64,000 nt of DNA from a bacterium. GTDB lineage: Bacteria; Patescibacteriota; Dojkabacteria; SC72. The notes beneath the pieces were generated by a model that was given only the letters and a program-made list of their open reading frames with translations, was not told the origin of the DNA and searched no databases. How positions within the stretch are numbered: the stretch's first letter is position 1; every line of letters begins with the position of its first letter. Position numbers and translations under genes: made by a program. Where the stretch lies: NCBI GenBank assembly GCA_021108295.1, contig JAIORF010000102.1, forward strand, positions 295,963 through 359,962, given 5' to 3'. Shown piece by piece: positions 1 through 64,000 of the stretch.

Positions 1-3000
1 AAAGCCATCATAGCACCCTTCTTGGTAGATATCCTTCTCACCTTGTTTATCAAAACTCCTAGTACAACCATTGTGCTATCTTTCTTCTCTAATGCCAAGT
101 CTATACTTATTACTCCCTTACTCTCAAAAAATTCTTGTAAATTATCCAATGGGTGGCTGGAGAAGTATAGGCCAAGTAATTCTTTCTCCCATTGTAATAT
201 TTGAATAACTGAGGTCTTTTCAACTTGAGGTAGAGGAGTAGCTTGTATTATCCTCCTCTTTGCTTCCTTGTGATTATCTCCCACACTAAAGATATCCATT
301 TGTCCTGCACTAAAGATTTTGCTCTCTTTCTTTGCATTCTCGTAGACACTTTCCAGAAGGAGTATAAGGGCTCCTCTATCACCAAATTCATCAAGTGCTC
401 CTGCTTTAATTAGATACTCTACTGCTTTTTTAGATAACTTCTTGTCGATTAGACGATATATTAAATCATTTAAACTGGTATACTCTCCACCTTCTTCTCT
501 CTCCTTTACAATATCTTTTATCACATCTTCCCCTACATTCTTCACTGCACCTAGACCAAATCTAATATCTTTATCATCTTCTATACTGAAGTAGAAGTTA
601 CTTTTGTTAATGGTTGGGGAAAGGACATCAATACCTAGTCTTTCACACTCTTTAAGATCTATAATTATTCTCTCGAAGTTATCCAAGTCCCCCTCTAGAA
701 GTGCTGCCATGAATTCTAATGGATAGTGTGCTTTAAGATATGCTGTCCAGTAGGAAATAGTGGCGTAAGATGCACTATGTGCTTTGTTAAAACCGTAATT
801 GGCAAACTGCAAGAGTTTTACCCACAACCGTTCTACTTCTGCCATATCATAGCCTTGTTTTTTTGCACCTTTCATAAAGACAGGCTTCTCTGCTTCCATG
901 ACATCGATTAATTTTTTACCCATAGCTCTTCGTAGAATGTCAGCACCTCCTAAGGTGTAGCCCCCAACGATTTGAGCAATCTTCATAACCTGTTCTTGGT
1001 ATGTGATAACTCCATTGGTAATTTTTAGTACATCTTCTAACTCTTTAAACACATAGTCTGGATTCTGTTTCCCTTCTTTAACTGCTACATATTCTGAGAT
1101 ATATTTCATGGGTCCGGGACGATATGCTGCTAGGATGTAGCACAGATCTTCTTGAGTTGTAGGTTTAAGCGCTTTTATTGTACGCCTCATACCAGAGCTT
1201 TCCATTTGAAAAACTCCTACCGTATGGCCTTTTCTAATTATCTGAAACGTTTTCTTGTCGTGTGGATCTAGTTCTCCCAAGACAATTTTTTCCTTACGAT
1301 TAGCTTCTACCTTTTTGATAGCAGCTCCAATTACATTAAGATTACGTAATCCGAGGAAGTCAAACTTCATTAATCCTATTGATTCAATATCCTTCATCTC
1401 AAATTGAGTCATACCAATACCTCCACCATGGGCATCCCTTTGAATTGGACAGTACTCGATTACGGGGGATGGGGTTATGATAATGCCACAAGCGTGTGTA
1501 CCTACATTCCTGTGTATTCCTGTAACTTTTCTTACAATCTCTGCAAGTCTCTCTGTATCAGGAGATGTGTGAATGATTTCTGCAAATTCGGAGTTGTTCT
1601 CAATCATGTAATCTATGCCCTTTGCTTTGCCAAAGACTATCTCTACCATCTTGGACAGTTGGTCGGCCACACTTAGGTCAATTCCAATTACACGAGCTAC
1701 ATCACGAATAGCTTGTCTGGTTTGTAACTTACCAAACGTTATTATCTGCTTTACATTCTCTTCACCATATCTGTCTATGGTGTATTTTATAAGTTGGTCT
1801 CTCCCTTTATCTGCAATATCAATATCAAAATCGGGTGGAGAGTTTCTCTCCGGATTAAGGAATCTTTCAAAGTAGAGTTCCCAACCAATCGGTTCAATAT
1901 CAGTTATTTCAACACAATATGCAACCACAGAACCACAACCAGAGCCTCTCATACCTACGACAATATCATGGTCACGACAAAACATTACAAAATCTCTAAC
2001 TACTAAGAAGTAGTCGTTGTATTTCTTACTGTTAATAATTTCTAATTCATACTCTATACGCTCCTTCAAATCTTTTGTTAACTTCCCATATTTTTTCTTT
2101 GCCCCCTCAAGTGTTAACTTTTTAAGATGTGACTTAGCCGTCTGCCCTTTAGGGAGATCTAGGGTGTGTGGCTCTACTCTATCCCATGTAATATCGTAGT
2201 TCTCTATACTATCTACAATCTTTTGAGTATTCTCAATTGCCTCTGGAAGGTCTTTGAACAGCTCTTCCATTTCTTCTGGAGTCTTGACATAAAATTCATT
2301 AGTAGGCATTACACGTCTATTGGGATCGTCCCATGTTTTACCATCGTTAATACACCAAAGGATTTCTTGTATCTCTGCATCTTCTCTATTGATGTAGTGG
2401 CTATCACATGTAGCTACTATTGGTAATTTCAACTCATCTGCTATCTTAAGTAACCCTTTGTTTACAGCCTTTTGTTCCTCCATTCCATTGCGTTGAACTT
2501 CAATGTAGAAGTTGTCCTTAAAGACTTTGGCATATTTCTTTGCAGTACTAAGTGCTTCTTTTGGTTGATTATTAAGCAGGGGTCTTGATATTGGACCTGC
2601 TAGACATGCTGAGAGTGCTATTATCCCCTCTGAGTATTTAGAAAGTGTCTTGAGATCAATACGTGGTTTGTAGTAGAACCCTTCCATATGTGCAACAGAT
2701 ACAATTTTTACCAAGTTTTTGTATCCCTTTAAGTTCTTGGCTAGGAGTACTAAATGGAAATATTTATTATCTATCCCATACTCCTTCTCTTCCATACTTC
2801 GTGGTGCGACATATATTTCACAACCGAGTATTGGTTTGAGACCTGCTTTTTCCATATAGCTTTTGAATTTGTATGCACCATACATATTCCCATGGTCTGT
2901 AATCGCACAGGAAGACATATTACTTTTTTTGAGTTTTTCTATCAGGTCATCAATTTTTGTAGTAGCATCTAGTAGTGAGAATTCTGTATGAAGATGTAGA

Positions 3001-3011
3001 TGTGTAAACAT
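1..3011 (-). CDS. dnaE: DNA polymerase III alpha subunit (partial; C-terminus runs off window start)
   Basis: Minus-strand translation from the ATG at 3009-3011 gives MFTHLHLHTEFSLLDAT..., the PHP-domain N-terminus of DnaE. The frame stays open to position 1. The ORF track omits it because it is truncated at the window edge. Confidence 0.9.
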   Translation of the reverse strand, partial: MFTHLHLHTEFSLLDATTKIDDLIEKLKKSNMSSCAITDHGNMYGAYKFKSYMEKAGLKPILGCEIYVAPRSMEEKEYGIDNKYFHLVLLAKNLKGYKNLVKIVSVAHMEGFYYKPRIDLKTLSKYSEGIIALSACLAGPISRPLLNNQPKEALSTAKKYAKVFKDNFYIEVQRNGMEEQKAVNKGLLKIADELKLPIVATCDSHYINREDAEIQEILWCINDGKTWDDPNRRVMPTNEFYVKTPEEMEELFKDLPEAIENTQKIVDSIENYDITWDRVEPHTLDLPKGQTAKSHLKKLTLEGAKKKYGKLTKDLKERIEYELEIINSKKYNDYFLVVRDFVMFCRDHDIVVGMRGSGCGSVVAYCVEITDIEPIGWELYFERFLNPERNSPPDFDIDIADKGRDQLIKYTIDRYGEENVKQIITFGKLQTRQAIRDVARVIGIDLSVADQLSKMVEIVFGKAKGIDYMIENNSEFAEIIHTSPDTERLAEIVRKVTGIHRNVGTHACGIIITPSPVIEYCPIQRDAHGGGIGMTQFEMKDIESIGLMKFDFLGLRNLNVIGAAIKKVEANRKEKIVLGELDPHDKKTFQIIRKGHTVGVFQMESSGMRRTIKALKPTTQEDLCYILAAYRPGPMKYISEYVAVKEGKQNPDYVFKELEDVLKITNGVITYQEQVMKIAQIVGGYTLGGADILRRAMGKKLIDVMEAEKPVFMKGAKKQGYDMAEVERLWVKLLQFANYGFNKAHSASYATISYWTAYLKAHYPLEFMAALLEGDLDNFERIIIDLKECERLGIDVLSPTINKSNFYFSIEDDKDIRFGLGAVKNVGEDVIKDIVKEREEGGEYTSLNDLIYRLIDKKLSKKAVEYLIKAGALDEFGDRGALILLLESVYENAKKESKIFSAGQMDIFSVGDNHKEAKRRIIQATPLPQVEKTSVIQILQWEKELLGLYFSSHPLDNLQEFFESKGVISIDLALEKKDSTMVVLGVLINKVRRISTKKGAMMA

Positions 3012-3048
3012 GATTTTGTTACATAGATTATTTCTGTTATACTAAATT

Positions 3049-3774
3049 ATGCCAAACACTGTCCAAAAATTACAGCCATATGTTAAAAGTGTGAGTAGTA
3101 AGCCTCAGAGAAATTGGAAGTTTTTTCTCGTACCACTATTATTGGTAGGATATATGTTCTTTCTTTCTCCGATGGTGGAACCTACTGTTAAGGATTTTCT
3201 GTTCGCTGCTATTCGAAGTAGTAAGACCGAAAGGTTTAACTTCTTGACACCAGTATATGCCACTTCCAATATTGGACAAACCTATGCTCTCTCCGTTATT
3301 GGTGATGAAAACCCACTGGATATGGTAAGTTCTAAAACTAGATATTATGTAAAAGATCCTAGGGTATTGGCTATGTCAGAGTTTCTGGGAGACTACAACT
3401 CTCCTATGCAACCCTATGCACAGGTATTCATTGTAGAGGCTGATAGATATGGATTAGACTGGAGACTGGTTGCAAGTATTTCTGGAGTAGAGTCTGCTTT
3501 TGGCAATCTTATACCTCATACAGGATATAATAATGGTTGGGGATGGAGAGGAGGCCCTGGTGGTGCTTACAGTGTATTTGAGGACTTTGGTAAAGGTATC
3601 GAGCATGTCACAGAACGTCTAGCTCTTGGATATGGTATAACGCTTACTCCTTTTGATATTGAGCCCACATACTGTCCCCCATGTGCTAACAACCCAAGTC
3701 ACTTGTGGGCAAATGGTGTAGTTCGTTATATGAGTGAATTAAACTACTATTTAAATAATTTAGAGAATATTTAG
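3049..3774 (+). CDS. membrane-anchored lysozyme-like (SLT/glucosaminidase-type) peptidoglycan hydrolase-like protein
   Basis: N-terminal TM helix. Motif RLVASISGVESAFGN...NNGWGW...YCPP resembles the catalytic Glu-Ser region of SLT/glucosaminidase folds. A paralog lies at 56271-56882. Confidence 0.4.
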   Translation: MPNTVQKLQPYVKSVSSKPQRNWKFFLVPLLLVGYMFFLSPMVEPTVKDFLFAAIRSSKTERFNFLTPVYATSNIGQTYALSVIGDENPLDMVSSKTRYYVKDPRVLAMSEFLGDYNSPMQPYAQVFIVEADRYGLDWRLVASISGVESAFGNLIPHTGYNNGWGWRGGPGGAYSVFEDFGKGIEHVTERLALGYGITLTPFDIEPTYCPPCANNPSHLWANGVVRYMSELNYYLNNLENI

Positions 3775-3776
3775 TT

Positions 3777-4064
3777 ATGATTAAATTAGTACTGCAGATA
3801 GCGTTTATTGTCGATACTCTTATTGAAGCGCTTATTATAGTCAGGGTTTTACTATCCATATTCTCTGCAAATCTCTCTAATATGTATGTAGCATGGGTTT
3901 TCTCTGCCTCCGACATATGCATCTCTCCATTTACTGGCATTACAGCGGATACCCTAGTTATTGACAACTTCCAAATCTCTATTACTCCAGTAGTTGCACT
4001 TGTTTTCTTTGCAATTGTAGGTTTTGTTCTCTCAGAGTTACTAAAAGCTTTTAGACACGACTAA
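3777..4064 (+). CDS. YggT-family small membrane protein (putative)
   Basis: 95 aa with two TM segments. Spacing of conserved hydrophobic/Pro positions is YggT-like (…LLSIF…ISPFTGITADTL…ISITPVVALVFF). Confidence 0.4.
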   Translation: MIKLVLQIAFIVDTLIEALIIVRVLLSIFSANLSNMYVAWVFSASDICISPFTGITADTLVIDNFQISITPVVALVFFAIVGFVLSELLKAFRHD

Positions 4065-4103
4065 AACGGGCTTTTTTAACGAAAATGTGGTATAATACGC
4101 CAT

Positions 4104-4841
4104 ATGGCCAAAACGAACTTAAAACAAAGTAGTGGTCTGCCCTTTTTTTTTAATGGTGAAACTATTCTCTCTGAAGAATTTCATCCAAAAGAAACCTCCA
4201 CTATACATATTGAAGATATTAAGCCTCAGCTTCTTAATCTTGATTTAGATTGTCCAGAAACCTTTTACACCAAATACAAGGATTTTGATAATCAGGCTCA
4301 AGATCTTAAAAATGCCGATCTCCGTGTAAATATGTACTTAATGAAACCTAATTTAGCAGGTATTGAGTTTACTAAATCCAAAGCTACAAAATGTAGTAGT
4401 TTTCCAAGACTCTTTGAAATTGTCTATGGTGGTGGGAATGTGTTACTTCAAAAATATACAGGTCCAATTCAGAACAAAGTGTATAGGCTTCAGGTGAAAA
4501 AAGGTAGTAAGTTCATTGTACCCCCAGGATATTCCATTTGTTTGATTAATACTAGACAAGCTTCTACATTAATCGCTATAGAGATATCCTGTAGAAAAGC
4601 TAGAACTCGCGTAGCGCTTGAAGATAAGCGTGGCATGTCCTATTATATTATTAGGAAGAACGCTAAAGTAGAAATAGTTAGAAATCCTGCCTACAAAATT
4701 ATTAACGATATTGAGGAAATTAATATTAACAAGGTTCTTAAAAGTTGGAATATTACTGCAAAGACACCGATACTTAAACAAATATTAAGAAACCATGAAA
4801 AGTTTGATTGGATATTTAAGAAAAGCGATATGGATTTCTAG
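4104..4841 (+). CDS. hypothetical protein, cupin-like (resembles cupin-type glucose-6-phosphate isomerase but lacks the metal-binding His)
   Basis: Segment VYGGGNVLLQ...FIVPPGYSICLINT...LIAIEI parallels cupin-PGI KGKGGMLLQ...VYVPPYWAHRTVN...FLAIYP. The HxH...E...H ligands are replaced. Confidence 0.3.
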   Translation: MAKTNLKQSSGLPFFFNGETILSEEFHPKETSTIHIEDIKPQLLNLDLDCPETFYTKYKDFDNQAQDLKNADLRVNMYLMKPNLAGIEFTKSKATKCSSFPRLFEIVYGGGNVLLQKYTGPIQNKVYRLQVKKGSKFIVPPGYSICLINTRQASTLIAIEISCRKARTRVALEDKRGMSYYIIRKNAKVEIVRNPAYKIINDIEEININKVLKSWNITAKTPILKQILRNHEKFDWIFKKSDMDF

Positions 4842-6639
4842 CTTCCTCTTTCTCTTTGTTTCACTCAATTCCAACTCCGTATTAGCACAAACAGGTATTT
4901 CAACAAGTTCCACATTCTCTCACACTGTTAAAACCAATGGATATGTAGATACAACTACCACACTCACTATCACATCTGATGAGAGAGTAGTTTTAACCTA
5001 CTACACTATCACCCTCTTACAAGACAATATTGAACCAAAGGTGTTTTCAATTACAGAAAACAAATCTTTGGAAGCAACTGTATATGACAGGAATAGTGCA
5101 ACAGATATACTGATCGATTTAGACAATGCAATTGTATCTCCAGATTCTCCACAAAAGATTCGTATCACATACTCCTATCCATACGACGACACAAATATTC
5201 TAAGTTTAAAATCTAAAGTTGCAGACACCAACACTTCAGAAGTCTCCATTACATACCCAAAGAGTCTTGGAGAAATAGAGTGGATATCTGATCAAGCTGA
5301 AAGTATCAAACAGGATAATACACATTACATACTCAATATCCAATCCCCAGATTCCTCAACTATCAAACTCATTTTCAACCAAGGGATTGTGTATAGGTTT
5401 GATATATCTAAATCCTTTAACAACCAAGGAGACTCTGCGACACAATATGAGCTTCTCATACCCCAAGACTCTCAATTTCAGAAAATTATAATTGAAGAAA
5501 TGAGTGTACAACCCACCCAAGTTATACAAGACAACAATTTTAATTACCTCCTTGTATTCACAGTAGATGCTCAGACTCAGATGGATGTAAAAATCTCAGG
5601 CTATGTGATAATGGAGCATCATAATTACTACCCTACACCTGATAGTGTGTACTACGACAGTACCAGTATATATTGGAGTTTAGAAAACAAACAGATTGAG
5701 AAGGTAGAACAATATCTTAAAGAGAACGGTATTGCAACAGATTCGGTAAAGAAAGATACCCTCATCAAATATCTTTACCGCTATACAATTGAAACACTCA
5801 CTCCATCTACACACTCCACATCACTCTCAGGAGGGATAAGGAAGGGAAGTGTTGAGATATTAAAGAACCCCATTAACTGCACTCCAGAAGACTACACAGA
5901 TATACTGAAGTCCCTTTTTGATTACTACCAAATACCAAGTATATACACCATAGGATACGTCTCTGACATATCAAGCTATCAAGAAGATGGAATGTTTCAC
6001 TACTGGGTACAATCATTTGATGGAAATCAATGGTTAACTCTAGACCCATACCTCGAGGACTACTCCAAAGTTTCTCTCTTTGGTAGAGAACACTCCGATC
6101 ACATTTCAATTCTTAATCGAATATATGAACCTATCTCCCCTACACTTCCCTACTACTCTGACAATGACATTCGTTTTGAGTATGTAAATGATAGCGATGT
6201 AGTCTACTCCCCACAAAGCAATCTATCGATTAATCTAGAACCCTACTCAATATTAAACAAATATATACATGGGAGTATCTTTATAGAAAATGTAGGGAAC
6301 ACTATACTAACAGGTATAGACTTCACAGACTCTACTCCTGATATAAATCAATATATTGACTATGTAAGTAACTCTACAAGTTCCATACTACTTCCACATA
6401 TGCAAAAATATATTAACTTTCATATTCCATTCGAAGATTTAGAACAATCTTTCATCTTCACAACTGCAAACGTCAAGAATGGAGAAGAAACAATTCAATC
6501 CGAACTCCTATCTACAAACTATTCAATTACTCAGCATACTGGTTATGAAATCCTAATTCAGGTAATCTCTGCACTCTCCTTCCTTACATTCCTCGGTGCT
6601 GTATATCTTTTTCTAAATAAAGTAGTATATAAGAGATGA
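4795..6639 (+). CDS. secreted/surface protein with transglutaminase-like (Cys-His-Asp) domain and C-terminal TM anchor
   Basis: Signal peptide MKSLIGYLRKAIWISSFLFLFVSLNSNSVLA. Motif NCTPEDYTD...GMFHYWVQSFDGNQWLTLDPY fits the transglutaminase-like core C...H...D. C-terminal hydrophobic helix. Confidence 0.5.
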   Translation: MKSLIGYLRKAIWISSFLFLFVSLNSNSVLAQTGISTSSTFSHTVKTNGYVDTTTTLTITSDERVVLTYYTITLLQDNIEPKVFSITENKSLEATVYDRNSATDILIDLDNAIVSPDSPQKIRITYSYPYDDTNILSLKSKVADTNTSEVSITYPKSLGEIEWISDQAESIKQDNTHYILNIQSPDSSTIKLIFNQGIVYRFDISKSFNNQGDSATQYELLIPQDSQFQKIIIEEMSVQPTQVIQDNNFNYLLVFTVDAQTQMDVKISGYVIMEHHNYYPTPDSVYYDSTSIYWSLENKQIEKVEQYLKENGIATDSVKKDTLIKYLYRYTIETLTPSTHSTSLSGGIRKGSVEILKNPINCTPEDYTDILKSLFDYYQIPSIYTIGYVSDISSYQEDGMFHYWVQSFDGNQWLTLDPYLEDYSKVSLFGREHSDHISILNRIYEPISPTLPYYSDNDIRFEYVNDSDVVYSPQSNLSINLEPYSILNKYIHGSIFIENVGNTILTGIDFTDSTPDINQYIDYVSNSTSSILLPHMQKYINFHIPFEDLEQSFIFTTANVKNGEETIQSELLSTNYSITQHTGYEILIQVISALSFLTFLGAVYLFLNKVVYKR

Positions 6640-7052
6640 ATGACCCATTAATCTCCACAATTATTGTCCTCAGTATGATTGCCCTACTCATACTTCTTTC
6701 TAGATTGAACAGTTCTAAGAGTCTAACTAGAAGAAAGTCCACTATCTTAAAGAATCTAGCAGAACTTCAACCACATATTGAAAGCGAGAATGACTACGAG
6801 AGAAAGGATGCGATAATTAGACTTGATAATATGCTCGCGAAAGCTTTCAATTATAAATATAGAAATTCCAATAGCTGTGGCTACAATCTTAAAAAAGCAA
6901 ATAAGCTATTCAGAAAAGATACCTACCAAAAGCTTTGGGATGTACATAAATTAAGGAATAATATAGTACATAAGGATCAACTAGTTACACTAAATGAGTC
7001 TAAGAAGGCATACCATATATATAAACTCTGCATAAGAAAAATACTTAAATGA
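6636..7052 (+). CDS. hypothetical membrane-anchored protein
   Basis: 4-nt overlap (ATGA) with the upstream gene. N-terminal TM helix. No recognisable domain. Confidence 0.4.
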   Translation: MNDPLISTIIVLSMIALLILLSRLNSSKSLTRRKSTILKNLAELQPHIESENDYERKDAIIRLDNMLAKAFNYKYRNSNSCGYNLKKANKLFRKDTYQKLWDVHKLRNNIVHKDQLVTLNESKKAYHIYKLCIRKILK

Positions 7053-7612
7053 AAAAACTCTCTACAATATTACTCTCAGTTCTACTACTTACTACTTTCT
7101 TAAGTGGTACATATGCAGAGGAGGACAACCTAACAACAGATACAAAATACTTCGATATTACAATGGAAAGAACAGGACAATCTGCTTGGAACAAAGCTGT
7201 AACATATGTAATTACTGTTACTCCTAAGACAGATTCTCCCAAGACACAGATCCTTTGGAATGCTCCAACACTGATTGAGATAACTCCAAAGCATGACGAG
7301 TTTGTAGATCTCTATATGGGACAAACATACTCCTTCGAGGCAACACTCATACCAAAACGAGAGGGTAGTTATTCCATTAGTGTAAACTTAATAGCTTGGC
7401 AGCACGATACAAACTACACCAATAGTGTGAGTGATCTTATCACTTTTGATGACAGCCTAATTGCTCAACCAGTAGATCCTGGCTATACTTTTGGAAATAT
7501 TGCAAAAATCTTAATTTTCACACTACTCGCAGGGCTAGGTACTTGGGGTATAGTCATACTGCTTAAGAAGGGTCTCAAGGCTCTAACTAAATGGTTAACA
7601 CCTCCTAGTTAG
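7049..7612 (+). CDS. hypothetical secreted protein with C-terminal membrane anchor
   Basis: 4-nt overlap with the upstream gene. Signal peptide MKKLSTILLSVLLLTTFLSGTYA. C-terminal TM ...FTLLAGLGTWGIVILLKK. Confidence 0.4.
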   Translation: MKKLSTILLSVLLLTTFLSGTYAEEDNLTTDTKYFDITMERTGQSAWNKAVTYVITVTPKTDSPKTQILWNAPTLIEITPKHDEFVDLYMGQTYSFEATLIPKREGSYSISVNLIAWQHDTNYTNSVSDLITFDDSLIAQPVDPGYTFGNIAKILIFTLLAGLGTWGIVILLKKGLKALTKWLTPPS

Positions 7613-8183
7613 GTTTGAGTATTCTATATACTTTATCAATCAATGTCTCTTTAGATTCACTCTTAGGAGATGATATTGTTGTGTAGTGATTGTTCTCTAT
7701 CTGTTGTGGAGTACTGTCATGGGAAAGATGATTAACATTATCCCTACTGTTTTCTGTCAACCCTTTTATATAGCTTAATGCATTAGAGTGTGTAAAATTG
7801 TAAGGATCTCCTTTCTCCTGTCTTAATATGGCGATTTCCCTATTCTTCTCATCCAAAAGATTTTTAAGATAGAGTTCTTCTTGCCCACTATCTTCCATAT
7901 CTTGCTTAAGTTTAAACATTTTGTGTTCAGCATCTTTTGTTCTTGCTTCTAACTTGGGAAATTCCTTAACACTTTTCATTGCTTCTTTATGTTCTTCACC
8001 ATTAAGAAGTTTCTCCATTATCTCTTCTCTAGTTTGCATACCGTATTTATAAAGGGAAAGTTCTCTAGAACTTGGTTCTCTATTCATAACCAATTTAAAA
8101 ACTTCCTTAATCATAGCTATACGCTCCTTAGGGGAAGGTTGATCTTTACTAACACTATCCATTTTGAAGTCTGATAATTTCAT
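7605..8183 (-). CDS. hypothetical coiled-coil protein
   Basis: 192-aa ORF rich in charged and coiled-coil residues. No recognisable catalytic motif. Confidence 0.35.
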   Translation of the reverse strand: MKLSDFKMDSVSKDQPSPKERIAMIKEVFKLVMNREPSSRELSLYKYGMQTREEIMEKLLNGEEHKEAMKSVKEFPKLEARTKDAEHKMFKLKQDMEDSGQEELYLKNLLDEKNREIAILRQEKGDPYNFTHSNALSYIKGLTENSRDNVNHLSHDSTPQQIENNHYTTISSPKSESKETLIDKVYRILKPN

Positions 8184-8239
8184 AGGTGATTATATCATGA
8201 GAACAAGAGAAACACCTATAGTAAGTTTGTCCTGAGCTT

Positions 8240-8316
8240 TGGAGCGAGAGACGGGACTCGAACCCGCAACCCTCTGTTTGGAAAACAGATATTCTAACCA
8301 ATTGAACTACTCTCGC
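8240..8316 (-). tRNA. tRNA-Gly (anticodon UCC)
   Basis: Cloverleaf GCGAGAG-TA-GTTC...GAAT-A-TCTGT-TTTCCAA-ACAGA-...-GCGGG-TTCGAGT-CCCGT-CTCTCGC-T-CCA. CCA is encoded. Confidence 0.85.
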
Positions 8317-8340
8317 AGTTACTCAAATATATAATATGAG

Positions 8341-8829
8341 CTACTTAGACACAACCTTTTCCTTCTTTACCTCTTTTTTAACCTTTTTCTTAATCTCCTT
8401 CTTCACCTCTTTCTTCACCTCTTTCTTAATCTCCTTCTTCGCCTCTTTTTTAACCTCTTTCTTCTCATCGGTAAGATAAATGTCTGTAGTTGTACCAACC
8501 TTTAGAGCCTTCTTACCTACCCTATTTCTAAGATAATAAAGCTTAGACCTTCTTACACTACCCCTCTTAACCACTTCTACCTTCTCTAAGTTTGGTGTGT
8601 GAAAAGGAACAATCTTTTCTACACCTACACTGTAAGAAATCTTCCTTACTGTCATATTCTTGTTTATACCACTCCCTTTAATAGCGATTACAACCCCTTC
8701 AAAGATTTGTACTCTCTCCTTGCTTCCCTCTCTAATCTTCATATGTAACTTAACAGTATCCCCAACTCTAACATCAGGTCTCTTCTTGTATTGGCTTTCC
8801 TCAACACTTTTTAACATTGTACTATCCAT
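8341..8829 (-). CDS. rplS: 50S ribosomal protein L19 with Lys/Glu-rich C-terminal repeat extension
   Basis: L19 core ...[33 protein letters not shown]...[26 protein letters not shown]. Tail is (KKEVKKE)n. Confidence 0.9.
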
Positions 8830-8924
8830 TTTTCTTCTCTACTTATTTAATATAAATCAAGTGAAATTTGTCACTTAGCGGTGTAATTATAGAATAAAAT
8901 TGGGAAATATGCCACAATATACAT

Positions 8925-10463
8925 ATGATTGCAAAACAAAAAGTACTCCTCATCGTCCTAGACGGACTTGGAGTTGCACCAAAAAGTAAAGGAAATGCTG
9001 TTGTACTGGCCAATCCTTCCAACCTCTCCTCCCTTTGGAATACCAACCCACACACATACCTCCTCGCCTCTGGAGAAGCCGTAGGACTACCAAAAAATGT
9101 AAAAGGAAACAGTGAGGTAGGACACCAGAACATTGGATCAGGACAAATTGTTAACCAACACTTACCAAGAATTAATAAAGCAATTAAAACAGGATCCTTT
9201 TTCCAATGCCGTGCCTTAAACAAAGGTGTTAAACACGCACTACAAAACAAAGGAGACATCCATATTCTAGGACTATTAAGTGATGGAGCTGTACACAGCC
9301 ATATTAACCACTTCATCTCTACACTAAAGTTTTTCGCACAAATCAATTTCAAAAACAAAGTTTACTTCCATGTATTCACAGATGGTAGAGATACGCCTAC
9401 TGAAAAAGCCATAGAGTTTTTAGATAAACTACAGTTCCATATCAACAAGAACGGAGTGGGTGAGATAGCGACAATATGTGGGAGAAGATATGGTATGGAT
9501 AGGAATAGGGCTTGGGATAGAACTAAACTAGCTTACGATTTAATAACTAATAGTATTGGTGCAAAATTCGATAACTACAAAGAGGCTGTAGAAGCTTCCT
9601 ACATACAGGGCTTCTCTGACGAATTTATAAAACCAAGTGTAATTGTACAAACGAAGATTAAACCAGGAGACTCCATCCTCCATATGAATTTTAGATCAGA
9701 TAGAGCACTTCAACTTTCAAAAGCGTTTACTGATCCAAAGTTAGACACATTTCAAAAAGAACATATTCCAGGCCTTTTCTTTGCAGCAATGGTGGAGTAC
9801 AGAAAGAACTTCCCAAAGAACATCTTAGTACCAAGACAATATATAACTTTACCACTGGGGAGAATTCTCAGTGGGTATGGTTTAAAACAATTACGTATAT
9901 CTGAATCCGAAAAATTCCCTCATGTGACATACTTCTTTAACGGAGGAGTCTCTGTACGATATGAGGGTGAAGATAGGATTGAAGTCCCATCTCCCGATGT
10001 AGCTCTCTACGACGAAGTACCAGAGATGTCTGCAGATGAAATGACTGACATATTAATAAGTAGAATAAACTCAAACCTCTACGATTTCATACTAGTCAAC
10101 TTCCCTAATCCTGACATGGTAGCCCATACAGGGAATATAGAAGCCTCTATAAAAGCTGTACAAGCCGTAGACCATTACGCTACCAGCTTGATAAAAACAT
10201 TCACTAGCAAAGGAGGGTGTGTAATCATCACTGCAGACCATGGGAATGCAGAAGAACTCCTAAACCTTGATACTGGAGCAATGGATACTGAACACTCCCT
10301 TAACCCTGTACCATTCATTCTAATCGGTACCACAATCAATCCTCATGTACTACCATATGGATCACTTAGAGATATTTCTCCAACAATCTTACAACTCATG
10401 GGAATAGCACAACCAATAGAAATGACAGGAAGCAGTCTAATACGAAACTTTAGCACATTCTAA
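8925..10463 (+). CDS. gpmI: 2,3-bisphosphoglycerate-independent phosphoglycerate mutase (copy 1)
   Basis: Full-length iPGM motifs LIVLDGLG, GNSEVGHQNIGSGQIV, TDGRDTPT, ADHGNAE. Confidence 0.9.
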   Translation: MIAKQKVLLIVLDGLGVAPKSKGNAVVLANPSNLSSLWNTNPHTYLLASGEAVGLPKNVKGNSEVGHQNIGSGQIVNQHLPRINKAIKTGSFFQCRALNKGVKHALQNKGDIHILGLLSDGAVHSHINHFISTLKFFAQINFKNKVYFHVFTDGRDTPTEKAIEFLDKLQFHINKNGVGEIATICGRRYGMDRNRAWDRTKLAYDLITNSIGAKFDNYKEAVEASYIQGFSDEFIKPSVIVQTKIKPGDSILHMNFRSDRALQLSKAFTDPKLDTFQKEHIPGLFFAAMVEYRKNFPKNILVPRQYITLPLGRILSGYGLKQLRISESEKFPHVTYFFNGGVSVRYEGEDRIEVPSPDVALYDEVPEMSADEMTDILISRINSNLYDFILVNFPNPDMVAHTGNIEASIKAVQAVDHYATSLIKTFTSKGGCVIITADHGNAEELLNLDTGAMDTEHSLNPVPFILIGTTINPHVLPYGSLRDISPTILQLMGIAQPIEMTGSSLIRNFSTF

Positions 10464-11095
10464 TCCACACTCTTCTCCTTCGTACTACGCATAATCTGAA
10501 AAAGGATATATGCAACTACCACAACAATACCCGTAACAATCACAACGTTCTCATACTTTGATAACCATACACCCACCAACTCCCATCTCTCTCCCAACAA
10601 ATATCCAGCACCTGCTAGAAGTGCTGACCAAATAGTACTCCCAAGAAGTGTATATATGGAGAATTTAAGAAACGGAGTCTTCGCTACACCCGCCGGAAAA
10701 GATATAACCGTTCTAATAATAGGCATCAATCTCCCGAAAAATATAATACCACTTCCATACCTCTCAAATACTTCAAAACCCTTCTTCACATCTCTCTCTT
10801 GAATAAAGAGGTACTTACCGTACTTCTTAAGAGATCTGTTTACAAAGTCCTCTCCCCAAACTCCTAGAAAGTAGAAAGGTAATGAACCAAGATATGCACA
10901 AACAGAAGCGACAAGAATCGAAATGATAAGTACCTGATCCGTCCTAGAGGCTACAAAACCTGCAAAGGGAAGTATCAATTCACTAGGGATAGGGGCAAAG
11001 AAACTCTCAATGAACATCGCAAGACCAACTCCTAAATACCCTGTTGATTCGATAAGACTGGTAAGCCAAACAACAATATTCTCAATCATAATCAT
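10460..11095 (-). CDS. DedA/SNARE-associated family membrane protein
   Basis: FIESFFAPIPSELILPFAGF motif with multiple TM helices. Confidence 0.75.
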   Translation of the reverse strand: MIMIENIVVWLTSLIESTGYLGVGLAMFIESFFAPIPSELILPFAGFVASRTDQVLIISILVASVCAYLGSLPFYFLGVWGEDFVNRSLKKYGKYLFIQERDVKKGFEVFERYGSGIIFFGRLMPIIRTVISFPAGVAKTPFLKFSIYTLLGSTIWSALLAGAGYLLGERWELVGVWLSKYENVVIVTGIVVVVAYILFQIMRSTKEKSVD

Positions 11096-11108
11096 ATACT
11101 TAAAATTA

Positions 11109-11633
11109 CTAGAGATATTGTACCATACTATACCCCACCTCTATCTCATTCTCCTGACAAAAACCAGCATTGACTTCCAAAACATATCGATAAAAACTCT
11201 TGGAATATATTTGAGAACAATATGTAGAATCACACGGTTGCTCATCAGCCTTAATATCTACAATATAGCTTTGAGAATCAACAAAGATAATATCAATTGG
11301 TATTAACATATCCTTCATCCAAAAAGGATTCTTCACATCCTCTTCAAACACAAACAACATACCATCATAGTCACCCAAATATCTTCTAAAAGACAACCCC
11401 TCTGCCCTACTACTCTCTGTATCTACAACTTCAACATTAACTCTTATCCTAAGCCCATTAGGAACATATATTTCCAAATACTCCCCAGTATCCTCTTTTA
11501 CCTCCTCACTCTCTTCACTTTCACTACCCAGATTTATCAACTTCACATCAAACAAATCAAATTTCTCTTGAACAAGAATAAAAATCCCTACTATTACCCC
11601 AATATATATCAAAAGTTTAAGATGATTACTCAT
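11109..11633 (-). CDS. DUF192 (COG1430) domain protein with N-terminal TM
   Basis: GLSFRRYLGDYDGMLFVF...FWMKDMLIPIDIIFVD matches the DUF192 consensus. Confidence 0.6.
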   Translation of the reverse strand: MSNHLKLLIYIGVIVGIFILVQEKFDLFDVKLINLGSESEESEEVKEDTGEYLEIYVPNGLRIRVNVEVVDTESSRAEGLSFRRYLGDYDGMLFVFEEDVKNPFWMKDMLIPIDIIFVDSQSYIVDIKADEQPCDSTYCSQIYSKSFYRYVLEVNAGFCQENEIEVGYSMVQYL

Positions 11634-11656
11634 TTATCCATGATATACTCTAATAT

Positions 11657-12688
11657 ATGAAAAAGAAAGTATATATAGGATTCTCAGGGGGAGTAGATAG
11701 TTCAATTTCTGCATTCCTCTTAACAAAGAAATATGATGTAACTGCAGTAATGTTTAAAAACACACACAATGAGCAGTGTAACAAAGTAGCAGAGCAAGAG
11801 GCTAAAGCCATTACAAAGCATATTGGTATTCCACTTAAGATTGTTGATTTGCAAGAAGATTTTAAAATGAGTGTAATCTCCCCTTTTACAAAATCATACA
11901 AAGAAGGAAAAACTCCAAATCCATGTGTTAATTGTAACATTAAATTCAAATTTGGTATCTTTGCTAACTGGTGCTTTGATAATGGTGCAGACCTAATCGC
12001 TACTGGCCACTACTGTAAAACTCGCAATGGGAAATTGTACAAAGGAAGAGATCGTGAAAAGGATCAATCCTATTTCCTCAGTGGCATATCAGAGGATATC
12101 TTAAGAAAAACCCTCTTTCCCATTGGTAATATGACTAAGGAGATGGTACGAAAGAAGGCCAGAAGAATATCTCTGCCAAATATGAGTAGAAAGGACAGTC
12201 AAGAGGTATGTTTCATAGATAGCTCTCTTAGTGAGTATCTTGATGAGCATATTGTAAGCAAGGAGGGAGACATTGTAGATATTGATACACAAAAGGTTGT
12301 AGGTAAACACAAGGGTATTCATTCACTTACTTTAGGACAGAGGAGGGGTATCTTAGTAGGTGGTAGTGATTTGCCTTACTTTGTAGCTAGGAAGGATATC
12401 TCTACCAATATTATATTTGTAGCAAAGGGTAAGTACAATCCATATCTTTGGAAGGACACTTTTATTCTAAAAGATTTTAGTTTTATAAACAAAGAGAATA
12501 TTAATATTACAAAGGGCTTAACAGGAGTAGTGAGGTATAGGGCAAGGGGTAGTAAGTGTAGTGTAGATTGGAGTAGTAAAACAATTGTTTTTAAAGAAAA
12601 GGTTTGGACACCCTCTATTGGACAAAGTTTAGTACTTTACAAGAGACAGGAGTGTATTGGAGGTGGGGTGATTAGAAAGATTAAATAA
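11657..12688 (+). CDS. mnmA: tRNA-specific 2-thiouridylase MnmA
   Basis: PP-loop SGGVDSS, conserved Cys residues, DQSYFL motif. Confidence 0.85.
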   Translation: MKKKVYIGFSGGVDSSISAFLLTKKYDVTAVMFKNTHNEQCNKVAEQEAKAITKHIGIPLKIVDLQEDFKMSVISPFTKSYKEGKTPNPCVNCNIKFKFGIFANWCFDNGADLIATGHYCKTRNGKLYKGRDREKDQSYFLSGISEDILRKTLFPIGNMTKEMVRKKARRISLPNMSRKDSQEVCFIDSSLSEYLDEHIVSKEGDIVDIDTQKVVGKHKGIHSLTLGQRRGILVGGSDLPYFVARKDISTNIIFVAKGKYNPYLWKDTFILKDFSFINKENINITKGLTGVVRYRARGSKCSVDWSSKTIVFKEKVWTPSIGQSLVLYKRQECIGGGVIRKIK

Positions 12689-12725
12689 TTCATGTATAAT
12701 AATAATAAATTGATTAGTAAATATA

Positions 12726-13133
12726 ATGATTAACAATACACATGATAAAGTTATTTTAGTAGATGCAATCAATACTTTGGTAGATGAAGATACTGGGATA
12801 TTCCAAGAGATGTATGAATTACTAGAAAAGTATCCTAATAACAAAATTATTCTAACCGGAGCGAACCAAGAACAAATAGAAGAATTTGGACTTAATGATA
12901 TGCCATATGAAGTTTTTACTTTAATGCATGTTCCAGAAAAGACAGACCCACAATATTATATAAAGATGCTAGAGAAATTTGAGCTACAGGTTGAAGACGT
13001 TATCTATTTCGAGCATAATTCTGATGCATGCAAAAGTGCTGAAAGTATCGGTATTAAAACTATGTTTTACGATAGTGATAAAAAAGACTTGACTAAGTTA
13101 ACTCAATTTCTAAAAGAAAATATATTCATTTGA
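12726..13133 (+). CDS. HAD-superfamily hydrolase-like small protein (putative)
   Basis: VILVDAINTLV start and overall HAD-like layout. Motifs are weak. Confidence 0.35.
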   Translation: MINNTHDKVILVDAINTLVDEDTGIFQEMYELLEKYPNNKIILTGANQEQIEEFGLNDMPYEVFTLMHVPEKTDPQYYIKMLEKFELQVEDVIYFEHNSDACKSAESIGIKTMFYDSDKKDLTKLTQFLKENIFI

Positions 13134-13224
13134 TTTACTAGCTCAAAAATTTTCAAAAACCCCACCTAGACCCTCTCTCTCGTTGATGATATAATGCTTT
13201 GCCCTAAACTTTTAAAAGATATTC

Positions 13225-15435
13225 ATGCAAGATTTTAAAAAATATCTCAACCCTTTCTACAAGGACATAAAACAAGTACAGGACTTCTCAGATGTAGTAT
13301 TCAAAGACGACCTTGAGAAAAAGGAATACCCATATCTAGAAAACATTACAAAAATCAATGTAAAAAGCATTGAATGGCTACTCCCAAGACTAGATCAACT
13401 AACACAAGAACTAGAAGACCAAATCCAAATTGTAGAACAAGAGACAGGAGACGACGCAGCAGCCGCAAAAAGTATATACAACCAAATACTCCAAGAAATA
13501 CAAACAACAGTAGACCGGATTAATAGGGATTTGATAAAAGTAGACTCCCCATACTTCGGTAAAATCATATTCACTCCAGAAGACACTCGAACTAAGAAAG
13601 ATATGGACATTTACATAGGGAAATTCGCAATTACAGATGAAAACTCTCGTGTACCCCTAGTTGTAGACTGGAGAGCCCCCATCGCAAACCTCTACTACCA
13701 AAACAGTGGACCAACCAAAAAGGTGCACTTCCAAGCCCCCGTAGGGAAAAGGGAGGGAGAACTAAAAGAAAAAAGACAATTTGAAATATCAAGAACAAGA
13801 ATACAAAACATTTACAACGCAAAAACAGGTAACACTGCAGCGGACGCATTCCTACTCAGTCAACTCGACAGTAGAATCGGTAAAAAACTAGCAGACATTG
13901 TATCTACCATACAAGCACAACAAAATGAGATAATAAGGGAAGAAATAAACAAACCTGTGATAATACAAGGAGTAGCAGGAAGTGGTAAAACCACAATACT
14001 CCTCCATAGACTCGCATACCTCTTCTTTAACTACAAAGATAAGATTCTACCTGAAAAATCCCTAATCGTAGCCCCCAACCGAATGTTTCTAGACTACATC
14101 TCAGATGTACTACCAAATCTAGGAGTACACGGTGTCAACACCCTCACATACCTCTTCTGGGGGAAGAAAGTACTTAATTGGGATAATAGATTTAGCGTGT
14201 CCACCGAAAAAATAAACATCGAACACAAAGAATACAAAGGCTCTACCAAATTCCTCAAATTCCTTGATACATACTTTAATGACTTTGAAGAAAGTCTACT
14301 AGAAAACATCCCCTACTCTAGATCTGACATAATCTCAAGACGATACTTCGAACTCAAAGAAAGCTTCCCACACATCTCTATGAAAGAGCGCCTCAACCTT
14401 GCAATTGACTACGCATTTGCACAAAACCAATTTAAAACCAAACAAACAGGCTCCTACGACAACAGTTTAAATATACAAAACGAAAAGAAGAAGAAGATCC
14501 TTGCATACATGAAGAGAAATCTTAACCCTTACCGACTATACAAAGAAATCTTCACCAAGAAACTCATACCAAAAGACATATGCAAATACACACTCACTGG
14601 ACTTAGATACAAAAATGCTCACAGATACTTCAGGACAGAAGACCTTGCTCCAATCGTATACCTACAACTCAAAATTCAAGGGACTAGAGACTTCGAGCAA
14701 GAATACATTGTAATAGATGAATGCCAGGACCTCTCACACATTGAAATAGCAACATTAGCAAGTATTGCAAAAAATGGGAACATCACCCTAGCAGGAGATC
14801 TAGCACAATCCATAATACCACCCTTCTACATTAGAGATTGGGACACCGTCAAAAACCTCATTAAAGACATGGGACATACCGACATCAGTTACCATGAACT
14901 TAATAGGTGCTACCGTACTACAATAGAGATTATAGAATTCGCAAACAAAATATTTAGAGACAGATTCCCAAAAAGCTACAAACTACCTGAAGCAGTACTA
15001 CGACACGGAGACCCAATTAGAGATATCTCACTTACCAAAGAGCTTAAAGATGTTGGGAAAGACGAACTTAAAACCTTCCTCTCTACTATCCAACAAGAAT
15101 TTGAGAATGGAGCGACTACATGCGCTCTAGTATGCAAAGATAAACAACATGCAAGGGCAGTATATGAAAAAATCAAACCTTTTGAGGATGTAATAGGGAG
15201 AGAGGTTACAGACTTCTCTGAAAATGATTACCACAGTGGCTTACTTGTACTCCCAATATCTCGAGCTAAAGGGTTAGAATTTGATACTGTAGTAATACTA
15301 GATTTAAACGAAGAGAAATACCCAGATACAGAATACAACACCAGACTCCTCTACGTAGCGATAACTAGAACACTACATAGATTAATAATTGTAAAGAATA
15401 AAAACATCAAAGACTCTCCACTTCTAGATACCTAA
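13225..15435 (+). CDS. UvrD-like SF1 helicase, HelD (helicase IV)-like
   Basis: N-terminal VVDWRAPIANLYY motif (HelD-type). Walker A GVAGSGKTT, DECQDLS, LLYVAITRTLHRL. Confidence 0.75.
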   Translation: MQDFKKYLNPFYKDIKQVQDFSDVVFKDDLEKKEYPYLENITKINVKSIEWLLPRLDQLTQELEDQIQIVEQETGDDAAAAKSIYNQILQEIQTTVDRINRDLIKVDSPYFGKIIFTPEDTRTKKDMDIYIGKFAITDENSRVPLVVDWRAPIANLYYQNSGPTKKVHFQAPVGKREGELKEKRQFEISRTRIQNIYNAKTGNTAADAFLLSQLDSRIGKKLADIVSTIQAQQNEIIREEINKPVIIQGVAGSGKTTILLHRLAYLFFNYKDKILPEKSLIVAPNRMFLDYISDVLPNLGVHGVNTLTYLFWGKKVLNWDNRFSVSTEKINIEHKEYKGSTKFLKFLDTYFNDFEESLLENIPYSRSDIISRRYFELKESFPHISMKERLNLAIDYAFAQNQFKTKQTGSYDNSLNIQNEKKKKILAYMKRNLNPYRLYKEIFTKKLIPKDICKYTLTGLRYKNAHRYFRTEDLAPIVYLQLKIQGTRDFEQEYIVIDECQDLSHIEIATLASIAKNGNITLAGDLAQSIIPPFYIRDWDTVKNLIKDMGHTDISYHELNRCYRTTIEIIEFANKIFRDRFPKSYKLPEAVLRHGDPIRDISLTKELKDVGKDELKTFLSTIQQEFENGATTCALVCKDKQHARAVYEKIKPFEDVIGREVTDFSENDYHSGLLVLPISRAKGLEFDTVVILDLNEEKYPDTEYNTRLLYVAITRTLHRLIIVKNKNIKDSPLLDT

Positions 15436-15459
15436 TATTTCTGATACACTGTACACAGT

Positions 15460-16065
15460 ATGAAATCCATTAAGAAAAACTTCTTTGACACGCTATCTAT
15501 CACTGGATCTACACTCTTTAGCTCACCTGTAATAACTACAACACTCACAATATTGATAATTACCAAAATTACATACCCCAGTCTCATTCTCTCCTTTTTC
15601 TTCTTCTATGTATTTACTCCAGTACTAACATACTCCTACCTTAGAGGGATAGGACTCATCACTGATAAAAAGTTTGATTTCAATATTAGAAAAAGAGAAG
15701 AAAGAACTCCTTACAATATAATCCTACTACTTGGATTTCTTACAAACTACATACTAATAAATATGTACCATATCCCAGTAGTTACAGAAATAGCCTTACT
15801 CATACTAATATCCTTCTTAGCATATTCTCTAATCTCTACCTTCTGGAAGATAAGTGGACATATGACACAAACAGTACTTACCATTACCACTCTAGCATAC
15901 CTCTTCCCTAATCAAAGCATATACATCTTACTAATCGGATACCTACTCTTCATCCCATGGGTGGGTTGGTCTAGAGTATATGACAAGCATCACAATATCT
16001 ACCAAGTAATAGCTGGAACGTTGGTTACCTCCCTTCTAGCTTTCATTGTTTTCACAATTCTCTAA
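15460..16065 (+). CDS. PAP2-superfamily membrane phosphatase-like protein (putative)
   Basis: Polytopic membrane protein with SGH and SRVYDKHHNIYQVIAG, PAP2 motifs 2 and 3 with D>Q. Confidence 0.4.
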   Translation: MKSIKKNFFDTLSITGSTLFSSPVITTTLTILIITKITYPSLILSFFFFYVFTPVLTYSYLRGIGLITDKKFDFNIRKREERTPYNIILLLGFLTNYILINMYHIPVVTEIALLILISFLAYSLISTFWKISGHMTQTVLTITTLAYLFPNQSIYILLIGYLLFIPWVGWSRVYDKHHNIYQVIAGTLVTSLLAFIVFTIL

Positions 16066-16085
16066 AGATTTGATAGAATACTCAT

Positions 16086-17513
16086 ATGGAAAACTTTAGC
16101 ATTGTACAAATTAGAAAGAAATTACTTAGTAAAGATTTAAGTGCAACAGAAGTTGTAAAGTATTACCTTAGTCAGATAGGGAAGAAGGATAAGGACTTAA
16201 ATGCATATATAACGGTATGCGAGGGAGATTCTCTTAAACAAGCAAAGGAGTTCGATGACAACTTTGAAGTAGAGAGTAAGAAGAAGATGAGTGGTATACC
16301 AATTGCAGTTAAAGATATATTTAGTACAAAGGGTGTACTTACTACTGCTGCATCTCATATCTTAGACGGCTACAAGCCAGTATATGATTCTACTGTAATA
16401 AAGAGATTGAAGGATGAGGGTATGATACTACTTGGTAAGACAAACCTAGACCAGTTCTGCCATGGTTCTTCTACAGTTACCTCTTACTACGGTCCTACTA
16501 GAAACCCACATGATTTAACTAAACTACCTGGTGGTAGTAGTGGTGGTAGTAGTGCTGCTACTGCAGCAGATATGTGTGCAGGAGCATTGGGTACTGAGAC
16601 TGCAGGCTCTATTAGACTCCCTGCTTCTTGGTGTGGTGTAGTTGGTCTTAAGCCTACATATGGGAGAGTTCCTAGATACGGTGTACTGGCAATGGGTTCT
16701 TCACTGGACAGTCCTGGTTCTCTTACTAAGAGCGTAGAGGATAGTGCGTATTTATTATCCATTATGGCTGGGTATGATCCTCATGATTTTACTTCGTACA
16801 AGGATCCTATCCCCAACTACTTTGAGAATCTGAGTATGGATAGTGTCAAGGGTATGAGGTTAGCTATACCCAAGGAGTATTTAGAATTAGAACTTACAGA
16901 TGGAGTAAGAGAGAACTTTGATAAGTCAGTAAAGATTTTAAAGTCTCTTGGAGCAGAGATAGAGGAGATTAGTATTATGGATCCTAAGTTCTCTATGGCA
17001 GTTTACACAATTACTTGTAGGAGTGAAGTATCCTCCAATCTTGCTAGGTACGATGGTACTAGATTTGGTCTAGAGGGGAGTAAGAATGAGAGCGTAAGAG
17101 AATATTTCGAGTCAACAAGGGGTGAGGGATTTGGTGAAGAGCCTAAGCGTAGGGTTATGACTGGTACTTTCTCCCTCTCTGCTGGTTATGCTGATGACTA
17201 TTTCAAGAAGTCAGAGCAGGTTAGGGAATTAATTAGGGAGGATTTCAGTAAGGTGTTTAAGAAGTTTGATGCAATTGTAGCTCCTTCTACTCCTTCTACA
17301 GCACTTAGTGATAAAGATGCGGACAATCCGTTGTTTGGAGAGATAGCAGATATATTAGCAGAGGGTAGTTCAGAGGCTGGTCTACCGGGTATTAGTATTC
17401 CTAATGGTTTGGAGGATGGTATGCCTACTGGTATACAGTTCATTAGTAATCACTTAGAAGAACAGAAGATATTGGATTTAGGGTATGGGTTGGAGAAAGG
17501 GTTGGAGGGTTAG
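16086..17513 (+). CDS. gatA: Asp-tRNA(Asn)/Glu-tRNA(Gln) amidotransferase subunit A
   Basis: Amidase signature GGSSGGSSAATAA...GTETAGSIRLPAS. Confidence 0.9.
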   Translation: MENFSIVQIRKKLLSKDLSATEVVKYYLSQIGKKDKDLNAYITVCEGDSLKQAKEFDDNFEVESKKKMSGIPIAVKDIFSTKGVLTTAASHILDGYKPVYDSTVIKRLKDEGMILLGKTNLDQFCHGSSTVTSYYGPTRNPHDLTKLPGGSSGGSSAATAADMCAGALGTETAGSIRLPASWCGVVGLKPTYGRVPRYGVLAMGSSLDSPGSLTKSVEDSAYLLSIMAGYDPHDFTSYKDPIPNYFENLSMDSVKGMRLAIPKEYLELELTDGVRENFDKSVKILKSLGAEIEEISIMDPKFSMAVYTITCRSEVSSNLARYDGTRFGLEGSKNESVREYFESTRGEGFGEEPKRRVMTGTFSLSAGYADDYFKKSEQVRELIREDFSKVFKKFDAIVAPSTPSTALSDKDADNPLFGEIADILAEGSSEAGLPGISIPNGLEDGMPTGIQFISNHLEEQKILDLGYGLEKGLEG

Positions 17514-17584
17514 AGGATGAAACTGAGGAAAAGGAAAATATTGATGAAGTAACAAAATGGTGGACGTGTTAAATAGAATGGAAT

Positions 17585-18529
17585 TTAAAAATCACATCCC
17601 TCTTTCTCTAGATATCTAATAAACTCACTGGTAAGACTCTCCAGAAACACGTCTGATTTAACTGGTTTATCAATATAGCTTAATATTCTATCTTTAAAAT
17701 GCTTAACTCCCATCCACAAATTTGCGAAATGATTAAATCCTGAATTATCATTTTTTGTCCAATAATCTATTTTTTTATCAATATCATCATTTACTAAATA
17801 TGTGTTTGAAAGCGTACAAATAACAACTTCATCTAGAAATTGATCAGCATTATCTCTGCTAAAACCCTTAAGAGGTTTCAACAATTCAGGATTAATCTTT
17901 CTAAATATTGGCTGGAAGGTTCTTCTAGGTCTTAATGCAATATGTAAAGCTTCATGATAGATAGTAATTATTCTATTCAAATCTATAACTACTTCGGGAT
18001 GAACCTCTGTGAAAGCTCCATCTCCGTTACTACCGCCCTGCACCATCTTTGGGTCTGGTGAATGAGGAAGATAACAAATAATGTCTTCATCTAATCCTTC
18101 TGTAAAAACTGTCTTATATGTATTAATTACAAACGAAAACTTATCTGAAATTGCTTCACTCTTCCTAGCGATATCACTTATTAGTGGCTTAACACTAGAG
18201 GTAACTTTCGTTAACAAGTCTTTCATAACAATTCCATCTCTACTCTTTAAAAGCTCAAACTTTCTAATATAAGGTAATAAATTGGAATACTTAGATCCAG
18301 AAGAGAAACCATTATATGCCCATTCAAAGAGTTCTGTCTCGGCACTAAATCCAAATTCCTTTCTTATATCTGCATACTTAATAAGTAATTCTTCAACTTT
18401 TGCATTTACCTCAAACTCCTTTTCAAAATAGGTCCTGTGATGAGGAGAAATATATTCATTCCACTTCGAAACCGCGTCAATATGATGAAAAAGGATTGTA
18501 TCGTAGTTCGATTTGAAGGCAATATTCAT
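17585..18529 (-). CDS. hypothetical protein with HEXXH motif
   Basis: The annotated start at 18592 overlaps tRNA-Lys, so MNIAFKS... (ATG at 18527-18529) was chosen. Contains YHEALHIAL. Confidence 0.4.
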   Translation of the reverse strand: MNIAFKSNYDTILFHHIDAVSKWNEYISPHHRTYFEKEFEVNAKVEELLIKYADIRKEFGFSAETELFEWAYNGFSSGSKYSNLLPYIRKFELLKSRDGIVMKDLLTKVTSSVKPLISDIARKSEAISDKFSFVINTYKTVFTEGLDEDIICYLPHSPDPKMVQGGSNGDGAFTEVHPEVVIDLNRIITIYHEALHIALRPRRTFQPIFRKINPELLKPLKGFSRDNADQFLDEVVICTLSNTYLVNDDIDKKIDYWTKNDNSGFNHFANLWMGVKHFKDRILSYIDKPVKSDVFLESLTSEFIRYLEKEGCDF

Positions 18530-18561
18530 AAATAGATTATAGCACAGAGAAAATGCGATGT

Positions 18562-18638
18562 TGGTGAGCCGCCTGAGACTCGAACTCAGCACCTACTGCT
18601 TAAAAGGCAGTTGCTCTAACCGGATGAGCTAGCGGCCC
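18562..18638 (-). tRNA. tRNA-Lys (anticodon UUU)
   Basis: GGGCCGC...ACTGC-CTTTTAA-GCAGT...GCGGCTC-A-CCA. Confidence 0.85.
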
Positions 18639-18650
18639 GAAACTTGATGA

Positions 18651-19289
18651 TTATATCCCTTCTTCTACATATTTTGCAACCGGTTTGTAACTCCTCCTAT
18701 GTATATCACAAATACCATACCTCTCCATAGCCTCTATGTGCTTCTTAGTACCATAACCCACATGAGAATCAAAACCATACTCTGGATATTTTAAATGATA
18801 CTTCCCCATCACCCTATCCCTCTCTACCTTCGCTAATACAGAACCACAAGCAATGGAATAATGATTAAGATCACCCTCCTTAATCTTTAACATAGGGTAC
18901 TCGTTAATAAGCTCTACATTAAGACCATCTACGATAAGATAGCTAGCTTTACTACCAACCATATCCTCCACACCCCTTAGAGCAATACCCATGGCCATAA
19001 GCACAGCTTCCTGTATGCCCACCCTATCTATCTCCTTAGCACTAACCAAACCAATACCCCAACCCCATACACTCTCCTTAATTAAATCAAAAGCCTCCTC
19101 CCTTCTCTTCCTCGTCATCTTCTTACTATCCCTCACAATATCAACAATCTCAGAACTAGAATTAATAGCTACAGCCCCTGCACTAACAGGACCAGCAAAA
19201 GGTCCCCTCCCTGCCTCATCAATACCTACGACAACCCTGTAACCCTCACCCCAAAGTTTTTCCTCTAGTTTTGTATCTGGATATATCAT
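18651..19289 (-). CDS. rnhB: ribonuclease HII
   Basis: VVGIDEAGRGPFAGPVSAGAV motif. Confidence 0.9.
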   Translation of the reverse strand: MIYPDTKLEEKLWGEGYRVVVGIDEAGRGPFAGPVSAGAVAINSSSEIVDIVRDSKKMTRKRREEAFDLIKESVWGWGIGLVSAKEIDRVGIQEAVLMAMGIALRGVEDMVGSKASYLIVDGLNVELINEYPMLKIKEGDLNHYSIACGSVLAKVERDRVMGKYHLKYPEYGFDSHVGYGTKKHIEAMERYGICDIHRRSYKPVAKYVEEGI

Positions 19290-19344
19290 ATTAAAAATAT
19301 TGATTTTATGATAACATTATATCTTAACATTAACACCAATACTT

Positions 19345-20685
19345 ATGTCCACATACGATGTAGCCATTGTCGGTGCCGGTCCTGCAGGAATGTTCTGTGC
19401 ATACCAACTAATCAAGAAAAACAAAAATACTAAAATCGCCCTAATTGATATGGGAGACAGAATTAAGAACAGGAAACCAAACAATGTCATGAGCGGCATA
19501 GGAGGAGCAGGAACATTCTCAGACGGTAAACTACACTTCACAGCATATCTTTCTCACGAAAAAGCCCTACACTTAATCACTAAACAAAGATATCAGGAGA
19601 TATTAGATAGTATAGATGAAATCTTTACTAAGTTTGGTGTTAATTCTAAATATTTCCCAAATCACAACAAAGAATTAGAAAACCTACAAAAAGAAGCACA
19701 CATTAACGATGTAGAACTTGTAGTAAGAAAAACCAGACATGTAGGTAGTAACAAACTAAGAGCTGTGATAGCTAATATTGAAAAACACCTCCTTGATAAC
19801 GGTGTAGACATATTAGATAAAACTGAAATTGTTGACATATTGAAATCAAGAAATTCTATCAAGGGAGTCTTAACAAAAGATGGTAAGAAAATCGAAGCAA
19901 AAAGCGTACTACTTGCTCCAGGACGAGTAAGAGCTGCCTGGTTACAAGAACTTTGTAGTAAATACAAAATACCATACATCTACGACAAGGTAGAAGTAGG
20001 TGTACGAGTAGAATTCCCAGAAGAGATAATGAGACGACAAGCAGAAGCACTCTATGAAGTAGTGTACCGTATAAGGACTAAAACATACCATGATATTGTA
20101 AGAACCTTCTGTAGCTGTCCAAAGGGTAAGGTCTCTATCGAAGAATATGATGGATATCAATGTGTCAATGGATACTCCAATTCAAACCATGATTCCATTA
20201 ATTCCAACTTTGCATTTCTCTGCGAAGTTAACCTAACAGAGCCTGTTGAGAACTCAATTGCCTATGCCAAATCCATAGCAGAAGTAGCATCTACCATTGG
20301 AGGAAACAAACCATTGATTCAAACTCTAGCAGATCTGACGTCTGGAAGAAGAAGTACGTGGAAGAGAATATCAAAATCATTTATCAATCCATCTCTCACT
20401 GATGTCACACCAGGAGACATATCAATGGCACTACCTCATAGGATTGTCACTAACATTGTAGAAGGTTTAGAAATACTAGATCGTGTAATGCCTGGTATAA
20501 ACTCTGGCTCTACTCTACTTTACGCCCCAGAAGTTAAGTTCCGATCCTCAAAAGTAGAAACCAATAGTGGACTAGAAACATGTATTAAGAATCTGCATGT
20601 AGCAGGAGATGGAGCAGGAGTATCAGGTTCTATAACGGGGGCTGCAGTTACGGGTATCATGGCAGCTAATGGTATGAATGTTTAA
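19345..20685 (+). CDS. FAD-dependent oxidoreductase (COG2509-like uncharacterised dehydrogenase)
   Basis: N-terminal Rossmann motif DVAIVGAGPAGMFCA. Confidence 0.6.
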   Translation: MSTYDVAIVGAGPAGMFCAYQLIKKNKNTKIALIDMGDRIKNRKPNNVMSGIGGAGTFSDGKLHFTAYLSHEKALHLITKQRYQEILDSIDEIFTKFGVNSKYFPNHNKELENLQKEAHINDVELVVRKTRHVGSNKLRAVIANIEKHLLDNGVDILDKTEIVDILKSRNSIKGVLTKDGKKIEAKSVLLAPGRVRAAWLQELCSKYKIPYIYDKVEVGVRVEFPEEIMRRQAEALYEVVYRIRTKTYHDIVRTFCSCPKGKVSIEEYDGYQCVNGYSNSNHDSINSNFAFLCEVNLTEPVENSIAYAKSIAEVASTIGGNKPLIQTLADLTSGRRSTWKRISKSFINPSLTDVTPGDISMALPHRIVTNIVEGLEILDRVMPGINSGSTLLYAPEVKFRSSKVETNSGLETCIKNLHVAGDGAGVSGSITGAAVTGIMAANGMNV

Positions 20686-20715
20686 AACTAATCTCTACTA
20701 TGCTAACATATTGAT

Positions 20716-20970
20716 ATGAAGCAACTCATATTACTTTGTGCCCTAATGCTAGGAGTATTCATTACCCCACTCCATGCACAAGAAGATACAACCCCACAAC
20801 CTACCGTCCAAGAAGAAGTAGAGCTAGAAGAGACTACTAAGCTCTCTGAAGAGTTAGATATTGAGGAAAACAATTCGGACATTGGCTTCCTTACCATCCT
20901 TTTTGCAACACTTACTCCTACATTACTCATCGTAGTCACATACCTTGTCATCAAAATGAGCAGAGACTAG
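20716..20970 (+). CDS. small secreted acidic protein with C-terminal TM
   Basis: Signal peptide MKQLILLCALMLGVFITPLHA and C-terminal TM. Confidence 0.35.
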   Translation: MKQLILLCALMLGVFITPLHAQEDTTPQPTVQEEVELEETTKLSEELDIEENNSDIGFLTILFATLTPTLLIVVTYLVIKMSRD

Positions 20971-21034
20971 TCTTTCACATATCTCTTACCTATGCTACTA
21001 TATATCATATAGATAAATTAAGAATATTTTTAAT

Positions 21035-21397
21035 ATGGATAATAGTATAAGATCATTTTTCTCTGGTTTAGTATTTGGTGTAGCTGCTGGCGCAATTGCT
21101 GGTGTACTACTTGCTCCTAAGTCTGGAGTAGAGACAAGAGAGGATATAAAGAAGTTTGCAGTAGAGATGGGTGAGAAAGCAACTGCAGAGTACAACAATA
21201 TTAAGGCAGAGGTACAGAAGAGACTTGTAGTACTTAAAGCTGCAGGAGAGAAGATAGATTTAGATATCTACAAGAAGTTAGTAAATGAGGTAATCGATGA
21301 GTTTAAGAGCGATGGTTCTGTTACAGCAGATGTTGCTAAGAGACTTGGTACACAACTAAGTGGGGATTGGGATATGGTAAAGACTTCTTTGGTCTAA
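21035..21397 (+). CDS. YtxH-like (DUF948) protein
   Basis: GLVFGVAAGAIAGVLLAPKSGVETRED is typical of YtxH. Confidence 0.6.
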   Translation: MDNSIRSFFSGLVFGVAAGAIAGVLLAPKSGVETREDIKKFAVEMGEKATAEYNNIKAEVQKRLVVLKAAGEKIDLDIYKKLVNEVIDEFKSDGSVTADVAKRLGTQLSGDWDMVKTSLV

Positions 21398-21407
21398 ATA
21401 GATATTT

Positions 21408-22415
21408 ATGAAAAAGAAGATCTCAATATTCTGTGGTGGACCTTCTTCTGAGTATGAAGTGTCTCTCAATACTGCGAAATCTTTCCTAAAACATATTGAT
21501 AAGGGGAAATATACACCATACATCTTCTATATTTCCAAAGACGGCAAAGCTCTGCTTTTCAAACCAAAGAGTTTTGGAAGTATAGATATACCAGATAACG
21601 GTAAGCTCTATTCTCTTTTCGATGAAATACTCAAGCTCAAAGAGATGCATACCAATATCATTGGATTACATGGTGAATTTGGAGAAGATGGTACATTACA
21701 AAGTATATTACAATTTTTAAAGATTCCTTTTACTGGCTGTGATTCCATATCTTCCGGACTTTGCATGGATAAATATAGATCAAGTTTAGTTGTAGATAAT
21801 GTCCTTGGAGGAAAGAACTTCATAATTCCCAATATCAAGATTTATAAACTAAGGGATTTAATATCTAATTACAAATATACAGAGAGAGTATGTATTAAAC
21901 CAAACGCAAAAGGTTCTAGTGTTGGAGTATGTTTAGTAAAAAGTAAGAAAAATCTCGAAAACATCAAGAAACAACTTTCTGATTCTTTTGATAAAGACGC
22001 CGACTTTGTTGTACAACCTCTTATAGATTACGATATTGAATTAAGTTGTGGTTGTTTAGAGGAAAAAGATGGGGAATTTATAAAATTACCAGCTATAGAG
22101 ATAATTCCTCAGAGTTCGACCTTCTTTGACTACAAAGCCAAGTATACAAAAGGTGGCTCTGTTGAAATTACACCCCCTGAACACATTTCAAAAGAAATAG
22201 CAGATCAAATCTCTCAACTAGCAATAGATATTCATAAGTTACTTGGTTGTAACCTATATTCAAGATCTGATTTCTTGGTGAAGGGAGATACGATTTACTA
22301 TTTAGAAACCAATACTCTACCTGGAATGACTTCTACCTCTTTACTTCCACAGGAAGCTGACGCTATTGGTATTAACTTTACACAACTGATAGATTTCTTA
22401 ATAGAAAACAGTTAA
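21408..22415 (+). CDS. ddl: D-alanine--D-alanine ligase
   Basis: ATP-grasp fold; C-terminal SRSDFLV...YYLETNTLPGMT. Confidence 0.85.
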   Translation: MKKKISIFCGGPSSEYEVSLNTAKSFLKHIDKGKYTPYIFYISKDGKALLFKPKSFGSIDIPDNGKLYSLFDEILKLKEMHTNIIGLHGEFGEDGTLQSILQFLKIPFTGCDSISSGLCMDKYRSSLVVDNVLGGKNFIIPNIKIYKLRDLISNYKYTERVCIKPNAKGSSVGVCLVKSKKNLENIKKQLSDSFDKDADFVVQPLIDYDIELSCGCLEEKDGEFIKLPAIEIIPQSSTFFDYKAKYTKGGSVEITPPEHISKEIADQISQLAIDIHKLLGCNLYSRSDFLVKGDTIYYLETNTLPGMTSTSLLPQEADAIGINFTQLIDFLIENS

Positions 22416-22425
22416 AATATCCTAT

Positions 22426-22502
22426 GCGAGAGTAGTTCAGTTGGCTAGAATGTCTGCTTCCCAAGCAGAAGGTCGCGGGTTCGAATCCCGTCTCTCGCTC
22501 CA
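22426..22502 (+). tRNA. tRNA-Gly (anticodon CCC)
   Basis: Same scaffold as the other two tRNA-Gly. Anticodon loop TTCCCAA. CCA is encoded. Confidence 0.85.
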
Positions 22503-22586
22503 ATTAACAACAAATTAACAATTCCACTAAAAGTGTCAAAACACTCTAGAATCCTAACCCCTCATATGTTACAATACTGTTACTTG

Positions 22587-22660
22587 GCTGATGTAGCTCA
22601 GTTGGCTAGAGCATTCCCTTCGTAAGGGAGAGGTCGATGGTTCAACTCCATCCATCAGCT
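22587..22660 (+). tRNA. tRNA-Thr (anticodon CGU)
   Basis: GCTGATG...TTCCC-TTCGTAA-GGGAG...CATCAGC-T. No CCA encoded. Confidence 0.8.
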
Positions 22661-22675
22661 TTGAATATAGAAAAT

Positions 22676-23794
22676 ATGAAAACACCAAAATACACACTAA
22701 CAAACCTAATGCTCAAGTACATACTCAAATATGAACTAGCAATATCAGAACTAAACCACACAGAACTACCAAAAACTCTAAAAAAGCCCCTCATAGAAAA
22801 ACTCTACGCAGAAGAAATAGACAACGTAGCACAACTAGTAGCATACCCAATTGGATACAACAGTGCACTAAAGATATTAAGAGGACAAGAACACACAACA
22901 GGAAGAAGTAAGAAAAAAGTATTTAACAGCTTCAAAAACGCAAGAGATTACATAAGGAAATACAGTGGTACTACAGCACTAAAACCAAGCATGGAACTCG
23001 CCATACACCTAAACAAAATACTCACTAAAGGATGGAACGACGACTGGGATCAAGGAAGACTAAAAGACTTCTCTGAAAAACCAAACGATCTCTACGACAC
23101 CTGGTACACACTAAGAGACTACTACCCAAGTACCAATATGGAGAACCACTTCAATGAACTCTTTAGATGGATAACCAACAGTGAAGACAATACTCACAAA
23201 CTAATACAACTGGCCATACTAATGTACGAATTCATAGAAAAAGCACCCTTCTTTGCAGGCAACCAAATGACGTCTATTCTCGTACTAGAACTACTTACCA
23301 AAGAATATGGATACAACCCCAACATTATACTACCCTTCTCAAAAGCCATTAACTTCATAAGCGAAGACCTTAAATCTGCATTCAAAATATCCAAAGGTAA
23401 AACTGACCTAACTACATTCATAGAAGCCTTCCTCTACACCACATCCCTTACTACAATTGAAACTACAAGAGAATTTAGCGAAATATACAAAACCAAGATA
23501 CTTAAATACCCTAAAATGACAGAAGAATTAAACTCCAGACAAATGAAAATAGTTGACTACCTTACTACAAACAAGAAAGCTTCAAGAAAAGAACTAACAG
23601 ACATGATGGGAGTATCCTTCATGACAGTCTTTAGAGACTTACAAGACCTAATGGAAAAAGATTATGTAGTACAAAAAGGAAGAGGAAGAGGAACACACTA
23701 CCAACTCAAAGAAGACGAAAATATGGGAATAGAGATTCCAGAAGCACAATTACCAGTATTCGGAGAGACACAGAAAGATATTAAAGTATATTAA
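22676..23794 (+). CDS. Fic-family protein with degenerate active-site motif and C-terminal winged-helix domain
   Basis: Start moved to MKTPKYT because the upstream ATG lies inside tRNA-Thr. Fic-helix context LAILMYEFIEKAPFFAGNQMTSILVLELLTKEYGY replaces HPFx(D/E)GNGR. C-terminal wHTH ...ELTDMMGVSFMTVFRDLQDL. Confidence 0.5.
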   Translation: MKTPKYTLTNLMLKYILKYELAISELNHTELPKTLKKPLIEKLYAEEIDNVAQLVAYPIGYNSALKILRGQEHTTGRSKKKVFNSFKNARDYIRKYSGTTALKPSMELAIHLNKILTKGWNDDWDQGRLKDFSEKPNDLYDTWYTLRDYYPSTNMENHFNELFRWITNSEDNTHKLIQLAILMYEFIEKAPFFAGNQMTSILVLELLTKEYGYNPNIILPFSKAINFISEDLKSAFKISKGKTDLTTFIEAFLYTTSLTTIETTREFSEIYKTKILKYPKMTEELNSRQMKIVDYLTTNKKASRKELTDMMGVSFMTVFRDLQDLMEKDYVVQKGRGRGTHYQLKEDENMGIEIPEAQLPVFGETQKDIKVY

Positions 23795-23834
23795 AAATCT
23801 TGTAGAAATATATATTTCTTGCTAATATTCAAAC

Positions 23835-25337
23835 ATGGAAAACAGTAAATACGATGTAATAGTTGGTCTAGAAATACACATTCAGACAAAAACAAACTCA
23901 AAAATGTTCTGTACTTGCCCTACAGGATACTTCCAGAAAGAACCTAACACACACGTATGCCCAGTATGCCTAGGACTACCAGGAGCACTACCAGTACCAA
24001 ACAAACGAGCCCTTGAACTCTGTATACTCATGGGACTTGCTACAAACTGCGACATTGCACCAGAAATACACTTCGACAGGAAACACTACTTCTACCCTGA
24101 CCTACCCAAAGGATATCAAATAAGTCAGTACAAGAAACCAATATGCTCAAATGGACATGTAGAACTCTCTAATTCTACTGTAGAGATAGAAAGGATACAC
24201 CAAGAAGAAGACGTTGCTAAATCAACACACCACATTGAAACTGATACAAATAAAGAATACTCCCTAATTGACTACAACAAATCAGGAGTACCACTAATTG
24301 AGATTGTAACCAAACCATGTATCCGATCTGGAGAACAAGCAAAAGAATACGCTACAAGAATTAGACAAATAGCTAGATACCTAAACATCTCTGATGCCGA
24401 TATGGAAAAAGGTCAAATGAGATGCGAACCAAACATCTCCGTACAGAAAAAAGGTATGTGGGAACAAAAGGGGGAAGAAATAGTTCCAATAGGCAAGTAC
24501 AAACTCAATGCAAAGATAGAAATTAAAAATATAGGATCCATTACAGCCGTAGAAAAATCTATAAACTATGAAGTAAACCGACTAATTGAAGCGTTAGAAA
24601 CTAATAAAGAAATCATACAACAAACTAGAGGTTGGAACGCAAACAAAAACATGACAGAATTCCAGAGAAGCAAAGAAACTTCAGACGACTACAGATATAT
24701 GGCAGAACCAGATATCCCCATTATCGAAACCTCAAAAGAAAATATAGAGGAAATCTCTTCTGAGATAGTAGAATTACCACACGAAAGAATTAACAGATAC
24801 ATGAATAAACATATGCTCTCTGAATATGATGCAAATGTACTCAGTACAGACAGAGATGTTGCAATATTCTACGACAACCTCTTCATTGGACTCGACAAAC
24901 ACCTTAAGGATACTCCAACTAGCGCAAAACTAGCCTCGAACTGTATTACAGGTACCCTCTTCGCTTGGTTAAACGAAAAAGACATATCAATATCCAAAGC
25001 GAACCTTGATATTGCTGACCTAGTACAATGGAATCTAGCATTACATAGTAAAGAGATTACTAAGAATAAAGCGGAAGAATTACTGAAAGAATCTTTAAAC
25101 AATAACAAAAACCTAAGTGATTTACTCGACAACTTTAGAAAACAATCCGAGAAGAGTGCAGGAAACCTTACAGACATCGTCAAGGATGTAATATCTCAGA
25201 ATGAAAAGGCTGTAAAAGACTTTAAAGATGGAAACAATGCCTCTGTAGGATTCTTAATAGGACAGGTTATGCAAAAAACTCAGGGTAGTGCAGACCCAAA
25301 TGAAGCTAGATCAATTTTGATGAAGGAATTAGAATGA
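23835..25337 (+). CDS. gatB: Asp-tRNA(Asn)/Glu-tRNA(Gln) amidotransferase subunit B
   Basis: N-terminal VIVGLEIHIQTKTNSKMFCTCPT and overall GatB layout. Confidence 0.9.
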   Translation: MENSKYDVIVGLEIHIQTKTNSKMFCTCPTGYFQKEPNTHVCPVCLGLPGALPVPNKRALELCILMGLATNCDIAPEIHFDRKHYFYPDLPKGYQISQYKKPICSNGHVELSNSTVEIERIHQEEDVAKSTHHIETDTNKEYSLIDYNKSGVPLIEIVTKPCIRSGEQAKEYATRIRQIARYLNISDADMEKGQMRCEPNISVQKKGMWEQKGEEIVPIGKYKLNAKIEIKNIGSITAVEKSINYEVNRLIEALETNKEIIQQTRGWNANKNMTEFQRSKETSDDYRYMAEPDIPIIETSKENIEEISSEIVELPHERINRYMNKHMLSEYDANVLSTDRDVAIFYDNLFIGLDKHLKDTPTSAKLASNCITGTLFAWLNEKDISISKANLDIADLVQWNLALHSKEITKNKAEELLKESLNNNKNLSDLLDNFRKQSEKSAGNLTDIVKDVISQNEKAVKDFKDGNNASVGFLIGQVMQKTQGSADPNEARSILMKELE

Positions 25338-25636
25338 AAATAAACACCACCTTTCTAAAACATATAGCAAAACTCTCAAGAATCAAACTTAGTAAAAAAG
25401 AACTAGAGAAATTTACTCCACAGATGAAAACTATTCTAGAATCAGTAGATGTACTCCAAGAAGTAGACACTACAGGTATAAAACCTATGAAAAAACGACT
25501 ACCTTTCTCACAATTGAGAGAAGATATTGCAAAAGAATCTCTTACTCAAGAAAAAGTTCTAACAAATGCCAACCATACTGAAATGGGTCTAGTGAAAGTA
25601 TATGGGAAAATCTTTGATGGCATAGAAAAATCATAA
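25334..25636 (+). CDS. gatC: Asp-tRNA(Asn)/Glu-tRNA(Gln) amidotransferase subunit C
   Basis: 100 aa, 4-nt overlap with gatB, GatC-like sequence. Confidence 0.75.
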   Translation: MKINTTFLKHIAKLSRIKLSKKELEKFTPQMKTILESVDVLQEVDTTGIKPMKKRLPFSQLREDIAKESLTQEKVLTNANHTEMGLVKVYGKIFDGIEKS

Positions 25637-25670
25637 CCCTTTAATATTTCCTTAATCTCTAGTAGAATAT

Positions 25671-25758
25671 CACATTCCATGCCGAAGTGGTGGAATTGGC
25701 AGACACGCATGCCTTAGGAGCATGTAGGGGAATACCCTGTGCAGGTTCAACTCCTGTC
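25671..25758 (+). tRNA. tRNA-Leu (anticodon UAG)
   Basis: Long variable arm. Anticodon loop CTTAGGA. CCA encoded. Confidence 0.85.
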
Positions 25759-25790
25759 TTCGGCACCAATATATATTTAATAAAAAAATA

Positions 25791-26021
25791 ATGCTTAAAA
25801 TAATAGCAAAGCCCTTCCAAGAGGTCCTTCTACAAAGGAAACTTTGTGTTGGTTGTACATACCCCCTAGACAAGGCAAATAGAGTTGGAATATTAACAGA
25901 GAATAGTGATTTGGTAGAATGTAAGTGTAAACGTAGGTATGTCTTTGATAGAAAGCTCGGTCAATATAGAAGAGCTTCTCTACAAGAGGAACAGCAGTAT
26001 CTAAAAAGGTTGAAAAAGTAG
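25791..26021 (+). CDS. small basic Cys-containing (zinc-ribbon-like) protein
   Basis: CVGC...CKC arrangement and Lys/Arg-rich tail. Lies between tRNA-Leu and tRNA-Glu. Confidence 0.3.
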   Translation: MLKIIAKPFQEVLLQRKLCVGCTYPLDKANRVGILTENSDLVECKCKRRYVFDRKLGQYRRASLQEEQQYLKRLKK

Positions 26022-26049
26022 TAGTAAATATAGTAAAATGCAGAGGTAT

Positions 26050-26125
26050 GCCGCTATCGTCTAGTGGTTCAGGACAACAGGTTTTCATCCTGTAAACCGG
26101 GGTTCGATTCCCCGTAGCGGTACCA
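26050..26125 (+). tRNA. tRNA-Glu (anticodon UUC)
   Basis: GCCGCTA...ACAGG-TTTTCAT-CCTGT...TAGCGGT-A-CCA. Confidence 0.85.
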
Positions 26126-26193
26126 AAGTTAAAAAGTTTTTCATACTATCCCATTCATGCTACAATATCATCATTAACATTAATTGCCCAAAC

Positions 26194-26805
26194 ATGTACG
26201 AAGTATCGAAAAAGGATCCTAAAACCGGAACAGAAGAAACAATAAGTATACTAGGATCAATCGGAAGCTTCATTTACTCCTTTGTAGAAACAGTCGTAAT
26301 TGCACTCGTCATCGCAGTAGTCCTCTACCTCTTCATCATGACCCCACACGAAGTATTAGGAAACTCCATGCATCCTACATACCAAAACGGAGAATATCTA
26401 ATGGCAAATAAAGTACAATATCGATTCTCCGACCCACAAAGAGGAGATGTCATAATATTTAAATACTCTGACACACAAGACTTCATAAAACGAATCATCG
26501 GAATACCTGGAGACAGCGTTTCCATCAAAGATGGCAAAATATATATAAACGGAGACCAATTAAACGAAAGCCCCTACTTAGCCGACACTGTCTACACCAG
26601 TGGTGGAGAATACATTACAGAAGGACAAACCATTGCAGTTGGAGAAGGAGAATACTTCGTATGCGGAGATAATAGACCACACAGTTCTGACTCAAGAACA
26701 TTTGGACCAATAACCCAAGATAGGATCAAAGGGAAAGCATGGATAGTTTACTTACCACTCTCAGAGTTTAGGATAGTCACGCACCAAGAGTACAAAAACC
26801 TCTAG
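26194..26805 (+). CDS. lepB: signal peptidase I
   Basis: GNSMHPT (Ser nucleophile), KRIIGIPGD, GDNRPHSSDSR. Confidence 0.85.
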   Translation: MYEVSKKDPKTGTEETISILGSIGSFIYSFVETVVIALVIAVVLYLFIMTPHEVLGNSMHPTYQNGEYLMANKVQYRFSDPQRGDVIIFKYSDTQDFIKRIIGIPGDSVSIKDGKIYINGDQLNESPYLADTVYTSGGEYITEGQTIAVGEGEYFVCGDNRPHSSDSRTFGPITQDRIKGKAWIVYLPLSEFRIVTHQEYKNL

Positions 26806-26837
26806 ACACTGTCTGTGAAACATGATAGATTTGAACA

Positions 26838-27626
26838 ATGAGAATATTCGTAATAGCTAATCAAAAAGGTGGAGTTGGAAAGACTACAACAGTACTTAAT
26901 CTTGGTGCAAGTCTTGCAGACAAGGGGAAGAAAGTACTCGTCATAGACCTTGATCCACAGGCAAATCTCTCCTCTGGACTCGGCTTTACAAGACAATTTG
27001 ACAAGAAAAGCTGGAACAATACTGAAGAGGTCCCATACAAGAGCATCTATGATGTCCTCATCAACCAAACACCCATATCAAAAGTCTTTGTAACCACAAA
27101 CAATCCCAACCTCTTTTTAGTACCCTCACACCTCTCTTTGGCAGGTGCTGAAATAGAAATGGTCAATATATTGGCTAGAGAAACACTTCTCAAAAATGCT
27201 CTCTCAGAATTCAAAGAAGATATCGACTATGTCCTAATTGATTGCCCTCCATCACTTGGCTTACTCACAATTAACGCCCTTACTGCTGCAGACGATCTCA
27301 TCATCCCTATACAGTGCGAATACTTCGCATTAGAAGGGCTAGGACAGCTAATAGAGACTACAAAACTTATTAAAGGTATCAACCCTACACTCACCATAGG
27401 TGGAGTCATTCTAACCATGTTTGATAGCAGAACAAGACTCTCTACAAACGTTGTGGAAGATGTAAGGAAATATTTTAATGAGAAAGCTTTTAAAACTGTA
27501 GTACCTCGTAATGTAAGACTCTCAGAAGCCCCATCCTTTGGACAAACAATATTTGAATATGACGACACTTCTACAGGAGCACAAGCATACAAAGATTTAG
27601 CTAAAGAGTTTATAAAACGTTTTTGA
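26838..27626 (+). CDS. parA: ParA/Soj partition ATPase
   Basis: Deviant Walker A NQKGGVGKTTT. Confidence 0.9.
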   Translation: MRIFVIANQKGGVGKTTTVLNLGASLADKGKKVLVIDLDPQANLSSGLGFTRQFDKKSWNNTEEVPYKSIYDVLINQTPISKVFVTTNNPNLFLVPSHLSLAGAEIEMVNILARETLLKNALSEFKEDIDYVLIDCPPSLGLLTINALTAADDLIIPIQCEYFALEGLGQLIETTKLIKGINPTLTIGGVILTMFDSRTRLSTNVVEDVRKYFNEKAFKTVVPRNVRLSEAPSFGQTIFEYDDTSTGAQAYKDLAKEFIKRF

Positions 27627-27648
27627 ATAATTTTTTAATATAAAACTA

Positions 27649-28524
27649 ATGGCAGAAAAAACAAGAAGACTAGGAAAGGGACTCTCTGCACTAATTGATA
27701 CCAGTACTCCAACTGGGAAGATGGCAAGACAATATGTGGAAGACTTTAGTGTAGATAGAATCGTTCCTAACCCATACCAACCAAGAATGTTCGTAGATCC
27801 CAAAAAACTTATTGGTCTTGCAGACTCAATAAGGGAACATGGTGTAATACAACCCCTAATCATTACAAAAGACAAGAATTCAGACAACTACATTATCGTA
27901 GCAGGAGAAAGAAGATTTAGAGCCGTAAAACTCGCAGGATTTAATACACTACCAGTTGTAATAAAGGAGACAACTCCACTTGAGATGATTGAGTTAGCCC
28001 TTATTGAAAATATTCAAAGAGAAGACCTAAATCCACTTGAAGAATCATACTCATTCAAACAGCTTAACCAAGAATTTGGATTAACACAGGTCCAAATTGC
28101 AAAGAAAGTCGGACTAAATAGAGTAACCGTTGCAAACAAGATGAGATTGGACAAATTACCTGACAAGATAAAAGAGTTGATTCTAAACGAATCTCTCTCA
28201 GAGGGACACGCTAGAGCTCTTCTTAGTATCAGAGATGAGACTTCAATAGTAGCTGCAGCAGACATCATCATCAAGAGAGGACTCAGTGTTCGACAGACAG
28301 AAGCTCTTGTACGAAAAATGATGTTTGGTAAATCAGATGCAAGAAGAATATGGAAGAGTGTAGATGATCACACCAAGACATGTGAAGAAAGTATTGCAAA
28401 ACGATTAGGATTTAATGTTCACGTTGCAAAAATGAGTAAAGGTGGAAAGATAACAATCAGATACAAATCTATGGATGAACTTAATAAGATTGTAGACAAA
28501 TTTAAAGCTATTCCTTTAAAGTAA
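27649..28524 (+). CDS. parB: ParB/Spo0J partition protein
   Basis: LGKGLSALI, IVPNPYQPR, GERRFRA motifs. Confidence 0.9.
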   Translation: MAEKTRRLGKGLSALIDTSTPTGKMARQYVEDFSVDRIVPNPYQPRMFVDPKKLIGLADSIREHGVIQPLIITKDKNSDNYIIVAGERRFRAVKLAGFNTLPVVIKETTPLEMIELALIENIQREDLNPLEESYSFKQLNQEFGLTQVQIAKKVGLNRVTVANKMRLDKLPDKIKELILNESLSEGHARALLSIRDETSIVAAADIIIKRGLSVRQTEALVRKMMFGKSDARRIWKSVDDHTKTCEESIAKRLGFNVHVAKMSKGGKITIRYKSMDELNKIVDKFKAIPLK

Positions 28525-29260
28525 CTTCTTGTCTAAGCTTCTCATACATTAAAATAGCAGCACTTACACTCACATTCAAAGAACCTATACCCTCATTCAT
28601 AGGTATAGACACCCTCATATCAGATCTTTCCAATAAGCCAGTAGATATACCAACATCCTCAGCACCCAAGATCAAAGCTATTGGCCCTTTCAACTTCTCA
28701 CGAAAATAGGGTTGACCATCCATATCAATTGAACATATCTTTATATCCTCTTCCTTTAACTTCTTAACTGCCTCAAACAGATTCATTTCAACAAGAGGTA
28801 TACGCTCTGCGGCTCCCATAGAAATCTTAATGGTTTCATCAGTCACAAACGCCTTCTGAGATGGAGGAATAATCATACCATTTACACCAACAGCAAAAGC
28901 CGTACGCATAATAGCAGCAACATTCTGAGTATATTTAATACCATCCATAATTAGAAAAAAAGGAATCTTCTCATTCTCATATATCTGATCTAGTAAATCA
29001 CTTAAGTCCCAACTATTCTGAGAAATCATAATACCTACTACACTCTCTGAATGTGCAGTCCTAGTCTTTCTATCTAACATCTTTCTTGGAACCTTGATTA
29101 CAGGAATACGCAAATTTCCTGCGAGTTTAGCAATCTCTCTAGTCTTTTGATCTTTGTAAGCATTGGAAGCAATATATATACGCTCAAAATCCTTACCTGA
29201 GCGTAAAAGCTCAAGCAAAGCATTCTTACTCTCTATCTGAACAGTATTAGGACTACTCAT
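28508..29260 (-). CDS. TrmH/SpoU-family RNA 2'-O-methyltransferase (RlmB-like)
   Basis: SpoU methylase fold motifs. N-terminal substrate-binding region. Confidence 0.7.
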   Translation of the reverse strand: MSSPNTVQIESKNALLELLRSGKDFERIYIASNAYKDQKTREIAKLAGNLRIPVIKVPRKMLDRKTRTAHSESVVGIMISQNSWDLSDLLDQIYENEKIPFFLIMDGIKYTQNVAAIMRTAFAVGVNGMIIPPSQKAFVTDETIKISMGAAERIPLVEMNLFEAVKKLKEEDIKICSIDMDGQPYFREKLKGPIALILGAEDVGISTGLLERSDMRVSIPMNEGIGSLNVSVSAAILMYEKLRQEVTLKE

Positions 29261-29261
29261 A

Positions 29262-29528
29262 CTACTTAGATTCTACTACATCTATATAGAATTTACCTCT
29301 TTTGAATCCACTCATCTTTCTAAACTGTACTCTTCCATCAGTTTTAGCATGAATAGAGAAATCTTTTGAAAGGTATGTATTTCTACCAGGGTGAAAGACT
29401 GTACCTCTTTGTTTAACAAGGATATTCCCTGCCTTTACAACCTCGTCCGCATACTTTTTTACTCCAAGTCTCTTACCAGCAATATTGCCTGATACACTGA
29501 CTGAACCTCCTCCTGCAACTTTTGACAT
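29262..29528 (-). CDS. rpmA: 50S ribosomal protein L27
   Basis: GGGS...GKRLGVK...GNILVKQRGT.FHPG...KTDGRVQF. No N-terminal pro-extension. Confidence 0.9.
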   Translation of the reverse strand: MSKVAGGGSVSVSGNIAGKRLGVKKYADEVVKAGNILVKQRGTVFHPGRNTYLSKDFSIHAKTDGRVQFRKMSGFKRGKFYIDVVESK

Positions 29529-29549
29529 ATTTCTTAATTTACAATTAAA

Positions 29550-30713
29550 CTAGTTTCTATCTAATATGAAAATATTTCTGCAAATAATACTATTATTTCG
29601 CTCCCATTTCAAGTCCTCCCGACTATAACTCTTATTTAACACCTTCCATCTTTTACTAAATACCTCGTTAATTCCAAAGGTTTTCCACCCAGTAGCTGTC
29701 TTGTATGAAGGAATTATAGCAATCATTTTAATGTGTCTCTTACCAGTTTCTTCTAAGACAAATATTAAGGATTTATACAAAGATTTAACATCATCTAGCA
29801 AAACTTTAGCTTGAGATTCTGACACAAGCTTTGTCTGTGGTGGTCCCATATATGGTTCAAACACTACTGCGTCTAGTTCGGTATGTTTAAGTTTCCTCAA
29901 GACATCTCCTCTTGGCCTTTTAACATTAAACTCAAAGGTCTCATACAAGATATCTGAAATAAATCCACTTTCTGAAAGCCATACAATATTTTCATCCGTT
30001 GCTTTTACTGCCTCTATATCTGAATCTGAAGCTAGCACATTGTATCCAAGCATACAGGCTTCCATAGGTATAGTGCCTGACCCACAAAACGGATCCCAAA
30101 TCGTACCCTCTTTTATACCTGTTAGATTACACATAATTCTGGCTAACTTAGGAGGCAACATTCCCATCTTAGTATTTGCACTTGGTTTGTTGTAATCCCT
30201 GTAAGAGAAGCCGTCGATATCTTGTATAGCTAGTGTTCGGCCGTATAGTTGTTCATTACTGTTTTCTATTACACATAATTCAAACCCTTTCTCTATGATA
30301 GAGTTCTTTGTAACCTGTGCTGCATTTAATTCTGTCTTCTTAGGGAGTATAAATCTTGAACCAATATCTTTTGCTTTAAAGTGTTTCTTTATCTGGCTAG
30401 CCAAACTACTGAACTTGTCAGTATCAAATCTCTTTTCCCCAATATAAGACAGTCCAAATATTACTTTTCCAGAATATTCGTCTTCTAAGAAATCCTCTAA
30501 GTTCTGTACCATCTTTCCTACCCTAATGAAGCCTCCTAGCCTATTAAAGATTCTTATAGCTAAATTATCATTTAACTCTTTACTGTCTACTAGCAATATC
30601 TTCTCTGAGAAGTTTTTTATAGAATCTTTATTAAGACCAAAGCCTTCAAACACAATACTAAGTTCAGCTTGAGACAAGCCCTTGAAATTTCCTAATTGAA
30701 AAAAATATTGCAT
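29550..30713 (-). CDS. THUMP/Trm11-like class I RNA methyltransferase (COG1041/COG0116-like)
   Basis: MGMLPPKLARIMCNL...WDPFCGSGTIPMEA...LASDSD SAM-binding motifs. Confidence 0.6.
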   Translation of the reverse strand: MQYFFQLGNFKGLSQAELSIVFEGFGLNKDSIKNFSEKILLVDSKELNDNLAIRIFNRLGGFIRVGKMVQNLEDFLEDEYSGKVIFGLSYIGEKRFDTDKFSSLASQIKKHFKAKDIGSRFILPKKTELNAAQVTKNSIIEKGFELCVIENSNEQLYGRTLAIQDIDGFSYRDYNKPSANTKMGMLPPKLARIMCNLTGIKEGTIWDPFCGSGTIPMEACMLGYNVLASDSDIEAVKATDENIVWLSESGFISDILYETFEFNVKRPRGDVLRKLKHTELDAVVFEPYMGPPQTKLVSESQAKVLLDDVKSLYKSLIFVLEETGKRHIKMIAIIPSYKTATGWKTFGINEVFSKRWKVLNKSYSREDLKWERNNSIICRNIFILDRN

Positions 30714-31052
30714 CTAGCTAATCTTTTTAACCAAAACTCTTGTAATCTGAGGTCTATGGCCATAGGTTCTCCTATATCTAGATTTCGCTTTGTACTTGAA
30801 AACCTTAATCTTCTCCCCTTTCTTTTGGGAGGTAATCTCTAGTGTCACTTTTGCACCCTCTACGTTTGGAGTTCCAATTTTCACATCTTTTCCATCTACT
30901 ACTAGAAGTACATCCGTAACAACAATCTTATCCCCCTTATCTCCTTTCAACTTTCTAACCTCATACTGGTTACCTTCTTGGAGCTTAATCTGGGTTCCTG
31001 CAAGCTTAATTACTGCGAATTTCTCATTCTTCTTATCTTTTTTGTCTGCCAT
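30714..31052 (-). CDS. rplU: 50S ribosomal protein L21
   Basis: FAVIKLAGTQIKLQEG...YKAKSRYRRTYGHRPQITRVLV. Confidence 0.9.
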   Translation of the reverse strand: MADKKDKKNEKFAVIKLAGTQIKLQEGNQYEVRKLKGDKGDKIVVTDVLLVVDGKDVKIGTPNVEGAKVTLEITSQKKGEKIKVFKYKAKSRYRRTYGHRPQITRVLVKKIS

Positions 31053-31069
31053 ATTCCTACATTTCTAAT

Positions 31070-32386
31070 TTAAACTTCGTAGCTCTGAATAATATCAGTG
31101 GTATCATCTACCTTTGCGTGACGCGCTATTATACTCTGAATTACTCCTAAAGAGAATAGGGTAACCAATGTTACACTTCCTCCAGCACTTACAAGTGGTA
31201 GAGGAATACCTGTAGCTGGGATTGCTCCAGTGTTTGTAGCAATGTTTATAAATACCTCTAGTAGTAATTTCACAGTAAAACCGAGCACTATCATAGCAAA
31301 GTATGGATCATTAGTTAAGAGTATTGTTTTACTAAATCCAAAGAGTATGATTACAGCGAAGAGAAGAAGTAAGAAAATAGCGCCTACTAATCCAAATTCT
31401 TCTGCAAAGGATGCAAATATGAAGTCTGTCTGATGCTCAGGCAAAAAGCTTCTTTTACTTTGAGTACCATTTCCAAAACCCTTACCCCAGATCTTTCCTG
31501 ACCCTATCGCAATTCTTGCTTGGTTTACATTAAATCCTGCATCCCCTGTATCTTCTGCAGGATTGAGATATACCTCAATACGATCTTTTTGGTAATCTCT
31601 TAATACACTATCCCATATTGCACTTGATCCTAGTCCCAATACAATGGAAAGGAGGAAACCTATCACCACAAAGACTCTCCAAGAATCTCTGTAGAAGTAT
31701 GCGAAGATTGCGATGATGAAGGAGATAATGACAAGTACTAGCCATATTGTACTACTAAGAATTGATGCAAGTAAAAAGCCGAATGCACCCAACATGACGA
31801 TACATATGGCTATACTGTTTCTGAATTGATTATCTAGCCCTGTAAAGGCTACGAAGAACCATATAGAGAGGAGAAGTATAGACATGCTACCATCCGGTTG
31901 GAAGTAGGTTAGAAAGAATATTGGTAAAACGAGAAGCAAACTAACTACAAAGAGAATCCATTGGTTAAATCTTACTTTCAATGAAAGAACATATGCTGTA
32001 AGAAAGATAATGGTTATCTTCGCAAACTCTGATGGTTGAAGCTGTATGTCTCCGATAACTACCCATCTTTTTACATTGTTGATTATCGGTCCAAAAAGTA
32101 GTACTGCAAGAAGAGAGAGTAGCGTTATTAGGTATAGAGATAGGATAACTTGCCAACATTTTGAGTATGAGAGGTCTGTTTTTGATAGTACAAAGTATAA
32201 AAGGTACCCTACTATAATAAAAACTAACTGTTTACTTACTATAGAGGTGTCTGTAAAAGTTCCATCAGGTAGTATAGTTGTCGACAATAGAGCTATTAGC
32301 CCTATTATAGAAATGACTATACTTGGAATCAATATTTTGAGTTCAATGTTGAAATTCTTTTTTTGTTTACCTAAGAATGGCTGCAC
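31070..32386 (-). CDS. ftsW: SEDS-family peptidoglycan glycosyltransferase FtsW/RodA
   Basis: Polytopic; QARIAIGSGKIWGKGFGNGTQS...FLPEHQTDFIFA. Sits next to ftsZ. Confidence 0.8.
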   Translation of the reverse strand: MQPFLGKQKKNFNIELKILIPSIVISIIGLIALLSTTILPDGTFTDTSIVSKQLVFIIVGYLLYFVLSKTDLSYSKCWQVILSLYLITLLSLLAVLLFGPIINNVKRWVVIGDIQLQPSEFAKITIIFLTAYVLSLKVRFNQWILFVVSLLLVLPIFFLTYFQPDGSMSILLLSIWFFVAFTGLDNQFRNSIAICIVMLGAFGFLLASILSSTIWLVLVIISFIIAIFAYFYRDSWRVFVVIGFLLSIVLGLGSSAIWDSVLRDYQKDRIEVYLNPAEDTGDAGFNVNQARIAIGSGKIWGKGFGNGTQSKRSFLPEHQTDFIFASFAEEFGLVGAIFLLLLFAVIILFGFSKTILLTNDPYFAMIVLGFTVKLLLEVFINIATNTGAIPATGIPLPLVSAGGSVTLVTLFSLGVIQSIIARHAKVDDTTDIIQSYEV

Positions 32387-32395
32387 AACTCTATA

Positions 32396-33634
32396 TTACT
32401 TCTTTTTCCTCATGAATGCAGGTACATCCAATGGGTCTTTACTGTCAACTTCAAAATCTAGAGATGATTTTTCCTTTTCTGAAGACTCTTTTTCATCTGA
32501 CATATCAAATTCTAGACCACTAGATTTCTTCTCACTAGAAGGGACTTCGTCTTCTTGAAGTTTCTTTTCCATGTTAGGTGTCGTAAATCCAGTAAATACG
32601 TTAGGTGTGCTCTCCTCTTCTTCAATAGGCTGAGAGAAAGTACTGCTATCATCAGATTTCAATTCGGAGGCATATGGCTGATCTGTTTTACCAATACCTG
32701 TAGCTACAATCGTTATTATAATTTCATCACCAAGTTCTTCATTTATCTGTGCGCCAAACTTTATATTGGCAGATGGATCTACAGCCTCTTTGATAAGTTC
32801 TGAGACTAAACTAATCTCTGTTAATGACAAATTCGATCCTACAATATTGTAGAGAATCCCAGTAGCTCCCTCAATAGACATATCTAAAAGAGGACTTGTG
32901 GTTGCAAGCCTTGCAGCTTTTTCAGCCCTATCCTCTCCACTAGCACGACCAATACCCATAAGAGCGGTACCTGCGTTTTGCATTACAGATTTTGCATCAT
33001 TGAAGTCTGCATTGATATATCCTGTTTGACTAATTAGGTTTGAGATACTACTTACACCTTCTGCAAGTACAGAATCCACCATCTTCATAGCCTCAATAAA
33101 GGATACAGAGTCATCAACTATCTCAAGTAATCTCTGATTAGGGACCACTATGAGTGTATCCACTTTATCCTTAAGTGCTGCGAGTCCTTCTTCTGCTACT
33201 ACCTTTCTTCTTTCACCTTCAAAATCAAATGGTTTTGTAACAACGGCTACAGTTAAAGCTCCCATATTCTTTGCTACACCAGCTATAATTGGAGCAGCTC
33301 CAGTACCAGTTCCACCTCCCATACCTGCTGTGATAAATACCATATTCGCACCATCTACCAACTCTTGTATCTGATCTAAACTCTCTTCTGCAGATTGAGC
33401 TCCTAGTTCATGATTACCTCCAACACCCAAACCTTTAGTTAGTTCTTCTCCTAACTGTAATGTTGTAGGCGCAAGGGACTGTTTAAGAGATTGAGCATCT
33501 GTATTCAAGGAAACGAAATCTACACCTGGGATATCATAATCACCTATCATTGTGTTAACGGCATTACAGCCACCACCACCCACTCCTACGACCTTGATGT
33601 CCACTACACTATCTGCACTTGTTGTAACTAGCAT
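32396..33634 (-). CDS. ftsZ: cell division GTPase FtsZ
   Basis: GVGGGGCNAVN and tubulin signature GGGTGTG. Acidic C-terminal tail. Confidence 0.95.
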   Translation of the reverse strand: MLVTTSADSVVDIKVVGVGGGGCNAVNTMIGDYDIPGVDFVSLNTDAQSLKQSLAPTTLQLGEELTKGLGVGGNHELGAQSAEESLDQIQELVDGANMVFITAGMGGGTGTGAAPIIAGVAKNMGALTVAVVTKPFDFEGERRKVVAEEGLAALKDKVDTLIVVPNQRLLEIVDDSVSFIEAMKMVDSVLAEGVSSISNLISQTGYINADFNDAKSVMQNAGTALMGIGRASGEDRAEKAARLATTSPLLDMSIEGATGILYNIVGSNLSLTEISLVSELIKEAVDPSANIKFGAQINEELGDEIIITIVATGIGKTDQPYASELKSDDSSTFSQPIEEEESTPNVFTGFTTPNMEKKLQEDEVPSSEKKSSGLEFDMSDEKESSEKEKSSLDFEVDSKDPLDVPAFMRKKK

Positions 33635-33656
33635 TTCTATTAATTAAAAATTTATC

Positions 33657-34958
33657 TTAAGGCAGTAATGACTTGAACCAATCTGTAATTTTACCAAATA
33701 TTCCTCCCATATCAACTTTTTTACTTTCAGTATTATTAACATCCACTTCATCATCTAACGCATGTTTGATAAGGCCCTGTACACAAGAGTATGAAGGATC
33801 AGAGATTTCCTCTGTCATACCACTTAGACCAGAAGCATATCCAATTCTAGCAGGGACACCAAATACACCTTGTGTAAACTTTGTAATACCACTTAACAAA
33901 CTTGTACCTCCAGTAAGTACAATACCAGCAGGCATAGCAATCTCGTATCCAGCTCTTTCTACATTCTCTTTTGCCATATCAAATATTTCTTCACTTCTTG
34001 CTTCTACAATATCTTTTAGCATTTCTTTTGTCACTGTTTTTTCTGTTTCAATATTTATTAACGAAAGATCGAGTAAATCACCCTTAGGTTTGTCCTCTTT
34101 CTTCTCTTCAACAATCTTTCTTAGAAGAGCAGGTGTCTTATCCGTTTTCTTGTCGACTTCCATACGCTTATCAGAAAGTAATTCATCCATATTTACTTTA
34201 ATCTTTTCTGCGTCTTCTAATGACACTTGGAGACCAATTGCAATATCACTTGTAATATTGACCCCACCAAGTGGAATACAACCACTGTATATTATTGCTC
34301 CCTCTTGAAAAATAGCTATACTTGTTGTACCAGTACCAATATCGAGTAATGTAACACCCAACTCCTTCTCAGTATCAGTAAGTACTGCAGCAGCTGATGC
34401 CCATCCGGTAAATACCACATCATATACATTAAGACCTAGTTGCTCTACACACTTCTTAAGATTTTGCCAATATGAATTTGGTGCAGTAATTATATGTGTC
34501 TCTACTTCTAATCTTCCACCACTCATTCCAATTGGATATTTAATTCCACCTTGATTATCTACCATAAATTCTCTAGGGATGATGTGTATTGGATTAAGGT
34601 TTTCAGGCAAAGAGAGTGTACGAGCATTTTCAATAGCTCTGTATGTGTCATCAATGGTAATCTCTGAACCTGCCACTGCGACAACCCCCTTATTATTAAG
34701 ACTGGTAACTAAATCTCCATTAATGGATACATAAACATCTGAAACAGTAACCCCTGCCATTCTTTCTGCAGCATTTACACTCTCAGAAATTGCATTTGTA
34801 GCTTCATCAATATTTACAACAACACCTTTCTTAATTCCCTTACTTGGATGTGAACATACTCCAATTACGGTTGGTTTACTATCCTCTTCCACTGCTGATA
34901 TTACTGTAGTGATCTTCGATGTACCTACATCAATTGCTGTTATAATTTTTCGTGCCAT
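33657..34958 (-). CDS. ftsA: cell division protein FtsA
   Basis: Actin-like ATPase. IDVGTSKITTVI and LDIGTGTTSIAIF motifs. Confidence 0.9.
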   Translation of the reverse strand: MARKIITAIDVGTSKITTVISAVEEDSKPTVIGVCSHPSKGIKKGVVVNIDEATNAISESVNAAERMAGVTVSDVYVSINGDLVTSLNNKGVVAVAGSEITIDDTYRAIENARTLSLPENLNPIHIIPREFMVDNQGGIKYPIGMSGGRLEVETHIITAPNSYWQNLKKCVEQLGLNVYDVVFTGWASAAAVLTDTEKELGVTLLDIGTGTTSIAIFQEGAIIYSGCIPLGGVNITSDIAIGLQVSLEDAEKIKVNMDELLSDKRMEVDKKTDKTPALLRKIVEEKKEDKPKGDLLDLSLINIETEKTVTKEMLKDIVEARSEEIFDMAKENVERAGYEIAMPAGIVLTGGTSLLSGITKFTQGVFGVPARIGYASGLSGMTEEISDPSYSCVQGLIKHALDDEVDVNNTESKKVDMGGIFGKITDWFKSLLP

Positions 34959-35044
34959 TTGTTTTACTTGATAGAAATTACATCAAAAAGAACTCTGTTT
35001 TCGTAGTACTAATATAATAAAAAACAGGAATAGATGCAAGTACC

Positions 35045-35824
35045 TTAGAGAAGTTCCATAACAGGTCTTTCAAATCTCATGTCTAAATATTTATATTCTA
35101 TACTCTCGATATTAACCTTTTCTAATATCAAATACAATTTTGCAAGCTGCTCATCAAAACTATTAGCAGACTCTATCACTATTTCTCTCGGTCCATCCGA
35201 GATTCTTAAAACATCTTCATCCACCTCTATTGTAGATATTTCCCAGACGAATTCTTCCAGAACTTGTACTACCTGAGATATCTCACTATCAAATATTAAT
35301 CTCTTGTCTGCTACAATGTTTTGACTTGTAGACAACTGTATACCATTTTCAAGATTGCAGACTTCATATTCAGACTCTTTTTCAAGTATTAGACCCTCTT
35401 GGGAGAAAATGTAACAATTTTCTCCATATTCAAGGTAGTACATAGGATTATATTCTTCTATAGTAAGAGTAATAGAATTGGGAAAAATCTTTTGTGCATC
35501 AACATCTTTCACATACCCATTAACCTCAAATATTTCCTGTTTAAGTTCTTTTAGATCCAACGAGAAGTATCCTTCCCCTAAATATTTATCTGTAGCTTCT
35601 GATAGATTTGTTACATATTGTAGCTCTTTGCTGTGTTCAATCTTTTTGATTTGGAATACTCCTAACCATGTTAGTAAAGTAATCGTAAGTATTATTATAA
35701 GGATTATAATAAAAGGTTTGAGTATTTTAAACCATTTCTTACGAGAGAGTTTTTTATAAAAGGATATCTTTAGGGTAGTTTCTTCTTTATCCTTATGACG
35801 GTTTTTGAATTGAGCAATGTCCAT
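35045..35824 (-). CDS. ftsQ: FtsQ/DivIB-like cell division protein (TM + POTRA)
   Basis: Single N-terminal TM followed by a POTRA-like region. Lies upstream of ftsA. Confidence 0.55.
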   Translation of the reverse strand: MDIAQFKNRHKDKEETTLKISFYKKLSRKKWFKILKPFIIILIIILTITLLTWLGVFQIKKIEHSKELQYVTNLSEATDKYLGEGYFSLDLKELKQEIFEVNGYVKDVDAQKIFPNSITLTIEEYNPMYYLEYGENCYIFSQEGLILEKESEYEVCNLENGIQLSTSQNIVADKRLIFDSEISQVVQVLEEFVWEISTIEVDEDVLRISDGPREIVIESANSFDEQLAKLYLILEKVNIESIEYKYLDMRFERPVMELL

Positions 35825-35857
35825 ATATGTATATTAACATATTTTACTACCACTTCT

Positions 35858-37117
35858 TTACCCAGTAAGATTCTCCATTCTGTTTAACAAATATTCAGAT
35901 ATCGGAATCTCCATATTAGTATTGGGATCATCAATAGAAAAAGTCTCTAGTTTTTCTAAAACAGCACCTAATTCTCGTTCCACTTGTTCTCTATTCATCT
36001 CGAATGTCTCTGCAATTTCAGACGGATGATGGGGATTATTAACAAAAGCAATTCCAAAACGTAAACAAACTAATCTGTATTCTCTCTCGGACAGGTTCTC
36101 ACATAAAAGATATGGTAATTCACATAAGTCTGTTAGACTTGTTGCTAATTCCTTGTCAGATATCTCACTTATATTCAACTTAAGGATACTCCCAGATTCT
36201 ATCGACCACAAAACGGAGCTACTTATCTGTTGCGCTTGCTGTTTTGACATATCAAATATCCTCGAGATTCCCCGAAAAGTCATAACATCTCCAAGAATTC
36301 CAGATCTAAGCATATAGATTCCAAAAGTACGCAGATTTCTTACTTTGCAATACCTTAAAATCTTTTTAAGAGTTTCTGAAACTTCCATCCTCTCGTCAAG
36401 CATACTTAAACCATCATTTTCTTTGGAAAGATAATTATGCGCCTTATCTCTATCTCTAAAATCGACAGATTCATCATTTAACGAAAAGGGTTCGTTCATT
36501 GCCCTCACTGCTGCAACCCTATTTTCTATCTTTACTTTGCTATATCCAAGTTCTATGCAACGACTTCGTACTCCCTCTTCTGTAAGTAATTCATCAAGTT
36601 TAAACACATCTTCGGACATATTCACAGGAACTTGAATCAAATTCCCGTGTTCTTGTAAGTGGCTCGATATTGCTTCTTTTATCCACCATATAGCATAGGT
36701 AGAAAACCTTTTATTCCTACTAGCCTTCTCTAAATCAAATTTCCTTAAAGCAATGACTATTCCCCATCGACCTTCCTGAAGAAGTTCTTCTCTTTCTGCA
36801 TGTTTGCTATAACCTCTTTGTTTTTTATACAAACTTAGAACCAATCCTCCATTTCTACAAACAAACTCCTTTTCAATCTCATAAATCTCCTCTTGTAACG
36901 AATTATCTTCCTTATGAACTTCAAACTCTTTTCTTAATATTGCATATCGTTCTAATTGAGCTCTCTCTTCCTCTGGTGTAAACAGAGGATACTCAGCCGT
37001 CAATCTTTTCATTTCGGCAAAAAGCCAACTATCTGAGGTATCAAGATATACCTCCTTCTCTGGAATTCCTTCTGCTCTTACAATTTCTTTATCTACACTC
37101 TTTATCTTATGTGTCAT
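35858..37117 (-). CDS. RNA polymerase sigma-70 family factor (paralog 1)
   Basis: Region 2 LLQEGRWGIVIALRKFDLEKASRNKRFSTYAIWWIKEAISSHL. Region 4 LSEREYRLVCLRFGIA...SEIAETFEMNREQVERELGAVLEKL. Confidence 0.75.
   Translation of the reverse strand: MTHKIKSVDKEIVRAEGIPEKEVYLDTSDSWLFAEMKRLTAEYPLFTPEEERAQLERYAILRKEFEVHKEDNSLQEEIYEIEKEFVCRNGGLVLSLYKKQRGYSKHAEREELLQEGRWGIVIALRKFDLEKASRNKRFSTYAIWWIKEAISSHLQEHGNLIQVPVNMSEDVFKLDELLTEEGVRSRCIELGYSKVKIENRVAAVRAMNEPFSLNDESVDFRDRDKAHNYLSKENDGLSMLDERMEVSETLKKILRYCKVRNLRTFGIYMLRSGILGDVMTFRGISRIFDMSKQQAQQISSSVLWSIESGSILKLNISEISDKELATSLTDLCELPYLLCENLSEREYRLVCLRFGIAFVNNPHHPSEIAETFEMNREQVERELGAVLEKLETFSIDDPNTNMEIPISEYLLNRMENLTG
36047..36175. repeat. 129-nt segment 100% identical to 37355-37483 (inside sigma paralog 1)
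   Basis: Direct read-through comparison. The surrounding gene sequence is only ~55-60% identical at the protein level. Confidence 0.85.
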
Positions 37118-37166
37118 GACTTAAATAGATCTAGTGGGGAGTAAAATATAATTATATTACAGTTCC

Positions 37167-38426
37167 TTACTTCGTAAAATTTCTTAAATTAGACAAATAC
37201 TCAGATACTGTAATCTCCGTATTAGTATTGGGATCATCTATGAGAAGAACTTCCAATTTCTCCATAATGGTGTCCAATTCTTGCTCTACTTGTTCTGTAT
37301 TTGTTTTTAATGTTTCTGCAATTTCAGACAATGGACAAGGTTTATTATCAATAAGAGCAATTCCAAAACGTAAACAAACTAATCTGTATTCTCTCTCGGA
37401 CAGGTTCTCACATAAAAGATATGGTAATTCACATAAGTCTGTTAGACTTGTTGCTAATTCCTTGTCAGATATCTCACTTATATCCAATTTACCAATCCTT
37501 CCATATACTACATTTCTTCGTACTCCATCAGTTATTTGCCTTACTCTCTCTCGTGATATGTTAAATATCTTTCCAACCTCTTCTAGTGTCATACCACATC
37601 CAAGAACTCCAGCTTTAAGCATAAACATTCCGAAATCCCGTATGTTTTTCTCTTTGTAATACTTAAGAATTTTCTTGGAGACTTCTGTAACCAACAGTCT
37701 ATTTTCTACTCGTCTACGAGTTGCCTCCCAGTCATTATTTGAAAGCTTCTGATATCCATTCTTACAATTCTCAGGTTCTTCATCTAATGACTCCTGCGAT
37801 GCTGCTCTAACTGCTGCAATTAACGCTTTCGTTTTTTGTTCTTTATACCCAAGCTCTTCACAACGGGCTCGAACAGCCTTTTCCGTTAATGGTAATGGAC
37901 AATTAAGTTTTGACAAAGCCCAATGAGTACTTGCAGAAACTCGCATTACACTTCTATTTTCTCTCTGATATCGCTCCATGAACGATTTAAGCCACCAACA
38001 TGCATAAGTAGAGAATTTTTTATTTCCTCCTATCTTGGCTAAATCAAACTTTCTTAAAGCCCAAACTATTGCCCAGCGACCTTCTTGGATAAGGTCATCT
38101 GCATCTGCAAATTTAGCAGGGTCCTTTATTTTACTATATTGTTTTAGAATTAATCCTCCATTTCTACAAACAAACTCGTTTTCAATCTCATTAATTTGAT
38201 CCTCAATTTTAGACACATTCCCATTATTACTATCCTTTAACTCTTTTCTCAATTTTGCATATCGTTCTAATTGAGCTCGCTCAACCTCTGGTGCAAATAC
38301 TGGGTACTCAGCTATCCATCTTTTTGTCTCGATAAAAATCCTACTCCTTGAGTTATCAAGATAATCCTCAGTTCTTTCCATTGTTATTGTAGATCCTTCA
38401 ACCTCACTCCCTGCATTGTTTAGCAT
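37167..38426 (-). CDS. RNA polymerase sigma-70 family factor (paralog 2)
   Basis: Region 2 LIQEGRWAIVWALRKFDLAKIGGNKKFSTYACWWLKSFMERY. Region 4 LSEREYRLVCLRFGIAL...SEIAETLKTNTEQVEQELDTIMEKL. Confidence 0.75.
   Translation of the reverse strand: MLNNAGSEVEGSTITMERTEDYLDNSRSRIFIETKRWIAEYPVFAPEVERAQLERYAKLRKELKDSNNGNVSKIEDQINEIENEFVCRNGGLILKQYSKIKDPAKFADADDLIQEGRWAIVWALRKFDLAKIGGNKKFSTYACWWLKSFMERYQRENRSVMRVSASTHWALSKLNCPLPLTEKAVRARCEELGYKEQKTKALIAAVRAASQESLDEEPENCKNGYQKLSNNDWEATRRRVENRLLVTEVSKKILKYYKEKNIRDFGMFMLKAGVLGCGMTLEEVGKIFNISRERVRQITDGVRRNVVYGRIGKLDISEISDKELATSLTDLCELPYLLCENLSEREYRLVCLRFGIALIDNKPCPLSEIAETLKTNTEQVEQELDTIMEKLEVLLIDDPNTNTEITVSEYLSNLRNFTK
37355..37483. repeat. 129-nt segment 100% identical to 36047-36175 (inside sigma paralog 2)
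   Basis: As above. Encodes ...ISEISDKELATSLTDLCELPYLLCENLSEREYRLVCLRFGIA. Confidence 0.85.
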
Positions 38427-38458
38427 GTTCTAATTAGTCTAGTGGGGAGTAAATAAAT

Positions 38459-38535
38459 TGGAGCGAGAGACGGGATTCGAACCCGCGACCTACACATTGG
38501 CAATGTGTCGTTCTAGCCAACTGAACTACTCTCGC
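38459..38535 (-). tRNA. tRNA-Gly (anticodon GCC)
   Basis: Same scaffold as the other tRNA-Gly. Anticodon loop TTGCCAA. CCA encoded. Confidence 0.85.
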
Positions 38536-38539
38536 CTAC

Positions 38540-38615
38540 TGGTGCCTAGACCCAGGCTTGAACTGGGGACCCCATGTTTTTCAGACATGTGCTCTACCAA
38601 CTGAGCTATCTAGGC
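38540..38615 (-). tRNA. tRNA-Phe (anticodon GAA)
   Basis: GCCTAGA...CATGT-CTGAAAA-ACATG...TCTAGGC-A-CCA. Confidence 0.85.
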
Positions 38616-38625
38616 AACAGATGTA

Positions 38626-39717
38626 TTATATACTGTTTCTAACCAAATCTTCAACCTCTTTTCTAAATCTCTCTTTACTAAATCTCTCTACACTCTTTAC
38701 CATACTCCCAATATCCCAGCTCATACTCACCAACCTCTCTAAACCCTCTCTAAAACTCTCTACTGTATTCTCAGTGTAAAAGCCCCCATTAACTCCCTCT
38801 ACTACACTCTCCATATACCCACCCTTCTTGAGAGCCAATACAGGAGTACCACAACTAATACTCTCTACAGGAAATATCCCAAAATCCTCAATTCCAGAGA
38901 CAAGAAAACCACTAGCCTGAGACATTATTTTATACTTCTCACTATCACTAATCCTACCCACAAATTCAATATTGCTACTACCCCTAGCCAACCTCTTTAA
39001 ACGCTTACTACCTCTACCCTCACCAATTACCTTTAAATTAAACTTTAATTCTTTAGCACACTCTATGAGGAACTCTCCCCCCTTGTTCTCTGCAAAAGGA
39101 GCACCCGCTACAAAGTAATTCCCCCTATCCTGATATTCAATCAATTTACCACTATACAAATTAACAGGAGGATATATTACCCTCTCTACATCTCTGCCCC
39201 AATATCTTTTACACCTCTGTGCAACAAACTTAGAATTAGAAACAAGAATATCTGGTCTAGAAGAAGACATAACGTCCCAAATACGAAGGTAATTAAGAAA
39301 TGGAGCCTTCAAAAGCCCATACTTACTGTAAATATCTTTTAAATCCCATAAGTACCTCAAAGGAGTATGAATATATGAAATATGTAAACTCTCCTGAGAA
39401 GTAATACACCCCTTGGCTATACCATGACTAGACGATATTACAAGATCGTAATTAGACAAATCGAAGGTCTCTACAGCTACTGGCCAAAGAGGTAGATAAA
39501 AAGTATATAACTTTTGAATAAAGGGAAATCTATTTAAAAACGAAAACCTAACCTCCCTATCTCTTAAATACCTCTCTACAAACTTCTTACTCCCATACAA
39601 AGAAAATATATCAGCCTCAGGAAAAAGATTAGCCAATTCTAAATTAACCACATTTGCACCACCCATTGAAAATAGATTCTCGACTACCAATGCAATTTTA
39701 AAACCCTTACTTTTCAT
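38626..39717 (-). CDS. glycosyltransferase family 4 (GT-B, EX7E motif)
   Basis: GIEDFGIFPVESISCGTPVLALKKGGYMESVVEGVNGGF. Confidence 0.75.
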   Translation of the reverse strand: MKSKGFKIALVVENLFSMGGANVVNLELANLFPEADIFSLYGSKKFVERYLRDREVRFSFLNRFPFIQKLYTFYLPLWPVAVETFDLSNYDLVISSSHGIAKGCITSQESLHISYIHTPLRYLWDLKDIYSKYGLLKAPFLNYLRIWDVMSSSRPDILVSNSKFVAQRCKRYWGRDVERVIYPPVNLYSGKLIEYQDRGNYFVAGAPFAENKGGEFLIECAKELKFNLKVIGEGRGSKRLKRLARGSSNIEFVGRISDSEKYKIMSQASGFLVSGIEDFGIFPVESISCGTPVLALKKGGYMESVVEGVNGGFYTENTVESFREGLERLVSMSWDIGSMVKSVERFSKERFRKEVEDLVRNSI

Positions 39718-40420
39718 AAACTACAACAGTACCAAATTTCCTCCTAGTAATCTCTGGCTTACTAGTAATTATAACCCCGGCAACAAGAATTAGGAAACCA
39801 CCCGCTAAAAATGGAATATGCTTACGCTCAAGAGCAGTCTGAGTAAGCTCTCCAAACCTATATGCTCCATCCATAGGTTTAGTAGTCAACACATTGTAAG
39901 GAGGACTACCATCAGTTATAAGTACAGATTGGAATAGGTCATCACTACCAGTAAATTCCCACACCAAAGAAATATCCGCATCACCCTTTGTAACTATCTC
40001 AAACTCTAGTCTAGCAAAAAGGTCAGAGTCCCCAGAGGTCTTATAAAGGACACCACTACCCGATTGTGTAAACCCTGTAAGCATCACTACACCATCGGTA
40101 TTATCCAGCGTACTTTCATCATCAGGCCACTGATCGAAGAGAGAATTATTTCTACTAGCCTTAGATATTTGGAGAACTTCTGGATCAAAACTAATAACCA
40201 TCCTTGCTTTGCTTAAATCATATTCACCACTATCTATTAGTACATCTACTATGAAACCCTCTTCTCTATTCTTTACAACACCACTACTTGGATAAAGCTC
40301 AAAACTTGGTGAAGATGCCTTTACTACTGGAGAAAAGAGCATAGGACAAACTACTATACTGAAAACAATAAAAAGTTTTATAAAATCTTTTTTGACTATC
40401 ATATTAGAAAATATTACCAT
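39707..40420 (-). CDS. secreted protein with C-terminal membrane anchor (cohesin-like fold possible)
   Basis: Signal peptide ...FSPVVKASSP. C-terminal TM FLAGGFLILVAGVIIT. 11-nt overlap with the GT4 gene. Confidence 0.35.
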   Translation of the reverse strand: MVIFSNMIVKKDFIKLFIVFSIVVCPMLFSPVVKASSPSFELYPSSGVVKNREEGFIVDVLIDSGEYDLSKARMVISFDPEVLQISKASRNNSLFDQWPDDESTLDNTDGVVMLTGFTQSGSGVLYKTSGDSDLFARLEFEIVTKGDADISLVWEFTGSDDLFQSVLITDGSPPYNVLTTKPMDGAYRFGELTQTALERKHIPFLAGGFLILVAGVIITSKPEITRRKFGTVVVYEK

Positions 40421-40447
40421 AAAAGAAATAAGATTAGGAATACTACC

Positions 40448-41245
40448 ATGGATACAATAAAAATATTAACACTTTCGATTATACAGGGTATAACAGAATT
40501 GTTACCAGTATCAAGCAGTGGACACGTACTTGTAATAGGTAGACTCCTCAATCTTGATATATCTAATCACACAGCATTCCTTTCAACCTTGCACCTAGGT
40601 ACAACACTCGCTATTATAGTTTTCTTTAGAGAAGAACTCTTCGAGAACTTCTTTACTAAATCTAAACTCACGTTCTTTCTTAAACTACTCTTAGCCTCTC
40701 TACCTGTAGCAATGATTGGCTTTCTCTTCGAAGACTACATTGCCCAGTTCTATTATGGGAACCTCACCATCGCGATATTACTCATTGTTGTTGGTACGCT
40801 TTTTATAATCGCAGAAAACATTAACTTTAAAACAGTTAATCTTAAACCAAAAGAAGTACCACTTAGAAAAATGATACTGATTGGTATTGGCCAAACACTG
40901 GCACTAATACCTGGAACTTCTAGATCTGGAATTACAACTCTTAGTGGCATGATGTGCGGATTAAGTAAATATAGTGCCCTAAAATTCGGATTTATTCTAG
41001 GGATACCCATACTACTTGGAAGTAGTCTCTACGAGATTATCAAATCATACATAGAGACACCAGACAACTCTATAACCACAACCTCCCTCTCTATTGTGAA
41101 AATGCTTCCTGCAATAGCGATGACCTTTCTAGTCGGATATTTTGCACTATATGTTATAGAGAGATTTCAAAAGAAAAAATGGTTAACAATCTTTGGAATT
41201 TATAGATTAACAGTTGGATTATTAATATTAATATTTACTATATAA
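40448..41245 (+). CDS. uppP: undecaprenyl-diphosphatase
   Basis: GITELLPVSSSGH and PGTSRSGITTLSGM motifs. Confidence 0.85.
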   Translation: MDTIKILTLSIIQGITELLPVSSSGHVLVIGRLLNLDISNHTAFLSTLHLGTTLAIIVFFREELFENFFTKSKLTFFLKLLLASLPVAMIGFLFEDYIAQFYYGNLTIAILLIVVGTLFIIAENINFKTVNLKPKEVPLRKMILIGIGQTLALIPGTSRSGITTLSGMMCGLSKYSALKFGFILGIPILLGSSLYEIIKSYIETPDNSITTTSLSIVKMLPAIAMTFLVGYFALYVIERFQKKKWLTIFGIYRLTVGLLILIFTI

Positions 41246-42884
41246 CCCTATTAAGATCCATCCCTGTCATAATATCTGGAAGAGTAGCACCCATACTACT
41301 TAATGCTGTAGGAGCTATATCCGCAAGAATACCTGTAGGTTTAGCACTATCCCCAGTACCTATCTTCACAACATCCCTACCATCCTTGCCCTCTACCTGA
41401 TCCATACTTTCAATTATTGTAAATGGTACTGGATTATTCGTATGGGCCCTATGAATCTCTTTGGTAGTACGATCTATCATCGTCTCACAATTCCCGTGAT
41501 CAGCAGTAATCATCACAGAACCTCCCACACTTAATGTTGCCCTAGCTATATCTGCTGTACAACTATCTGTTATCTCATTGGCTTTAATCGTTGCTCTAAA
41601 ATCCCCCGTATGACCCAACATATCAGGATTTGCGAAATTCACCAACACAAAACCATAGTTATACTTCGCATTATTCTTAATCCTATTAACAGTCTCATCC
41701 CTAATTATCAAAGCACTCATTTCGGGAGTCTCGGCATAGGTATTTACACGAGGAGAAGGAATATTGAAAAAATCTTCACCCACATGTTCCTTCTCTACAC
41801 CACCATTAAAGAAATATGTCACATGCATATGCTTTTCTGTCTCAGACACATGTAATTGATTAATTCCATTATCTGCAAGATATTGAGCCAAAGAGAGTTT
41901 AACTTTGTTTGGTGGGAATATTACCTTAGCAGGAAGTCCCTCTTCATATCCTGTCATAGTTACAAAACAGATATTCTCAGGAAAAGACCTTCTAGGAAAA
42001 TGCGTCCAATCTTTCAAAACAAATGACTTAGTTATCTGCCTAGCCCTATCCTCTCTGAAATTCCAAAAAAGTATAGCATCCCCAGTCTCTACCTTACCTA
42101 CTGGTTTTCCCCTTCCATCTACAGCTACTGTAGGTAAAAGAAACTGATCAGTGACACCCTTCTTGTAAGAATCTTGCACAGCCTTTATCGGATCAACAAA
42201 AGTACTACCTGAAAGACCTACCATAGCGTCATATGCTAGCTTTGTCCTCTCCCAACGACTATCCCTATCCATCCCATAAAACCTCCCCTGCAAAGAAGCA
42301 ATATGACCAACACCAAGATCTTCCATCTTCTTTTTAAGCTTAGTCAAATACCAATACCCGTCAGTTGCAGGAGTATCCCGCCCATCAAGGATCACGTGAA
42401 CATATGGATCTACACCACGAGTCTTACAAAGTTCAAGAAGTGAGAACAAATGCTTAATATGGCCATGTACACCAGCAGCACTCAATATCCCCACTAGATG
42501 CAATCGAGAATTATTCTCCTTCATATGCTTAAACATATCTTTTACAGCGTCATTATTATCCAACTCATGATGAGCAAGAGCCTCATTAATTCTAGGCAAT
42601 GACTGATACACAACCTGACCCGCACCCATATTCAAGTGCCCAACCTCACTATTGCCTACAACCTCACTAGGTAGACCTACATGTGTACCGGATGCATGAA
42701 TTAGAGTAGATTTCCCATTGGTCCAAGCTGTATCCAAAAACGGAGTCTTAGCTGTAAGCACAGCATTTCCCATTTTATCTGGATGAACTCCAAAACCATC
42801 AAGGATGATTAATGTAACCAGCTTCTCAGCCCCCACATTACCTCCACTCTCTTTTATCTTTTGTTTATTAAAAAGTCCAAACAT
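41238..42884 (-). CDS. gpmI: 2,3-bisphosphoglycerate-independent phosphoglycerate mutase (copy 2)
   Basis: LIILDGFGV, GNSEVGHLNMGAGQVV, DGRDTP, ADHGNCE motifs. Start trimmed to MFGLFNKQK (42882-42884). The longer Cys-rich N-terminal ORF overlaps prfB and is not credible. Confidence 0.8.
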   Translation of the reverse strand: MFGLFNKQKIKESGGNVGAEKLVTLIILDGFGVHPDKMGNAVLTAKTPFLDTAWTNGKSTLIHASGTHVGLPSEVVGNSEVGHLNMGAGQVVYQSLPRINEALAHHELDNNDAVKDMFKHMKENNSRLHLVGILSAAGVHGHIKHLFSLLELCKTRGVDPYVHVILDGRDTPATDGYWYLTKLKKKMEDLGVGHIASLQGRFYGMDRDSRWERTKLAYDAMVGLSGSTFVDPIKAVQDSYKKGVTDQFLLPTVAVDGRGKPVGKVETGDAILFWNFREDRARQITKSFVLKDWTHFPRRSFPENICFVTMTGYEEGLPAKVIFPPNKVKLSLAQYLADNGINQLHVSETEKHMHVTYFFNGGVEKEHVGEDFFNIPSPRVNTYAETPEMSALIIRDETVNRIKNNAKYNYGFVLVNFANPDMLGHTGDFRATIKANEITDSCTADIARATLSVGGSVMITADHGNCETMIDRTTKEIHRAHTNNPVPFTIIESMDQVEGKDGRDVVKIGTGDSAKPTGILADIAPTALSSMGATLPDIMTGMDLNRVI

Positions 42885-42924
42885 ACTATGATATACATAT
42901 TTACATAGTATATAATAGATTGCA

Positions 42925-44001
42925 ATGAATACCCTCACAAAAAAAGATTTAGAAAACACAAAAAGACTTCTTGAATCAATCATTAACTCACTGAAACTCA
43001 CTGAGAAAGAACAAAAACTTAAAGAATTAGAAAAGGACTCCTTGAAGACCGACTTCTGGTCAGACAATGTACAAGCACAAAACACCATGAAGCAAATAGA
43101 AAGCATACGCAAAGAAAAAGACACATCAACTACACTCACCAACGACATTGATTCACTAATTGAATTGTATGAGATAGAAGAGAATAAAGAACAACTAACA
43201 GAAGAATACAACAATATCCATAGTAGAATAAAAGACTTTGAGAAACTTAAATTCCTCTCAGGCAAATATGACAACAACAATATTCTACTAAGTATTCATG
43301 CAGGACAAGGAGGAACTGAATCCAATGACTGGGCTTCTATGCTTCTTCGAATGTACCAAATGTATTGTGATAAAAAAGGTTGGAAATATGAGATAGAAAA
43401 TGCAGTAAGTGGAACTGAAACTGGAATATCTAGTATTACAATGAGAATTACTGGAGAATATGTATATGGACTACTCAAGGAAGAACACGGTACACACAGA
43501 CTTGTAAGAATTTCTCCCTTTAATGCACAGGGCTTGAGACAAACCACATTCGCTGGAGTTGAGATAATACCAATACTTGAAAAGATAGACACCGACATAG
43601 AAATACCTGAAAACGATATAGAGTTTAAAGCTGTAAGAGCTAGTGGACCAGGAGGACAGAAAGTAAACAAAACCTCCTCTGCTGTACAAATTACACATAC
43701 ACCTACAGGAATTACAGTTCACTCCTCTACACAAAGAAACCAACTACAAAACAGAGAGAATGCAATGAACCTACTCAAATCAAAACTTGCAAAGATTCTA
43801 GAAGAAGAAAGAATAGAAGAAATAGATCAAATTAAAGGCAATTACAAACAAGCAAGTTGGGGTAATCAGATACGAAACTATGTACTACACCCATATAAAT
43901 TGGTGAAAGATTTAAGAACAAACATTGAAAGTAGTAATCCCCAATTTATACTAGATGGCAATCTTGATGAATTTGTTGAAGCGCAACTAAGAATACAGTA
44001 G
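42925..44001 (+). CDS. prfB: peptide chain release factor 2 (uninterrupted ORF, no programmed frameshift)
   Basis: SPF tripeptide motif (RISPFNAQGLRQTTFAG) and GGQ (SGPGGQKVNKTSS). Confidence 0.85.
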   Translation: MNTLTKKDLENTKRLLESIINSLKLTEKEQKLKELEKDSLKTDFWSDNVQAQNTMKQIESIRKEKDTSTTLTNDIDSLIELYEIEENKEQLTEEYNNIHSRIKDFEKLKFLSGKYDNNNILLSIHAGQGGTESNDWASMLLRMYQMYCDKKGWKYEIENAVSGTETGISSITMRITGEYVYGLLKEEHGTHRLVRISPFNAQGLRQTTFAGVEIIPILEKIDTDIEIPENDIEFKAVRASGPGGQKVNKTSSAVQITHTPTGITVHSSTQRNQLQNRENAMNLLKSKLAKILEEERIEEIDQIKGNYKQASWGNQIRNYVLHPYKLVKDLRTNIESSNPQFILDGNLDEFVEAQLRIQ

Positions 44002-44030
44002 TATATATAAAGTAAATTAATACTGCTCAA

Positions 44031-44966
44031 TTGCTCATGATCAAATTTGATTCCGTTACCAAAAGATACAACCAGCACATTATCGCTCTGGAAAACGTAT
44101 GCTTTGAGCTTGATCAAGGAGACTTCTGCTACATTACAGGCCCTTCAGGTGCTGGGAAGTCTACAATACTTAAACTTCTCATCAAAGAGGAAACTCCTAC
44201 CTCAGGCAATATCTTCTACGAAGATATTGAAGTTCCTAAAATTCCCCATACAATGCTTCCTTCTTACAGACAAAAGTTAGGTGTAGTATTTCAAGATATG
44301 AAATTACTCGACACACGCACACTTGAAGAGAATATTGCATTTGCCTTAGAAATACTAAATACACAACCACTAAAGATTAAGGACACTACGGACTACCTTC
44401 TAGAATTAGTAAATCTTGAGGATAGACGCAACCTACTACCTACCCAGCTATCAGGAGGAGAACAACAAAGAGGAGCAATAGCTAGAGCACTCGCAAGTAA
44501 CCCTTCCCTATTTATTGCAGATGAACCTACGGGGAATTTAGATAAAGACAATTCCCTTATGATTCTAGATATACTGAAGAAAATAAACCAATCAGGAACT
44601 ACAGTCATAGTAATTACTCACGACATGGGATTAGTTGACACATCTAATGGCTCCTCACGAAAAATTCATTTAGAAAAGGGAAAGGTTGCTTCAGACAGTC
44701 AACCACAAAAGAAGAAATCTCCAAAACCAACTGTCAAGAAAGTAAAGAAGAATACAAAGACCAAGATGGACTCACAACTTTCTTCACTCAGTAAAGGACT
44801 AGTTGCGAAATTAGAAAAAAGTGCTATTTATTCAAATGAGATACTACTCAGTCTAACTCAGAAAGACCTTAAAACTCTCAAGCTTTCAAGAAAAGAAGGT
44901 AAGGAGTTAGAAAAATATATTAAAAATTACTTAAGTAAGAAACAAAATGAAACAAAAGGTAACTAA
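44031..44966 (+). CDS. ftsE: cell division ATP-binding protein FtsE with ~90-aa Lys-rich C-terminal extension
   Basis: Walker A GPSGAGKST, ABC signature LSGGEQQRGAIARAL, Walker B FIADEPTGNLD. Confidence 0.85.
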   Translation: MLMIKFDSVTKRYNQHIIALENVCFELDQGDFCYITGPSGAGKSTILKLLIKEETPTSGNIFYEDIEVPKIPHTMLPSYRQKLGVVFQDMKLLDTRTLEENIAFALEILNTQPLKIKDTTDYLLELVNLEDRRNLLPTQLSGGEQQRGAIARALASNPSLFIADEPTGNLDKDNSLMILDILKKINQSGTTVIVITHDMGLVDTSNGSSRKIHLEKGKVASDSQPQKKKSPKPTVKKVKKNTKTKMDSQLSSLSKGLVAKLEKSAIYSNEILLSLTQKDLKTLKLSRKEGKELEKYIKNYLSKKQNETKGN

Positions 44967-45855
44967 ACCAAGAAGAAACAAATGGTTCACACTATCTACA
45001 ATATTTGTAACTGCCATTGTATTTACAATCTCATCTTTCTTTATCAGTCTTGCCATAATTGGGAAGAGGGCTGTTAACTACTACGAACAAAAAGCTCAAG
45101 TCATTATCTTTTTTGATAAAGAAACTCCTCAGGAGGAAATCTTTGCTGTAAGAGACAAGATAGATGATCCAGAGCTAATAGAATCTATAGACTATCTCTC
45201 ACAAGAGGATGCTCTAGTAATTTATCAAGAAGACTTTGCAGACAGTCCTGACCTAATCTCTACAATTACAGCTGATGCACTACCTCCTAGTTTAGAGGTC
45301 AGAGCAGTCTCTATTGACTCTCTTCTTGAAGTAATTGAGATGATAAATCTGGAAAAAGATACCAATGTATATATTGATGATGTCATGTATTTCAAAGATG
45401 TCGTTGATAATATGAAAACACTCTCTGGCATTATCAATGTCGGTGCAATCGTCGTAATCAGTGCCTTGACACTAATTACATTCTTTCTAATCAGAGTAAC
45501 TACTGGCTTAAATATTAAACTTCACCAAGAGGAAATTAAGATAATGCATCTAGTAGGTGGTACTGACTCCTTTATCAAAACCCCATTCCTAGTGGAAGGA
45601 GCACTCTACGGTCTCCTTGGTGGTCTCCTAGCTTCATCTTTAATACTAATCCCATGGTATCTAATCGTCTTCTACTCACAAGGCGCAGACTTTTGGTACT
45701 GGATATCACAACTTCTAGTGGATTTCGACTTACAATTCTTAAATGAATTCAACCCACTCTTTATTCTGGTATACTATATTATACACATTAGCACTGGTGT
45801 ACTTCTCGGTGTAATTAGTAGCTACAGTGCAGTACATAAATATCTTAATAATTAA
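44947..45855 (+). CDS. ftsX: cell division permease FtsX
   Basis: N-terminal TM, periplasmic loop, three C-terminal TMs. 20-nt overlap with ftsE. Confidence 0.8.
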   Translation: MKQKVTKPRRNKWFTLSTIFVTAIVFTISSFFISLAIIGKRAVNYYEQKAQVIIFFDKETPQEEIFAVRDKIDDPELIESIDYLSQEDALVIYQEDFADSPDLISTITADALPPSLEVRAVSIDSLLEVIEMINLEKDTNVYIDDVMYFKDVVDNMKTLSGIINVGAIVVISALTLITFFLIRVTTGLNIKLHQEEIKIMHLVGGTDSFIKTPFLVEGALYGLLGGLLASSLILIPWYLIVFYSQGADFWYWISQLLVDFDLQFLNEFNPLFILVYYIIHISTGVLLGVISSYSAVHKYLNN

Positions 45856-45858
45856 CAA

Positions 45859-47151
45859 ATGAGACTTAGAATAAAGAAAAATAAAACATACCTTCTCTTT
45901 TTACTAATTCCGGCCCTCATCCTCATACTCCTCTTCTCACAAAGGAATGACATTCTCGCAGAGGAGACTCTTTGTCCATCATATATTGATCCTGATTCCA
46001 TAGAATGTTTAGATTACCTAAGAGATCAGTTGAGTGACATTAATAGTTCCAATAGCAATATTCAAGGCCAACTTGAAGACGAAGCATACAAACAACTCTC
46101 TCTTCAAGGAAAGATTGAATATATTGACGAACAAATTGCACAGACAGAGTTGGCAATTCAAAGTGCAGAGCTTGAAATAGCGGCATTCAATATTGAGATT
46201 AAGATAATGGAAGATAGCATAGGAGAGATAGAAGATGATATCGCATTGAGTATGCAAGAAATTAATCAAATGGAAAAGTCTGTTAATCTTCGTCTTACAG
46301 AGTCTTACAAATACACCTTCATAGGCCCTCTTGAGATCTTCCTTAATAGTTCAAACTTAGATCATATTCTAAGAAAGACAAAGTACCTACTTATTACAAA
46401 AGACCAAGATGTTGAACAATTAACAATATTAAGTGATAAAGAAGCAATTCTTCTTTCTGAAGAGGAAGAGCTTTCTCTACAGAGCGCTGCATTACAACAA
46501 GTACGAAATGATTTAGAGTCTGAACAAAAAGAAATCTTGGTACAAAGAATGGAACTCAATGAACAAAAGGACGAAAAAGCATATCTCCTATCAGAATCCA
46601 TTAAGAAAGAGGAGGCACTACTAGCATCGTGGGATGCCAACAGAATAAAACAGGGACTACTTGACGAAGCAGTTATGCAATATATCGCGGAACATGGTGA
46701 TGAGATGGCTGATTACGGATGGGTAAGTACTGGGGACTGGATTGGTAACTTGGGAGGTTTGGCAAATGGGTGTAGTACAGGACCACACATCCACTTCTCA
46801 ATTGATTACATGAATTCAGGATACTATCATGGCTATGGTCAGATAGACCCATGGGGTGGATATCTCACAAAGGGACCCGATTGGTGGACCATATGGGGTG
46901 GCTGGAAATATTACTATATCAGAAGTAATTCTCTTAGAGTACCTCTCTCTGGGATGGTTGTTCTTACACAAGACCATCACATTCTTCCTAGGAAGTCTAT
47001 CGATATTTATAGTTTGAACGGTTATGGTTCCCCTGTCTATGCTGCCATGTCTGGGAATCTATTCAAAGGTACAGATAGGTGTGGAGATACTTACGCCGTT
47101 ATCGAGAACTCTAGTACAGGCTTAAGGACTGCATATTTCCATCTTCAGTAG
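45859..47151 (+). CDS. EnvC/PcsB-like coiled-coil protein with M23 (LytM) peptidase motifs in apparently permuted order
   Basis: N-terminal TM, ~250 aa coiled coil. WVSTGDWIGNLGGLANGCSTGPHIHFSI comes first. HHILPRKSIDIYSLNGYGSPVYAAMSGNL...GDTYAVIENSSTGLRTAYFHLQ* comes last. Confidence 0.65.
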   Translation: MRLRIKKNKTYLLFLLIPALILILLFSQRNDILAEETLCPSYIDPDSIECLDYLRDQLSDINSSNSNIQGQLEDEAYKQLSLQGKIEYIDEQIAQTELAIQSAELEIAAFNIEIKIMEDSIGEIEDDIALSMQEINQMEKSVNLRLTESYKYTFIGPLEIFLNSSNLDHILRKTKYLLITKDQDVEQLTILSDKEAILLSEEEELSLQSAALQQVRNDLESEQKEILVQRMELNEQKDEKAYLLSESIKKEEALLASWDANRIKQGLLDEAVMQYIAEHGDEMADYGWVSTGDWIGNLGGLANGCSTGPHIHFSIDYMNSGYYHGYGQIDPWGGYLTKGPDWWTIWGGWKYYYIRSNSLRVPLSGMVVLTQDHHILPRKSIDIYSLNGYGSPVYAAMSGNLFKGTDRCGDTYAVIENSSTGLRTAYFHLQ

Positions 47152-47218
47152 TATTACCTTTGATAAGTATTCTTCTTTCTGCTAGACTATCTCATTATAA
47201 CTTCTAATAATTATCTAT

Positions 47219-48055
47219 ATGTCAAAAGCTAAGAGTAAGAAAAAGGTTACAAAAGCAAAATCTTCCCCAAAGAAAAGTCTTAAATCCTTCAAGATAAAGT
47301 TTGAGAAACCAACTTGGGCTGGAATTAAAGAAAGTAAAATTACAAGGTATTCACTTCTAGTTCTCGCAATACTTGTATGTTTTGTAATTGTCGACTTCGG
47401 TGTTCAATATCTTAATAATGATTACAGTGCTGTAGTTGTTAATGGAGTAAGAATATCAAGAAAGGAATATTACTACAGGCTAGACCAAGCATATGGTAGT
47501 TCAATTTCTGCACAGCTTATTCAAGAAGAGTTAGTAAGGCAAGAAGCACTCACAGAGAATGTAGTTGTATCTGAAGAGGAAGTACAGGAAGAGATAGATA
47601 AGATTGCAGAGCAACTTGGTGGTAGTGACCAGCTTGATATTTCCCTAGAGGCTTACAATTTAACCATTGAAGATCTTAAAGAGCAAATTAAGATTGATTT
47701 ATTGGCAAACAAGATACTAGAACCCGGTATTGAGTACAGCGAGGAGGATGTTAAAGCTTTCTTCGAGCAGTACAGCAATGTAATTTTCGCAGAAGAAGCT
47801 TCCGCTTTAGAAGAGGGAGAACTTCTTGATTACGACACCTTCAGAGAGAAGACTTTAGAGATATATCTTCAGCAAGAGGTTGAGAGTGCAAAATCTACAT
47901 GGTTAATGGAATTAGAGGGTAGTGCAAAGATACAAAACAATGCAGTAGATCGTCCTGAGTACGAGATACTGGGTGCTACTAGAAATATTGTAACCAATAT
48001 TATAGATGAGGCTAATACCAACAACGAGATTAAGGAAGTCATAATAGAGGAATAG
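47219..48055 (+). CDS. SurA-N-domain-like periplasmic chaperone-like protein (no PPIase domain)
   Basis: Lys-rich N-terminus plus TM. SurA_N-like VVNGVRISRKEYYYRL... Confidence 0.4.
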   Translation: MSKAKSKKKVTKAKSSPKKSLKSFKIKFEKPTWAGIKESKITRYSLLVLAILVCFVIVDFGVQYLNNDYSAVVVNGVRISRKEYYYRLDQAYGSSISAQLIQEELVRQEALTENVVVSEEEVQEEIDKIAEQLGGSDQLDISLEAYNLTIEDLKEQIKIDLLANKILEPGIEYSEEDVKAFFEQYSNVIFAEEASALEEGELLDYDTFREKTLEIYLQQEVESAKSTWLMELEGSAKIQNNAVDRPEYEILGATRNIVTNIIDEANTNNEIKEVIIEE

Positions 48056-48103
48056 GTAGATGTTTTAGAATGTAAAGAGGGGGCATATGCCCCCTTTTGT
48101 TTT

Positions 48104-48688
48104 TTACTTAGGTTCTACCAACCCATATCCACCCTGCTCTCTCTTGTAAACCATTGATAGTTTACCAGTAACCCTACTCGTAAAGAGTAGTTGGTTGTAT
48201 CCTGATAGCTCCATTCTCTCTATTGCTTCTCCTTCTTCTATTGGAGATGTGTCTGTAATCTGTTTTCTAGTTGCAATTTGAGGTATGTATGCGTAGTAAT
48301 CTTCTATTTCTTCTTCATCTTCTATCTCCTTAATTGATCGCTGAGCTTCTAATATTTTCCATGATTCTTTTCCTTCCCAGAAGGTTTTCTTGTCTTGGTA
48401 TCTTTTAAGTCGTCTTGCTAATACATCCGTAGCTTTATCAATATTTTTATACATATCTGCCCCTATGTGTTCTACTCTTACTTTAGCTTTAGGAAGAAAT
48501 ATATTTATATCAACACGAAAGTTATCCTTTACACCTCTCCTATTAATATTTTCTTTGAGAAACACCTCTATACTCGTAGCTCTTTTCCAGAGGTCTTTGT
48601 ACTTAGAAATCTTCTCTCTACAGTACTCCTTTAGGGGTTCGGTTGGTTCCATACCGATAAAGGTTATTTGTATATCTTTGGAGGTCAT
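48104..48688 (-). CDS. hpf: ribosome hibernation promoting factor (long form)
   Basis: N-terminal RaiA/HPF fold (IQITFIGMEPTEPLKEYCREKISKY...DMYKNIDKATDVLARRLKRY). C-terminal dimerisation domain ...LLFTSRVTGKLSMVYKREQGGYGLVEP. Confidence 0.8.
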   Translation of the reverse strand: MTSKDIQITFIGMEPTEPLKEYCREKISKYKDLWKRATSIEVFLKENINRRGVKDNFRVDINIFLPKAKVRVEHIGADMYKNIDKATDVLARRLKRYQDKKTFWEGKESWKILEAQRSIKEIEDEEEIEDYYAYIPQIATRKQITDTSPIEEGEAIERMELSGYNQLLFTSRVTGKLSMVYKREQGGYGLVEPK

Positions 48689-48774
48689 TGTAAGCGTACG
48701 TTACAATTTATATATATTACATTATACATAATAGTTGATAAAATAGAATAGGGAATATATAATCACAGTAGTAA

Positions 48775-48846
48775 TCCGCGATAGCTCAATGGTAGAGCAA
48801 CTGACTGTTAATCAGTGGGTTGTAGGTTCGAGTCCTACTCGCGGAG
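48775..48846 (+). tRNA. tRNA-Asn (anticodon GUU)
   Basis: TCCGCGA...ACTGA-CTGTTAA-TCAGT...TCGCGGA-G. No CCA encoded. Confidence 0.8.
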
Positions 48847-49054
48847 TATTATTTAGAGTATATATACCCCCTTTTAGAGTATCAAAGAAAACGGGCCCAA
48901 TATCTTGTGTTCTCCAATAAAACGGAGAAAAAGATATCAGGCCCTAAAGCATTTTTTAAATATGTTTTTCTTTTTCAAGAAAACCTCCTTTGAGTGCCTC
49001 CTAATGGAAGCAAGGCACTCTTGGTTTAAGCTAGATCTTTTTAAAAGATCTACT

Positions 49055-50683
49055 TTACTCCTGTAGGCTATCTAGCCATTCGCAAAGTCCGAAGACTTCA
49101 CAGGAGCTGTCATACCAATTCCCCGCTGTTTCAACCCCTGAACATGGGTTGGAGAAGATCATTTTGGCTCCTAGGCGTTTACCTAGCTCCCAGGTTTGTG
49201 GTTCACAGCCATAAGCACACTTCTCAGCCAGTTCTTTCTCTGTGTAGAAGTGGTCTTTGGGAGCTTCCAGTTGGCAGATTGTGGTCCAGTTATCATGATC
49301 CGAACCTAGCCGGCGAAACAAATGCATCCACCGATCCGTTCTTACCGGAATACATGGTTCGCATTCCGCACGTTCGGGCCAAAGGACTATTTCTCCACTG
49401 AGAAACAATTCCGCTACCTCAAGGAAGTTTTCCTTTTCCCAAACGAAAGTATCGCATTCTCTTGACACTTCTTGGGTGTCAATGTATTTCACGTCACAGA
49501 CATAAGCCTTAAAACAATCTGAAAGATCTATTCGACCCTCAGATCCCTCTTGAGTCTTGGTTACTTCCCTACTACCAGGATCACTCCCCTCATCAGTGTC
49601 GCAGACGTGTGCCGTAAACTCGGAGTCTACAAACTCTTGAGTCCAGTCTCTGGCAGTTACCTGCGTTCCATAGAGAGTAAAGGTACCATCGCCATTGTCA
49701 ATCCAGTCATCTTCCCAAACCGGATCACCAATATCATACCAATCGCCGTACTCTTTCCCCTGATCAATTGTTGTCTCACAGGTGGCCGTTCCGGTTTTGG
49801 TAACTTCCCGGCTTCCAGGATCACTCCCCTCATCAGTGTCGCAGACGTGTGCCGTAAACTCGGAGTCTACAAACTCTTGAGTCCAGTCTCTGGCAGTTAC
49901 CTGCGTTCCATAGAGAGTAAAAGTTCCATCGCCATTGTCAACCCAGTTTTCTTCCCAGACCGGATCACCAATATCATACCAATCGCCGTACTCTTTCCCC
50001 TGATCAATTGTCGTCTCACAGGTGGGCGTCCTAGTTTCGGTTACTTCCCGGCTACCAGGATCGCTCCCCTCATCAGTGTCGCAAATATGAGTCTCGTCAT
50101 ATTTATCTACGACTTCCTGCGTCCAGTCCACAGCAGTGGCTTGGGTGCCGGTTTGGGTAAAAGTCCCATCACCGTTGTCGATCCAGTCATTATTCCATAC
50201 AGGATCTCCAACGTCGTACCACTCTCCGTACACCTTATCTAAGGTGACGGTTTCCGAACAAAGTACATAACACTTCTCCACCGTGAACGTATACTGTGTT
50301 GAAGTTGCCCTCAACACCCATCCCCAATTTAGAAACCCTATCCTCTTCCACTCATACACCACCGAATGGGTAGTGTGGACACCAGGAACAATATCTTCCA
50401 CTAATGTCTCCATGTGGATAGTGCCCCAGCCGGTATCGTCATCTACGACTTCACCGTCTACAAGGGTTTCTGACTTATAGAACCTGTTGTGTGAACCCAC
50501 CCATGTTGATTTTATGGTGGCTTCCTCACACACGTCAGTATTAGTTGACATCCCTTGAAAATGACATGCCAAAGGCCTGTCTACGGGCATTGCTGCTACC
50601 GACTTAACGGAGAAACTTGAAAACCCAAGCACTCCCACTACCAGTAGTAATACTGCTGTTAATAGAACATTTTTCTTCTTCAT
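49055..50683 (-). CDS. secreted Cys-containing protein with three 80-aa tandem repeats
   Basis: Start moved to MKKKNVLL (ATG at 50681-50683, preceded by AAGGAAAG). Signal peptide present. Repeats TCETTIDQGKEYGDWYDIGDPVWE.NW.DNGDGTFT.YGTQVTARDWTQEFVD...CDTDEGSDPGSREVT x3. Cys-rich C-terminal domain. Confidence 0.6.
   Translation of the reverse strand: MKKKNVLLTAVLLLVVGVLGFSSFSVKSVAAMPVDRPLACHFQGMSTNTDVCEEATIKSTWVGSHNRFYKSETLVDGEVVDDDTGWGTIHMETLVEDIVPGVHTTHSVVYEWKRIGFLNWGWVLRATSTQYTFTVEKCYVLCSETVTLDKVYGEWYDVGDPVWNNDWIDNGDGTFTQTGTQATAVDWTQEVVDKYDETHICDTDEGSDPGSREVTETRTPTCETTIDQGKEYGDWYDIGDPVWEENWVDNGDGTFTLYGTQVTARDWTQEFVDSEFTAHVCDTDEGSDPGSREVTKTGTATCETTIDQGKEYGDWYDIGDPVWEDDWIDNGDGTFTLYGTQVTARDWTQEFVDSEFTAHVCDTDEGSDPGSREVTKTQEGSEGRIDLSDCFKAYVCDVKYIDTQEVSRECDTFVWEKENFLEVAELFLSGEIVLWPERAECEPCIPVRTDRWMHLFRRLGSDHDNWTTICQLEAPKDHFYTEKELAEKCAYGCEPQTWELGKRLGAKMIFSNPCSGVETAGNWYDSSCEVFGLCEWLDSLQE
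49559..50278. repeat. 3 x 240-bp tandem direct repeats (units 1 and 2 ~97% identical, unit 3 diverged) inside the secreted-protein gene
   Basis: Units begin with ggttacttccctactaccagg (49559), ggtaacttcccggcttccagg (49799) and ggttacttcccggctaccagg (50039). Confidence 0.8.
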
Positions 50684-51009
50684 CGTTCTTTCCTTTTTCT
50701 CTAGTCTAATAGGACACATCCAACTTTCTTGACAATATCACCTCCTTAAAGGTTCTTACATAACATATTTAATATTTACTTTTTAAAGATCTCTTTAGTT
50801 TGCTTTCATTAAGAAAAAGTTCTCAAACTACTCACAAACCCAAATTTGATTGACAATACAAAATTGTACAATCGCTATAATATAGCCTATAATACGCAGA
50901 TTGTCAATCTACAAACACCCTCACAGACTTCTTTTTCTATGAAAGATTTTGTATAATATAACCTTACACATTGTAGAATGTGAAGTATTTATATTACACC
51001 TAAGTAACC

Positions 51010-51606
51010 ATGAAAATAGCTATAATCCTCCTCTATGGTCTATACGACCCCAAAAATACTAACTACCAAGCATATTTCGACTTTCTAATTACAGAAATTA
51101 AAAAACAGAAATTCGACAAAGTAATACTCTGTGGAGGCTATACATTCCCTCATATAGAAAATATCTCTGAAGCAGAATCTGCAAAAAGATATCTACAATC
51201 AAAATCTCAGTATGATGACTACATCCTCGAGGATAAGTCTATAAACACTAATCAAAACTTAGAATTTGCCTCAAAACACATATCTAGCAAAGACGACTTG
51301 TTTGTATACGGCGATTGGATAAGGATAGCAAAAATATCTTGGATATCTGCACACTTCCTTCTTAAAGAAAGCCTTGAGAACATCTTTAATGCAATGATGC
51401 AATTTGTATACAAAAAGGAGCCCTACAAACCATTCACCATGAAGAACCTAACTGTAATAGGGTATGATTTCAAAGGAAAATCTAAAGAAGAGATGGTAGG
51501 ACAAACTTTCGCGACTCTCTTCGATGTCATTTCTCTATACAACAAAGACTTTGAGAAACAAAATATAGATCAAAGAAAGAAAGATTTCGGATTAAATAAC
51601 TCTTAA
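51010..51606 (+). CDS. DUF218 (YdcF-like) domain protein
   Basis: KVILCGGYTFPHIENISEAESAKRYL matches the DUF218 core. Confidence 0.5.
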   Translation: MKIAIILLYGLYDPKNTNYQAYFDFLITEIKKQKFDKVILCGGYTFPHIENISEAESAKRYLQSKSQYDDYILEDKSINTNQNLEFASKHISSKDDLFVYGDWIRIAKISWISAHFLLKESLENIFNAMMQFVYKKEPYKPFTMKNLTVIGYDFKGKSKEEMVGQTFATLFDVISLYNKDFEKQNIDQRKKDFGLNNS

Positions 51607-51612
51607 CACCCT

Positions 51613-52233
51613 ATGGAACAAAATCTATTAGACAACCTAAAACAAATACACTCAGAAGTTATCAAGAACTACAAAGCTATTCCTAAACTAACTGAACTAC
51701 AAGCAGAAGCAAACAAGGCTTTTGACAAGCGAATAGAACAACTTCTTTCAAAGAAAGATCTTGTAAGGAAAATAAAGGTACCTAAGATACATATCAAGCT
51801 CTGGAAACACAAAGATAAAAGAATCAAGATACCTATAAACTGGAAATATCTTCTAAGTGCACCCTTTATATACGGTATGTTCACTCCCTCAGTAGTCTTT
51901 CATATTGCAATAGAGATATATCATCAAATATGTTTCAGACTCTACGGTATTCCTCTTGTAGACTCTAAGGAATACTTTATATACGATCGACAACTTTTCG
52001 ATATGTTAAATACCTGGGAGAAGATAAATTGTAAATATTGTAGCTATATTAACAACCTTATTCGATATAGTGCAGAGATAGGAGGTCGTACAGAGAGATA
52101 TTGGTGTCCAATAAAGTACTACCGAAGGGTTGATAATGTACATTCACAGTATACAAAGTTTGTAGATGGTGATGACGAGAAGGAAATGAGAGAGAAATGG
52201 GAAGAACTACGTGATTTTTCGGATTTGGAGTAG
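51613..52233 (+). CDS. hypothetical membrane-associated Cys-containing protein
   Basis: Central hydrophobic segment. C...CKYC...WCP residues. No family recognised. Lies between two DUF218 genes. Confidence 0.35.
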   Translation: MEQNLLDNLKQIHSEVIKNYKAIPKLTELQAEANKAFDKRIEQLLSKKDLVRKIKVPKIHIKLWKHKDKRIKIPINWKYLLSAPFIYGMFTPSVVFHIAIEIYHQICFRLYGIPLVDSKEYFIYDRQLFDMLNTWEKINCKYCSYINNLIRYSAEIGGRTERYWCPIKYYRRVDNVHSQYTKFVDGDDEKEMREKWEELRDFSDLE

Positions 52234-52876
52234 ATATATGAAAAACTTACACATTAGAATAACAACAATACTCCTAATCCTACTCACCTACTTCGTTCTA
52301 GTACCCTCACTAATCCTCCAATACGGTAAAAGCAAAATATATACAGACATCAGTAAAATACCAACCTACAACATAGCCATAGTCTTTGGAGCTGGACTAA
52401 AACCAGACGGAACACCAAACGATATGCTAGAAGACAGACTAGACACAGCAGTTGAACTCTACAACGAAGGGAAAATAGAAAAACTCCTCCTCTCTGGAGA
52501 CAACTCCCTAGAAGAATACAACGAACCACAAGCAATGTACGAATACCTCACACTCATCAAAGAACTACCACCAGAAGATGTAGTACGCGACTTTGCAGGA
52601 CTAAGAACATATGACACATGTGCAAGAGCTAAAAACATTTGGAATATAGATGAAGCAATACTCATATCACAAGGCTACCACCTCTCAAGAGCAATATTCA
52701 CATGCAATACGCTAGGAGTAGAAAGTACAGGATTCTCTGCTACCAAAGATATATACATAGGAGAGACATACTACAAACTAAGAGAAATACTAGCTATACA
52801 CAAAGCCCTAATAGACATATATATAATCCACCCTGAATACATAGGGGGAGAAGTAGAGACAGATTTCCTTAATTAA
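52211..52876 (+). CDS. SanA/YdcF-family (DUF218) membrane-anchored protein
   Basis: N-terminal TM. IAIVFGAGLKPDGTPNDMLEDRLDTAVELYNEGKIEKLLLSGDN...TYDTCARA...ISQGYHLSRAIFTC. Confidence 0.6.
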   Translation: MIFRIWSRYMKNLHIRITTILLILLTYFVLVPSLILQYGKSKIYTDISKIPTYNIAIVFGAGLKPDGTPNDMLEDRLDTAVELYNEGKIEKLLLSGDNSLEEYNEPQAMYEYLTLIKELPPEDVVRDFAGLRTYDTCARAKNIWNIDEAILISQGYHLSRAIFTCNTLGVESTGFSATKDIYIGETYYKLREILAIHKALIDIYIIHPEYIGGEVETDFLN

Positions 52877-53877
52877 ACAAACTTCATACCCATAGCTTTC
52901 TCCACTTCACTGATTACCTCCCTTGCATTAGCCTTAGCCAACCTCTTACCCTTCTCTAATACCCCTAATACATAATCATCAGATACTGAAGCCTTCTTCT
53001 TCTGAAAAGCCTTTAGAAACCCTTCCATCACCTCCATCAAAAGGCTCTTAAACTCACCCATTACCTGCTCCCCATCCAAATGCTTCTGTAAGATACTCTC
53101 AAATTCATTTTTCTGTTCATCAGTAGATACATAATCAGCAATTAGCTTCAAACTCTTTAAATCCTCACTCATATCCCCTGCAAAAGCACTCTTTGCTCGC
53201 TTAATCTTCTTGAGAGAAACATCAATATCATCATCCAGTAATATTGCACCATTAGGCTCACTCTTACTCATCTTCTTACCACTACCAGTAAGTGAAAGGA
53301 TATTGATTCCTTCACCACTATCAAGTGGCTTTGAAGCTAGAAATACATCCCCATACTTTTTGTTAAAACGCTTTACCAAATCATTTGTAACCTCTAAATG
53401 AACATACTGATCCTTGCCCACAGGAACATACCTAGAACCCTGAAGTAATATATCAGCAGCCATCATTACAGGGTAAAAAGCAAGAAGAGTATTAGCTGTA
53501 GCTTCACCATTCCCTTTTTTAATTTTCTCTTTAAGAGTAGGTACTCTAAGTAGTTCTGCTACTGTAATTAATCTAGAAAGATATATGGTCAACTTACTAA
53601 CCTCATCCATTATCTGACTCTGCACAAAAAGATCCACCTTCTTTGGATCTAGACCAGCTGCAATGTAATCTTTGATAACGGAAAGAACATTACCCTGAGT
53701 TTCACTAGGCTCTTCAGTTGTAAGACTGTGTAAATCTGCAACAAAAATCATTGGCTTGCCCAATGAACCATCTTGCATAATGCGAAGTATTGGATCAACA
53801 ACACCTATTAGATTAGCAATACTCATACCAGAAGTAGCTCTCATTCCAGTAAATATATCTGTTTTGTAATTTTTCAT
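52873..53877 (-). CDS. trpS: tryptophan--tRNA ligase
   Basis: Class I aaRS. N-terminal TGMRATSGMSIANLIG (HIGH-region variant) and KMSKS (GSGKKMSKSEPN). Confidence 0.9.
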   Translation of the reverse strand: MKNYKTDIFTGMRATSGMSIANLIGVVDPILRIMQDGSLGKPMIFVADLHSLTTEEPSETQGNVLSVIKDYIAAGLDPKKVDLFVQSQIMDEVSKLTIYLSRLITVAELLRVPTLKEKIKKGNGEATANTLLAFYPVMMAADILLQGSRYVPVGKDQYVHLEVTNDLVKRFNKKYGDVFLASKPLDSGEGINILSLTGSGKKMSKSEPNGAILLDDDIDVSLKKIKRAKSAFAGDMSEDLKSLKLIADYVSTDEQKNEFESILQKHLDGEQVMGEFKSLLMEVMEGFLKAFQKKKASVSDDYVLGVLEKGKRLAKANAREVISEVEKAMGMKFV

Positions 53878-53920
53878 TTTATTTTTATTTAATTAATTAA
53901 TTAATATATTGTACAGATTC

Positions 53921-53952
53921 TTGTGAAAAACAAAAACCCCACATATGTGGGG
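53921..53952 (-). terminator. intrinsic terminator of the trpS leader
   Basis: CCCCACAUAUGUGGGG hairpin (53937-53952) followed on the minus strand by UUUUUGUUUUUC. Confidence 0.6.
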
Positions 53953-53981
53953 TATATAATTCATATGAAAAAACAAAATTA

Positions 53982-54038
53982 CTACCCCAAAAGGTAGCTC
54001 CACCAAAACATTATTGTATTAATCTTATTGTTTTCCAT
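53982..54038 (-). CDS. putative trpS leader peptide MENNKINTIMFWWSYLLG (tandem Trp codons at 54000-54005)
   Basis: 18 codons plus UAG. The two UGG codons sit on segment 1 of the attenuator and the stop codon lies inside segment 2. A TATAAT lies 5 nt upstream of the AUG, which could make the mRNA leaderless. Confidence 0.5.
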   Translation of the reverse strand: MENNKINTIMFWWSYLLG

Positions 54039-54122
54039 ACGTTATTATACAACATCCCTACATTTTAAACTACTTGAGAATAATGTAACATGTATTAGAA
54101 ATTAAAATTAATATACACACCA

Positions 54123-54503
54123 ATGACAAAGAACAAACAAATATACAAATGTGGAATATGTGGAAATGTTGTAGAAATACTACACGAAGGATCAGATACT
54201 CTTGTATGCTGCAAGAAGCCAATGAGACTACTACAAGAACAAAATGACGAACATGGATTAGAAAAACATGTACCAATAGTTAAGCAAAATGGACAAACTG
54301 TAATTGTTACAGTAGGCAGTACTACACACCCTATGGAGGACTCACACTATATCGAATGGGTTGAGTTAATAGTAGATGGAGAAATACTAAGAAAACATTT
54401 TACTCCTACGGATAAGGCAGAGGTCAAGTTTTTAATTACTCGACCATCCCTTGAGATAAGGGCTAGAGCATACTGCAACGTACATGGGCTTTGGAGAAGT
54501 TAA
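54123..54503 (+). CDS. dfx: desulfoferrodoxin / superoxide reductase (2Fe-SOR)
   Basis: N-terminal desulforedoxin-like YKCGICGNVVEILHEGSDTLVCCKKPM. Neelaredoxin domain EKHVP...HPMEDSHYIEW...CNVHGLW. Confidence 0.85.
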   Translation: MTKNKQIYKCGICGNVVEILHEGSDTLVCCKKPMRLLQEQNDEHGLEKHVPIVKQNGQTVIVTVGSTTHPMEDSHYIEWVELIVDGEILRKHFTPTDKAEVKFLITRPSLEIRARAYCNVHGLWRS

Positions 54504-56182
54504 AGTGACTCTCTAGCTGTCTCTAACAATTCTAGAAGCAATGTAGCATCCTCCTCGTCTGCAATATTAACTTGCAACGCACTATCAAAAATAGTCGGTG
54601 TAATCTTTGTCTGAATCAATTCCCCCTCTTTGAAATAGTGTGTAAGAACCATCCCCTGCCTTGTACCTATCCATGGAGTCTGATCAAAGTAAAGATTACC
54701 AAGACCATAAAAGATTACTCCATCTCCATACAACTCATACGTCTGTGGCTGATGTGCCTGTGTACCAACTACAATATCTGCACCATAATCAATGGCCTTT
54801 CTAAAAGTCGAAGCCTGTCTATAAACTGGCTTGTAACACAAAGGATAAATCTCATCAGAAGGAGGATAGCTATAACACTCACTAAATTGGAAATCTACAA
54901 TTACAACATCAACCTCATCCCTTATCTCCTCAATATTCTCCTGCATCTTACTCTCAGAGTAAAAATTAGCACCAGCACGAGAAGTATTTGCAATTGCGCT
55001 TGTACCAAGCACACTATCGAAGTAATTATAACCAAGAAATGCTATCTTACTCCCATCAATCTCTACAACATATGGCTTAGCACTATCTTCTGCATCCAAT
55101 CCCCCACCAAAATAGGCTATATCCTCTTCAATATATGTATTTATAGTTTCAGTATTATACTTACTACCAAAATCATTATTATGATTTCCCGTAAGCTCTA
55201 CTACATCCACACCACTTGCAAACAATGTCTCTATATACTCCGGTCTTGAACAAAACTTCATACCACTGTAGCTAGTACAACCCTCTACAAACGAGGTCTC
55301 ACTAGAAACATGGGTAAGATCAGCATCAGCTAGAAATTCTCCTATCAATTCTGCAGGATAGTCATAATCCTTCTTCTGATCCATTACTTGCCCCAACCTT
55401 CTAGTAAGAGCAGTAACTCCAGTCATATTAACCTTAGCTATACCATCTACACCAAAACCGTTACTATCAATATTTACATTCTTTTGTATAATACTAGCGA
55501 TAAAGGCAAGATTGTACTGCTTAGACTCAATAGTCAGTGATACAGGCAAACCACTATCGAACGTATCAAGATAATACTTACCCTCCACCTTAAGTAACTT
55601 AAGTTCTTTACTCAACTCTTCGGGTTTAATTAAACCGATATGATTACCCTCTCCCCCCTCTATACTCTCAATCATACTCTCCACTACCTCTAAGGATATT
55701 TCAGGATAGAAAGAGGTGAGAAACCCTTCATACTCTTCATATGCCAAAATGGATATTAACGTTGAAAAACGCCCACCTATTAGCTCTTTACTAGAGATGG
55801 AATCATCTATCCAATACATATGCCCTACAGGCAAAAGATACTCAGAGAAGAGTGTATACTCCCCTATACCATAATCAATACTTACATCCGCACTCTGTTT
55901 ATTCTCTACAATATTAAACCTTGAAACACCATTAAACTTAATCTTCATTAAATCCGTACTAACCCTTTCCCTATACTCTTCTTTTACTAACTCTCCAATA
56001 TATACATCAAATGTCTCATACATGACTTGGGTCGAATTACCACCCACTACAAAGTCTATTGCATGTTTGGCTAAAGCCCCATCAGTAATGAAGAAATAGA
56101 GAAAAATAGCTAAAAATGGTATAATAGGTATAGGTAGATATATATACCATCTACTTTCCCCTTTCTTTAACTCTTTCTTCAT
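54500..56182 (-). CDS. CapA/PGA-biosynthesis family metallophosphoesterase-like protein
   Basis: Start taken at MKKELKK (56180-56182). N-terminal TM. C-terminal IVVGTQAHQPQTYELYGDGVIFYGLGNLYFDQ is typical of the PGA_cap/CapA family. Confidence 0.6.
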   Translation of the reverse strand: MKKELKKGESRWYIYLPIPIIPFLAIFLYFFITDGALAKHAIDFVVGGNSTQVMYETFDVYIGELVKEEYRERVSTDLMKIKFNGVSRFNIVENKQSADVSIDYGIGEYTLFSEYLLPVGHMYWIDDSISSKELIGGRFSTLISILAYEEYEGFLTSFYPEISLEVVESMIESIEGGEGNHIGLIKPEELSKELKLLKVEGKYYLDTFDSGLPVSLTIESKQYNLAFIASIIQKNVNIDSNGFGVDGIAKVNMTGVTALTRRLGQVMDQKKDYDYPAELIGEFLADADLTHVSSETSFVEGCTSYSGMKFCSRPEYIETLFASGVDVVELTGNHNNDFGSKYNTETINTYIEEDIAYFGGGLDAEDSAKPYVVEIDGSKIAFLGYNYFDSVLGTSAIANTSRAGANFYSESKMQENIEEIRDEVDVVIVDFQFSECYSYPPSDEIYPLCYKPVYRQASTFRKAIDYGADIVVGTQAHQPQTYELYGDGVIFYGLGNLYFDQTPWIGTRQGMVLTHYFKEGELIQTKITPTIFDSALQVNIADEEDATLLLELLETARESL

Positions 56183-56194
56183 ACTATCAATATA

Positions 56195-56222
56195 CCACAG
56201 AAGAAGGCCTGGCATAGGGGTG
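56195..56222. promoter_or_regulatory. copy A of conserved GCCTGGCATAGG-core element (between divergent capA-like and SLT-like genes)
   Basis: Forward ...atataccacagaagaaggcctggcataggggtgtatggtataat. Flanked by TGgTATATT (leftward, 6 nt before the capA ATG) and TGGTATAAT (rightward). Confidence 0.5.
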
Positions 56223-56270
56223 TATGGTATAATATACTATGGGGTGTTACATAAGATTATATTAATAATA

Positions 56271-56882
56271 ATGAAAAATACCTTACAAATAAACAAAAAG
56301 AAGATATTACCCGTTATTACAGGGATACTGTTTGTGGCACTAACTTTAAAAAGTGTTAGTGAAGCTACACCTACATCAATATTAAATCTCGACTATTCTA
56401 GAGATATTACAGTTTCTGCTGCAAATACAGTAGAGATAGAACAAAGCAATATAGAAGATTTAGATATTAACAAAACACATAACACTACCAACACAACTAT
56501 TGCTTCAGCAAGCAATCAAGTAAAAATTGAGAATATTAGGAAATATCTAACAAAGAGGAACTCTCCACTAGCTGACTATGCTAAGGAGTTTGTAGATGCT
56601 GCAAACCATTACGGTATTGACTATAGACTAGTAGCCGCTATCTCCATTATCGAATCTAGTGGTGGTATTCACTGTTTTAGAACCTATAACGCCTGGGGTT
56701 GGGGTAAAAGTGGATTTGACTCATGGGAAGACGGAATATGGAGTGTATCTAAGGGTCTTGGGAAATACTACGCTGGTGGTAGAGATACCCCAGAAAAAAT
56801 TGCAACTAGATACTGTCCTCCAAATGCAGTTAAGTGGGGAAATAATGTATCATACATTATGAACCTAATTGAAAATCAATAA
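56271..56882 (+). CDS. lysozyme-like (SLT/glucosaminidase-type) peptidoglycan hydrolase-like protein, paralog 2
   Basis: Start taken at MKNTLQINKKK (signal/TM). YRLVAAISIIESSGG...YNAWGWGKSG...YCPP shared with 3049-3774. Confidence 0.4.
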   Translation: MKNTLQINKKKILPVITGILFVALTLKSVSEATPTSILNLDYSRDITVSAANTVEIEQSNIEDLDINKTHNTTNTTIASASNQVKIENIRKYLTKRNSPLADYAKEFVDAANHYGIDYRLVAAISIIESSGGIHCFRTYNAWGWGKSGFDSWEDGIWSVSKGLGKYYAGGRDTPEKIATRYCPPNAVKWGNNVSYIMNLIENQ

Positions 56883-56885
56883 CTT

Positions 56886-57578
56886 ATGCAAACTAAGTTA
56901 GCAAAGTATACAATCAGTTACCTCAATGAGCAGGAGTATCATTATCTCAAAAACGAAATCTTCACCAACAATTGTTACTCCTTTGAAACTGACAAGGAAG
57001 ACCCACTCATTATTGATGTTGGAGCACACATTGGCTTATCTATCCTCTATTTCAAAAGAGAATACCCCAACTCAAGAATAGTTGCTTTTGAACCAAATCC
57101 AATTACAGTTCAAGTGCTTAATGAGAATATCTTTAATAATAATCTCGATGATATAGAGATACACGAAAGTGCCATATGGGTAGAAGATGGGATTAAGAAA
57201 ATGTATATCGACAACACAGAACAAGATAGATACTCTGTCGCTTCTTTCAACAAGAATTGTTGGAATGGTACTGTAAAAAGCAAATTGATTAGTGTAAAGA
57301 CAGAAAGATTAGACAAATATGTAAACCAAGATATTGATTTACTCAAGCTAGATATTGAAGGAGCTGAGCAAAGGGTACTGAAGAGTATAAAAAGGTATTT
57401 CTGTAATATTAAGAATATCATTTTCGAATATCACCCTACACATGGCCAAGACATCAAGAAGATATTAGAACTTTTAGATACACATTATGACATTCGCATA
57501 TATCAAAATGGCAAAGAAATTAAAAAGAATATTCCCAACAACAAACTCTTACTAGTAAATGCTACCTATAAAAAGTAA
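56886..57578 (+). CDS. FkbM-family SAM-dependent methyltransferase
   Basis: IIDVGAHIGLSILYF...RIVAFEPNP...LKLDIEGAEQRVL. Confidence 0.7.
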   Translation: MQTKLAKYTISYLNEQEYHYLKNEIFTNNCYSFETDKEDPLIIDVGAHIGLSILYFKREYPNSRIVAFEPNPITVQVLNENIFNNNLDDIEIHESAIWVEDGIKKMYIDNTEQDRYSVASFNKNCWNGTVKSKLISVKTERLDKYVNQDIDLLKLDIEGAEQRVLKSIKRYFCNIKNIIFEYHPTHGQDIKKILELLDTHYDIRIYQNGKEIKKNIPNNKLLLVNATYKK

Positions 57579-58581
57579 GTATCTTACCAAAAAATCTTCC
57601 CCACTTACTTCTAAATATTTTGTATAGAGCGTCACCCAACTTCTTAGGCTCGTGTCTAACCAAACTTCTAGTAAGTGTATCTCCCTTAACCTCCTGAATT
57701 ATAGAGTTCGCTACTAAATCACCTCTTACAATAACCCTATCACCACCATCTGAAAGATCATCTTTAAAAACCTCTTCTCCATCCTCTTTATATCTCCTAA
57801 AGGCATCTTCAGGTAATCTACCATTATTAATCAAAACAAAATCAAACTTCCTTCCTACATAACCCTCCATCATCTCAAGCATACTTTTTTGTGTAAACCC
57901 CCTAGTCTGTCCAATCTTGGACATAAGGTTGGGGATAAAGATAAGGCTAGCTTTTGTTTCTTGCAATGCCTGTGCAATACCAGGAACAATAATATTAGCT
58001 AAAGTTGTTGTATACATATCACCTGGACCTATAATTATAAAATCAGACTCCATTATCTTCTCTATAGCACCCTTATACGCCTTTACTTTCGAGCTAAGAT
58101 AGAACTTCGTAATACTTTTATCAACCTCTGGCTCATCAATTAGATGCTCCCCTTCTACCTTACTCCCATCATCATATTCCGCAACCAGCTTTGTATCATC
58201 AAGTGTCACCGGTAAAATACTCCCTCTCACACTAAATAGATATTTAAACGCTCCAATCGCTTCTATCTCCGAACCTGCAATATCAACCATTGCAATCATC
58301 AAAAGATTTCCCAGTGTATGACCTTTCAGTCCATTACCATCTGAGAATCGATAGGTAAATAAGTCCCTAATCCAATTATTCTCATTCTCCTCTGACAGTG
58401 CAATTATCGATTTCCTTAAATCACTTAGTGGTAATATTCCAAACTCATCTCTAATTACTGCGTTACTTCCTCCATCATCCATCATTCCAACAATGACAGA
58501 GAGATCCAACTCCCCATATCGTTTAAGTCCCTCTAAGACATTTGACGTACCCGTTCCTCCACCTATTAGTGTAATATTCAT
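57562..58581 (-). CDS. YvcK/CofD-like (UPF0052, gluconeogenesis factor family) protein
   Basis: ITLIGGGTGTSNVLEGLKRYGELDLSVIVGMMDDGGSNAVIRDEFGILPLSDLRKSIIAL. Confidence 0.75.
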   Translation of the reverse strand: MNITLIGGGTGTSNVLEGLKRYGELDLSVIVGMMDDGGSNAVIRDEFGILPLSDLRKSIIALSEENENNWIRDLFTYRFSDGNGLKGHTLGNLLMIAMVDIAGSEIEAIGAFKYLFSVRGSILPVTLDDTKLVAEYDDGSKVEGEHLIDEPEVDKSITKFYLSSKVKAYKGAIEKIMESDFIIIGPGDMYTTTLANIIVPGIAQALQETKASLIFIPNLMSKIGQTRGFTQKSMLEMMEGYVGRKFDFVLINNGRLPEDAFRRYKEDGEEVFKDDLSDGGDRVIVRGDLVANSIIQEVKGDTLTRSLVRHEPKKLGDALYKIFRSKWGRFFGKILTFYR

Positions 58582-58638
58582 ATCTAATTATACACAAAGA
58601 TTTCATTAATGTAATGTGGTATAATGGGATATTAATAT

Positions 58639-59178
58639 GTGAATTATCGCAATATGGCTTTAAAAGTTGGCTCAAAGGTTTTTTACCCCACACATGGTGC
58701 AGGATTTATAAAGGATAAGAAGTATATAGAGTTTAATGGTGAAGAGAAAGAGTACTTCGTGTTTGATTTAATCAATAGTCCTTTAGCTATTTCTACCCCC
58801 GTAGAGAATCTTGAGATGCTTGGTATCAGACCTGTACTTAAGTCAACAGAGATTAAAGCAAAAGTTAAAATTCTTAAAAAAACTCCTACCATTAATCCTA
58901 AGAATAAAGATTTCAACGAATTAATCTCTATTTTCGAAGATTTAAACAAGAATGCTGATATTGATTCTGCTATTAGAGTTATACAGCATTGTAATTTTGT
59001 TAAAGCAGAAAGAATTGCAGATGGAAGACTCATTCCTGTTACAATCGAGAAAGAACTTGATAAAGCAATACTAGATATTGTTGGAGAATTGGCTATTTCT
59101 GCAGGGATTAAACTTACTACAGCAGCAGAACAGTTAATGAAGGTCACAGGGATAGAAGAAATTGAAGTAGAGGATTAA
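58639..59178 (+). CDS. CarD/CdnL-family RNA polymerase-binding transcription factor
   Basis: N-terminal KVGSKVFYPTHGAGFI...YFVFDL...ISTPVENLEMLGIRPV is a CarD_CdnL_TRCF-like domain. Confidence 0.7.
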   Translation: MNYRNMALKVGSKVFYPTHGAGFIKDKKYIEFNGEEKEYFVFDLINSPLAISTPVENLEMLGIRPVLKSTEIKAKVKILKKTPTINPKNKDFNELISIFEDLNKNADIDSAIRVIQHCNFVKAERIADGRLIPVTIEKELDKAILDIVGELAISAGIKLTTAAEQLMKVTGIEEIEVED

Positions 59179-59197
59179 TTAACCCACTACTCAACTC

Positions 59198-62155
59198 CTA
59201 CTTCTCAACCGTCAGAGAAACCTTTGCTTTACCCAACTCAAACCTATTACCAACTACACTATCCCCTACCTCAAAACAACTCAACTTCAAATCTTTTTGA
59301 TTTTCACTAAGATATTTCTCTACAATACCCCTAACTTCATCCTCATCAATATTAACAACAAGTTTTATACTATCCTCATAATTAATACCCTCCCCCTTCT
59401 TCCTAGCATTCTGATACTTCCTTACAAAATCATTTATATACCCCTCACTCACAAGCTCCTCTGTTAGATTAATATCCAATGAGACATACTTCTCGTACTC
59501 ACCAATTGTAACAAGACCCTCAACTGGCTTCTCACTATACTCTATCTCTTTTACATTGAGCTCTGATTGTACAATATCTCTAAGAAACTCTTTCTCAATT
59601 GCTACATATACCTTAGACAAAGGTTGTCTTAATTTGAGACCATTATCCTCCCTAATCTTAAGACCATTAGAACATATCTCTCTAACTACCTCCATCTCTC
59701 TTAACAACTCCACATCTATATCTTTCTGTTGAAATACAGGATAATCCTCCAGATGCACAGACTCCAATGCTCCATCTACCCCAGTCTTTACTACAAGATT
59801 TTGATACATCTCTTCAGTAAGAAACGGCATCTGTGGTGCAAATGTTTTAGCAAACAAAACCATAGTTGCATAAAGAGTTTGTAAAGCATCTGTATTACCA
59901 TCTGCAAACCTACCCCTAGACCGTCTAATCCACCACTTAGATATATTATCAATACACGGCTGAATTAACTTCACAGACGCAGGAATATTGTACTCCTCTA
60001 AAGCCTCTGCATATTTCTGAGTAGTCTGCTTCATATATGATTCAATCCACTTATCTAATTTCTCTTCAGAAGTAAATTCTGTAGTAGTTGGCGCCCAATC
60101 ATGCATATTGCTATACAAAGATAGATATCTATAGGTATTCCAAATCGGAATTAACACATCCTTGACCTGATCATTTAAAATATCATCTGACCAATGAATA
60201 TCTCCACCTACCATTATTGAGGAGGACATGATATACAATCGCAATGCCTCACCACCCTTCTCTTCTAAAACAAGTCTAGGATCAGGGTAATTCTCGTACG
60301 ACTTACTCATCTTCCTACCATCATTACCGAACATAACCCCAGTACAAATTACATTCTTATACGGCACATCATCAAAAAGCATTAGAGACATTCTAAAGAG
60401 GACATTAAACCATGCTCTAATCTGTCCAGTATATTCAACAATGAAGTCAGCTGGGTATGCCTGTTCGAAAGCTTCTTTGTTTTCAAATGGATAGTGATGC
60501 TCTGCAAAAGGTACACTACCAGAATCCATCCAACAATCTAATACCTCAGGAATTCTGTGATACTCTTTACCATCTTTCTTAAACACCAATTTATCACACA
60601 CATCCCTATGAAGTGTCATTTTCTTACCCTCAATCCTATACTCCACCTTCCCATCCTCAGTATTAATCTTTTCAATTTGATCAGTATACTCCATCATCTC
60701 TTCTATACTTCCTACCACTATCTGCTCTCCATCTTTACTTTCCCATACTGGCATAACAGTTGCCCAGTATCTACTTCTTGAAATTGCCCAATCAGGAGCA
60801 GTTTCCAATACATTCTTAAATCTTTTCTTAAATGTCTCTGGTATCCAATTTATCTTCTCCTGTAATTTAAGCATCTTAGGTTTAATTTCCTGAATATCTA
60901 CAAAATATGAATCTTGAGACATATATATCAATGGGTTCTTACCTCTGTAGAACGGTAACCTATGCACATATTTCTCACTTCGAAGTAGCTTCCCTTGCTT
61001 TTCTAAATCCTTAGCAACCATAGGGGAAGCATCCCGAATGTATACACCCTTCCAATTTCCATCTAACATATTCCCTGCTTCATCTATATGTACTACATCA
61101 CTTAGCCCCCACTCCTTCCCTAAATTGAAATCCACTTCACCAAATCCAGGTGCTACATGCAATATTCCAGTACCCTCATCCTCAATTACTTCATCCGAAA
61201 GATACACCTTCCAGTCTTTCTCACTAACCTTGTCTACAAAGAAGTCATATGCCGGCTCATACTCGAAACCTTCCAACTCTTTTCCTTTAAGTTCATGTAC
61301 TACCTCATACTCTTCTTCACCAAAGGTATACTCCAATCTACTTGTAGCTACTACTAGGTACTCATCCTTAAACTTCACTATGGAGTAATCAAGATCCTCG
61401 TTCACAACCAAAGCAAAGTTTGCAGGTATAGTCCATGGGGTCGTTGTCCAAACAAGAAGTCTAAGTGGTTTCTTATTTGTATATTTATCAAACTCTTTTG
61501 TCTTAAGCGAAAACTTCACAAATATTGAAAGATCTTCTACATCTTCATAGGTGTCATCCATAGTGACTTCAAAGTTTGATACTGGTGTACAGGTATCTGT
61601 TGAATACATAGAAACTCTTTTCCCTTTGTATATCAAATCCTTATCCCAAATCTGTTTGAAGGCCCATATTACAGACTCATTAAATTCTGGATCCATAGTC
61701 CTGTATGCATTATCCAAATCTACCCATCTACCTAATTTCTCGATATACCATCTCCAGTCCGAAATCCCTTGTTCAACATATGCTCTACACTCCTGTACAT
61801 ACTTATCTACCCCTATCCTTGTCTCCACATCCACCCTATCTTTTACTTCCAACTTCTTATTCACTCTTGCCTCAATTGGTAATCCATGACAATCCCATCC
61901 CCACACTCTTCGCACCCTATATCCTTTCATTGTCCAATATCTTGGGATTATATCCTTAGGTATTGATACCAACAATGATCCGTAGTGTGGAGTACCTGTA
62001 ACAAATGGAGGACCATCTACAAATGAATATCTCTTATCCTCTGACCTATTCTCAATACTCTTCTTAAAGATATTTCCCTTTTTCCAAAACTCATTTATCC
62101 TATCTTCCATCACACTAAACTGTGCTCTTGGATTTACTTCTGGTATTTTTCCCAT
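59198..62155 (-). CDS. ileS: isoleucine--tRNA ligase (type 2, eukaryote/archaea-like)
   Basis: FVDGPPFVTGTPHYGSLL (HIGH-region variant of type-2 IleRS). KMSKS (GRKMSKSYENYPDP). 985 aa. Confidence 0.9.
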   Translation of the reverse strand: MGKIPEVNPRAQFSVMEDRINEFWKKGNIFKKSIENRSEDKRYSFVDGPPFVTGTPHYGSLLVSIPKDIIPRYWTMKGYRVRRVWGWDCHGLPIEARVNKKLEVKDRVDVETRIGVDKYVQECRAYVEQGISDWRWYIEKLGRWVDLDNAYRTMDPEFNESVIWAFKQIWDKDLIYKGKRVSMYSTDTCTPVSNFEVTMDDTYEDVEDLSIFVKFSLKTKEFDKYTNKKPLRLLVWTTTPWTIPANFALVVNEDLDYSIVKFKDEYLVVATSRLEYTFGEEEYEVVHELKGKELEGFEYEPAYDFFVDKVSEKDWKVYLSDEVIEDEGTGILHVAPGFGEVDFNLGKEWGLSDVVHIDEAGNMLDGNWKGVYIRDASPMVAKDLEKQGKLLRSEKYVHRLPFYRGKNPLIYMSQDSYFVDIQEIKPKMLKLQEKINWIPETFKKRFKNVLETAPDWAISRSRYWATVMPVWESKDGEQIVVGSIEEMMEYTDQIEKINTEDGKVEYRIEGKKMTLHRDVCDKLVFKKDGKEYHRIPEVLDCWMDSGSVPFAEHHYPFENKEAFEQAYPADFIVEYTGQIRAWFNVLFRMSLMLFDDVPYKNVICTGVMFGNDGRKMSKSYENYPDPRLVLEEKGGEALRLYIMSSSIMVGGDIHWSDDILNDQVKDVLIPIWNTYRYLSLYSNMHDWAPTTTEFTSEEKLDKWIESYMKQTTQKYAEALEEYNIPASVKLIQPCIDNISKWWIRRSRGRFADGNTDALQTLYATMVLFAKTFAPQMPFLTEEMYQNLVVKTGVDGALESVHLEDYPVFQQKDIDVELLREMEVVREICSNGLKIREDNGLKLRQPLSKVYVAIEKEFLRDIVQSELNVKEIEYSEKPVEGLVTIGEYEKYVSLDINLTEELVSEGYINDFVRKYQNARKKGEGINYEDSIKLVVNIDEDEVRGIVEKYLSENQKDLKLSCFEVGDSVVGNRFELGKAKVSLTVEK

Positions 62156-62159
62156 TTGA

Positions 62160-62420
62160 TTACTTTTAATATTATTTAAACAAAAAGCCCCTCATTAGAA
62201 ACTAATATACTTTAACATATTAATCTCTAACAAGGGGCGTATTTTACGCGGTACCACCCTTAGTTCTAAATTACATTACTGTAATCTACTTTTAAACCAC
62301 CTACATGGTTTGGATATATTTCGGTTATCTTCCGTTAGATTCTACTTACCCTAAGGCTTTCTTTCCACCACTCACCAGTGATAGCTGGGTCAATGTGTTA
62401 ACAAATTATATCACACCAAG
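62160..62420 (-). promoter_or_regulatory. T-box riboswitch leader upstream of ileS
   Basis: Minus-strand RNA contains AACUAAGGGUGGUACCGCG (forward 62247-62265), matching the T-box consensus AAUUAGGGUGGNACCGCG. It is immediately followed by the terminator helix GCCCCUUGUUAGA...UCUAAUGAGGGGC and CUUUUUGUUU. Leader length to the ATG is ~245 nt. Confidence 0.7.
62178..62239 (-). terminator. T-box leader intrinsic terminator
   Basis: Hairpin gcccctcattaga...tctaacaaggggc (62187-62239) with the U-run at 62178-62186 on the minus strand. Confidence 0.6.
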
Positions 62421-62433
62421 CCTGGCATAGGAA
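62405..62433. promoter_or_regulatory. copy B of GCCTGGCATAGG element with extended -10 TGATATAAT oriented toward the ileS T-box leader
   Basis: Minus-strand reading CCTATGCCAGGCTTGGTGTGATATAATTTGT. Confidence 0.5.
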
Positions 62434-62490
62434 TTTATTCTGTTGTATAGGGGGAAAAGAAGCAAATATACGCTTAAACCACACTATAGG

Positions 62491-62525
62491 AGGCCTATGC
62501 CAGGCCTGCTGTGATATACTGTCCT
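62491..62525. promoter_or_regulatory. copy C of the element (inverted relative to B) with extended -10 TGATATACT oriented toward pepF
   Basis: Forward GGCCTATGCCAGGCCTGCTGTGATATACTGTCCTC, then ATG at 62527. Confidence 0.5.
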
Positions 62526-62526
62526 C

Positions 62527-64000
62527 ATGAATTGGAATCTAAAACTTCTTTACAAGGGTCTTGATGATCCCCAGATAGACAAGGATATTGAGCTATCTAC
62601 TCGGGCTGTTAACACCTTCATCTCAAACTGGAAAGGGAACAAGGAATATCTTAAAGACATCTCTACCCTCAAAAAAGCATTAGATGAGAAAGAACAGCTT
62701 TTCACAAAGTATGGGATATTAACAAAGCCCCACTACTACCTATTTCTTAGGAAGGAAACTGACTTAAACAATACGGAGCTCAAGGCAAGGATTAACAAAA
62801 TTTCTCAAAAAGGGATTAGATTAGGAAATGACTTGCAGTTTTTCTCTATAGATCTGTCTAAAATACCAAAGGCTCAACAAGAAATCTTTATAAATGCTAC
62901 AGAGCTTAGAGAGTACAAACATTACTTAGAAACACTTTTTGCGAATGCTAAATATATCCTCACAGACAAGGAGGAAAAGGTCTTTAATCTTACTGCTAGC
63001 ACGTCTTTTGGGAATTGGACTCGTATGATAGAAGAGCTACTTTCGAAACAGAGCGTTACGATAATTGATGAGGAGCAAAAGAGAAAGAAAGTCTCTTACA
63101 ATGAGATCTCTAAGTATCTTGATTCTACAAACAAGAGTGTAAGAGACAAAGCAGCTAAGGAGTTGAACAAAGTAAACAAGAAATATATTGAAATTGCGGA
63201 GTATGAGATGAATTCCATACTGGAAAGAAAACAGATAGGTGATGAGTACAGAGGGATTGAGAGAGTAGATCTTTCAAGACATTTGAGTGACGATATGGAT
63301 AGTGAAGTGGTAGATAGTTTGGTGGAGGTAGTTACTAAGAATTTCGATATATCAAAAGCTTACTACAAGAAGAAAGCCAAGATGCTAAAACAAAAAACTC
63401 TTGGATATCATGAGAGAAATGTACCTGTAGGAAAGATAGATACGAAGTATGATTTTGATACAAGTATTGCCCTAGTTAAGAAAGTGTTTGGTAATCTAGA
63501 CTCTGAGTTTGAGAAAATTGTAAAAGACTTTGAAAAGAATGGTCAGTTTGATGTGTTTCCTAAGGCTAACAAAAGTGGTGGTGCATATTGTATTTCTACG
63601 AATAAGAACTTACCTACATATCTACTGCTTAATCATAATGGGAAGCTAAACGATGTCCTCACTATCGCTCATGAGTCTGGTCATGGTATTCATTCGGAGT
63701 TGGTAAAAGGACAAAATTCTTTTAACGACGGCTATTCTCTAGCACTGGCAGAAGTAGCTAGTACATTCTTTGAAGACTTTGTATTGAAAGAAGTTTTAGA
63801 AGATATTAAAGATGAGAAACTGAGAAAGGTTGTTTTAATGGAAAGAAGGAATGGGGATATTAGTACGATATTTAGACAGGTAGCTTTCTATAATTTCGAA
63901 ATGGAACTACATACAACCTTTCGAGAGAAAGGATATCTTTCCCATAGTGAAATCTCTGATATCTTTGTAAAGCATATGGTGTCTTACTTAGGGGATAGTG
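62527..64000 (+). CDS. pepF: oligoendopeptidase F / M3-family metallopeptidase (partial; runs off window end)
   Basis: MNWNLKLLYKG... The open frame reaches the window end. Zinc motif IAHESGHGIH (HEXXH). Confidence 0.8.
   Translation, partial: MNWNLKLLYKGLDDPQIDKDIELSTRAVNTFISNWKGNKEYLKDISTLKKALDEKEQLFTKYGILTKPHYYLFLRKETDLNNTELKARINKISQKGIRLGNDLQFFSIDLSKIPKAQQEIFINATELREYKHYLETLFANAKYILTDKEEKVFNLTASTSFGNWTRMIEELLSKQSVTIIDEEQKRKKVSYNEISKYLDSTNKSVRDKAAKELNKVNKKYIEIAEYEMNSILERKQIGDEYRGIERVDLSRHLSDDMDSEVVDSLVEVVTKNFDISKAYYKKKAKMLKQKTLGYHERNVPVGKIDTKYDFDTSIALVKKVFGNLDSEFEKIVKDFEKNGQFDVFPKANKSGGAYCISTNKNLPTYLLLNHNGKLNDVLTIAHESGHGIHSELVKGQNSFNDGYSLALAEVASTFFEDFVLKEVLEDIKDEKLRKVVLMERRNGDISTIFRQVAFYNFEMELHTTFREKGYLSHSEISDIFVKHMVSYLGDS

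Follow-up and report, generated by a model that had tools for sequence, protein, structure and literature searches.

Sigma factors set the transcription programme of the cell, and to our knowledge the control of transcription in CPR bacteria is very poorly understood. The closest described relatives of the locus presented here are the group 1/2 sigma-70 factors (RpoD/SigA, RpoS and the HrdA-D type), with which it shares collinear regions 2, 3 and 4, the FSTYAxWW motif and, in one of its two genes, a canonical region 4.2. It differs from them in having an extra acidic sigma4-like domain and no region 1.1, in scoring far below the equivalog cut-offs and in being confined to one clade, where its evolution is rapid and both the number of copies and their length are variable. 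In a general pattern seen in many ECF and stress sigma genes, an alternative sigma gene is autoregulated from a dedicated promoter or operator. The genes described here resemble these in having a gene-specific conserved element immediately upstream, although the element fits no known -35/-10 geometry and has no regulon sites in 64 kb. The classical case of gene conversion between duplicated bacterial genes is the tufA/tufB pair of Salmonella and E. coli, in which non-reciprocal homologous exchange likewise leaves paralogs identical over a stretch that includes synonymous sites. The tuf copies, however, are dispersed and near-identical throughout, whereas the present genes are in tandem, are synonymously saturated and share a single 128-nt tract.

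Sigma factors with a fused C-terminal regulatory extension have been described in ECF41, ECF42, ECF44 and other ECF groups, in which the extension is thought to modulate its own sigma factor in place of a separate anti-sigma factor (PMC3426412, PMC8999054, PMC7826278). The additional C-terminal domain reported here invites the same comparison, and a functional analogy between the extensions is proposed. The ECF proteins nevertheless belong to group 4, with sigma2 and sigma4 only, and carry SnoaL-like, TPR or Cys-rich extensions, whereas the proteins of this locus have a group-1/2-like body and an extension with the sigma4 fold.

Layout and distribution of the sigma locus

The two genes, here called 'up' and 'dn', lie head to tail in the window, by which is meant the whole 64-kb stretch of DNA that was analysed (Table 1). 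Both open reading frames are intact and of equal length. An initial annotation of this DNA had described them as tandem sigma-70 paralogs, and this is borne out by sigma matches in Pfam and NCBIfam for both 419-aa minus-strand ORFs. It had also called them divergent, at ~55-60% identity; the divergence is confirmed, with measured values of 52% for protein and 66% for DNA. A profile search of all six-frame ORFs found no further sigma-like ORF in the 64-kb window, which upholds the statement that no other sigma factor is present there. With a probability of about 0.7, we regard the locus as a tandem pair of paralogous genes for a rapidly evolving sigma-70-family factor restricted to one clade, in a Candidatus Dojkabacteria (CPR) genome, with a conversion tract and a cis-regulatory block. 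The finding rests on known processes and its unusual part is the extra C-terminal domain of the sigma factor. The locus is thereby of interest on three counts: as a clear case from nature of a short conversion tract in tandem paralogs that are old and diverged, for a sigma-70 body to which an acidic sigma4-like domain has been added, and for a conserved upstream element that is not a Shine-Dalgarno (SD) site in a genome nearly without such sites.

Table 1. Positions of the features of the sigma locus, numbered from the first letter of the window
Feature	Position	Strand	Basis or remark
Sigma-70 family gene 'up', 419 aa	37167..38426	(-)	ORF list, Pfam, NCBIfam, AF2 model, PDB sequence alignment
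Sigma-70 family gene 'dn', 419 aa, paralog of 'up'	35858..37117	(-)	ORF list, Pfam, NCBIfam
Extra C-terminal sigma4-like acidic domain of 'up', residues 313-419	37170..37490	(-)	Pfam Sigma70_r4 23.0 bits, E = 5.8e-5
Extra C-terminal sigma4-like acidic domain of 'dn', residues 313-419	35861..36181	(-)	Pfam r4 16.5 bits
128-nt tract in 'up', residues 315-357	37356..37483	(-)	Identical to tract in 'dn'
128-nt tract in 'dn'	36047..36174	(-)	Identical to tract in 'up'
Conserved block before 'up', tRNA-Gly CCA to ATG	38427..38458	(-)	Motif 38438-38453, TAGA-N11-ATG
Conserved block before 'dn'	37118..37150	(-)	Motif 37130-37145, TAGA-N12-ATG
Promoter-like TTTACG-16-TATAAT	37151..37178	(-)	Consensus scan, 10/12 positions, pattern match only
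Promoter-like TTGAAG-18-TATAAT just before tRNA-Phe	38625..38654	(-)	Pattern match only
tRNA-Phe(GAA)	38540-38615	(-)	ARAGORN and Rfam
tRNA-Gly(GCC), directly upstream of 'up'	38459-38535	(-)	ARAGORN and Rfam
dn-ftsQ intergenic region	35825..35857	(-)	Carries TGTTAATAT, extended -10-like, 6 nt before ftsQ ATG

Among ~15 billion proteins searched, the family comprises six proteins in five 90% clusters (P0001, P0003, P0002/P0362, P0241 and P0242), of which P0241 and P0242 are distant homologs, only 37% identical in protein. No viral or JGI metagenome relatives of the family were found. All six members lie between tRNA-Gly(GCC) and ftsQ in a small Dojkabacteria clade. The order glycosyltransferase (GT), tRNA-Phe, tRNA-Gly, variable slot and ftsQAZW is conserved, and the tRNA-Phe/tRNA-Gly pair is kept across Dojkabacteria; in more distant Dojkabacteria (L086-L091) the slot is empty or holds other genes. 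A contig of the sister species (L171), 100% identical to the locus merged from L084 and L001, runs from the 3' end of tRNA-Gly through one 418-aa sigma gene into ftsQ, and two further lineages (L169 and L170) each have one sigma gene between tRNA-Gly and the start of ftsQ. Orthologous loci in three other lineages thus hold one copy, and two copies occur only in the lineage of the window.

Architecture of the two proteins

The body of both proteins is group-1/2-like, with sigma2, a sigma3-like bundle and sigma4 preceding the extra acidic domain. Pfam Sigma70_r2 (PF04542, gathering cut-off 24) matches 'dn' at 32.2 bits and 'up' at 25.0 bits, and in an alignment with PDB sequences the FSTYAxWW melting motif aligns with RpoD/SigA. 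Sigma70_r4 (PF04545) matches 'up' at 52.5 bits over the whole protein and at 35.2 bits over the isolated internal sigma4, which lies at approximately residues 255-305. The isolated internal sigma4 of 'dn' has no Pfam r4 match, so that this feature of region 4 is present in 'up' and degenerate in 'dn'. The recognition helix in region 4.2 is likewise canonical in 'up' (SRERVRQI) and degenerate in 'dn' (SKQQAQQI), and reads SGERVNQI in the gene of the sister species ('rel'). Both proteins match RpoD/SigA-type NCBIfam models over r2-r4. They also pass the generic superfamily model TIGR02937, at 57.5 and 79.3 bits against 42.9, a model that covers all sigma-70 proteins. An AF2 model of 'up' (pLDDT 77.8) has SigA, HrdB and RpoS chains as its best Foldseek matches in the PDB, with probability 1.0 and E ~1e-7. 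Region 1.1 is absent, and Pfam r1.2 and r3 were undetected in both proteins.

Two other assignments were rejected. The ECF class (group 4) has sigma2 and sigma4 only, whereas the RpoD/SigA alignment spans r2-r3-r4 and the AF2 model places three helices between sigma2 and sigma4. MzaA, the sigma factor of MZA defence, gave the best PADLOC match and a strong NCBIfam match by way of the shared sigma-70 core. The scores (70 and 73 bits in NCBIfam, 49-69 bits in PADLOC) are nonetheless far from the curated cut-off of 800, and only the generic sigma core aligns; the neighbours of the locus are tRNAs and ftsQAZ, and MZA partner genes are absent nearby.

The positions of sigma-70 that read the -12 and -35 promoter elements are established by genetics and structures. 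The two -12-reading positions of region 2.4 are occupied by Q and K in 'rel' (WWIRQSMK), by S and E in 'up' (WWLKSFME) and by E and S in 'dn' (WWIKEAIS). Together with the differences in the -35-reading helix, this divergence suggests that 'up' and 'dn' probably direct RNA polymerase to different promoters.

The profile of the C-terminal extension matches sigma4 of ordinary sigma factors. An AF2 model of the extra domain of 'up' has region 4 structures of SigA as its best match, with an rmsd of 1.7-2.6 A over ~60 residues. Its charge sets it apart from the internal sigma4: the net charge of the internal domain is +5/+6, whereas that of the extra domain is -12 in both 'up' and 'dn' and ranges from -6 to -12 overall. 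The most conserved stretch of the extension, ISDKEL..TD.CE.PY..L..EEY.L.C.RFGIA, is kept down to homologs of 37% identity, and in P0241 the sigma4-like modules are repeated up to several times. Judged from this charge and the modelled fold, the extra domain is unlikely to bind DNA and is more probably a sigma4 mimic, intramolecular or partner-binding, that modulates activity. No sigma-70 factor extended by an acidic domain of this sigma4-like kind was found in curated libraries or in a search of full-text literature. If the domain is a self-regulating sigma4 mimic, it would represent a new mode of sigma control; if it is not, the locus would be a case of ordinary duplication, divergence and conversion. 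A more far-reaching reading, which we consider improbable, is that the family constitutes an undescribed sigma-70 class in which one to several C-terminal acidic sigma4-mimic modules act as built-in regulators, for instance as competitors of the true sigma4 at the beta-flap or at a partner protein. The genes would then form a cassette that is prone to recombination, diversifies and has a conserved control element of its own, and that is fixed in one Dojkabacteria clade between tRNA-Gly and the division genes ftsQAZ. An arms race, or adaptation of an episymbiotic CPR bacterium to its host, would account for their rapid turnover.

The 128-nt identical tract

The two genes had been noted to share a 129-nt identical patch encoding region 3.2/4.1. 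An exact shared run does exist, at an offset of 1309 between the copies; its length is 128 nt, and the coordinate ranges given earlier are not mutually identical. Nor does it encode region 3.2/4.1, since it lies beyond the canonical sigma4, in the extra domain, where it covers the linker helix and the first (4.1-like) helix. The tract contains 0 synonymous differences at ~27 sites where ~16 would be expected (P = 3.7e-11), whereas pS between 'up' and 'dn' is 0.59 outside it, both before and after. In 5000 codon-column shuffles the longest identical run had a mean of 19.6 nt and a maximum of 41, and the identity stops abruptly at either edge of the tract. Between the sister species and the window, nucleotide identity within the tract is 75-82% and pS is 0.48, with differences at 13 of the ~27 synonymous sites. 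At informative sites 'up' agrees with 'rel' over nt 1-990 and with 'dn' at 21/21 sites in the tract, and 'dn' agrees with 'rel' over the last ~60 nt; in an incongruence test the paralogs group together in the tract and not over nt 1-990. The absence of synonymous change, in combination with saturated flanks and an ordinary divergence from the sister species, points to gene conversion and not to a constrained element. The identity is most likely a tract of recent non-reciprocal homologous recombination between the copies, in either direction.

Synonymous sites of 'up' and 'dn' are otherwise near saturation and the paralogs are old; with four outgroup sequences and saturated synonymous sites, the duplication can be placed only weakly with respect to speciation. 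The first ~330 codons of 'up' are unusually close to 'rel': for most of the length of the gene pS between them lies at 0.09-0.3, whereas the flanking genes give 0.45-0.67. That 'up' is here closer to 'rel' at synonymous sites than are the flanking housekeeping genes suggests recombination between lineages at the sigma locus.

This apparent exchange between lineages is the basis for a different account, in which the tract is what survives unaltered of a tandem duplication of fairly recent date, the flanks of one copy having later been overwritten by imported alleles of related lineages. The single copy in three other lineages and a pS between 'up' and 'dn' close to the species-level value would fit such a history. 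Such an island would nevertheless require at least two separate import tracts that spared the 128 nt by chance, which is less parsimonious, and 3' of the patch all three sequences are equally distant (pS 0.58-0.61); we regard this account as rather unlikely. The 3' flanks of the two copies showed no significant homology. Strong nucleotide-level constraint was the other explanation offered in the initial annotation beside recent conversion. Taken as selection on the nucleotides themselves, through a small RNA, internal promoter or binding site embedded in both genes, it fares far worse. The tract does encode the most conserved part of the extension, which indicates some constraint at the level of protein. 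The sister species, however, differs within it at 21 informative sites as well as at the synonymous sites given above, and conservation of the tract there does not exceed that of the remainder of the gene, so that extreme constraint on the nucleotides is ruled out. There is, moreover, no third copy of the tract in the window and no Rfam match within it, and its edges are abrupt; that selection on nucleotides maintains the identity is thus very improbable. Least probable of all is that the patch or the whole tandem is an artefact of assembly, by collapse or chimerism. The source is a metagenome-assembled sequence, and three sister-species assemblies break at the same place inside the sigma gene (P0002 is a 359-aa partial). 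Against this, both genes are present in an ENA SPAdes contig (L002) that matches at 99.99% over 8 kb, and a Logan contig from another run (L003) matches at 100% over 1410 nt, covering 'up' with its patch and reaching into the beginning of 'dn', so that the arrangement is reproduced independently. Short-read assemblers do not homogenise 128 nt between genes that are 66% identical, and two intact reading frames of the same length also speak against an artefact. Gene conversion between the paralogs is accordingly the explanation that we retain for the tract.

The upstream block and the role of the family

A 16-nt motif, TTTACTCCCCACTAGA, occurs in exact form upstream of both genes. It had been placed at the same distance from both starts and directly against the CCA end of tRNA-Gly; in fact it ends 12 nt before the ATG of 'dn' and 11 nt before that of 'up', and begins 5 nt past the CCA. 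When up to 3 mismatches were allowed, a search of the window gave one further match, with 2 mismatches, at 17069-17084 inside a gene of the opposite strand, and a total of 3 matches was reached in 6 of 100 shuffles; no regulon sites were found in the 64 kb. The sister gene has the form TTCACTCCCCACTAGA, with one change and different flanks, and P0241 and P0242 have a degenerate form, CTGCCCC(T/C)TATTAGAT.TATTAGAAG-ATG. The motif is the best-conserved part of a ~35-nt block that precedes every known family member and consists of a T-rich run, CTsCCCC and, ~11 nt before the ATG, TAGAyN(T/A)ATT(A/T)RA. In Dojkabacteria without the sigma gene, no such motif follows tRNA-Gly. Its recurrence before the sister gene and before P0241 and P0242 indicates that it is real and gene-specific and not a ubiquitous element resembling a ribosome-binding site. 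Of 55 genes, 2 possess an SD-like tetramer and 10 a strong -10 hexamer located 5-8 nt ahead of the start. Within the block, the distance that separates the C-box from TAGA differs by 2 nt among the copies.

We take the block to be a putative cis-regulatory site specific to the sigma gene. Tentatively, and at slightly less than even odds, we prefer to see it as a promoter-proximal or operator element that would fix or control initiation just ahead of the ATG, at a distance of a few bases, in a genome where Shine-Dalgarno sites are hardly ever used. As an observation that runs counter to a promoter, TAGAyN is without the -7 T in 2/5 copies, and there is no -35 or TG extension. The main alternative, which is possible at perhaps one chance in three, is that the block acts at the level of RNA, at the beginning of a short SD-less leader, as a signal for translation, stability or tRNA processing. 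The leader of 'dn' would then start from the TATAAT promoter and that of 'up' would arise by 3' processing of the tRNA-Phe/tRNA-Gly transcript. It accords with this that the canonical promoter-like site TTTACG-16-TATAAT, which extends into the 3' end of 'up', stops 5 nt short of the dn motif, that 4/5 copies of the block lie 5-17 nt after tRNA-Gly with no good promoter between, and that the distance from TAGA to ATG is fixed (about 11-12 nt in the window genes). The motif of 'up' and that of the sister gene can also pair with GGGAGUGA at codons 6-9, in a hairpin enclosing the AUG. The hairpin is not common to the second copy or to the distant members, however: 'dn' lacks it (z = +1.2), and the sequences of P0241 and P0242 cannot encode it. 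Its z-scores of -0.26 and -1.6 are not significant, and compensatory change is seen in 1 of 13 predicted pairs; the C-rich box resembles anti-SD and not SD, and no Rfam family matches the block. A second choice concerns the genes themselves, which the initial annotation called primary-like. That they are the duplicated primary (housekeeping) sigma factors of the organism would agree with their best database and PDB matches being RpoD/SigA-type with collinear r2-r3-r4, with the canonical -35-reading helix retained in 'up', and with a 64-kb window that holds no other sigma gene in a CPR bacterium, whose genomes are small and have few sigma factors. The scores, however, are low (85 and 76 bits for TIGR02393 RpoD_Cterm, whose cut-off is 354, and far below the cut-off for every RpoD/SigA NCBIfam model), and the family is found in a few Dojkabacteria lineages only. 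It is missing from the same slot in L086-L091 and has no orthologs among the abundant Candidatus Dojkabacteria sequences that contain homologs of the neighbouring glycosyltransferase at 61-77% identity. Omega between 'up' and 'rel' is 0.41, against 0.02-0.16 for GT, ftsQ, ftsA, ftsZ, ftsW, L21, UPF0020 and SpoU, protein length and module number vary (419, 552 and 720 aa), and the residues that read -12 and -35 differ between 'up', 'dn' and 'rel'. A primary role is therefore doubtful, and we think it unlikely. Given the fast evolution and mosaic history of the family, we read it as an accessory sigma factor, a reading based on phyletic pattern and evolutionary rate as seen from a 64-kb window of the genome.

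Of the promoter-like sites in Table 1, TTGAAG-18-TATAAT could drive a tRNA-sigma co-transcript. On the other side of the paralogs, the TGTTAATAT site before ftsQ is retained in relatives both with and without a sigma gene.

The gene pair and the variable slot before the division cluster

The two tandem sigma-70 genes proposed in the initial annotation were both recovered (Table), each passing the Pfam Sigma70_r2 model, and regions 2-4 of both products align with models of the RpoD/SigA type. The upstream and downstream genes (here termed up and dn) are 52% identical at the protein level and 66% identical at the DNA level, and their downstream neighbours are ftsQ, ftsA, ftsZ and ftsW. A sigma profile search of the window ORFs found no other sigma gene in the 64 kb, as had been supposed. 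The pair is not enclosed by direct repeats. On either side of dn stand the arms of a 21-nt AT-rich inverted repeat (81% complementary) that overlaps the start of the upstream motif; the sister species has not kept this repeat, and chance is its probable origin. Elsewhere, an ORF mechanically called at 680 aa from a TTG start has phosphoglycerate mutase homologs of 548 aa in related loci (L085, L086); the gene itself probably begins at an internal ATG.

Table. Positions of the sigma gene pair and associated features in the window
Feature	Position	Strand	Detail
up, sigma-70 ORF	37167-38426	minus	419 aa
dn, sigma-70 ORF	35858-37117	minus	419 aa
tRNA-Phe(GAA) and tRNA-Gly(GCC)	38459-38615		upstream of the sigma pair
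Identical patch	36047-36174 = 37356-37483		128 nt, offset 1309
Motif before dn	37130-37145		12 nt from motif end to ATG
Motif before up	38438-38453		11 nt from motif end to ATG
Inverted repeat	35831-35851 / 37137-37157		21 nt
ftsQ upstream sequence	35825-35857	minus	
ftsA	33657-34958		
Mechanical ORF	41238-43280	minus	680 aa, TTG start
Motif-core-like sequence	13160-13170	plus	55 nt upstream of gene 13225-15435

Hundreds of homologs were found for the neighbouring glycosyltransferase (GT), several of them from named Candidatus Dojkabacteria, in which the order GT, tRNA-Phe, tRNA-Gly, slot, ftsQ-ftsA-ftsZ-ftsW-L21 is conserved. Across the relatives' loci (L084-L091, L169-L171) the flanks of this slot stay syntenic while its contents vary: L091 has nothing there, L086 and L087 have a hydrolase and L089 has three unrelated genes. 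Sigma genes in this place are confined to the window lineage and a small number of lineages close to it. In searches of ~15 billion proteins the family numbered six members, which fall into five clusters at 90%: the two window proteins, P0002/P0362 of the sister species, and a pair that comes from a single Logan run, P0241 (720 aa) and P0242 (552 aa). No close relative turned up in viral contigs or in metagenomes, which were scanned once with a protein pattern and once with a DNA pattern of tRNA-Gly, C-box and TAGA, and a pattern scan of genome contigs was dominated by generic FSTYAxWW matches.

Contigs broken inside the gene had suggested that the sister species carries the sigma gene twice. 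This was refuted by a single contig, L171, which runs unbroken from the 3' end of tRNA-Gly through one sigma gene of 418 aa to ftsQ and is 100% identical to the merged contigs L084 and L001; the sister species therefore has one copy. Three sister-species assemblies share one break point, to the nucleotide, within the sigma gene (the start of L001), giving the 359-aa partial protein P0002, and it is possible that a strain mixture at a hypervariable sigma gene lies behind these breaks. The contigs L169 and L170 each start in tRNA-Gly, carry one sigma gene and finish in the start of ftsQ, and look like two strain variants of one single-copy locus. In L169 a 69-aa ORF (1811-2020) lies 3' of the P0242 gene and is homologous to a C-terminal module of P0241; it seems to be a truncated or frameshifted form from a co-occurring strain.

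The identical patch and the history of the pair

A perfectly identical stretch of 129 nt had been described within the two genes. The exact run does exist but is 128 nt long, and the ranges originally quoted for it were one base out of register and so are not identical as written. When codon columns were shuffled (5000 trials) the longest identical run averaged 19.6 nt and never exceeded 41 nt. The 42 codons fully contained in the patch hold ~27 synonymous sites without a single difference, against a pS of 0.59 outside it (P = 3.7e-11). Across the same stretch the sister gene shows only ordinary divergence from the window, with 75-82% nucleotide identity and a pS of 0.48. Artefactual origin of the patch during assembly is unlikely: both genes are reproduced at 99.99% over 8 kb in an independent ENA contig from another sample (L002), and up together with the junction into dn is reproduced at 100% in a Logan contig (L003). 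The patch is thus a gene-conversion tract, bearing out the recent conversion that had been suggested from the sequence. Conversion between bacterial paralogs is well known, for example in tufA/tufB.

Comparison with the sister gene points to a more involved history. Before the patch, pS is 0.59 between up and dn (dS ~1.16) and 0.24 between up and the sister gene, falling to 0.09 in the first 50 codons of the latter comparison, while eight flanking genes give values of 0.45-0.67 between window and sister species. Over the whole gene omega is 0.41 for up and the sister gene, and 0.02-0.16 for the flanking genes. Informative sites group up with the sister gene over nt 1-990, up with dn in the patch (21/21), up mostly with the sister gene again over nt 1081-1170, without a clear grouping over nt 1171-1260, and dn with the sister gene in approximately the last 60 nt. 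A history consistent with these patterns is one in which the paralogs are old, a recent conversion made 128 nt uniform between them, and the lineages exchanged the greater part of up (or of the sister gene) after their split. To delimit the duplication unit, the 3' flank of up was compared with the spacer between the sigma gene and ftsQ, but their similarity was not significant, being reached in 168 and 541 of 2000 shuffles. In ftsA, pS against L171 drops from 0.65-0.73 over codons 151-300 to 0.26-0.28 over codons 301-375, an unevenness which hints that recombination between the two lineages extends beyond the sigma gene.

An additional sigma4-like domain and the promoter-reading residues

Ordinary sigma models align with the window proteins through approximately residue 305, leaving ~115 residues beyond. 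A profile built from this extension finds sigma4 of ordinary sigma factors, and the Pfam region 4 model scores 23.0 bits on the isolated extension of up and 16.5 bits on that of dn. The best structural matches of an AF2 model of the extension (pLDDT 78) are SigA region 4 structures (rmsd 1.7-2.6 A over ~60 residues). Every member has an acidic extension, of net charge -6 to -12, in contrast to the basic internal sigma4 (+5/+6), and P0241 carries further degenerate modules. The patch, which had been placed in region 3.2/4.1, instead codes for residues 315-357, comprising the linker helix and first helix of the extra domain. The extension profile also retrieved P0243, a 938-aa protein from the representative library that lacks sigma2 and consists of Sigma70_r4 repeated ten times in tandem (10 stretches, Pfam 249 bits).

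The body of the window proteins resembles group-1/2 sigma factors. They fall below the RpoD equivalog cut-offs, however, and are not conserved as a primary sigma factor should be, so that the label 'primary-like' is unlikely to hold. They are not ECF factors, and their matches to MzaA are generic. C-terminal regulatory domains fused to ECF sigma factors are known (PMC3426412, PMC8999054); searches of the literature uncovered neither work on Dojkabacteria sigma factors nor any description of a sigma-70 factor having a second region 4 or an added sigma4-like domain. A phage or defence origin is not supported, a scan of viral contigs giving generic region 2-4 matches at <=30% identity and PHROGs and PADLOC giving generic sigma matches only.

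In region 2.4 the sequence is WWLKSFME in up, WWIRQSMK in the sister gene and WWIKEAIS in dn, the compared positions being those that established sigma-70 work assigns to the reading of -12 in E. coli sigma-70. The recognition helix of region 4.2 is canonical in up (SRERVRQI) and reads SGERVNQI in the sister gene and SKQQAQQI in dn. Judged from these residues, up and dn probably read different promoters.

The shared upstream element and a probable ftsQ promoter

The motif TTTACTCCCCACTAGA occurs exactly before both genes, as had been noted, although not at the same distance from the start, and it does not abut the CCA of tRNA-Gly but begins 5 nt beyond it. In the sister gene it takes the form TTCACTCCCCACTAGA with different flanks, and P0241 and P0242 are preceded by CTGCCCC(T/C)TATTAGAT.TATTAGAAG-ATG; a conserved block of ~35 nt is thus shared by genes with a protein identity of only 37%. 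From TAGA to ATG there are 12 nt in dn and 11 nt in the four remaining copies. The element is not ubiquitous or RBS-like, since the 64 kb hold two exact matches and one match with two mismatches (inside a gene, on the opposite strand) and it does not resemble an SD sequence. Nor is it an ancestral tRNA-Gly trailer or att-type repeat, as it is missing after tRNA-Gly where no sigma gene follows (L086, L088, L089, L091), although L086 still shares TTTACTCC, and flanking direct repeats are lacking. The shared element is conserved and specific to the sigma genes. When the other window genes were searched upstream for CCCC-N(1-6)-TAGA or TAGA-N-TTAGA as marks of a regulon, one weak case was the only result, CCCCACCTAGA, which lies just 5' of a TGatgaTATAAT box and is the sole intergenic sequence in the window resembling the motif core.

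The block could act at the level of DNA, with TAGAyN as a -10-like element, a transcript start 3-4 nt before the ATG and the C-box as spacer or operator. It could also be read at the level of RNA, as the start of a short leader, because a predicted TTTACG-16-TATAAT before dn ends 5 nt ahead of the motif and up and the other copies lie close behind tRNA-Gly. A shared RNA hairpin was rejected: in RNAalifold and single folds it formed only in up and the sister gene, where it pairs the motif with codons 6-9, and not in dn, its z-scores (-0.26, +1.16, -1.6) were not significant and a compensatory change was seen in one of 13 predicted pairs. The extra domain is unlikely to bind the TAGA direct repeats, given its strongly acidic character and the lack of basic residues in its 'recognition helix'.

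SD-like tetramers (GGAG, GAGG, AGGA at -20 to -5) precede only 2 of the 55 gene starts in the window, so that SD sites are nearly lacking in this genome. A hexamer matching TATAAT at >=5/6 positions lies 5-8 nt before the start of 10 of the 55, which suggests that many mRNAs are leaderless or near-leaderless. Upstream of ftsQ, in the window as in L091 (1498-1528) and the 3' ends of L169 and L170, the sequence ATATG(T/C)TAATATA.A.A.ATG contains an extended -10-like TG-n-TAATAT. This sequence is kept with or without a preceding sigma gene, and the division cluster therefore probably has its own promoter.

Follow-up and report, generated by a model that had tools for sequence, protein, structure and literature searches.

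A natural circular permutant of the M23/LytM peptidase domain in the probable FtsEX partner protein of Dojkabacteria

The window, by which we mean the whole 64-kb stretch of Dojkabacteria DNA that was analysed, contains a run of closely spaced genes that includes ftsE, ftsX and a gene for a coiled-coil M23 protein. The genes of this block, with the domains of FtsE and FtsX, are as follows.

42925-44001, plus strand: prfB (release factor 2), with PCRF and RF-1 domains, which opens the conserved block
44031-44966, plus strand: ftsE, an open reading frame of 311 residues
44037-44684, plus strand: ABC ATPase core of FtsE, residues 3-218 (numbered from the TTG at 44031), matching TIGR02673 and ABC_tran
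44685-44774, plus strand: linker of the FtsE tail, Lys/Glu-rich and of variable length in an alignment of 30+ Dojkabacteria FtsE proteins
44775-44963, plus strand: C-terminal conserved module of FtsE, about 60 aa, SAM-like and lineage-conserved in the alignment
44947-45855, plus strand: ftsX (FtsX_ECD, E 6.7e-12; FtsX permease, E 1.5e-7)
45097-45342, plus strand: extracellular domain of FtsX, residues 51-132 (FtsX_ECD)
45859-47151, plus strand: M23 protein, 430 aa, with its stop codon at 47149-47151
47219-48055, plus strand: SurA_N/PrsA-like membrane-anchored protein (SurA_N_3, E 6e-10), the conserved downstream neighbour

The ATG at 44037 is a likelier start for ftsE than the TTG at 44031. 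Residues 3-218 of the 311 match TIGR02673 (E 4.7e-75) and ABC_tran (E 5.5e-33), and the translation shows a Walker A motif (GPSGAGKS), an ABC signature (LSGGEQQR) and a Walker B motif (FIADEPT). Beyond this core lies the C-terminal tail of about 90 aa that a preliminary description of this DNA had called unusual; it is real, and it is conserved across the alignment of Dojkabacteria FtsE proteins. A conserved SAM-like module closes the tail, as judged from profile matches: Pfam SAM_2 was found in 10 of 22 members (best E 7.7e-5) and SAM_1 in 6 of 22 (3.7e-5), and the profile of the module matches the SAM domain of EphA1 (E 0.003). Scanned as a single sequence, the FtsE tail of the window has no Pfam match, the SAM-like matches appearing only in the member-wise scan.

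The ftsX gene overlaps ftsE by 20 nt and its product matches NF038347 and TIGR00439 (E about 1e-42). Only 3 nt separate ftsX from the M23 gene in the window, and the stop codon of the latter is followed by the next gene after just 67 bp. The order prfB-ftsE-ftsX-M23-prsA-like was kept in all 39 loci checked, wherever the contig reaches far enough: prfB lies upstream of ftsE in every locus of sufficient contig extent, the SurA_N/PrsA-like gene lies downstream of the M23 gene in all loci extending far enough, and the permuted M23 gene described below is directly 3' of ftsX in 39/39 upstream-extending loci, with relatives down to 29% identity. The arrangement of ftsE, ftsX and a coiled-coil LytM gene, which had been recognised from the window alone, is thereby borne out by open reading frames, domain matches and conserved neighbourhood.

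The M23 protein is divided into the following parts.

45871-45939, plus strand: N-terminal hydrophobic helix, residues 5-27, a signal anchor or signal peptide (hydrophobic sequence, helical in the AlphaFold2 model)
46000-46695, plus strand: two-helix antiparallel coiled-coil hairpin (helix 48-153, tip, helix 164-279)
46300-46398, plus strand: hairpin tip ESYKYTF...LRKTKYL, residues 148-180, the most conserved stretch by conservation and the putative contact with the FtsX extracellular domain
46702-46878, plus strand: M23 C-block, placed first, with the GD-box-like hairpin GWVSTGDWIG, Cys305, the HxH motif and a tail (canonical M23 columns 101-141, E 1e-15)
46786-46794, plus strand: HxH motif, His310-x-His312, within the C-block
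46879-46932, plus strand: aromatic-rich beta-hairpin linker, residues 341-358, which connects the canonical C- and N-termini (AlphaFold2 strands 336-344 and 350-356)
46933-47148, plus strand: M23 N-block, placed last, with Pro362, His374-(x)7-Asp382, Cys408 and Tyr426-x-His428 (canonical columns 17-93, E 1.7e-15)
47149-47151, plus strand: stop codon, two residues past His428, with the same end in relatives

The protein is predicted to be of an exported type, with a long antiparallel two-helix coiled coil followed by a hydrolase-type domain. At the hairpin tip, Y150 and K151 are invariant and S149, Y152, R172, Y176 and L177 are nearly so; an automated pattern scan also picked the tip as the most conserved pattern of the family. 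It could be argued that such a protein is an autolysin whose gene shares a transcript with ftsEX but whose activity is not under FtsEX control. Adjacency is the sole direct evidence of a functional link, and the two canonical coiled-coil M23 genes of other Patescibacteria that we examined lie beside ftsW-murG, not ftsEX. However, the M23 gene follows ftsX immediately in every upstream-extending locus, even among distant relatives, and FtsX-binding partners are characterised by just such a coiled-coil hairpin, strongly conserved at its tip. We give mere co-transcription only a very slim chance.

In the hydrolase-type domain the HxH block (residues 288-317) stands before the H(x)nD...YxHL block (residues 359-430), the reverse of the canonical order. 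The Pfam Peptidase_M23 model reaches 30.5 bits against a cut-off of 28.7, and only as the sum of two stretches; some relatives have no precomputed M23 match, or only a "faint" one. When the protein was compared with PDB chain 9gy1_A using phmmer, query residues 381-428 aligned to residues 45-90 of the chain and residues 288-315 to residues 101-126. A domain profile built from 40 sequences gave the same reversed two-stretch pattern in the four PDB M23 chains whose alignments were inspected (9gy1, Gp16 9m7n, zoocin A and ShyA), with a best E of 6e-12, and a purpose-built canonical M23 HMM placed its positions 91-120 on residues 288-319 and its positions 31-82 on residues 378-430. With hhalign, the profile in its natural order yielded two separate matches to canonical M23 (E 1e-15 and 1.7e-15), and the de-permuted profile yielded a single match of 116 columns that spans canonical columns 17-141 of 142 (E 4.2e-31), with a score of 177 that is close to the sum of the two natural-order scores. 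The canonical set behind this E-value consisted of domains from tandem M23-M23 proteins; a second canonical set, the coiled-coil M23 proteins of other Patescibacteria, replicated the result (de-permuted E 3.5e-22). The aromatic hairpin linker (residues 341-358) has no counterpart in canonical M23 according to hhalign. By these alignments the M23/LytM domain is a natural circular permutant, and the M23 homology of both blocks is not in doubt.

The reversal of the two blocks had been proposed in the preliminary description, and phmmer, the profile, the HMM and hhalign all recover it. The junction had been placed where a canonical M23 domain runs from "Y.HL" into "V.aGd.IG", and hhalign agrees, locating it between the canonical "YxHL" and "V..G..IG". 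The protein had also been said to end right after FHLQ, and 80/80 first-round homologues end 0-4 residues past Y.HL. These homologues form 80 clusters at 34-89% identity, all of which end at Y.HL, and about 70 of the top 148 representatives (50% identity) are permuted. In total, 211 full-length relatives have the same block order and the same C-terminal end, and all named relatives among them are from Dojkabacteria/WS6. Each of the 211 has a single C-block and a single N-block that ends at the C-terminus; tandem canonical M23-M23 proteins, which are common, are distinct from them in having three or four profile stretches. The permutation is a heritable trait of the clade as far as these sequences show, and not an artefact of partial or tandem domains.

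Three artefacts had to be considered: an assembly error, a frameshifted canonical gene and a misalignment of the motifs. A misreading of the canonical order is ruled out by the canonical HMM placement and by hhalign, the profile alignment showing the motifs reversed. An error of assembly or reading frame, a worry raised in the preliminary description, is excluded by the recurrence of the same order and stop in 211 proteins from independent assemblies and 37 species-representative genomes, as well as by the short distance to the next gene. With the relatives, the stop position and the hhalign statistics all refuting it, we treat the probability of any such artefact as negligible.

AlphaFold2 folds the permuted region into one compact domain (pLDDT 93, pTM 0.89) in which no residue falls below pLDDT 70. 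The second helix of the coiled coil continues directly into the first beta-strand without a separate arm helix, and the best structural match of the full-length model is EnvC in the FtsEX complex. A different view of the two blocks is that they are remnants of two M23 domains and do not fold together within one chain, so that the protein would form a domain-swapped dimer or have only one structured block. A C-block followed by an N-block is what a trimmed M23-M23 tandem of the common kind would leave, and the connection is short in some members (in P0080, HLHF and the conserved Pro are about 21 residues apart). The compact monomeric prediction argues against this, as does the connection in the window protein, where 44 residues, with a hairpin of their own, are long enough to close the domain. 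EnvC, moreover, sits on the FtsX dimer as a single, asymmetric copy (PMC11627006).

The cysteine pattern also ties the two blocks together. An even number of cysteines occurs in the domain of 198/211 members, and all 145 members with a cysteine in the loop before HxH also have one in the other block. A simple association between Cys305 and Cys408 is not significant (p 0.37), and the link between blocks appears only when the partner cysteine is allowed to shift, in sequences that are phylogenetically related. A disulfide between Cys305 and Cys408 probably staples the two blocks. We consider two separately folding remnants improbable and favour a single domain re-formed from both blocks.

The residues expected of an active M23 enzyme are retained in almost every relative: H310 in 211/211, H312 in 210/211, D382 in 209/211, Y426 in 210/211 and H428 in 211/211. 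In the window protein Arg378 occupies the position of the canonical first His, with His374, a putative ligand, four residues before it. Of the relatives, 209/211 carry a His N-terminal to the Asp at varying distances (n = 3, 5, 7...); the H(x)nD spacing is n = 3 in 60 members, n = 5 in 86 and n = 7 in 13. Spacings of n = 7 and n = 12 occur in active M23 enzymes, namely phi29 gp13 and LasA respectively (PMC9662197), and from conservation we infer that His374 may reach the metal. The permuted domain is probably an active hydrolase and not an inactive activator of the EnvC type, because His310, His312, Asp382 and His428 are essentially invariant.

The main alternative is that the permuted LytM domain has no catalytic role and acts as a regulator in the manner of EnvC, NlpD or DipM, using its groove to activate a separate amidase or lytic transglycosylase under the control of FtsEX. 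Such a role would be consistent with EnvC being the closest structural match to the full-length protein and with the Arg at the position of the canonical first His. However, EnvC-type factors have lost their Zn ligands (PMC11627006; PMC9662197), unlike the permuted family with its near-complete retention of the HxH, the Asp, the His of YxH and an upstream His. No second M23-like gene or amidase gene is present within the 64-kb window, which argues weakly against a regulator as well. We regard this alternative as unlikely. The preliminary description had suggested that the permutation could mark an inactive EnvC-type regulator; near-invariant ligand and catalytic residues in 211 relatives speak against that suggestion, and the protein does not belong among the EnvC-type activators.

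The LytM domain of EnvC (E. coli, V. cholerae, P. aeruginosa) has the canonical order and lacks Zn ligands; EnvC activates AmiA/AmiB, and a "restraining arm" helix holds it (PMC11627006). The Dojkabacteria domain, in contrast, is permuted, keeps its catalytic residues and is modelled without a separate arm. The Dojkabacteria protein resembles PcsB (S. pneumoniae), CwlO (B. subtilis) and RipC (M. tuberculosis) in that the coiled-coil partner is itself a hydrolase (a predicted one in Dojkabacteria) and in that all of these bacteria lack an outer membrane. Activation of those three is thought to involve mechanotransmission from the ATPase activity of FtsE (PMC11627006). For catalysis those three use cysteine peptidase domains (CHAP or NlpC/P60), while the domain of the Dojkabacteria protein is of the M23 metallopeptidase type. 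Relative to canonical M23 domains (LytM, lysostaphin, ShyA, Csd3, zoocin A, StM23), the block order is reversed, the termini lie beside the catalytic His and the former termini are bridged by an additional aromatic hairpin. The canonical coiled-coil M23 proteins of other Patescibacteria (P0322 from Sungbacteria, P0333 from Paceibacterota) and of Clostridia (annotated "EnvC") are similar in length (410-460 aa), in combining a coiled coil with M23, in their intact catalytic motifs and in "TQ" and "TD..C" features, with 36% consensus identity to the de-permuted profile; they differ in their canonical order and in ending "...NP..YL". Natural permutation has a precedent in another peptidoglycan-hydrolase fold, NlpC/P60 (LRAT and YaeF families; PMC6403190), and the hybrid-barrel superfamily (HABAS), which includes M23, contains permuted topologies defined by the position of a GD-box-like motif (PMC11515920). 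These precedents concern other families or a superfamily-level comparison, and none is a permuted M23 peptidase.

Overall, we think it likely that the FtsEX division ABC complex of Dojkabacteria has the product of the third gene as its extracytoplasmic partner, and that this product carries a permuted, Zn-dependent M23 peptidoglycan endopeptidase. The protein would be membrane-anchored and would combine an EnvC/PcsB/RipC-like two-helix coiled coil with a C-terminal endopeptidase of the LytM type. Its chain would run from the GD-box-like hairpin through the HxH strand and the canonical C-terminal tail into the added aromatic beta-hairpin linker, and from there along the two-thirds that are N-terminal in canonical M23 (H(x)7D ... 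YxH) to its end two residues past His428. Both blocks would re-form one M23 sheet with one Zn site (His374, Asp382, His312) and a catalytic pair, His310 and His428. By gene order and by analogy with EnvC and RipC (PMC11627006), the conserved hairpin tip may bind the extracellular domains of FtsX. As FtsE binds and hydrolyses ATP, cleavage of septal peptidoglycan would then be switched on in the permuted protein itself, as with PcsB, CwlO and RipC, and no separate amidase would serve as the cutting enzyme, unlike in the EnvC route. The permutation would have arisen once, most simply from a tandem M23-M23 protein that lost its first N-block and last C-block.

A further and more doubtful idea is that the permutation is functional and not neutral, and that FtsEX switches the enzyme by straining or completing its active site. 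The chain termini would have been moved into the catalytic centre, with about 7 residues linking the coiled-coil lever directly to the GD-box hairpin and the HxH strand, and with the lever lying beside the free C-terminal His428. Such mechanotransmission, if true, would be unlike the displacement of a restraining arm in EnvC or of an occluding helix in PcsB and RipC. If true, the proposal would also provide the first example of an active M23 metallopeptidase controlled by FtsEX.

M23/LytM peptidases, such as lysostaphin, LytM and EnvC, are among the best-studied cell-wall hydrolases and are enzybiotic leads. To our knowledge, all of them have been described with one topology. The full-text literature that we searched, which is thin on subscription journals so that absence is not proof, contained no description of a permuted M23/LytM domain or of FtsEX in Dojkabacteria, and the string "permut" is absent from a 2022 review of the M23 family; structural novelty of the predicted fold is plausible. 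A clade-wide permutant that keeps every catalytic residue would mean that the M23 fold tolerates re-wiring at the loop beside the catalytic His, a point of use in protein engineering and in studies of how this fold comes together. Because its new N-terminus is fused to a putative FtsEX-binding coiled coil, the protein may also serve as a natural test case for force transmission from FtsEX to a hydrolase domain. It would add a predicted metallopeptidase to the FtsEX-controlled enzymes of bacteria that lack an outer membrane; the division machinery of its lineage, the CPR/Patescibacteria, is almost unstudied.

Positions 44031-47151 of the window are filled by three closely spaced + strand genes:

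44031-44966, + strand, ftsE (the likelier start is the ATG at 44037)
44947-45855, + strand, ftsX, overlapping ftsE by 20 nt
45859-47151, + strand, ORF of 430 amino acids encoding the permuted M23 protein, starting 3 nt past the ftsX stop codon

Domain searches assigned FtsE residues 3-218 to the TIGR02673 FtsE equivalog (E = 4.7e-75), with intact ATPase motifs, and found FtsX_ECD and permease domains in FtsX. The 5' neighbour of ftsE is prfB, a SurA_N/PrsA-like gene and hpf lie 3' of the M23 gene, and ftsW, ftsZ, ftsA and an ftsQ-like gene are located approximately 9 kb from the ftsEX-M23 genes. G+C composition is uniform (~36-37%). The SurA_N/PrsA-like gene (47219-48055) encodes a membrane-anchored protein with no match to a PPIase domain. 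It comes after the M23 gene in every related locus with enough downstream sequence, and its product could act as a dedicated chaperone or as a further partner. The prfB gene (42925-44001) is a single uninterrupted ORF of 358 amino acids, apparently without the programmed +1 frameshift that occurs in the prfB of many bacteria. Two adjoining 419-aa ORFs, one matching only sigma-70 region 2 and the other only region 4, come after the division cluster of ftsW, ftsZ, ftsA and a POTRA/FtsQ-like gene (31070-38426, - strand). A 554-aa ORF (49055-50719, - strand) has no Pfam match, is rich in Cys, Asp and Trp, and contains a 240-bp (80-aa) tandem repeat (2.2-2.8 copies, 84-92% identity); of all 2-kb bins in the window, the one that holds this ORF has the highest G+C content (0.416).

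The preliminary description proposed that the M23 domain is circularly permuted, with the breakpoint between the canonical 'YxHL' motif and the GD-box-like 'V..G..IG' hairpin, and all comparisons bear this out. The Pfam Peptidase_M23 match barely passes (30.5 versus 28.7 bits) and consists of two separate stretches. In phmmer searches of PDB sequences, residues 381-428 paired with the N-terminal block of StM23 (9gy1_A 45-90), whose C-terminal HxH block (9gy1_A 101-126) paired with residues 288-315; phage Gp16 (9m7n) gave the same reversed pattern. A profile of 40 permuted domains (A2) matched M23 structures with a best E-value of 6e-12; in the four PDB chains with printed alignments (9gy1, 9m7n, zoocin A 5kvp, and ShyA 6u2a), A2 positions ~112-164 fell on the N-terminal block and ~24-56 on the C-terminal block. 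Conversely, positions 91-120 of a canonical profile, built from ordinary M23 proteins (52 domains), fell on residues 288-319 and positions 31-82 on residues 378-430.

The decisive test was a profile-versus-profile comparison using hhalign. In natural order, two separate local alignments were obtained (query 7-54 to canonical 101-141, E = 1e-15; query 73-148 to canonical 17-93, E = 1.7e-15). When the alignment columns were re-joined in silico as [355-430]+[282-354], these became one 116-column alignment spanning canonical positions 17-141 of 142 (E = 4.2e-31), with a score of 177, approximately the sum of the two natural-order parts. A second canonical set, the coiled-coil M23 proteins of other Patescibacteria, went from two matches of E ~1e-11 to a single match of 3.5e-22. 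The alternative that the alignment had been misjudged and the motifs are in canonical order is contradicted by the order in the profiles and by the split of the natural-order alignment.

The permuted order is a family trait. A first homologue search returned 80 clusters (34-89% identity, 388-453 amino acids) with full-length coverage, and in all 80 the protein ends 0-4 residues past Y.HL, in line with the earlier observation that the window protein stops right after FHLQ. When 1.84 billion representatives were searched exhaustively with a profile, ~70 of the top 148 matches were permuted-type proteins, each matching the whole profile in a single stretch reaching the C-terminus. Including distant members in a third search enlarged the set to a total of 211 full-length permuted members. 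All named members are Candidatus Dojkabacteria or candidate division WS6. Scanning one genome per GTDB species recovered 37 loci, mostly labelled Dojkabacteria or WS6, with some uncultured Saccharibacteria and one Microgenomates. All 39 loci that were examined retain the order prfB-ftsE-ftsX-permuted M23-prsA-like as far as their contigs reach. A frameshifted or misassembled canonical gene is ruled out by these 80 clusters, 211 members and 39 loci, and by the intergenic gap: only 67 bp separate the M23 stop codon from the next gene, too little to hold a missing M23 block. Some Dojkabacteria carry tandem paralogues of the permuted gene after ftsX (locus L001, 3672-4958 and 5001-6311; locus L005, 3989-5278 and 5299-6693), one with a canonical H(x)3D motif and one with an expanded loop. 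In L001 the expanded H(x)nD loop resembles that of the window protein, and the H(x)3D paralogue has a Cys-containing insertion.

EnvC-type regulators have lost the Zn ligands (PMC11627006), and the preliminary description raised the possibility of such an inactive variant. The catalytic positions are near-invariant among the 211 members: His310 (211) and His312 (210) of the HxH motif, Asp382 (209), Tyr426 (210), and His428 (211). A His precedes Asp382 in 209 of 211, at variable spacing (n = 3 in 60, n = 5 in 86, n = 7 in 13, up to 20). The window protein has His374-(x)7-Asp382, with Arg378 at the canonical His position; in the M23 first motif, H(x)nD, n is 7 in phi29 gp13 and 12 in LasA (PMC9662197). 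A His ~30 residues before HxH (LytM His260) takes part in catalysis (PMC9662197), and its counterpart here is His428, two residues from the C-terminus. Selection thus appears to have kept a complete active site, unlike in EnvC-type regulators, which argues for an active enzyme and against the inactive variant.

AlphaFold2 modelled residues 262-430, using the A2 alignment, as a leading helix followed by eleven strands (pLDDT 93.1, pTM 0.89, all residues ≥70). From the high pTM, residue conservation and cysteine pattern, we infer that the two blocks probably re-form the M23 sheet and Zn site. The number of Cys residues in the M23 domain is even in 198 of 211 members, and a Cys in the loop before HxH, present in 145 members, is in every case accompanied by one in the N-block; the window protein has exactly two, Cys305 and Cys408. 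Among these phylogenetically related members, this pattern suggests a disulfide stapling the C-block to the N-block; a simple two-column association of Cys305 with Cys408 was not significant across the 211. The full-length model (pLDDT 82.9) has a hydrophobic helix (5-27), a hairpin formed by helices 48-153 and 164-279, and a beta domain from residue 287, with no separate helix between coiled coil and domain. Conservation within the protein peaks at the hairpin tip (residues 148-180, ESYKYTF...LRKTKYL), which would fit a role in FtsX binding by analogy with EnvC and RipC, whose coiled-coil tips bind FtsX (PMC11627006).

FtsE is only ~220-230 amino acids long in model bacteria. The Lys-rich C-terminal extension initially noted in the 311-aa window FtsE (residues 219-311, 44685-44963) is real and lineage-wide: a Lys/Glu-rich linker that varies leads into a conserved module of ~60 amino acids at the C-terminus. 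The window tail alone had no Pfam match; scanned singly, 10 of 22 tails matched SAM_2 (best E = 7.7e-5) and 6 of 22 SAM_1, and the tail profile weakly matched SAM domains of EphA1 (E = 0.003) and CNK2. A SAM-like interaction module is a reasonable reading of these weak matches.

Canonical M23-M23 tandem proteins are detected by the permuted-domain profile as well, which bridges from the tail of their first domain into the head of their second; the top 148 representatives from the 1.84-billion-protein library include at least 51 of them (e.g., P0100, P0107, P0122, and P0130). Such proteins are the intermediate expected if a circular permutant arises by duplication and then trimming. Paceibacterota and Sungbacteria have coiled-coil proteins of comparable length whose M23 domain is catalytically intact and in canonical order, and so do Clostridia, where they are labelled 'EnvC'. 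In the two Patescibacteria examples examined (Sungbacteria and Paceibacterota loci L040, 4001-5323, and L041, 4001-5269), the gene has ftsW-murG and a tRNA-synthetase gene immediately upstream and is not adjacent to ftsEX. Because all permuted members have the same termini, the simplest reading of the sequences is that the permutation arose once, in or near Dojkabacteria.

No account of a permuted M23/LytM domain came up in full-text literature searches, and the string 'permut' is absent from a dedicated 2022 review of the M23 family (PMC9662197). The permuted M23 domain is a real and clean finding; permutation itself has precedents in NlpC/P60 hydrolases (PMC6403190) and, at superfamily level, in the hybrid-barrel (HABAS) domains, which include M23 (PMC11515920).

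FtsE with ATPase motifs, FtsX with an extracellular domain, and an exported coiled-coil protein with the full permuted M23 catalytic set are always encoded together. The tip of the coiled coil would be lodged between the extracellular domains of FtsX. ATP cycling by FtsE would alter the shape of this coiled coil, after which the M23 domain would cut septal peptidoglycan cross-links. The permutation sets the coiled-coil junction and free C-terminus beside catalytic His428 and the HxH strand, so activation by FtsEX could act directly on the active site, a speculative and rather unlikely reading. Dojkabacteria, like other CPR bacteria, are thought to lack an outer membrane. The permuted protein, built with the domain family of EnvC, would be a functional analogue of PcsB, CwlO and RipC.

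Follow-up and report, generated by a model that had tools for sequence, protein, structure and literature searches.

How a GC-rich gene for a predicted secreted repeat protein came to lie directly beside tRNA-Asn in a Dojkabacteria genome of much lower GC content, and what its product might do for the cell, are the questions raised by this locus. In the following, the window is the entire 64,000-nucleotide stretch of DNA that was analysed.

Composition and translation signals of the gene

The coding sequence (CDS) of 1629 bp lies on the minus strand (Table 1) within a full ORF of 49055-50719, in keeping with the gene of about 1.63 kb noted in a preliminary description of this DNA, and specifies an acidic (pI 4.15), modular protein with 20 cysteines. 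Its GC content is 47.9% as compared to 36.5% for the remaining window (z=7.8 against equal-size windows), and in a tetranucleotide profile across the window it is the top outlier (z=6.9). The compositional contrast that had been reported was thus borne out by both profiles, while the reported values of ~50% and ~35% were slightly rounded up. The anomaly is limited to the CDS, its flanks having 29-37% GC, and extends over all three codon positions (GC1/2/3 of.53/.43/.47 versus window means of.45/.33/.31). GC3 amounts to.472 where.323 is expected under host codon usage, a difference of +0.149 (z=4.0), and CGG represents 22% of the arginine codons in the CDS versus 1% in the host.

Such a signature could in principle arise in an ancestral, native gene through gene-specific amino acid or codon bias, the gene having been lost by the relatives that lack it. 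The amino acid composition of the 542-aa protein, when combined with host codon usage, predicts 42.6% GC, a value that no other gene in the window reaches, and in most contigs the genes of this protein family exceed their surroundings in GC content. Amino acid composition explains about half of the GC excess (~6 of 11.5 points), the other half being due to foreign synonymous codon usage, and it is this synonymous-site deviation for which a native origin offers no explanation. Moreover, in five other contexts family members fit the local codon usage, so that the family as such does not carry the bias.

The translation signals are also foreign to the lineage, which again argues against a native gene. 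The likely start codon is preceded, at positions -12 to -5, by the Shine-Dalgarno (SD)-like sequence AAGGAAAG, and it was confirmed that most genes here have no such motif: among the window ORFs of at least 150 aa, 47 of 50 are without even an SD-like 4-mer upstream, which is present in only three other ORFs, and the genes of relatives are likewise without an SD. The 5′ leader contains, as read from the sequence, a perfect SD, AAGGAGGTGA (50747-50738), followed by a TTG-started mini-ORF of nine codons (50735-50706). The best candidate promoter of the CDS comes from a consensus scan, as does a divergent sigma-70-like match on the plus strand (50865-50893) which could now drive the neighbouring DUF218 gene. 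The AT-rich palindrome at the stop codon is possibly a weak terminator hairpin; it falls outside the criteria of the terminator scan.

Table 1. Features of the tRNA-Asn locus (positions in the window)
Feature	Position	Strand	Basis or remark
tRNA-Asn (GTT), insertion target	48775..48846	+	ARAGORN; Rfam tRNA 75.6 bits
2140-bp insertion (islet)	48847..50986		missing from sister species and more distant relative
AT-rich palindrome AGATCTTTT/AAAAGATCT	49027..49057	-	inverted-repeat search; overlaps stop codon
CDS, 542 aa	49055..50683	-	likely start ATG at 50683; stop 49055-49057; length as in NCBI record
C-terminal Cys-rich domain, aa 442-542	49058..49360	-	AF2 pLDDT 40-60
Short Cys-bounded module, about aa 382-441	49361..49540	-	jackhmmer; low AF2 confidence
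Repeat unit 3, aa 302-381	49541..49780	-	91-95% identical to unit 2 in DNA sequence
Repeat unit 2, aa 222-301	49781..50020	-	modelled (pLDDT 95.6) as an antiparallel beta-sheet of four long strands
Repeat unit 1, aa 142-221	50021..50260	-	the diverged unit; 65-67% identical in DNA sequence to the other two
N-terminal domain, aa 32-141, predicted beta-sandwich (Ig/FN3-like)	50261..50590	-	jackhmmer; AF2 pLDDT 91-95
Predicted signal peptide, aa 1-31	50591..50683	-	inspection; AF2 helix 4-23, then low-confidence disordered linker
SD-like AAGGAAAG	50688..50695	-	-12 to -5 relative to ATG
Perfect SD and TTG-started 9-codon mini-ORF in 5′ leader	50706..50747	-	read from sequence
Best sigma-70-like promoter match, TTGACA-17-TATATT, 11/12	50879..50907	-	consensus scan only

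Insertion at the 3′ end of tRNA-Asn

Comparison with relatives located the boundaries of the inserted segment. The genes for HPF, tRNA-Asn and DUF218 are contiguous, with the whole neighbourhood kept, in a sister species (~83% DNA identity, DUF218 86% identical at the amino acid level; contigs L019-L021) and in a more distant relative (L022, 66%), in all of which 22-40 bp and no intervening gene separate tRNA-Asn from the DUF218 start codon. As the three genes are adjacent in both, the 2140 bp between tRNA-Asn and DUF218 in the window represent an insertion. The left junction falls exactly at the last base of tRNA-Asn, whose 72 nt are identical to those of the sister gene; the latter continues with an encoded CCA, which the insert replaces in the window. 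At the right edge, the match with the sister sequence starts again at ATTTATATTACACC (50987), 23 bp ahead of the DUF218 ATG, and identity of the flanks to L019 is 83% on the left and 80-91% on the right. The CDS, which is the sole gene-like ORF within the islet, is convergent with tRNA-Asn, and its stop codon is just 208 bp from the 3′ end of the tRNA, in accordance with the position next to the tRNA 3′ end that had been described. Misassembly is unlikely, as the gene and the same junctions were found in four independent assemblies of this species (the window, L001, L023 and L024).

The gene is also missing from the tRNA-Asn site in L004, another Dojkabacteria, and in the 525 bp examined of L005. 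A native gene would consequently have to have undergone separate losses in the sister species and L022, and this would have to be reconciled with a junction placed exactly at the last tRNA base with replacement of the CCA. We consider that explanation highly improbable. The empty site in L019-L022, the GC3 deviation, an SD in an SD-poor lineage and a recombinase at the equivalent site of L004 strongly support the proposal that the islet was horizontally acquired at a tRNA hotspot.

In L004 a large serine recombinase gene abuts or overlaps the tRNA-Asn 3′ end and is accompanied by a type I R-M (HsdM/S) gene. A search for integrase remnants or att repeats in related genomes had been proposed; neither was found in the window: its ORFs include no integrase, recombinase or other mobile-element gene in or beside the islet, and no copy of the tRNA 3′ end is present in 48700-51100. 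A weak 6-bp repeat, TATTTA, occurs at both junctions. Matches of 12-13 nt of the AAAGATCT type flanking the gene were rejected as att repeats, being barely above chance (5 of 100 shuffles reach the count). The non-coding flanks of the islet gave no blastn-short match to the rest of the window or to any of the loci compared, and an Rfam scan returned nothing besides the tRNA. No phage structural, replication or lysis gene adjoins the islet, the neighbours being HPF, tRNA-Asn and DUF218, which are conserved in relatives. We propose that the islet, which sits exactly at the tRNA-Asn 3′ end, was gained horizontally in the lineage leading to this Dojkabacteria-like CPR bacterium, the donor probably having been a phage or other mobile element of CPR bacteria with a higher GC content and SD-led translation; the recombination machinery would since have been lost, or may never have come with the gene.

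Architecture, relatives and predicted role of the protein

The protein would be exported by the Sec pathway, as its N-terminus, MKKKNVLLTAVLLLVVGVLGFSSFSVKSVAA|MP, resembles a signal peptide by inspection, with an MKKK n-region, a 17-residue hydrophobic core and an AXA-like cleavage site (VAA|M in SVKSVAA|MP) in the expected n-h-c layout, and no lipobox cysteine; the signal peptide of the preliminary description is thus retained. The three 80-aa tandem repeats were likewise recovered (period 240 bp, 2.8 copies, TRF score 936), each with an invariant cysteine pair and an invariant aspartate. The assertion that units 1 and 2 are ~97% identical was not upheld: in protein order the close pair is units 2 and 3, which share 91% identity over 240 nt, rising to 95% when only the first 225 nt are counted. 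Two of the assemblies of the same species, L001 and L024, encode a 462-aa form with two repeats, L001 being short of exactly one 240-bp unit at the unit 2/3 join, and this difference may represent a collapse in short-read assembly (coverage of L001 is 5x, and L023 breaks inside the gene).

The N-terminal domain, all-beta in an AF2 model with pLDDT >90, is common to P0004, P0009, P0018, P0028, P0035 and P0007 and ends in the CYxxC junction motif of the family. The short Cys-bounded module downstream of the repeats is also found, often as tandem copies, in P0004, P0007, P0013, P0025 and P0032, and the C-terminal domain is shared with P0003, P0008, P0010, P0011, P0015 and P0036 (jackhmmer); the Cys-rich nature ascribed to the C-terminus was evident from 11 of the 20 cysteines falling within the last 153 residues. 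Foldseek searches of PDB and BFVD returned only generic Ig/FN3-like matches, with a TM of about 0.1 which is low because the full-length model served as the query; those of the N-terminal domain were to LacZ Ig-like domains, FN3 arrays and cytokine receptors.

About 33 relatives of the protein were found among 1.84 billion representatives. They are mosaic secreted proteins, and the few that can be placed by source belong to CPR bacteria. A metagenome scan revealed only six true members, all represented already. With the whole protein as query, no family was returned by Pfam (E<=0.1), NCBIfam or PHROGs, and no relevant match was obtained with a profile of 35 repeats against PDB sequences or with a word-index homology search using the 35-repeat alignment; the contig index contained no exact match to the 542-aa sequence. 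Bacteroidetes 'DNGDGTFT' repeat proteins (P0014, P0033, P0037) were discarded as low-complexity motif matches without the Cys/Asp framework. A literature search on surface proteins of Dojkabacteria was uninformative.

Of the relatives, P0004 (40% identity) is closest in architecture and combines the N-terminal domain with two repeats and a short Cys-bounded module. It is encoded on an 18-kb phage-like contig (L007) which also carries genes for an SSB, an endolysin, a DNA polymerase exonuclease and a 1018-aa protein matching uncultured Caudoviricetes, and on which SDs are common; its codon usage is native to that contig. The gene for another member, P0039, lies near a VirD4/TraG-like gene. This raises the alternative that the gene under study is the last remnant, or moron, of a prophage or integrative element at tRNA-Asn and that its product serves the element rather than the cell, in which case it could act in secreted superinfection exclusion, receptor masking or a lysis-associated role rather than as a host-attachment adhesin. 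The position of the P0004 gene at the end of a replication/lysis-side module, with its own signal peptide, agrees with this, as do an SD usage that resembles the P0004 contig and not the host, and the serine-recombinase island in L004. The phage link rests on one contig, as no family member was found among the 2.9 million contigs of IMG/VR (queried with the window protein, P0004 and a 10-sequence repeat alignment) or, by tblastn, among the 50,697 phage genomes of INPHARED. In addition, the window retains no phage gene, integrase or att remnant, and other family members occupy ordinary chromosomal contexts (L009/L010). We regard a phage-serving remnant as rather unlikely, and note that it concerns origin more than function and so overlaps with our preferred explanation.

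The function is most likely that of an extracellular stalk or adhesion protein. According to the models, the acidic, putatively disulfide-rich modular product would have its three elongated beta-sheet repeats stacked as a rod, with the Ig-like domain carried at one end and the Cys modules following the repeats, and its reach might be tuned by repeat number (three here, two in other assemblies of the species). The suggestion that it is an adhesin, a surface effector or a host-interaction factor of an episymbiont fits the predicted structure and the family architecture. Neither an LPXTG motif nor a hydrophobic tail is present at the C-terminus (...CEVFGLCEWLDSLQE), and as no cell-wall or membrane anchor was identified in the protein it may be released rather than displayed. 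This would also suit a secreted enzyme or toxin in which the Cys-rich C-terminal domain is the active part and the repeats are a spacer; that domain is kept as one block in six proteins that otherwise differ, and its low pLDDT leaves room for such a role. We nevertheless find an effector of this type quite unlikely, as no catalytic or toxin family was matched in Pfam, NCBIfam, PHROGs or PDB sequences, and the confidently modelled domains are all-beta modules of the Ig-like or rod type.

Taken as a whole, the explanation that we hold to be probable is that of a single-gene islet acquired at tRNA-Asn, whose product would be a stalk-like extracellular surface or adhesion protein. Against it stand, besides the missing integrase and att duplication, the single-contig phage link, the share of the GC excess due to amino acid composition, the lack of an anchor and the possible assembly collapse of a repeat, the host-like composition of the islet's non-coding flanks and a C-terminal domain without a confident model. 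A bolder and decidedly speculative extension, to which we give little credence, is that the ~33 family members together make up a set of disulfide-stapled surface modules specific to CPR bacteria, comprising a head of Ig-like type, the 80-aa repeat as a rod, the Cys-bounded module of 55 aa and the Cys-rich domain at the terminus, and that CPR phages and other mobile elements shuttle these between lineages, the islet having brought this Dojkabacteria species a new factor for attachment to a host or partner; if so, it would be a mobile determinant of episymbiont host range with a length tuned by repeat number.

Significance and comparison with known systems

The event itself, a small foreign islet at a tRNA with a gene for a predicted secreted repeat protein, is an ordinary one, while the protein family that it carries is undescribed. 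The locus provides a cleanly delimited and recent gene gain in an uncultured CPR bacterium with a tiny genome; to our knowledge, cases of horizontal transfer in the tiny genomes of CPR bacteria have rarely been resolved to the base. A foreign SD in an SD-poor host also poses the problem of how translation of such a gene is achieved. The encoded protein defines a domain family for which an elongated fold is predicted with confidence and which has been encountered so far in CPR-type metagenomic contigs and one phage-like contig; speculatively, if CPR bacteria attach to partner cells by means of such proteins this family would be a candidate.

In common with tRNA-associated islands, the islet is inserted at a tRNA 3′ end, has atypical GC content and codon usage, is missing from close relatives and carries a predicted surface or secreted cargo, and the same tRNA hosts the recombinase-bearing island of L004. 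It differs in comprising 2.1 kb and one gene without an integrase or tRNA-derived direct repeats, and in having its junction beyond the last base of the tRNA gene instead of within it. As in phage morons and lysogenic-conversion genes, a self-contained cassette with a promoter-like site, an SD and a putative hairpin differs in composition from its surroundings and has a homologue on a phage-like contig (L007); unlike morons, it has no surrounding prophage, and the family is absent from the phage collections searched.

For the protein, the system compared was that of the G5-E (B-repeat) stalks of staphylococcal SasG and Aap, together with other G5 domains (HP0197, IgA1 protease), and the model of the 80-aa repeat may bear a weak resemblance to the G5/E stalk repeats. 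The window protein has no sequence relationship to these stalks (no match to Pfam G5, PF07501, or to PDB sequences); its units contain the invariant Cys pair and Asp, it has no LPXTG anchor, and it belongs to a CPR bacterium and not to a Firmicute. Like SasG and Aap, it consists of tandem units of ~80 residues, neighbouring units being highly identical at the DNA level; these units are elongated flat beta-sheets in the models and are predicted to form a rod by end-to-end stacking, and the repeats carry an N-terminal globular domain and may vary in number between strains.

The target gene and its insertion at tRNA-Asn

The target gene, a minus-strand CDS for a predicted secreted repeat protein, and tRNA-Asn(GTT) are convergent, with 208 bp between the stop codon and the 3′ end of the tRNA. 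Translation from the ATG at 50683, which is preceded by AAGGAAAG at -12 to -5, yields a 542-aa product (N-terminus MKKKNVLL...) identical to that in the NCBI record for the window's MAG. The 5′ leader (50706-50747, minus strand) holds a perfect Shine-Dalgarno (SD) sequence (AAGGAGGTGA) and, 5 nt on, a TTG-started mini-ORF of nine codons (MSRKLDVSY, then stop), which may encode a leader peptide or be left over from the donor context.

Coordinates of the features discussed (window positions unless a contig is named)
Feature	Position	Strand	Remarks
tRNA-Asn(GTT)	48775-48846	+	ARAGORN and Rfam
Insert	48847-50986		2140 bp; takes the place of the encoded CCA of tRNA-Asn
Target ORF	50719 to 49055	-	likely start ATG at 50683
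Three 80-aa repeat units	first residues 142, 222, 302		protein order
Recombinase/R-M island	L004:428-5407		tRNA-side part of a different island at the same tRNA-Asn 3′ end as the window insert

A search with the DUF218 (YdcF-like) protein encoded beyond the insert identified a sister species (86% amino acid identity) on three Logan contigs, L019-L021, and a more distant relative, L022 (GCA_040364315.1; 66%); the HPF on the other flank has a 94%-identical copy in one MAG and copies of 62-66% identity in MAGs of Candidatus Dojkabacteria, which assigns the window to a Dojkabacteria-like CPR bacterium. All four contigs L019-L022 keep the order iPGM, RF-1, FtsE, FtsX, M23, SurA-like, HPF(-), tRNA-Asn(+), DUF218(+), and in each of them tRNA-Asn and DUF218 are contiguous, with neither the target gene nor any other gene between them. 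In L019 the tRNA ends in ...CGCGGAGCCA and the DUF218 ATG follows 22 bp downstream. The tRNA-Asn of the window matches this copy fully through ...CGCGGAG (48846), where unrelated sequence begins, and homology restarts at ATTTATATTACACC (50987), which delimits the insert; identity of the flanks to L019 is 83% on the left (4.86 kb) and 80-91% on the right. The hexamer TATTTA is found at 48850-48855 and 50986-50991, a pair that is weak evidence for a putative target duplication because the DNA is so AT-rich. As L001, L023 and L024, three other independent assemblies from the same species as the window, have the target gene with identical junctions, a misassembly is unlikely. Protein searches with the target returned no sister-species ortholog, although one conserved like the flanking HPF (94%) and DUF218 (86%) should be detectable.

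Just downstream, the window and the sister species differ by further indels (51613-53877 vs L019:7617-11255): L019 has about 640 bp more, in which lie an ORF of 82 aa and a peptide-deformylase fragment of 73 aa, and also an additional 240-aa gene ahead of TrpRS. The 206-aa protein encoded at 51613-52233 (+) has no Pfam or NCBIfam match and adjoins DUF218 in the sister species too. Gene content around tRNA-Asn is in flux.

The protein family and its repeat module

Tandem Repeats Finder detected a 240-bp period in the target gene (2.8 copies, score 936), in agreement with the three 80-aa units of the preliminary description. The identity of ~97% at the DNA level which that account gave for units 1 and 2 was not borne out: units 2 and 3 are the closest at 91% over 240 nt (95% when only the first 225 nt are compared), with 10 synonymous and 7 non-synonymous codon differences, and unit 1 is 65-67% identical to either. 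There are three repeats in the window and two in L001 and L024, reflecting either real length variation or assembly collapse.

A word-index search retrieved only the target itself, the same-species two-repeat version and a marine protein of 55% identity; identity to the nearest relative in the databases is only 55-58%. An exhaustive phmmer search of 1.84 billion representatives returned 36 proteins at E<=1e-3, three of which, Bacteroidetes repeat proteins with the DNGDGT motif and without the family framework, were set aside. The remaining members are mosaic proteins of 98-1004 aa with signal peptides, whose named sources are CPR (e.g. KKW26434.1 of candidate division Kazan). They have in common an 80-aa module (C.ET....K.YG...DVG.PVWG.W.DNGDGTFTR.G.Q.....WTQ..VD......VC....G) in which C3, D54 and C62 are invariant and W28 nearly so. 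The N-terminal domain of the target recurs in P0004, P0007, P0009, P0018, P0028 and P0035, its Cys-rich C-terminal domain in P0003, P0008, P0010, P0011, P0015 and P0036, and another subset shares a short Cys-bounded module that is frequently repeated in tandem; two members, P0018 and P0022, end in a hydrophobic C-terminal anchor. A further motif, GC[TV]D..A.NY...A..DD.SC.Y, lies between modules of P0016, P0019, P0020, P0024, P0029 and P0035. Neither target nor family had a match in Pfam, NCBIfam, PHROGs or PDB sequences.

With a 35-repeat alignment AlphaFold2 modelled repeat 2 at a mean pLDDT of 95.6 as four long antiparallel strands (6-18, 23-30, 35-54 and 61-80), a predicted elongated, flat sheet. 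The full-length model (pLDDT 73.6) has confident repeats, a confident beta-sandwich at residues about 40-140 (pLDDT 91-95) and an unreliable C-terminal stretch of 160 residues; Foldseek with this model against PDB and BFVD gave generic Ig/FN3-type arrays only. With a pI of 4.15 the mature protein is acidic; T, D, E, G and W are abundant in it, and it has 20 cysteines. The signal peptide, the cysteines (even in number, conserved in position), the Ig-like head, the rod-like repeats and the conserved terminal domain tentatively suggest an extracellular stalk or adhesion protein, a role that we regard as possible rather than probable.

Base composition, codon usage and translation signals

The atypical composition reported for the gene was confirmed in a computed profile, where the CDS (47.9% GC vs 36.5% in the rest of the window) is the GC maximum among 1629-bp windows (z=7.8) and the strongest tetranucleotide outlier (z=6.9). 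At 200-bp resolution the rise is limited to the CDS, flanking non-coding DNA having 29-37% GC. To partition the excess, the protein was recoded with the codon usage of the window's other 49 ORFs, which alone predicts 42.6% GC (expected values for other genes peak at 41.4%), so that about 6 points come from amino-acid composition. The other 5.4 points are synonymous, with a GC3 of.472 vs an expected.323, an excess of +.149 (z=4.0) against a background with a standard deviation of.038 and a maximum of +.086. G- and C-ending codons that the host seldom uses are over-represented, with CGG at 22% vs 1% and ACG, CCG and TCG three- to five-fold more frequent. Since family genes on L002, L007, L008, L013 and L015 show a GC3 excess of about 0 relative to local codon usage, the exceptions being the Kazan-type copies on L009 and L012, the synonymous deviation is specific to the window's insertion and no family trait.

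The SD motif, said to be lacking from most local genes, is indeed distinctive: 47 of the 50 window ORFs with 150 aa or more lack an SD-like 4-mer at -20 to -4 and the other three merely a 4-mer, whereas the target start has AAGGA at the correct spacing. Related Dojkabacteria contigs are as SD-poor (0/12, 0/10 and 2/14 ORFs), and translation in this lineage appears to start without an SD; its SD-poor contigs include the window, L004, L019 and L022. SDs resembling that of the target precede family genes on L002, L007 and L013, and the phage-like contig L007 has one at 9 of 13 ORFs.

Integration site, vector and origin

The proposal that tRNA-Asn is an integration hotspot is supported by a Dojkabacteria MAG (L004, JAQWFF010000004.1; HPF 66% identical), in which a 524-aa large serine recombinase (Resolvase, Recombinase and Zn_ribbon_recom domains) converges on and overlaps the tRNA-Asn 3′ end, and beyond the recombinase come a 187-aa ORF of unknown nature and a type I R-M gene, an HsdM/HsdS fusion of 828 aa. 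The window itself contains no recombinase and, over 48700-51100, no second copy of the tRNA-Asn 3′ end. A sister-species contig (L003:1-60, JAIOSB010000028.1) starts inside tRNA-Asn, and thus one assembly breaks exactly at the insertion hotspot. On Kazan-type L009 (5911-12587) a family gene (62% GC vs 52.5%; GC3 excess +0.14) with four small unknown ORFs directly behind lies 3.6 kb from another tRNA-Asn(GTT), which may be coincidence or another tRNA-Asn-linked acquisition.

The relative closest to the target in architecture, P0004 (40% identity; N-domain, repeats and short Cys-bounded module in common), is encoded on L007 (Logan ERR2856278, 18 kb) with SSB, a GH25 endolysin, a DNA-polymerase exonuclease subunit and numerous small ORFs; the opposite strand has a run of large ORFs, one matching uncultured Caudoviricetes hypothetical proteins. 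The gene has the GC and codon usage of its contig, a possible CPR phage; L007:1-14975 has tail-like large ORFs, and neither a terminase nor a capsid gene was recognised there. A VirD4/TraG-like ATPase and an SLT domain protein lie near P0039 on L008, and the Kazan copy sits among housekeeping genes. Given these mixed contexts, and as searches of IMG/VR and INPHARED yielded no member, a link of the family to mobile elements is suggested, though not as a general one. The GTG start of P0039 is overlapped, at L008:9120-12148, by the ORF of a 312-aa secreted protein that has the short Cys-bounded module; a frameshift may have divided a single gene here. L008 also has tRNA-Ile, tRNA-Ala and an ORF-free stretch (about 2700-6000, 46-51% GC), which suggest an rRNA gene beside the VirD4/TraG-like gene.

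The horizontally acquired islet of the preliminary description is supported by the absence of the insert from L019-L022, the synonymous GC3 deviation and the foreign SD. The precise insertion relative to two outgroups, the foreign synonymous codons, the lineage-foreign SD and the recombinase at the same tRNA in a relative together make it highly probable that a one-gene cassette was acquired horizontally, and recently, at the 3′ end of tRNA-Asn. A CPR phage or other mobile element would be the most plausible vector, given the moderate GC, the use of SDs and the phage-like surroundings of P0004. The insertion of one gene at a tRNA is an ordinary phenomenon, while the cargo belongs to a small, undescribed protein family with an undescribed repeat fold.
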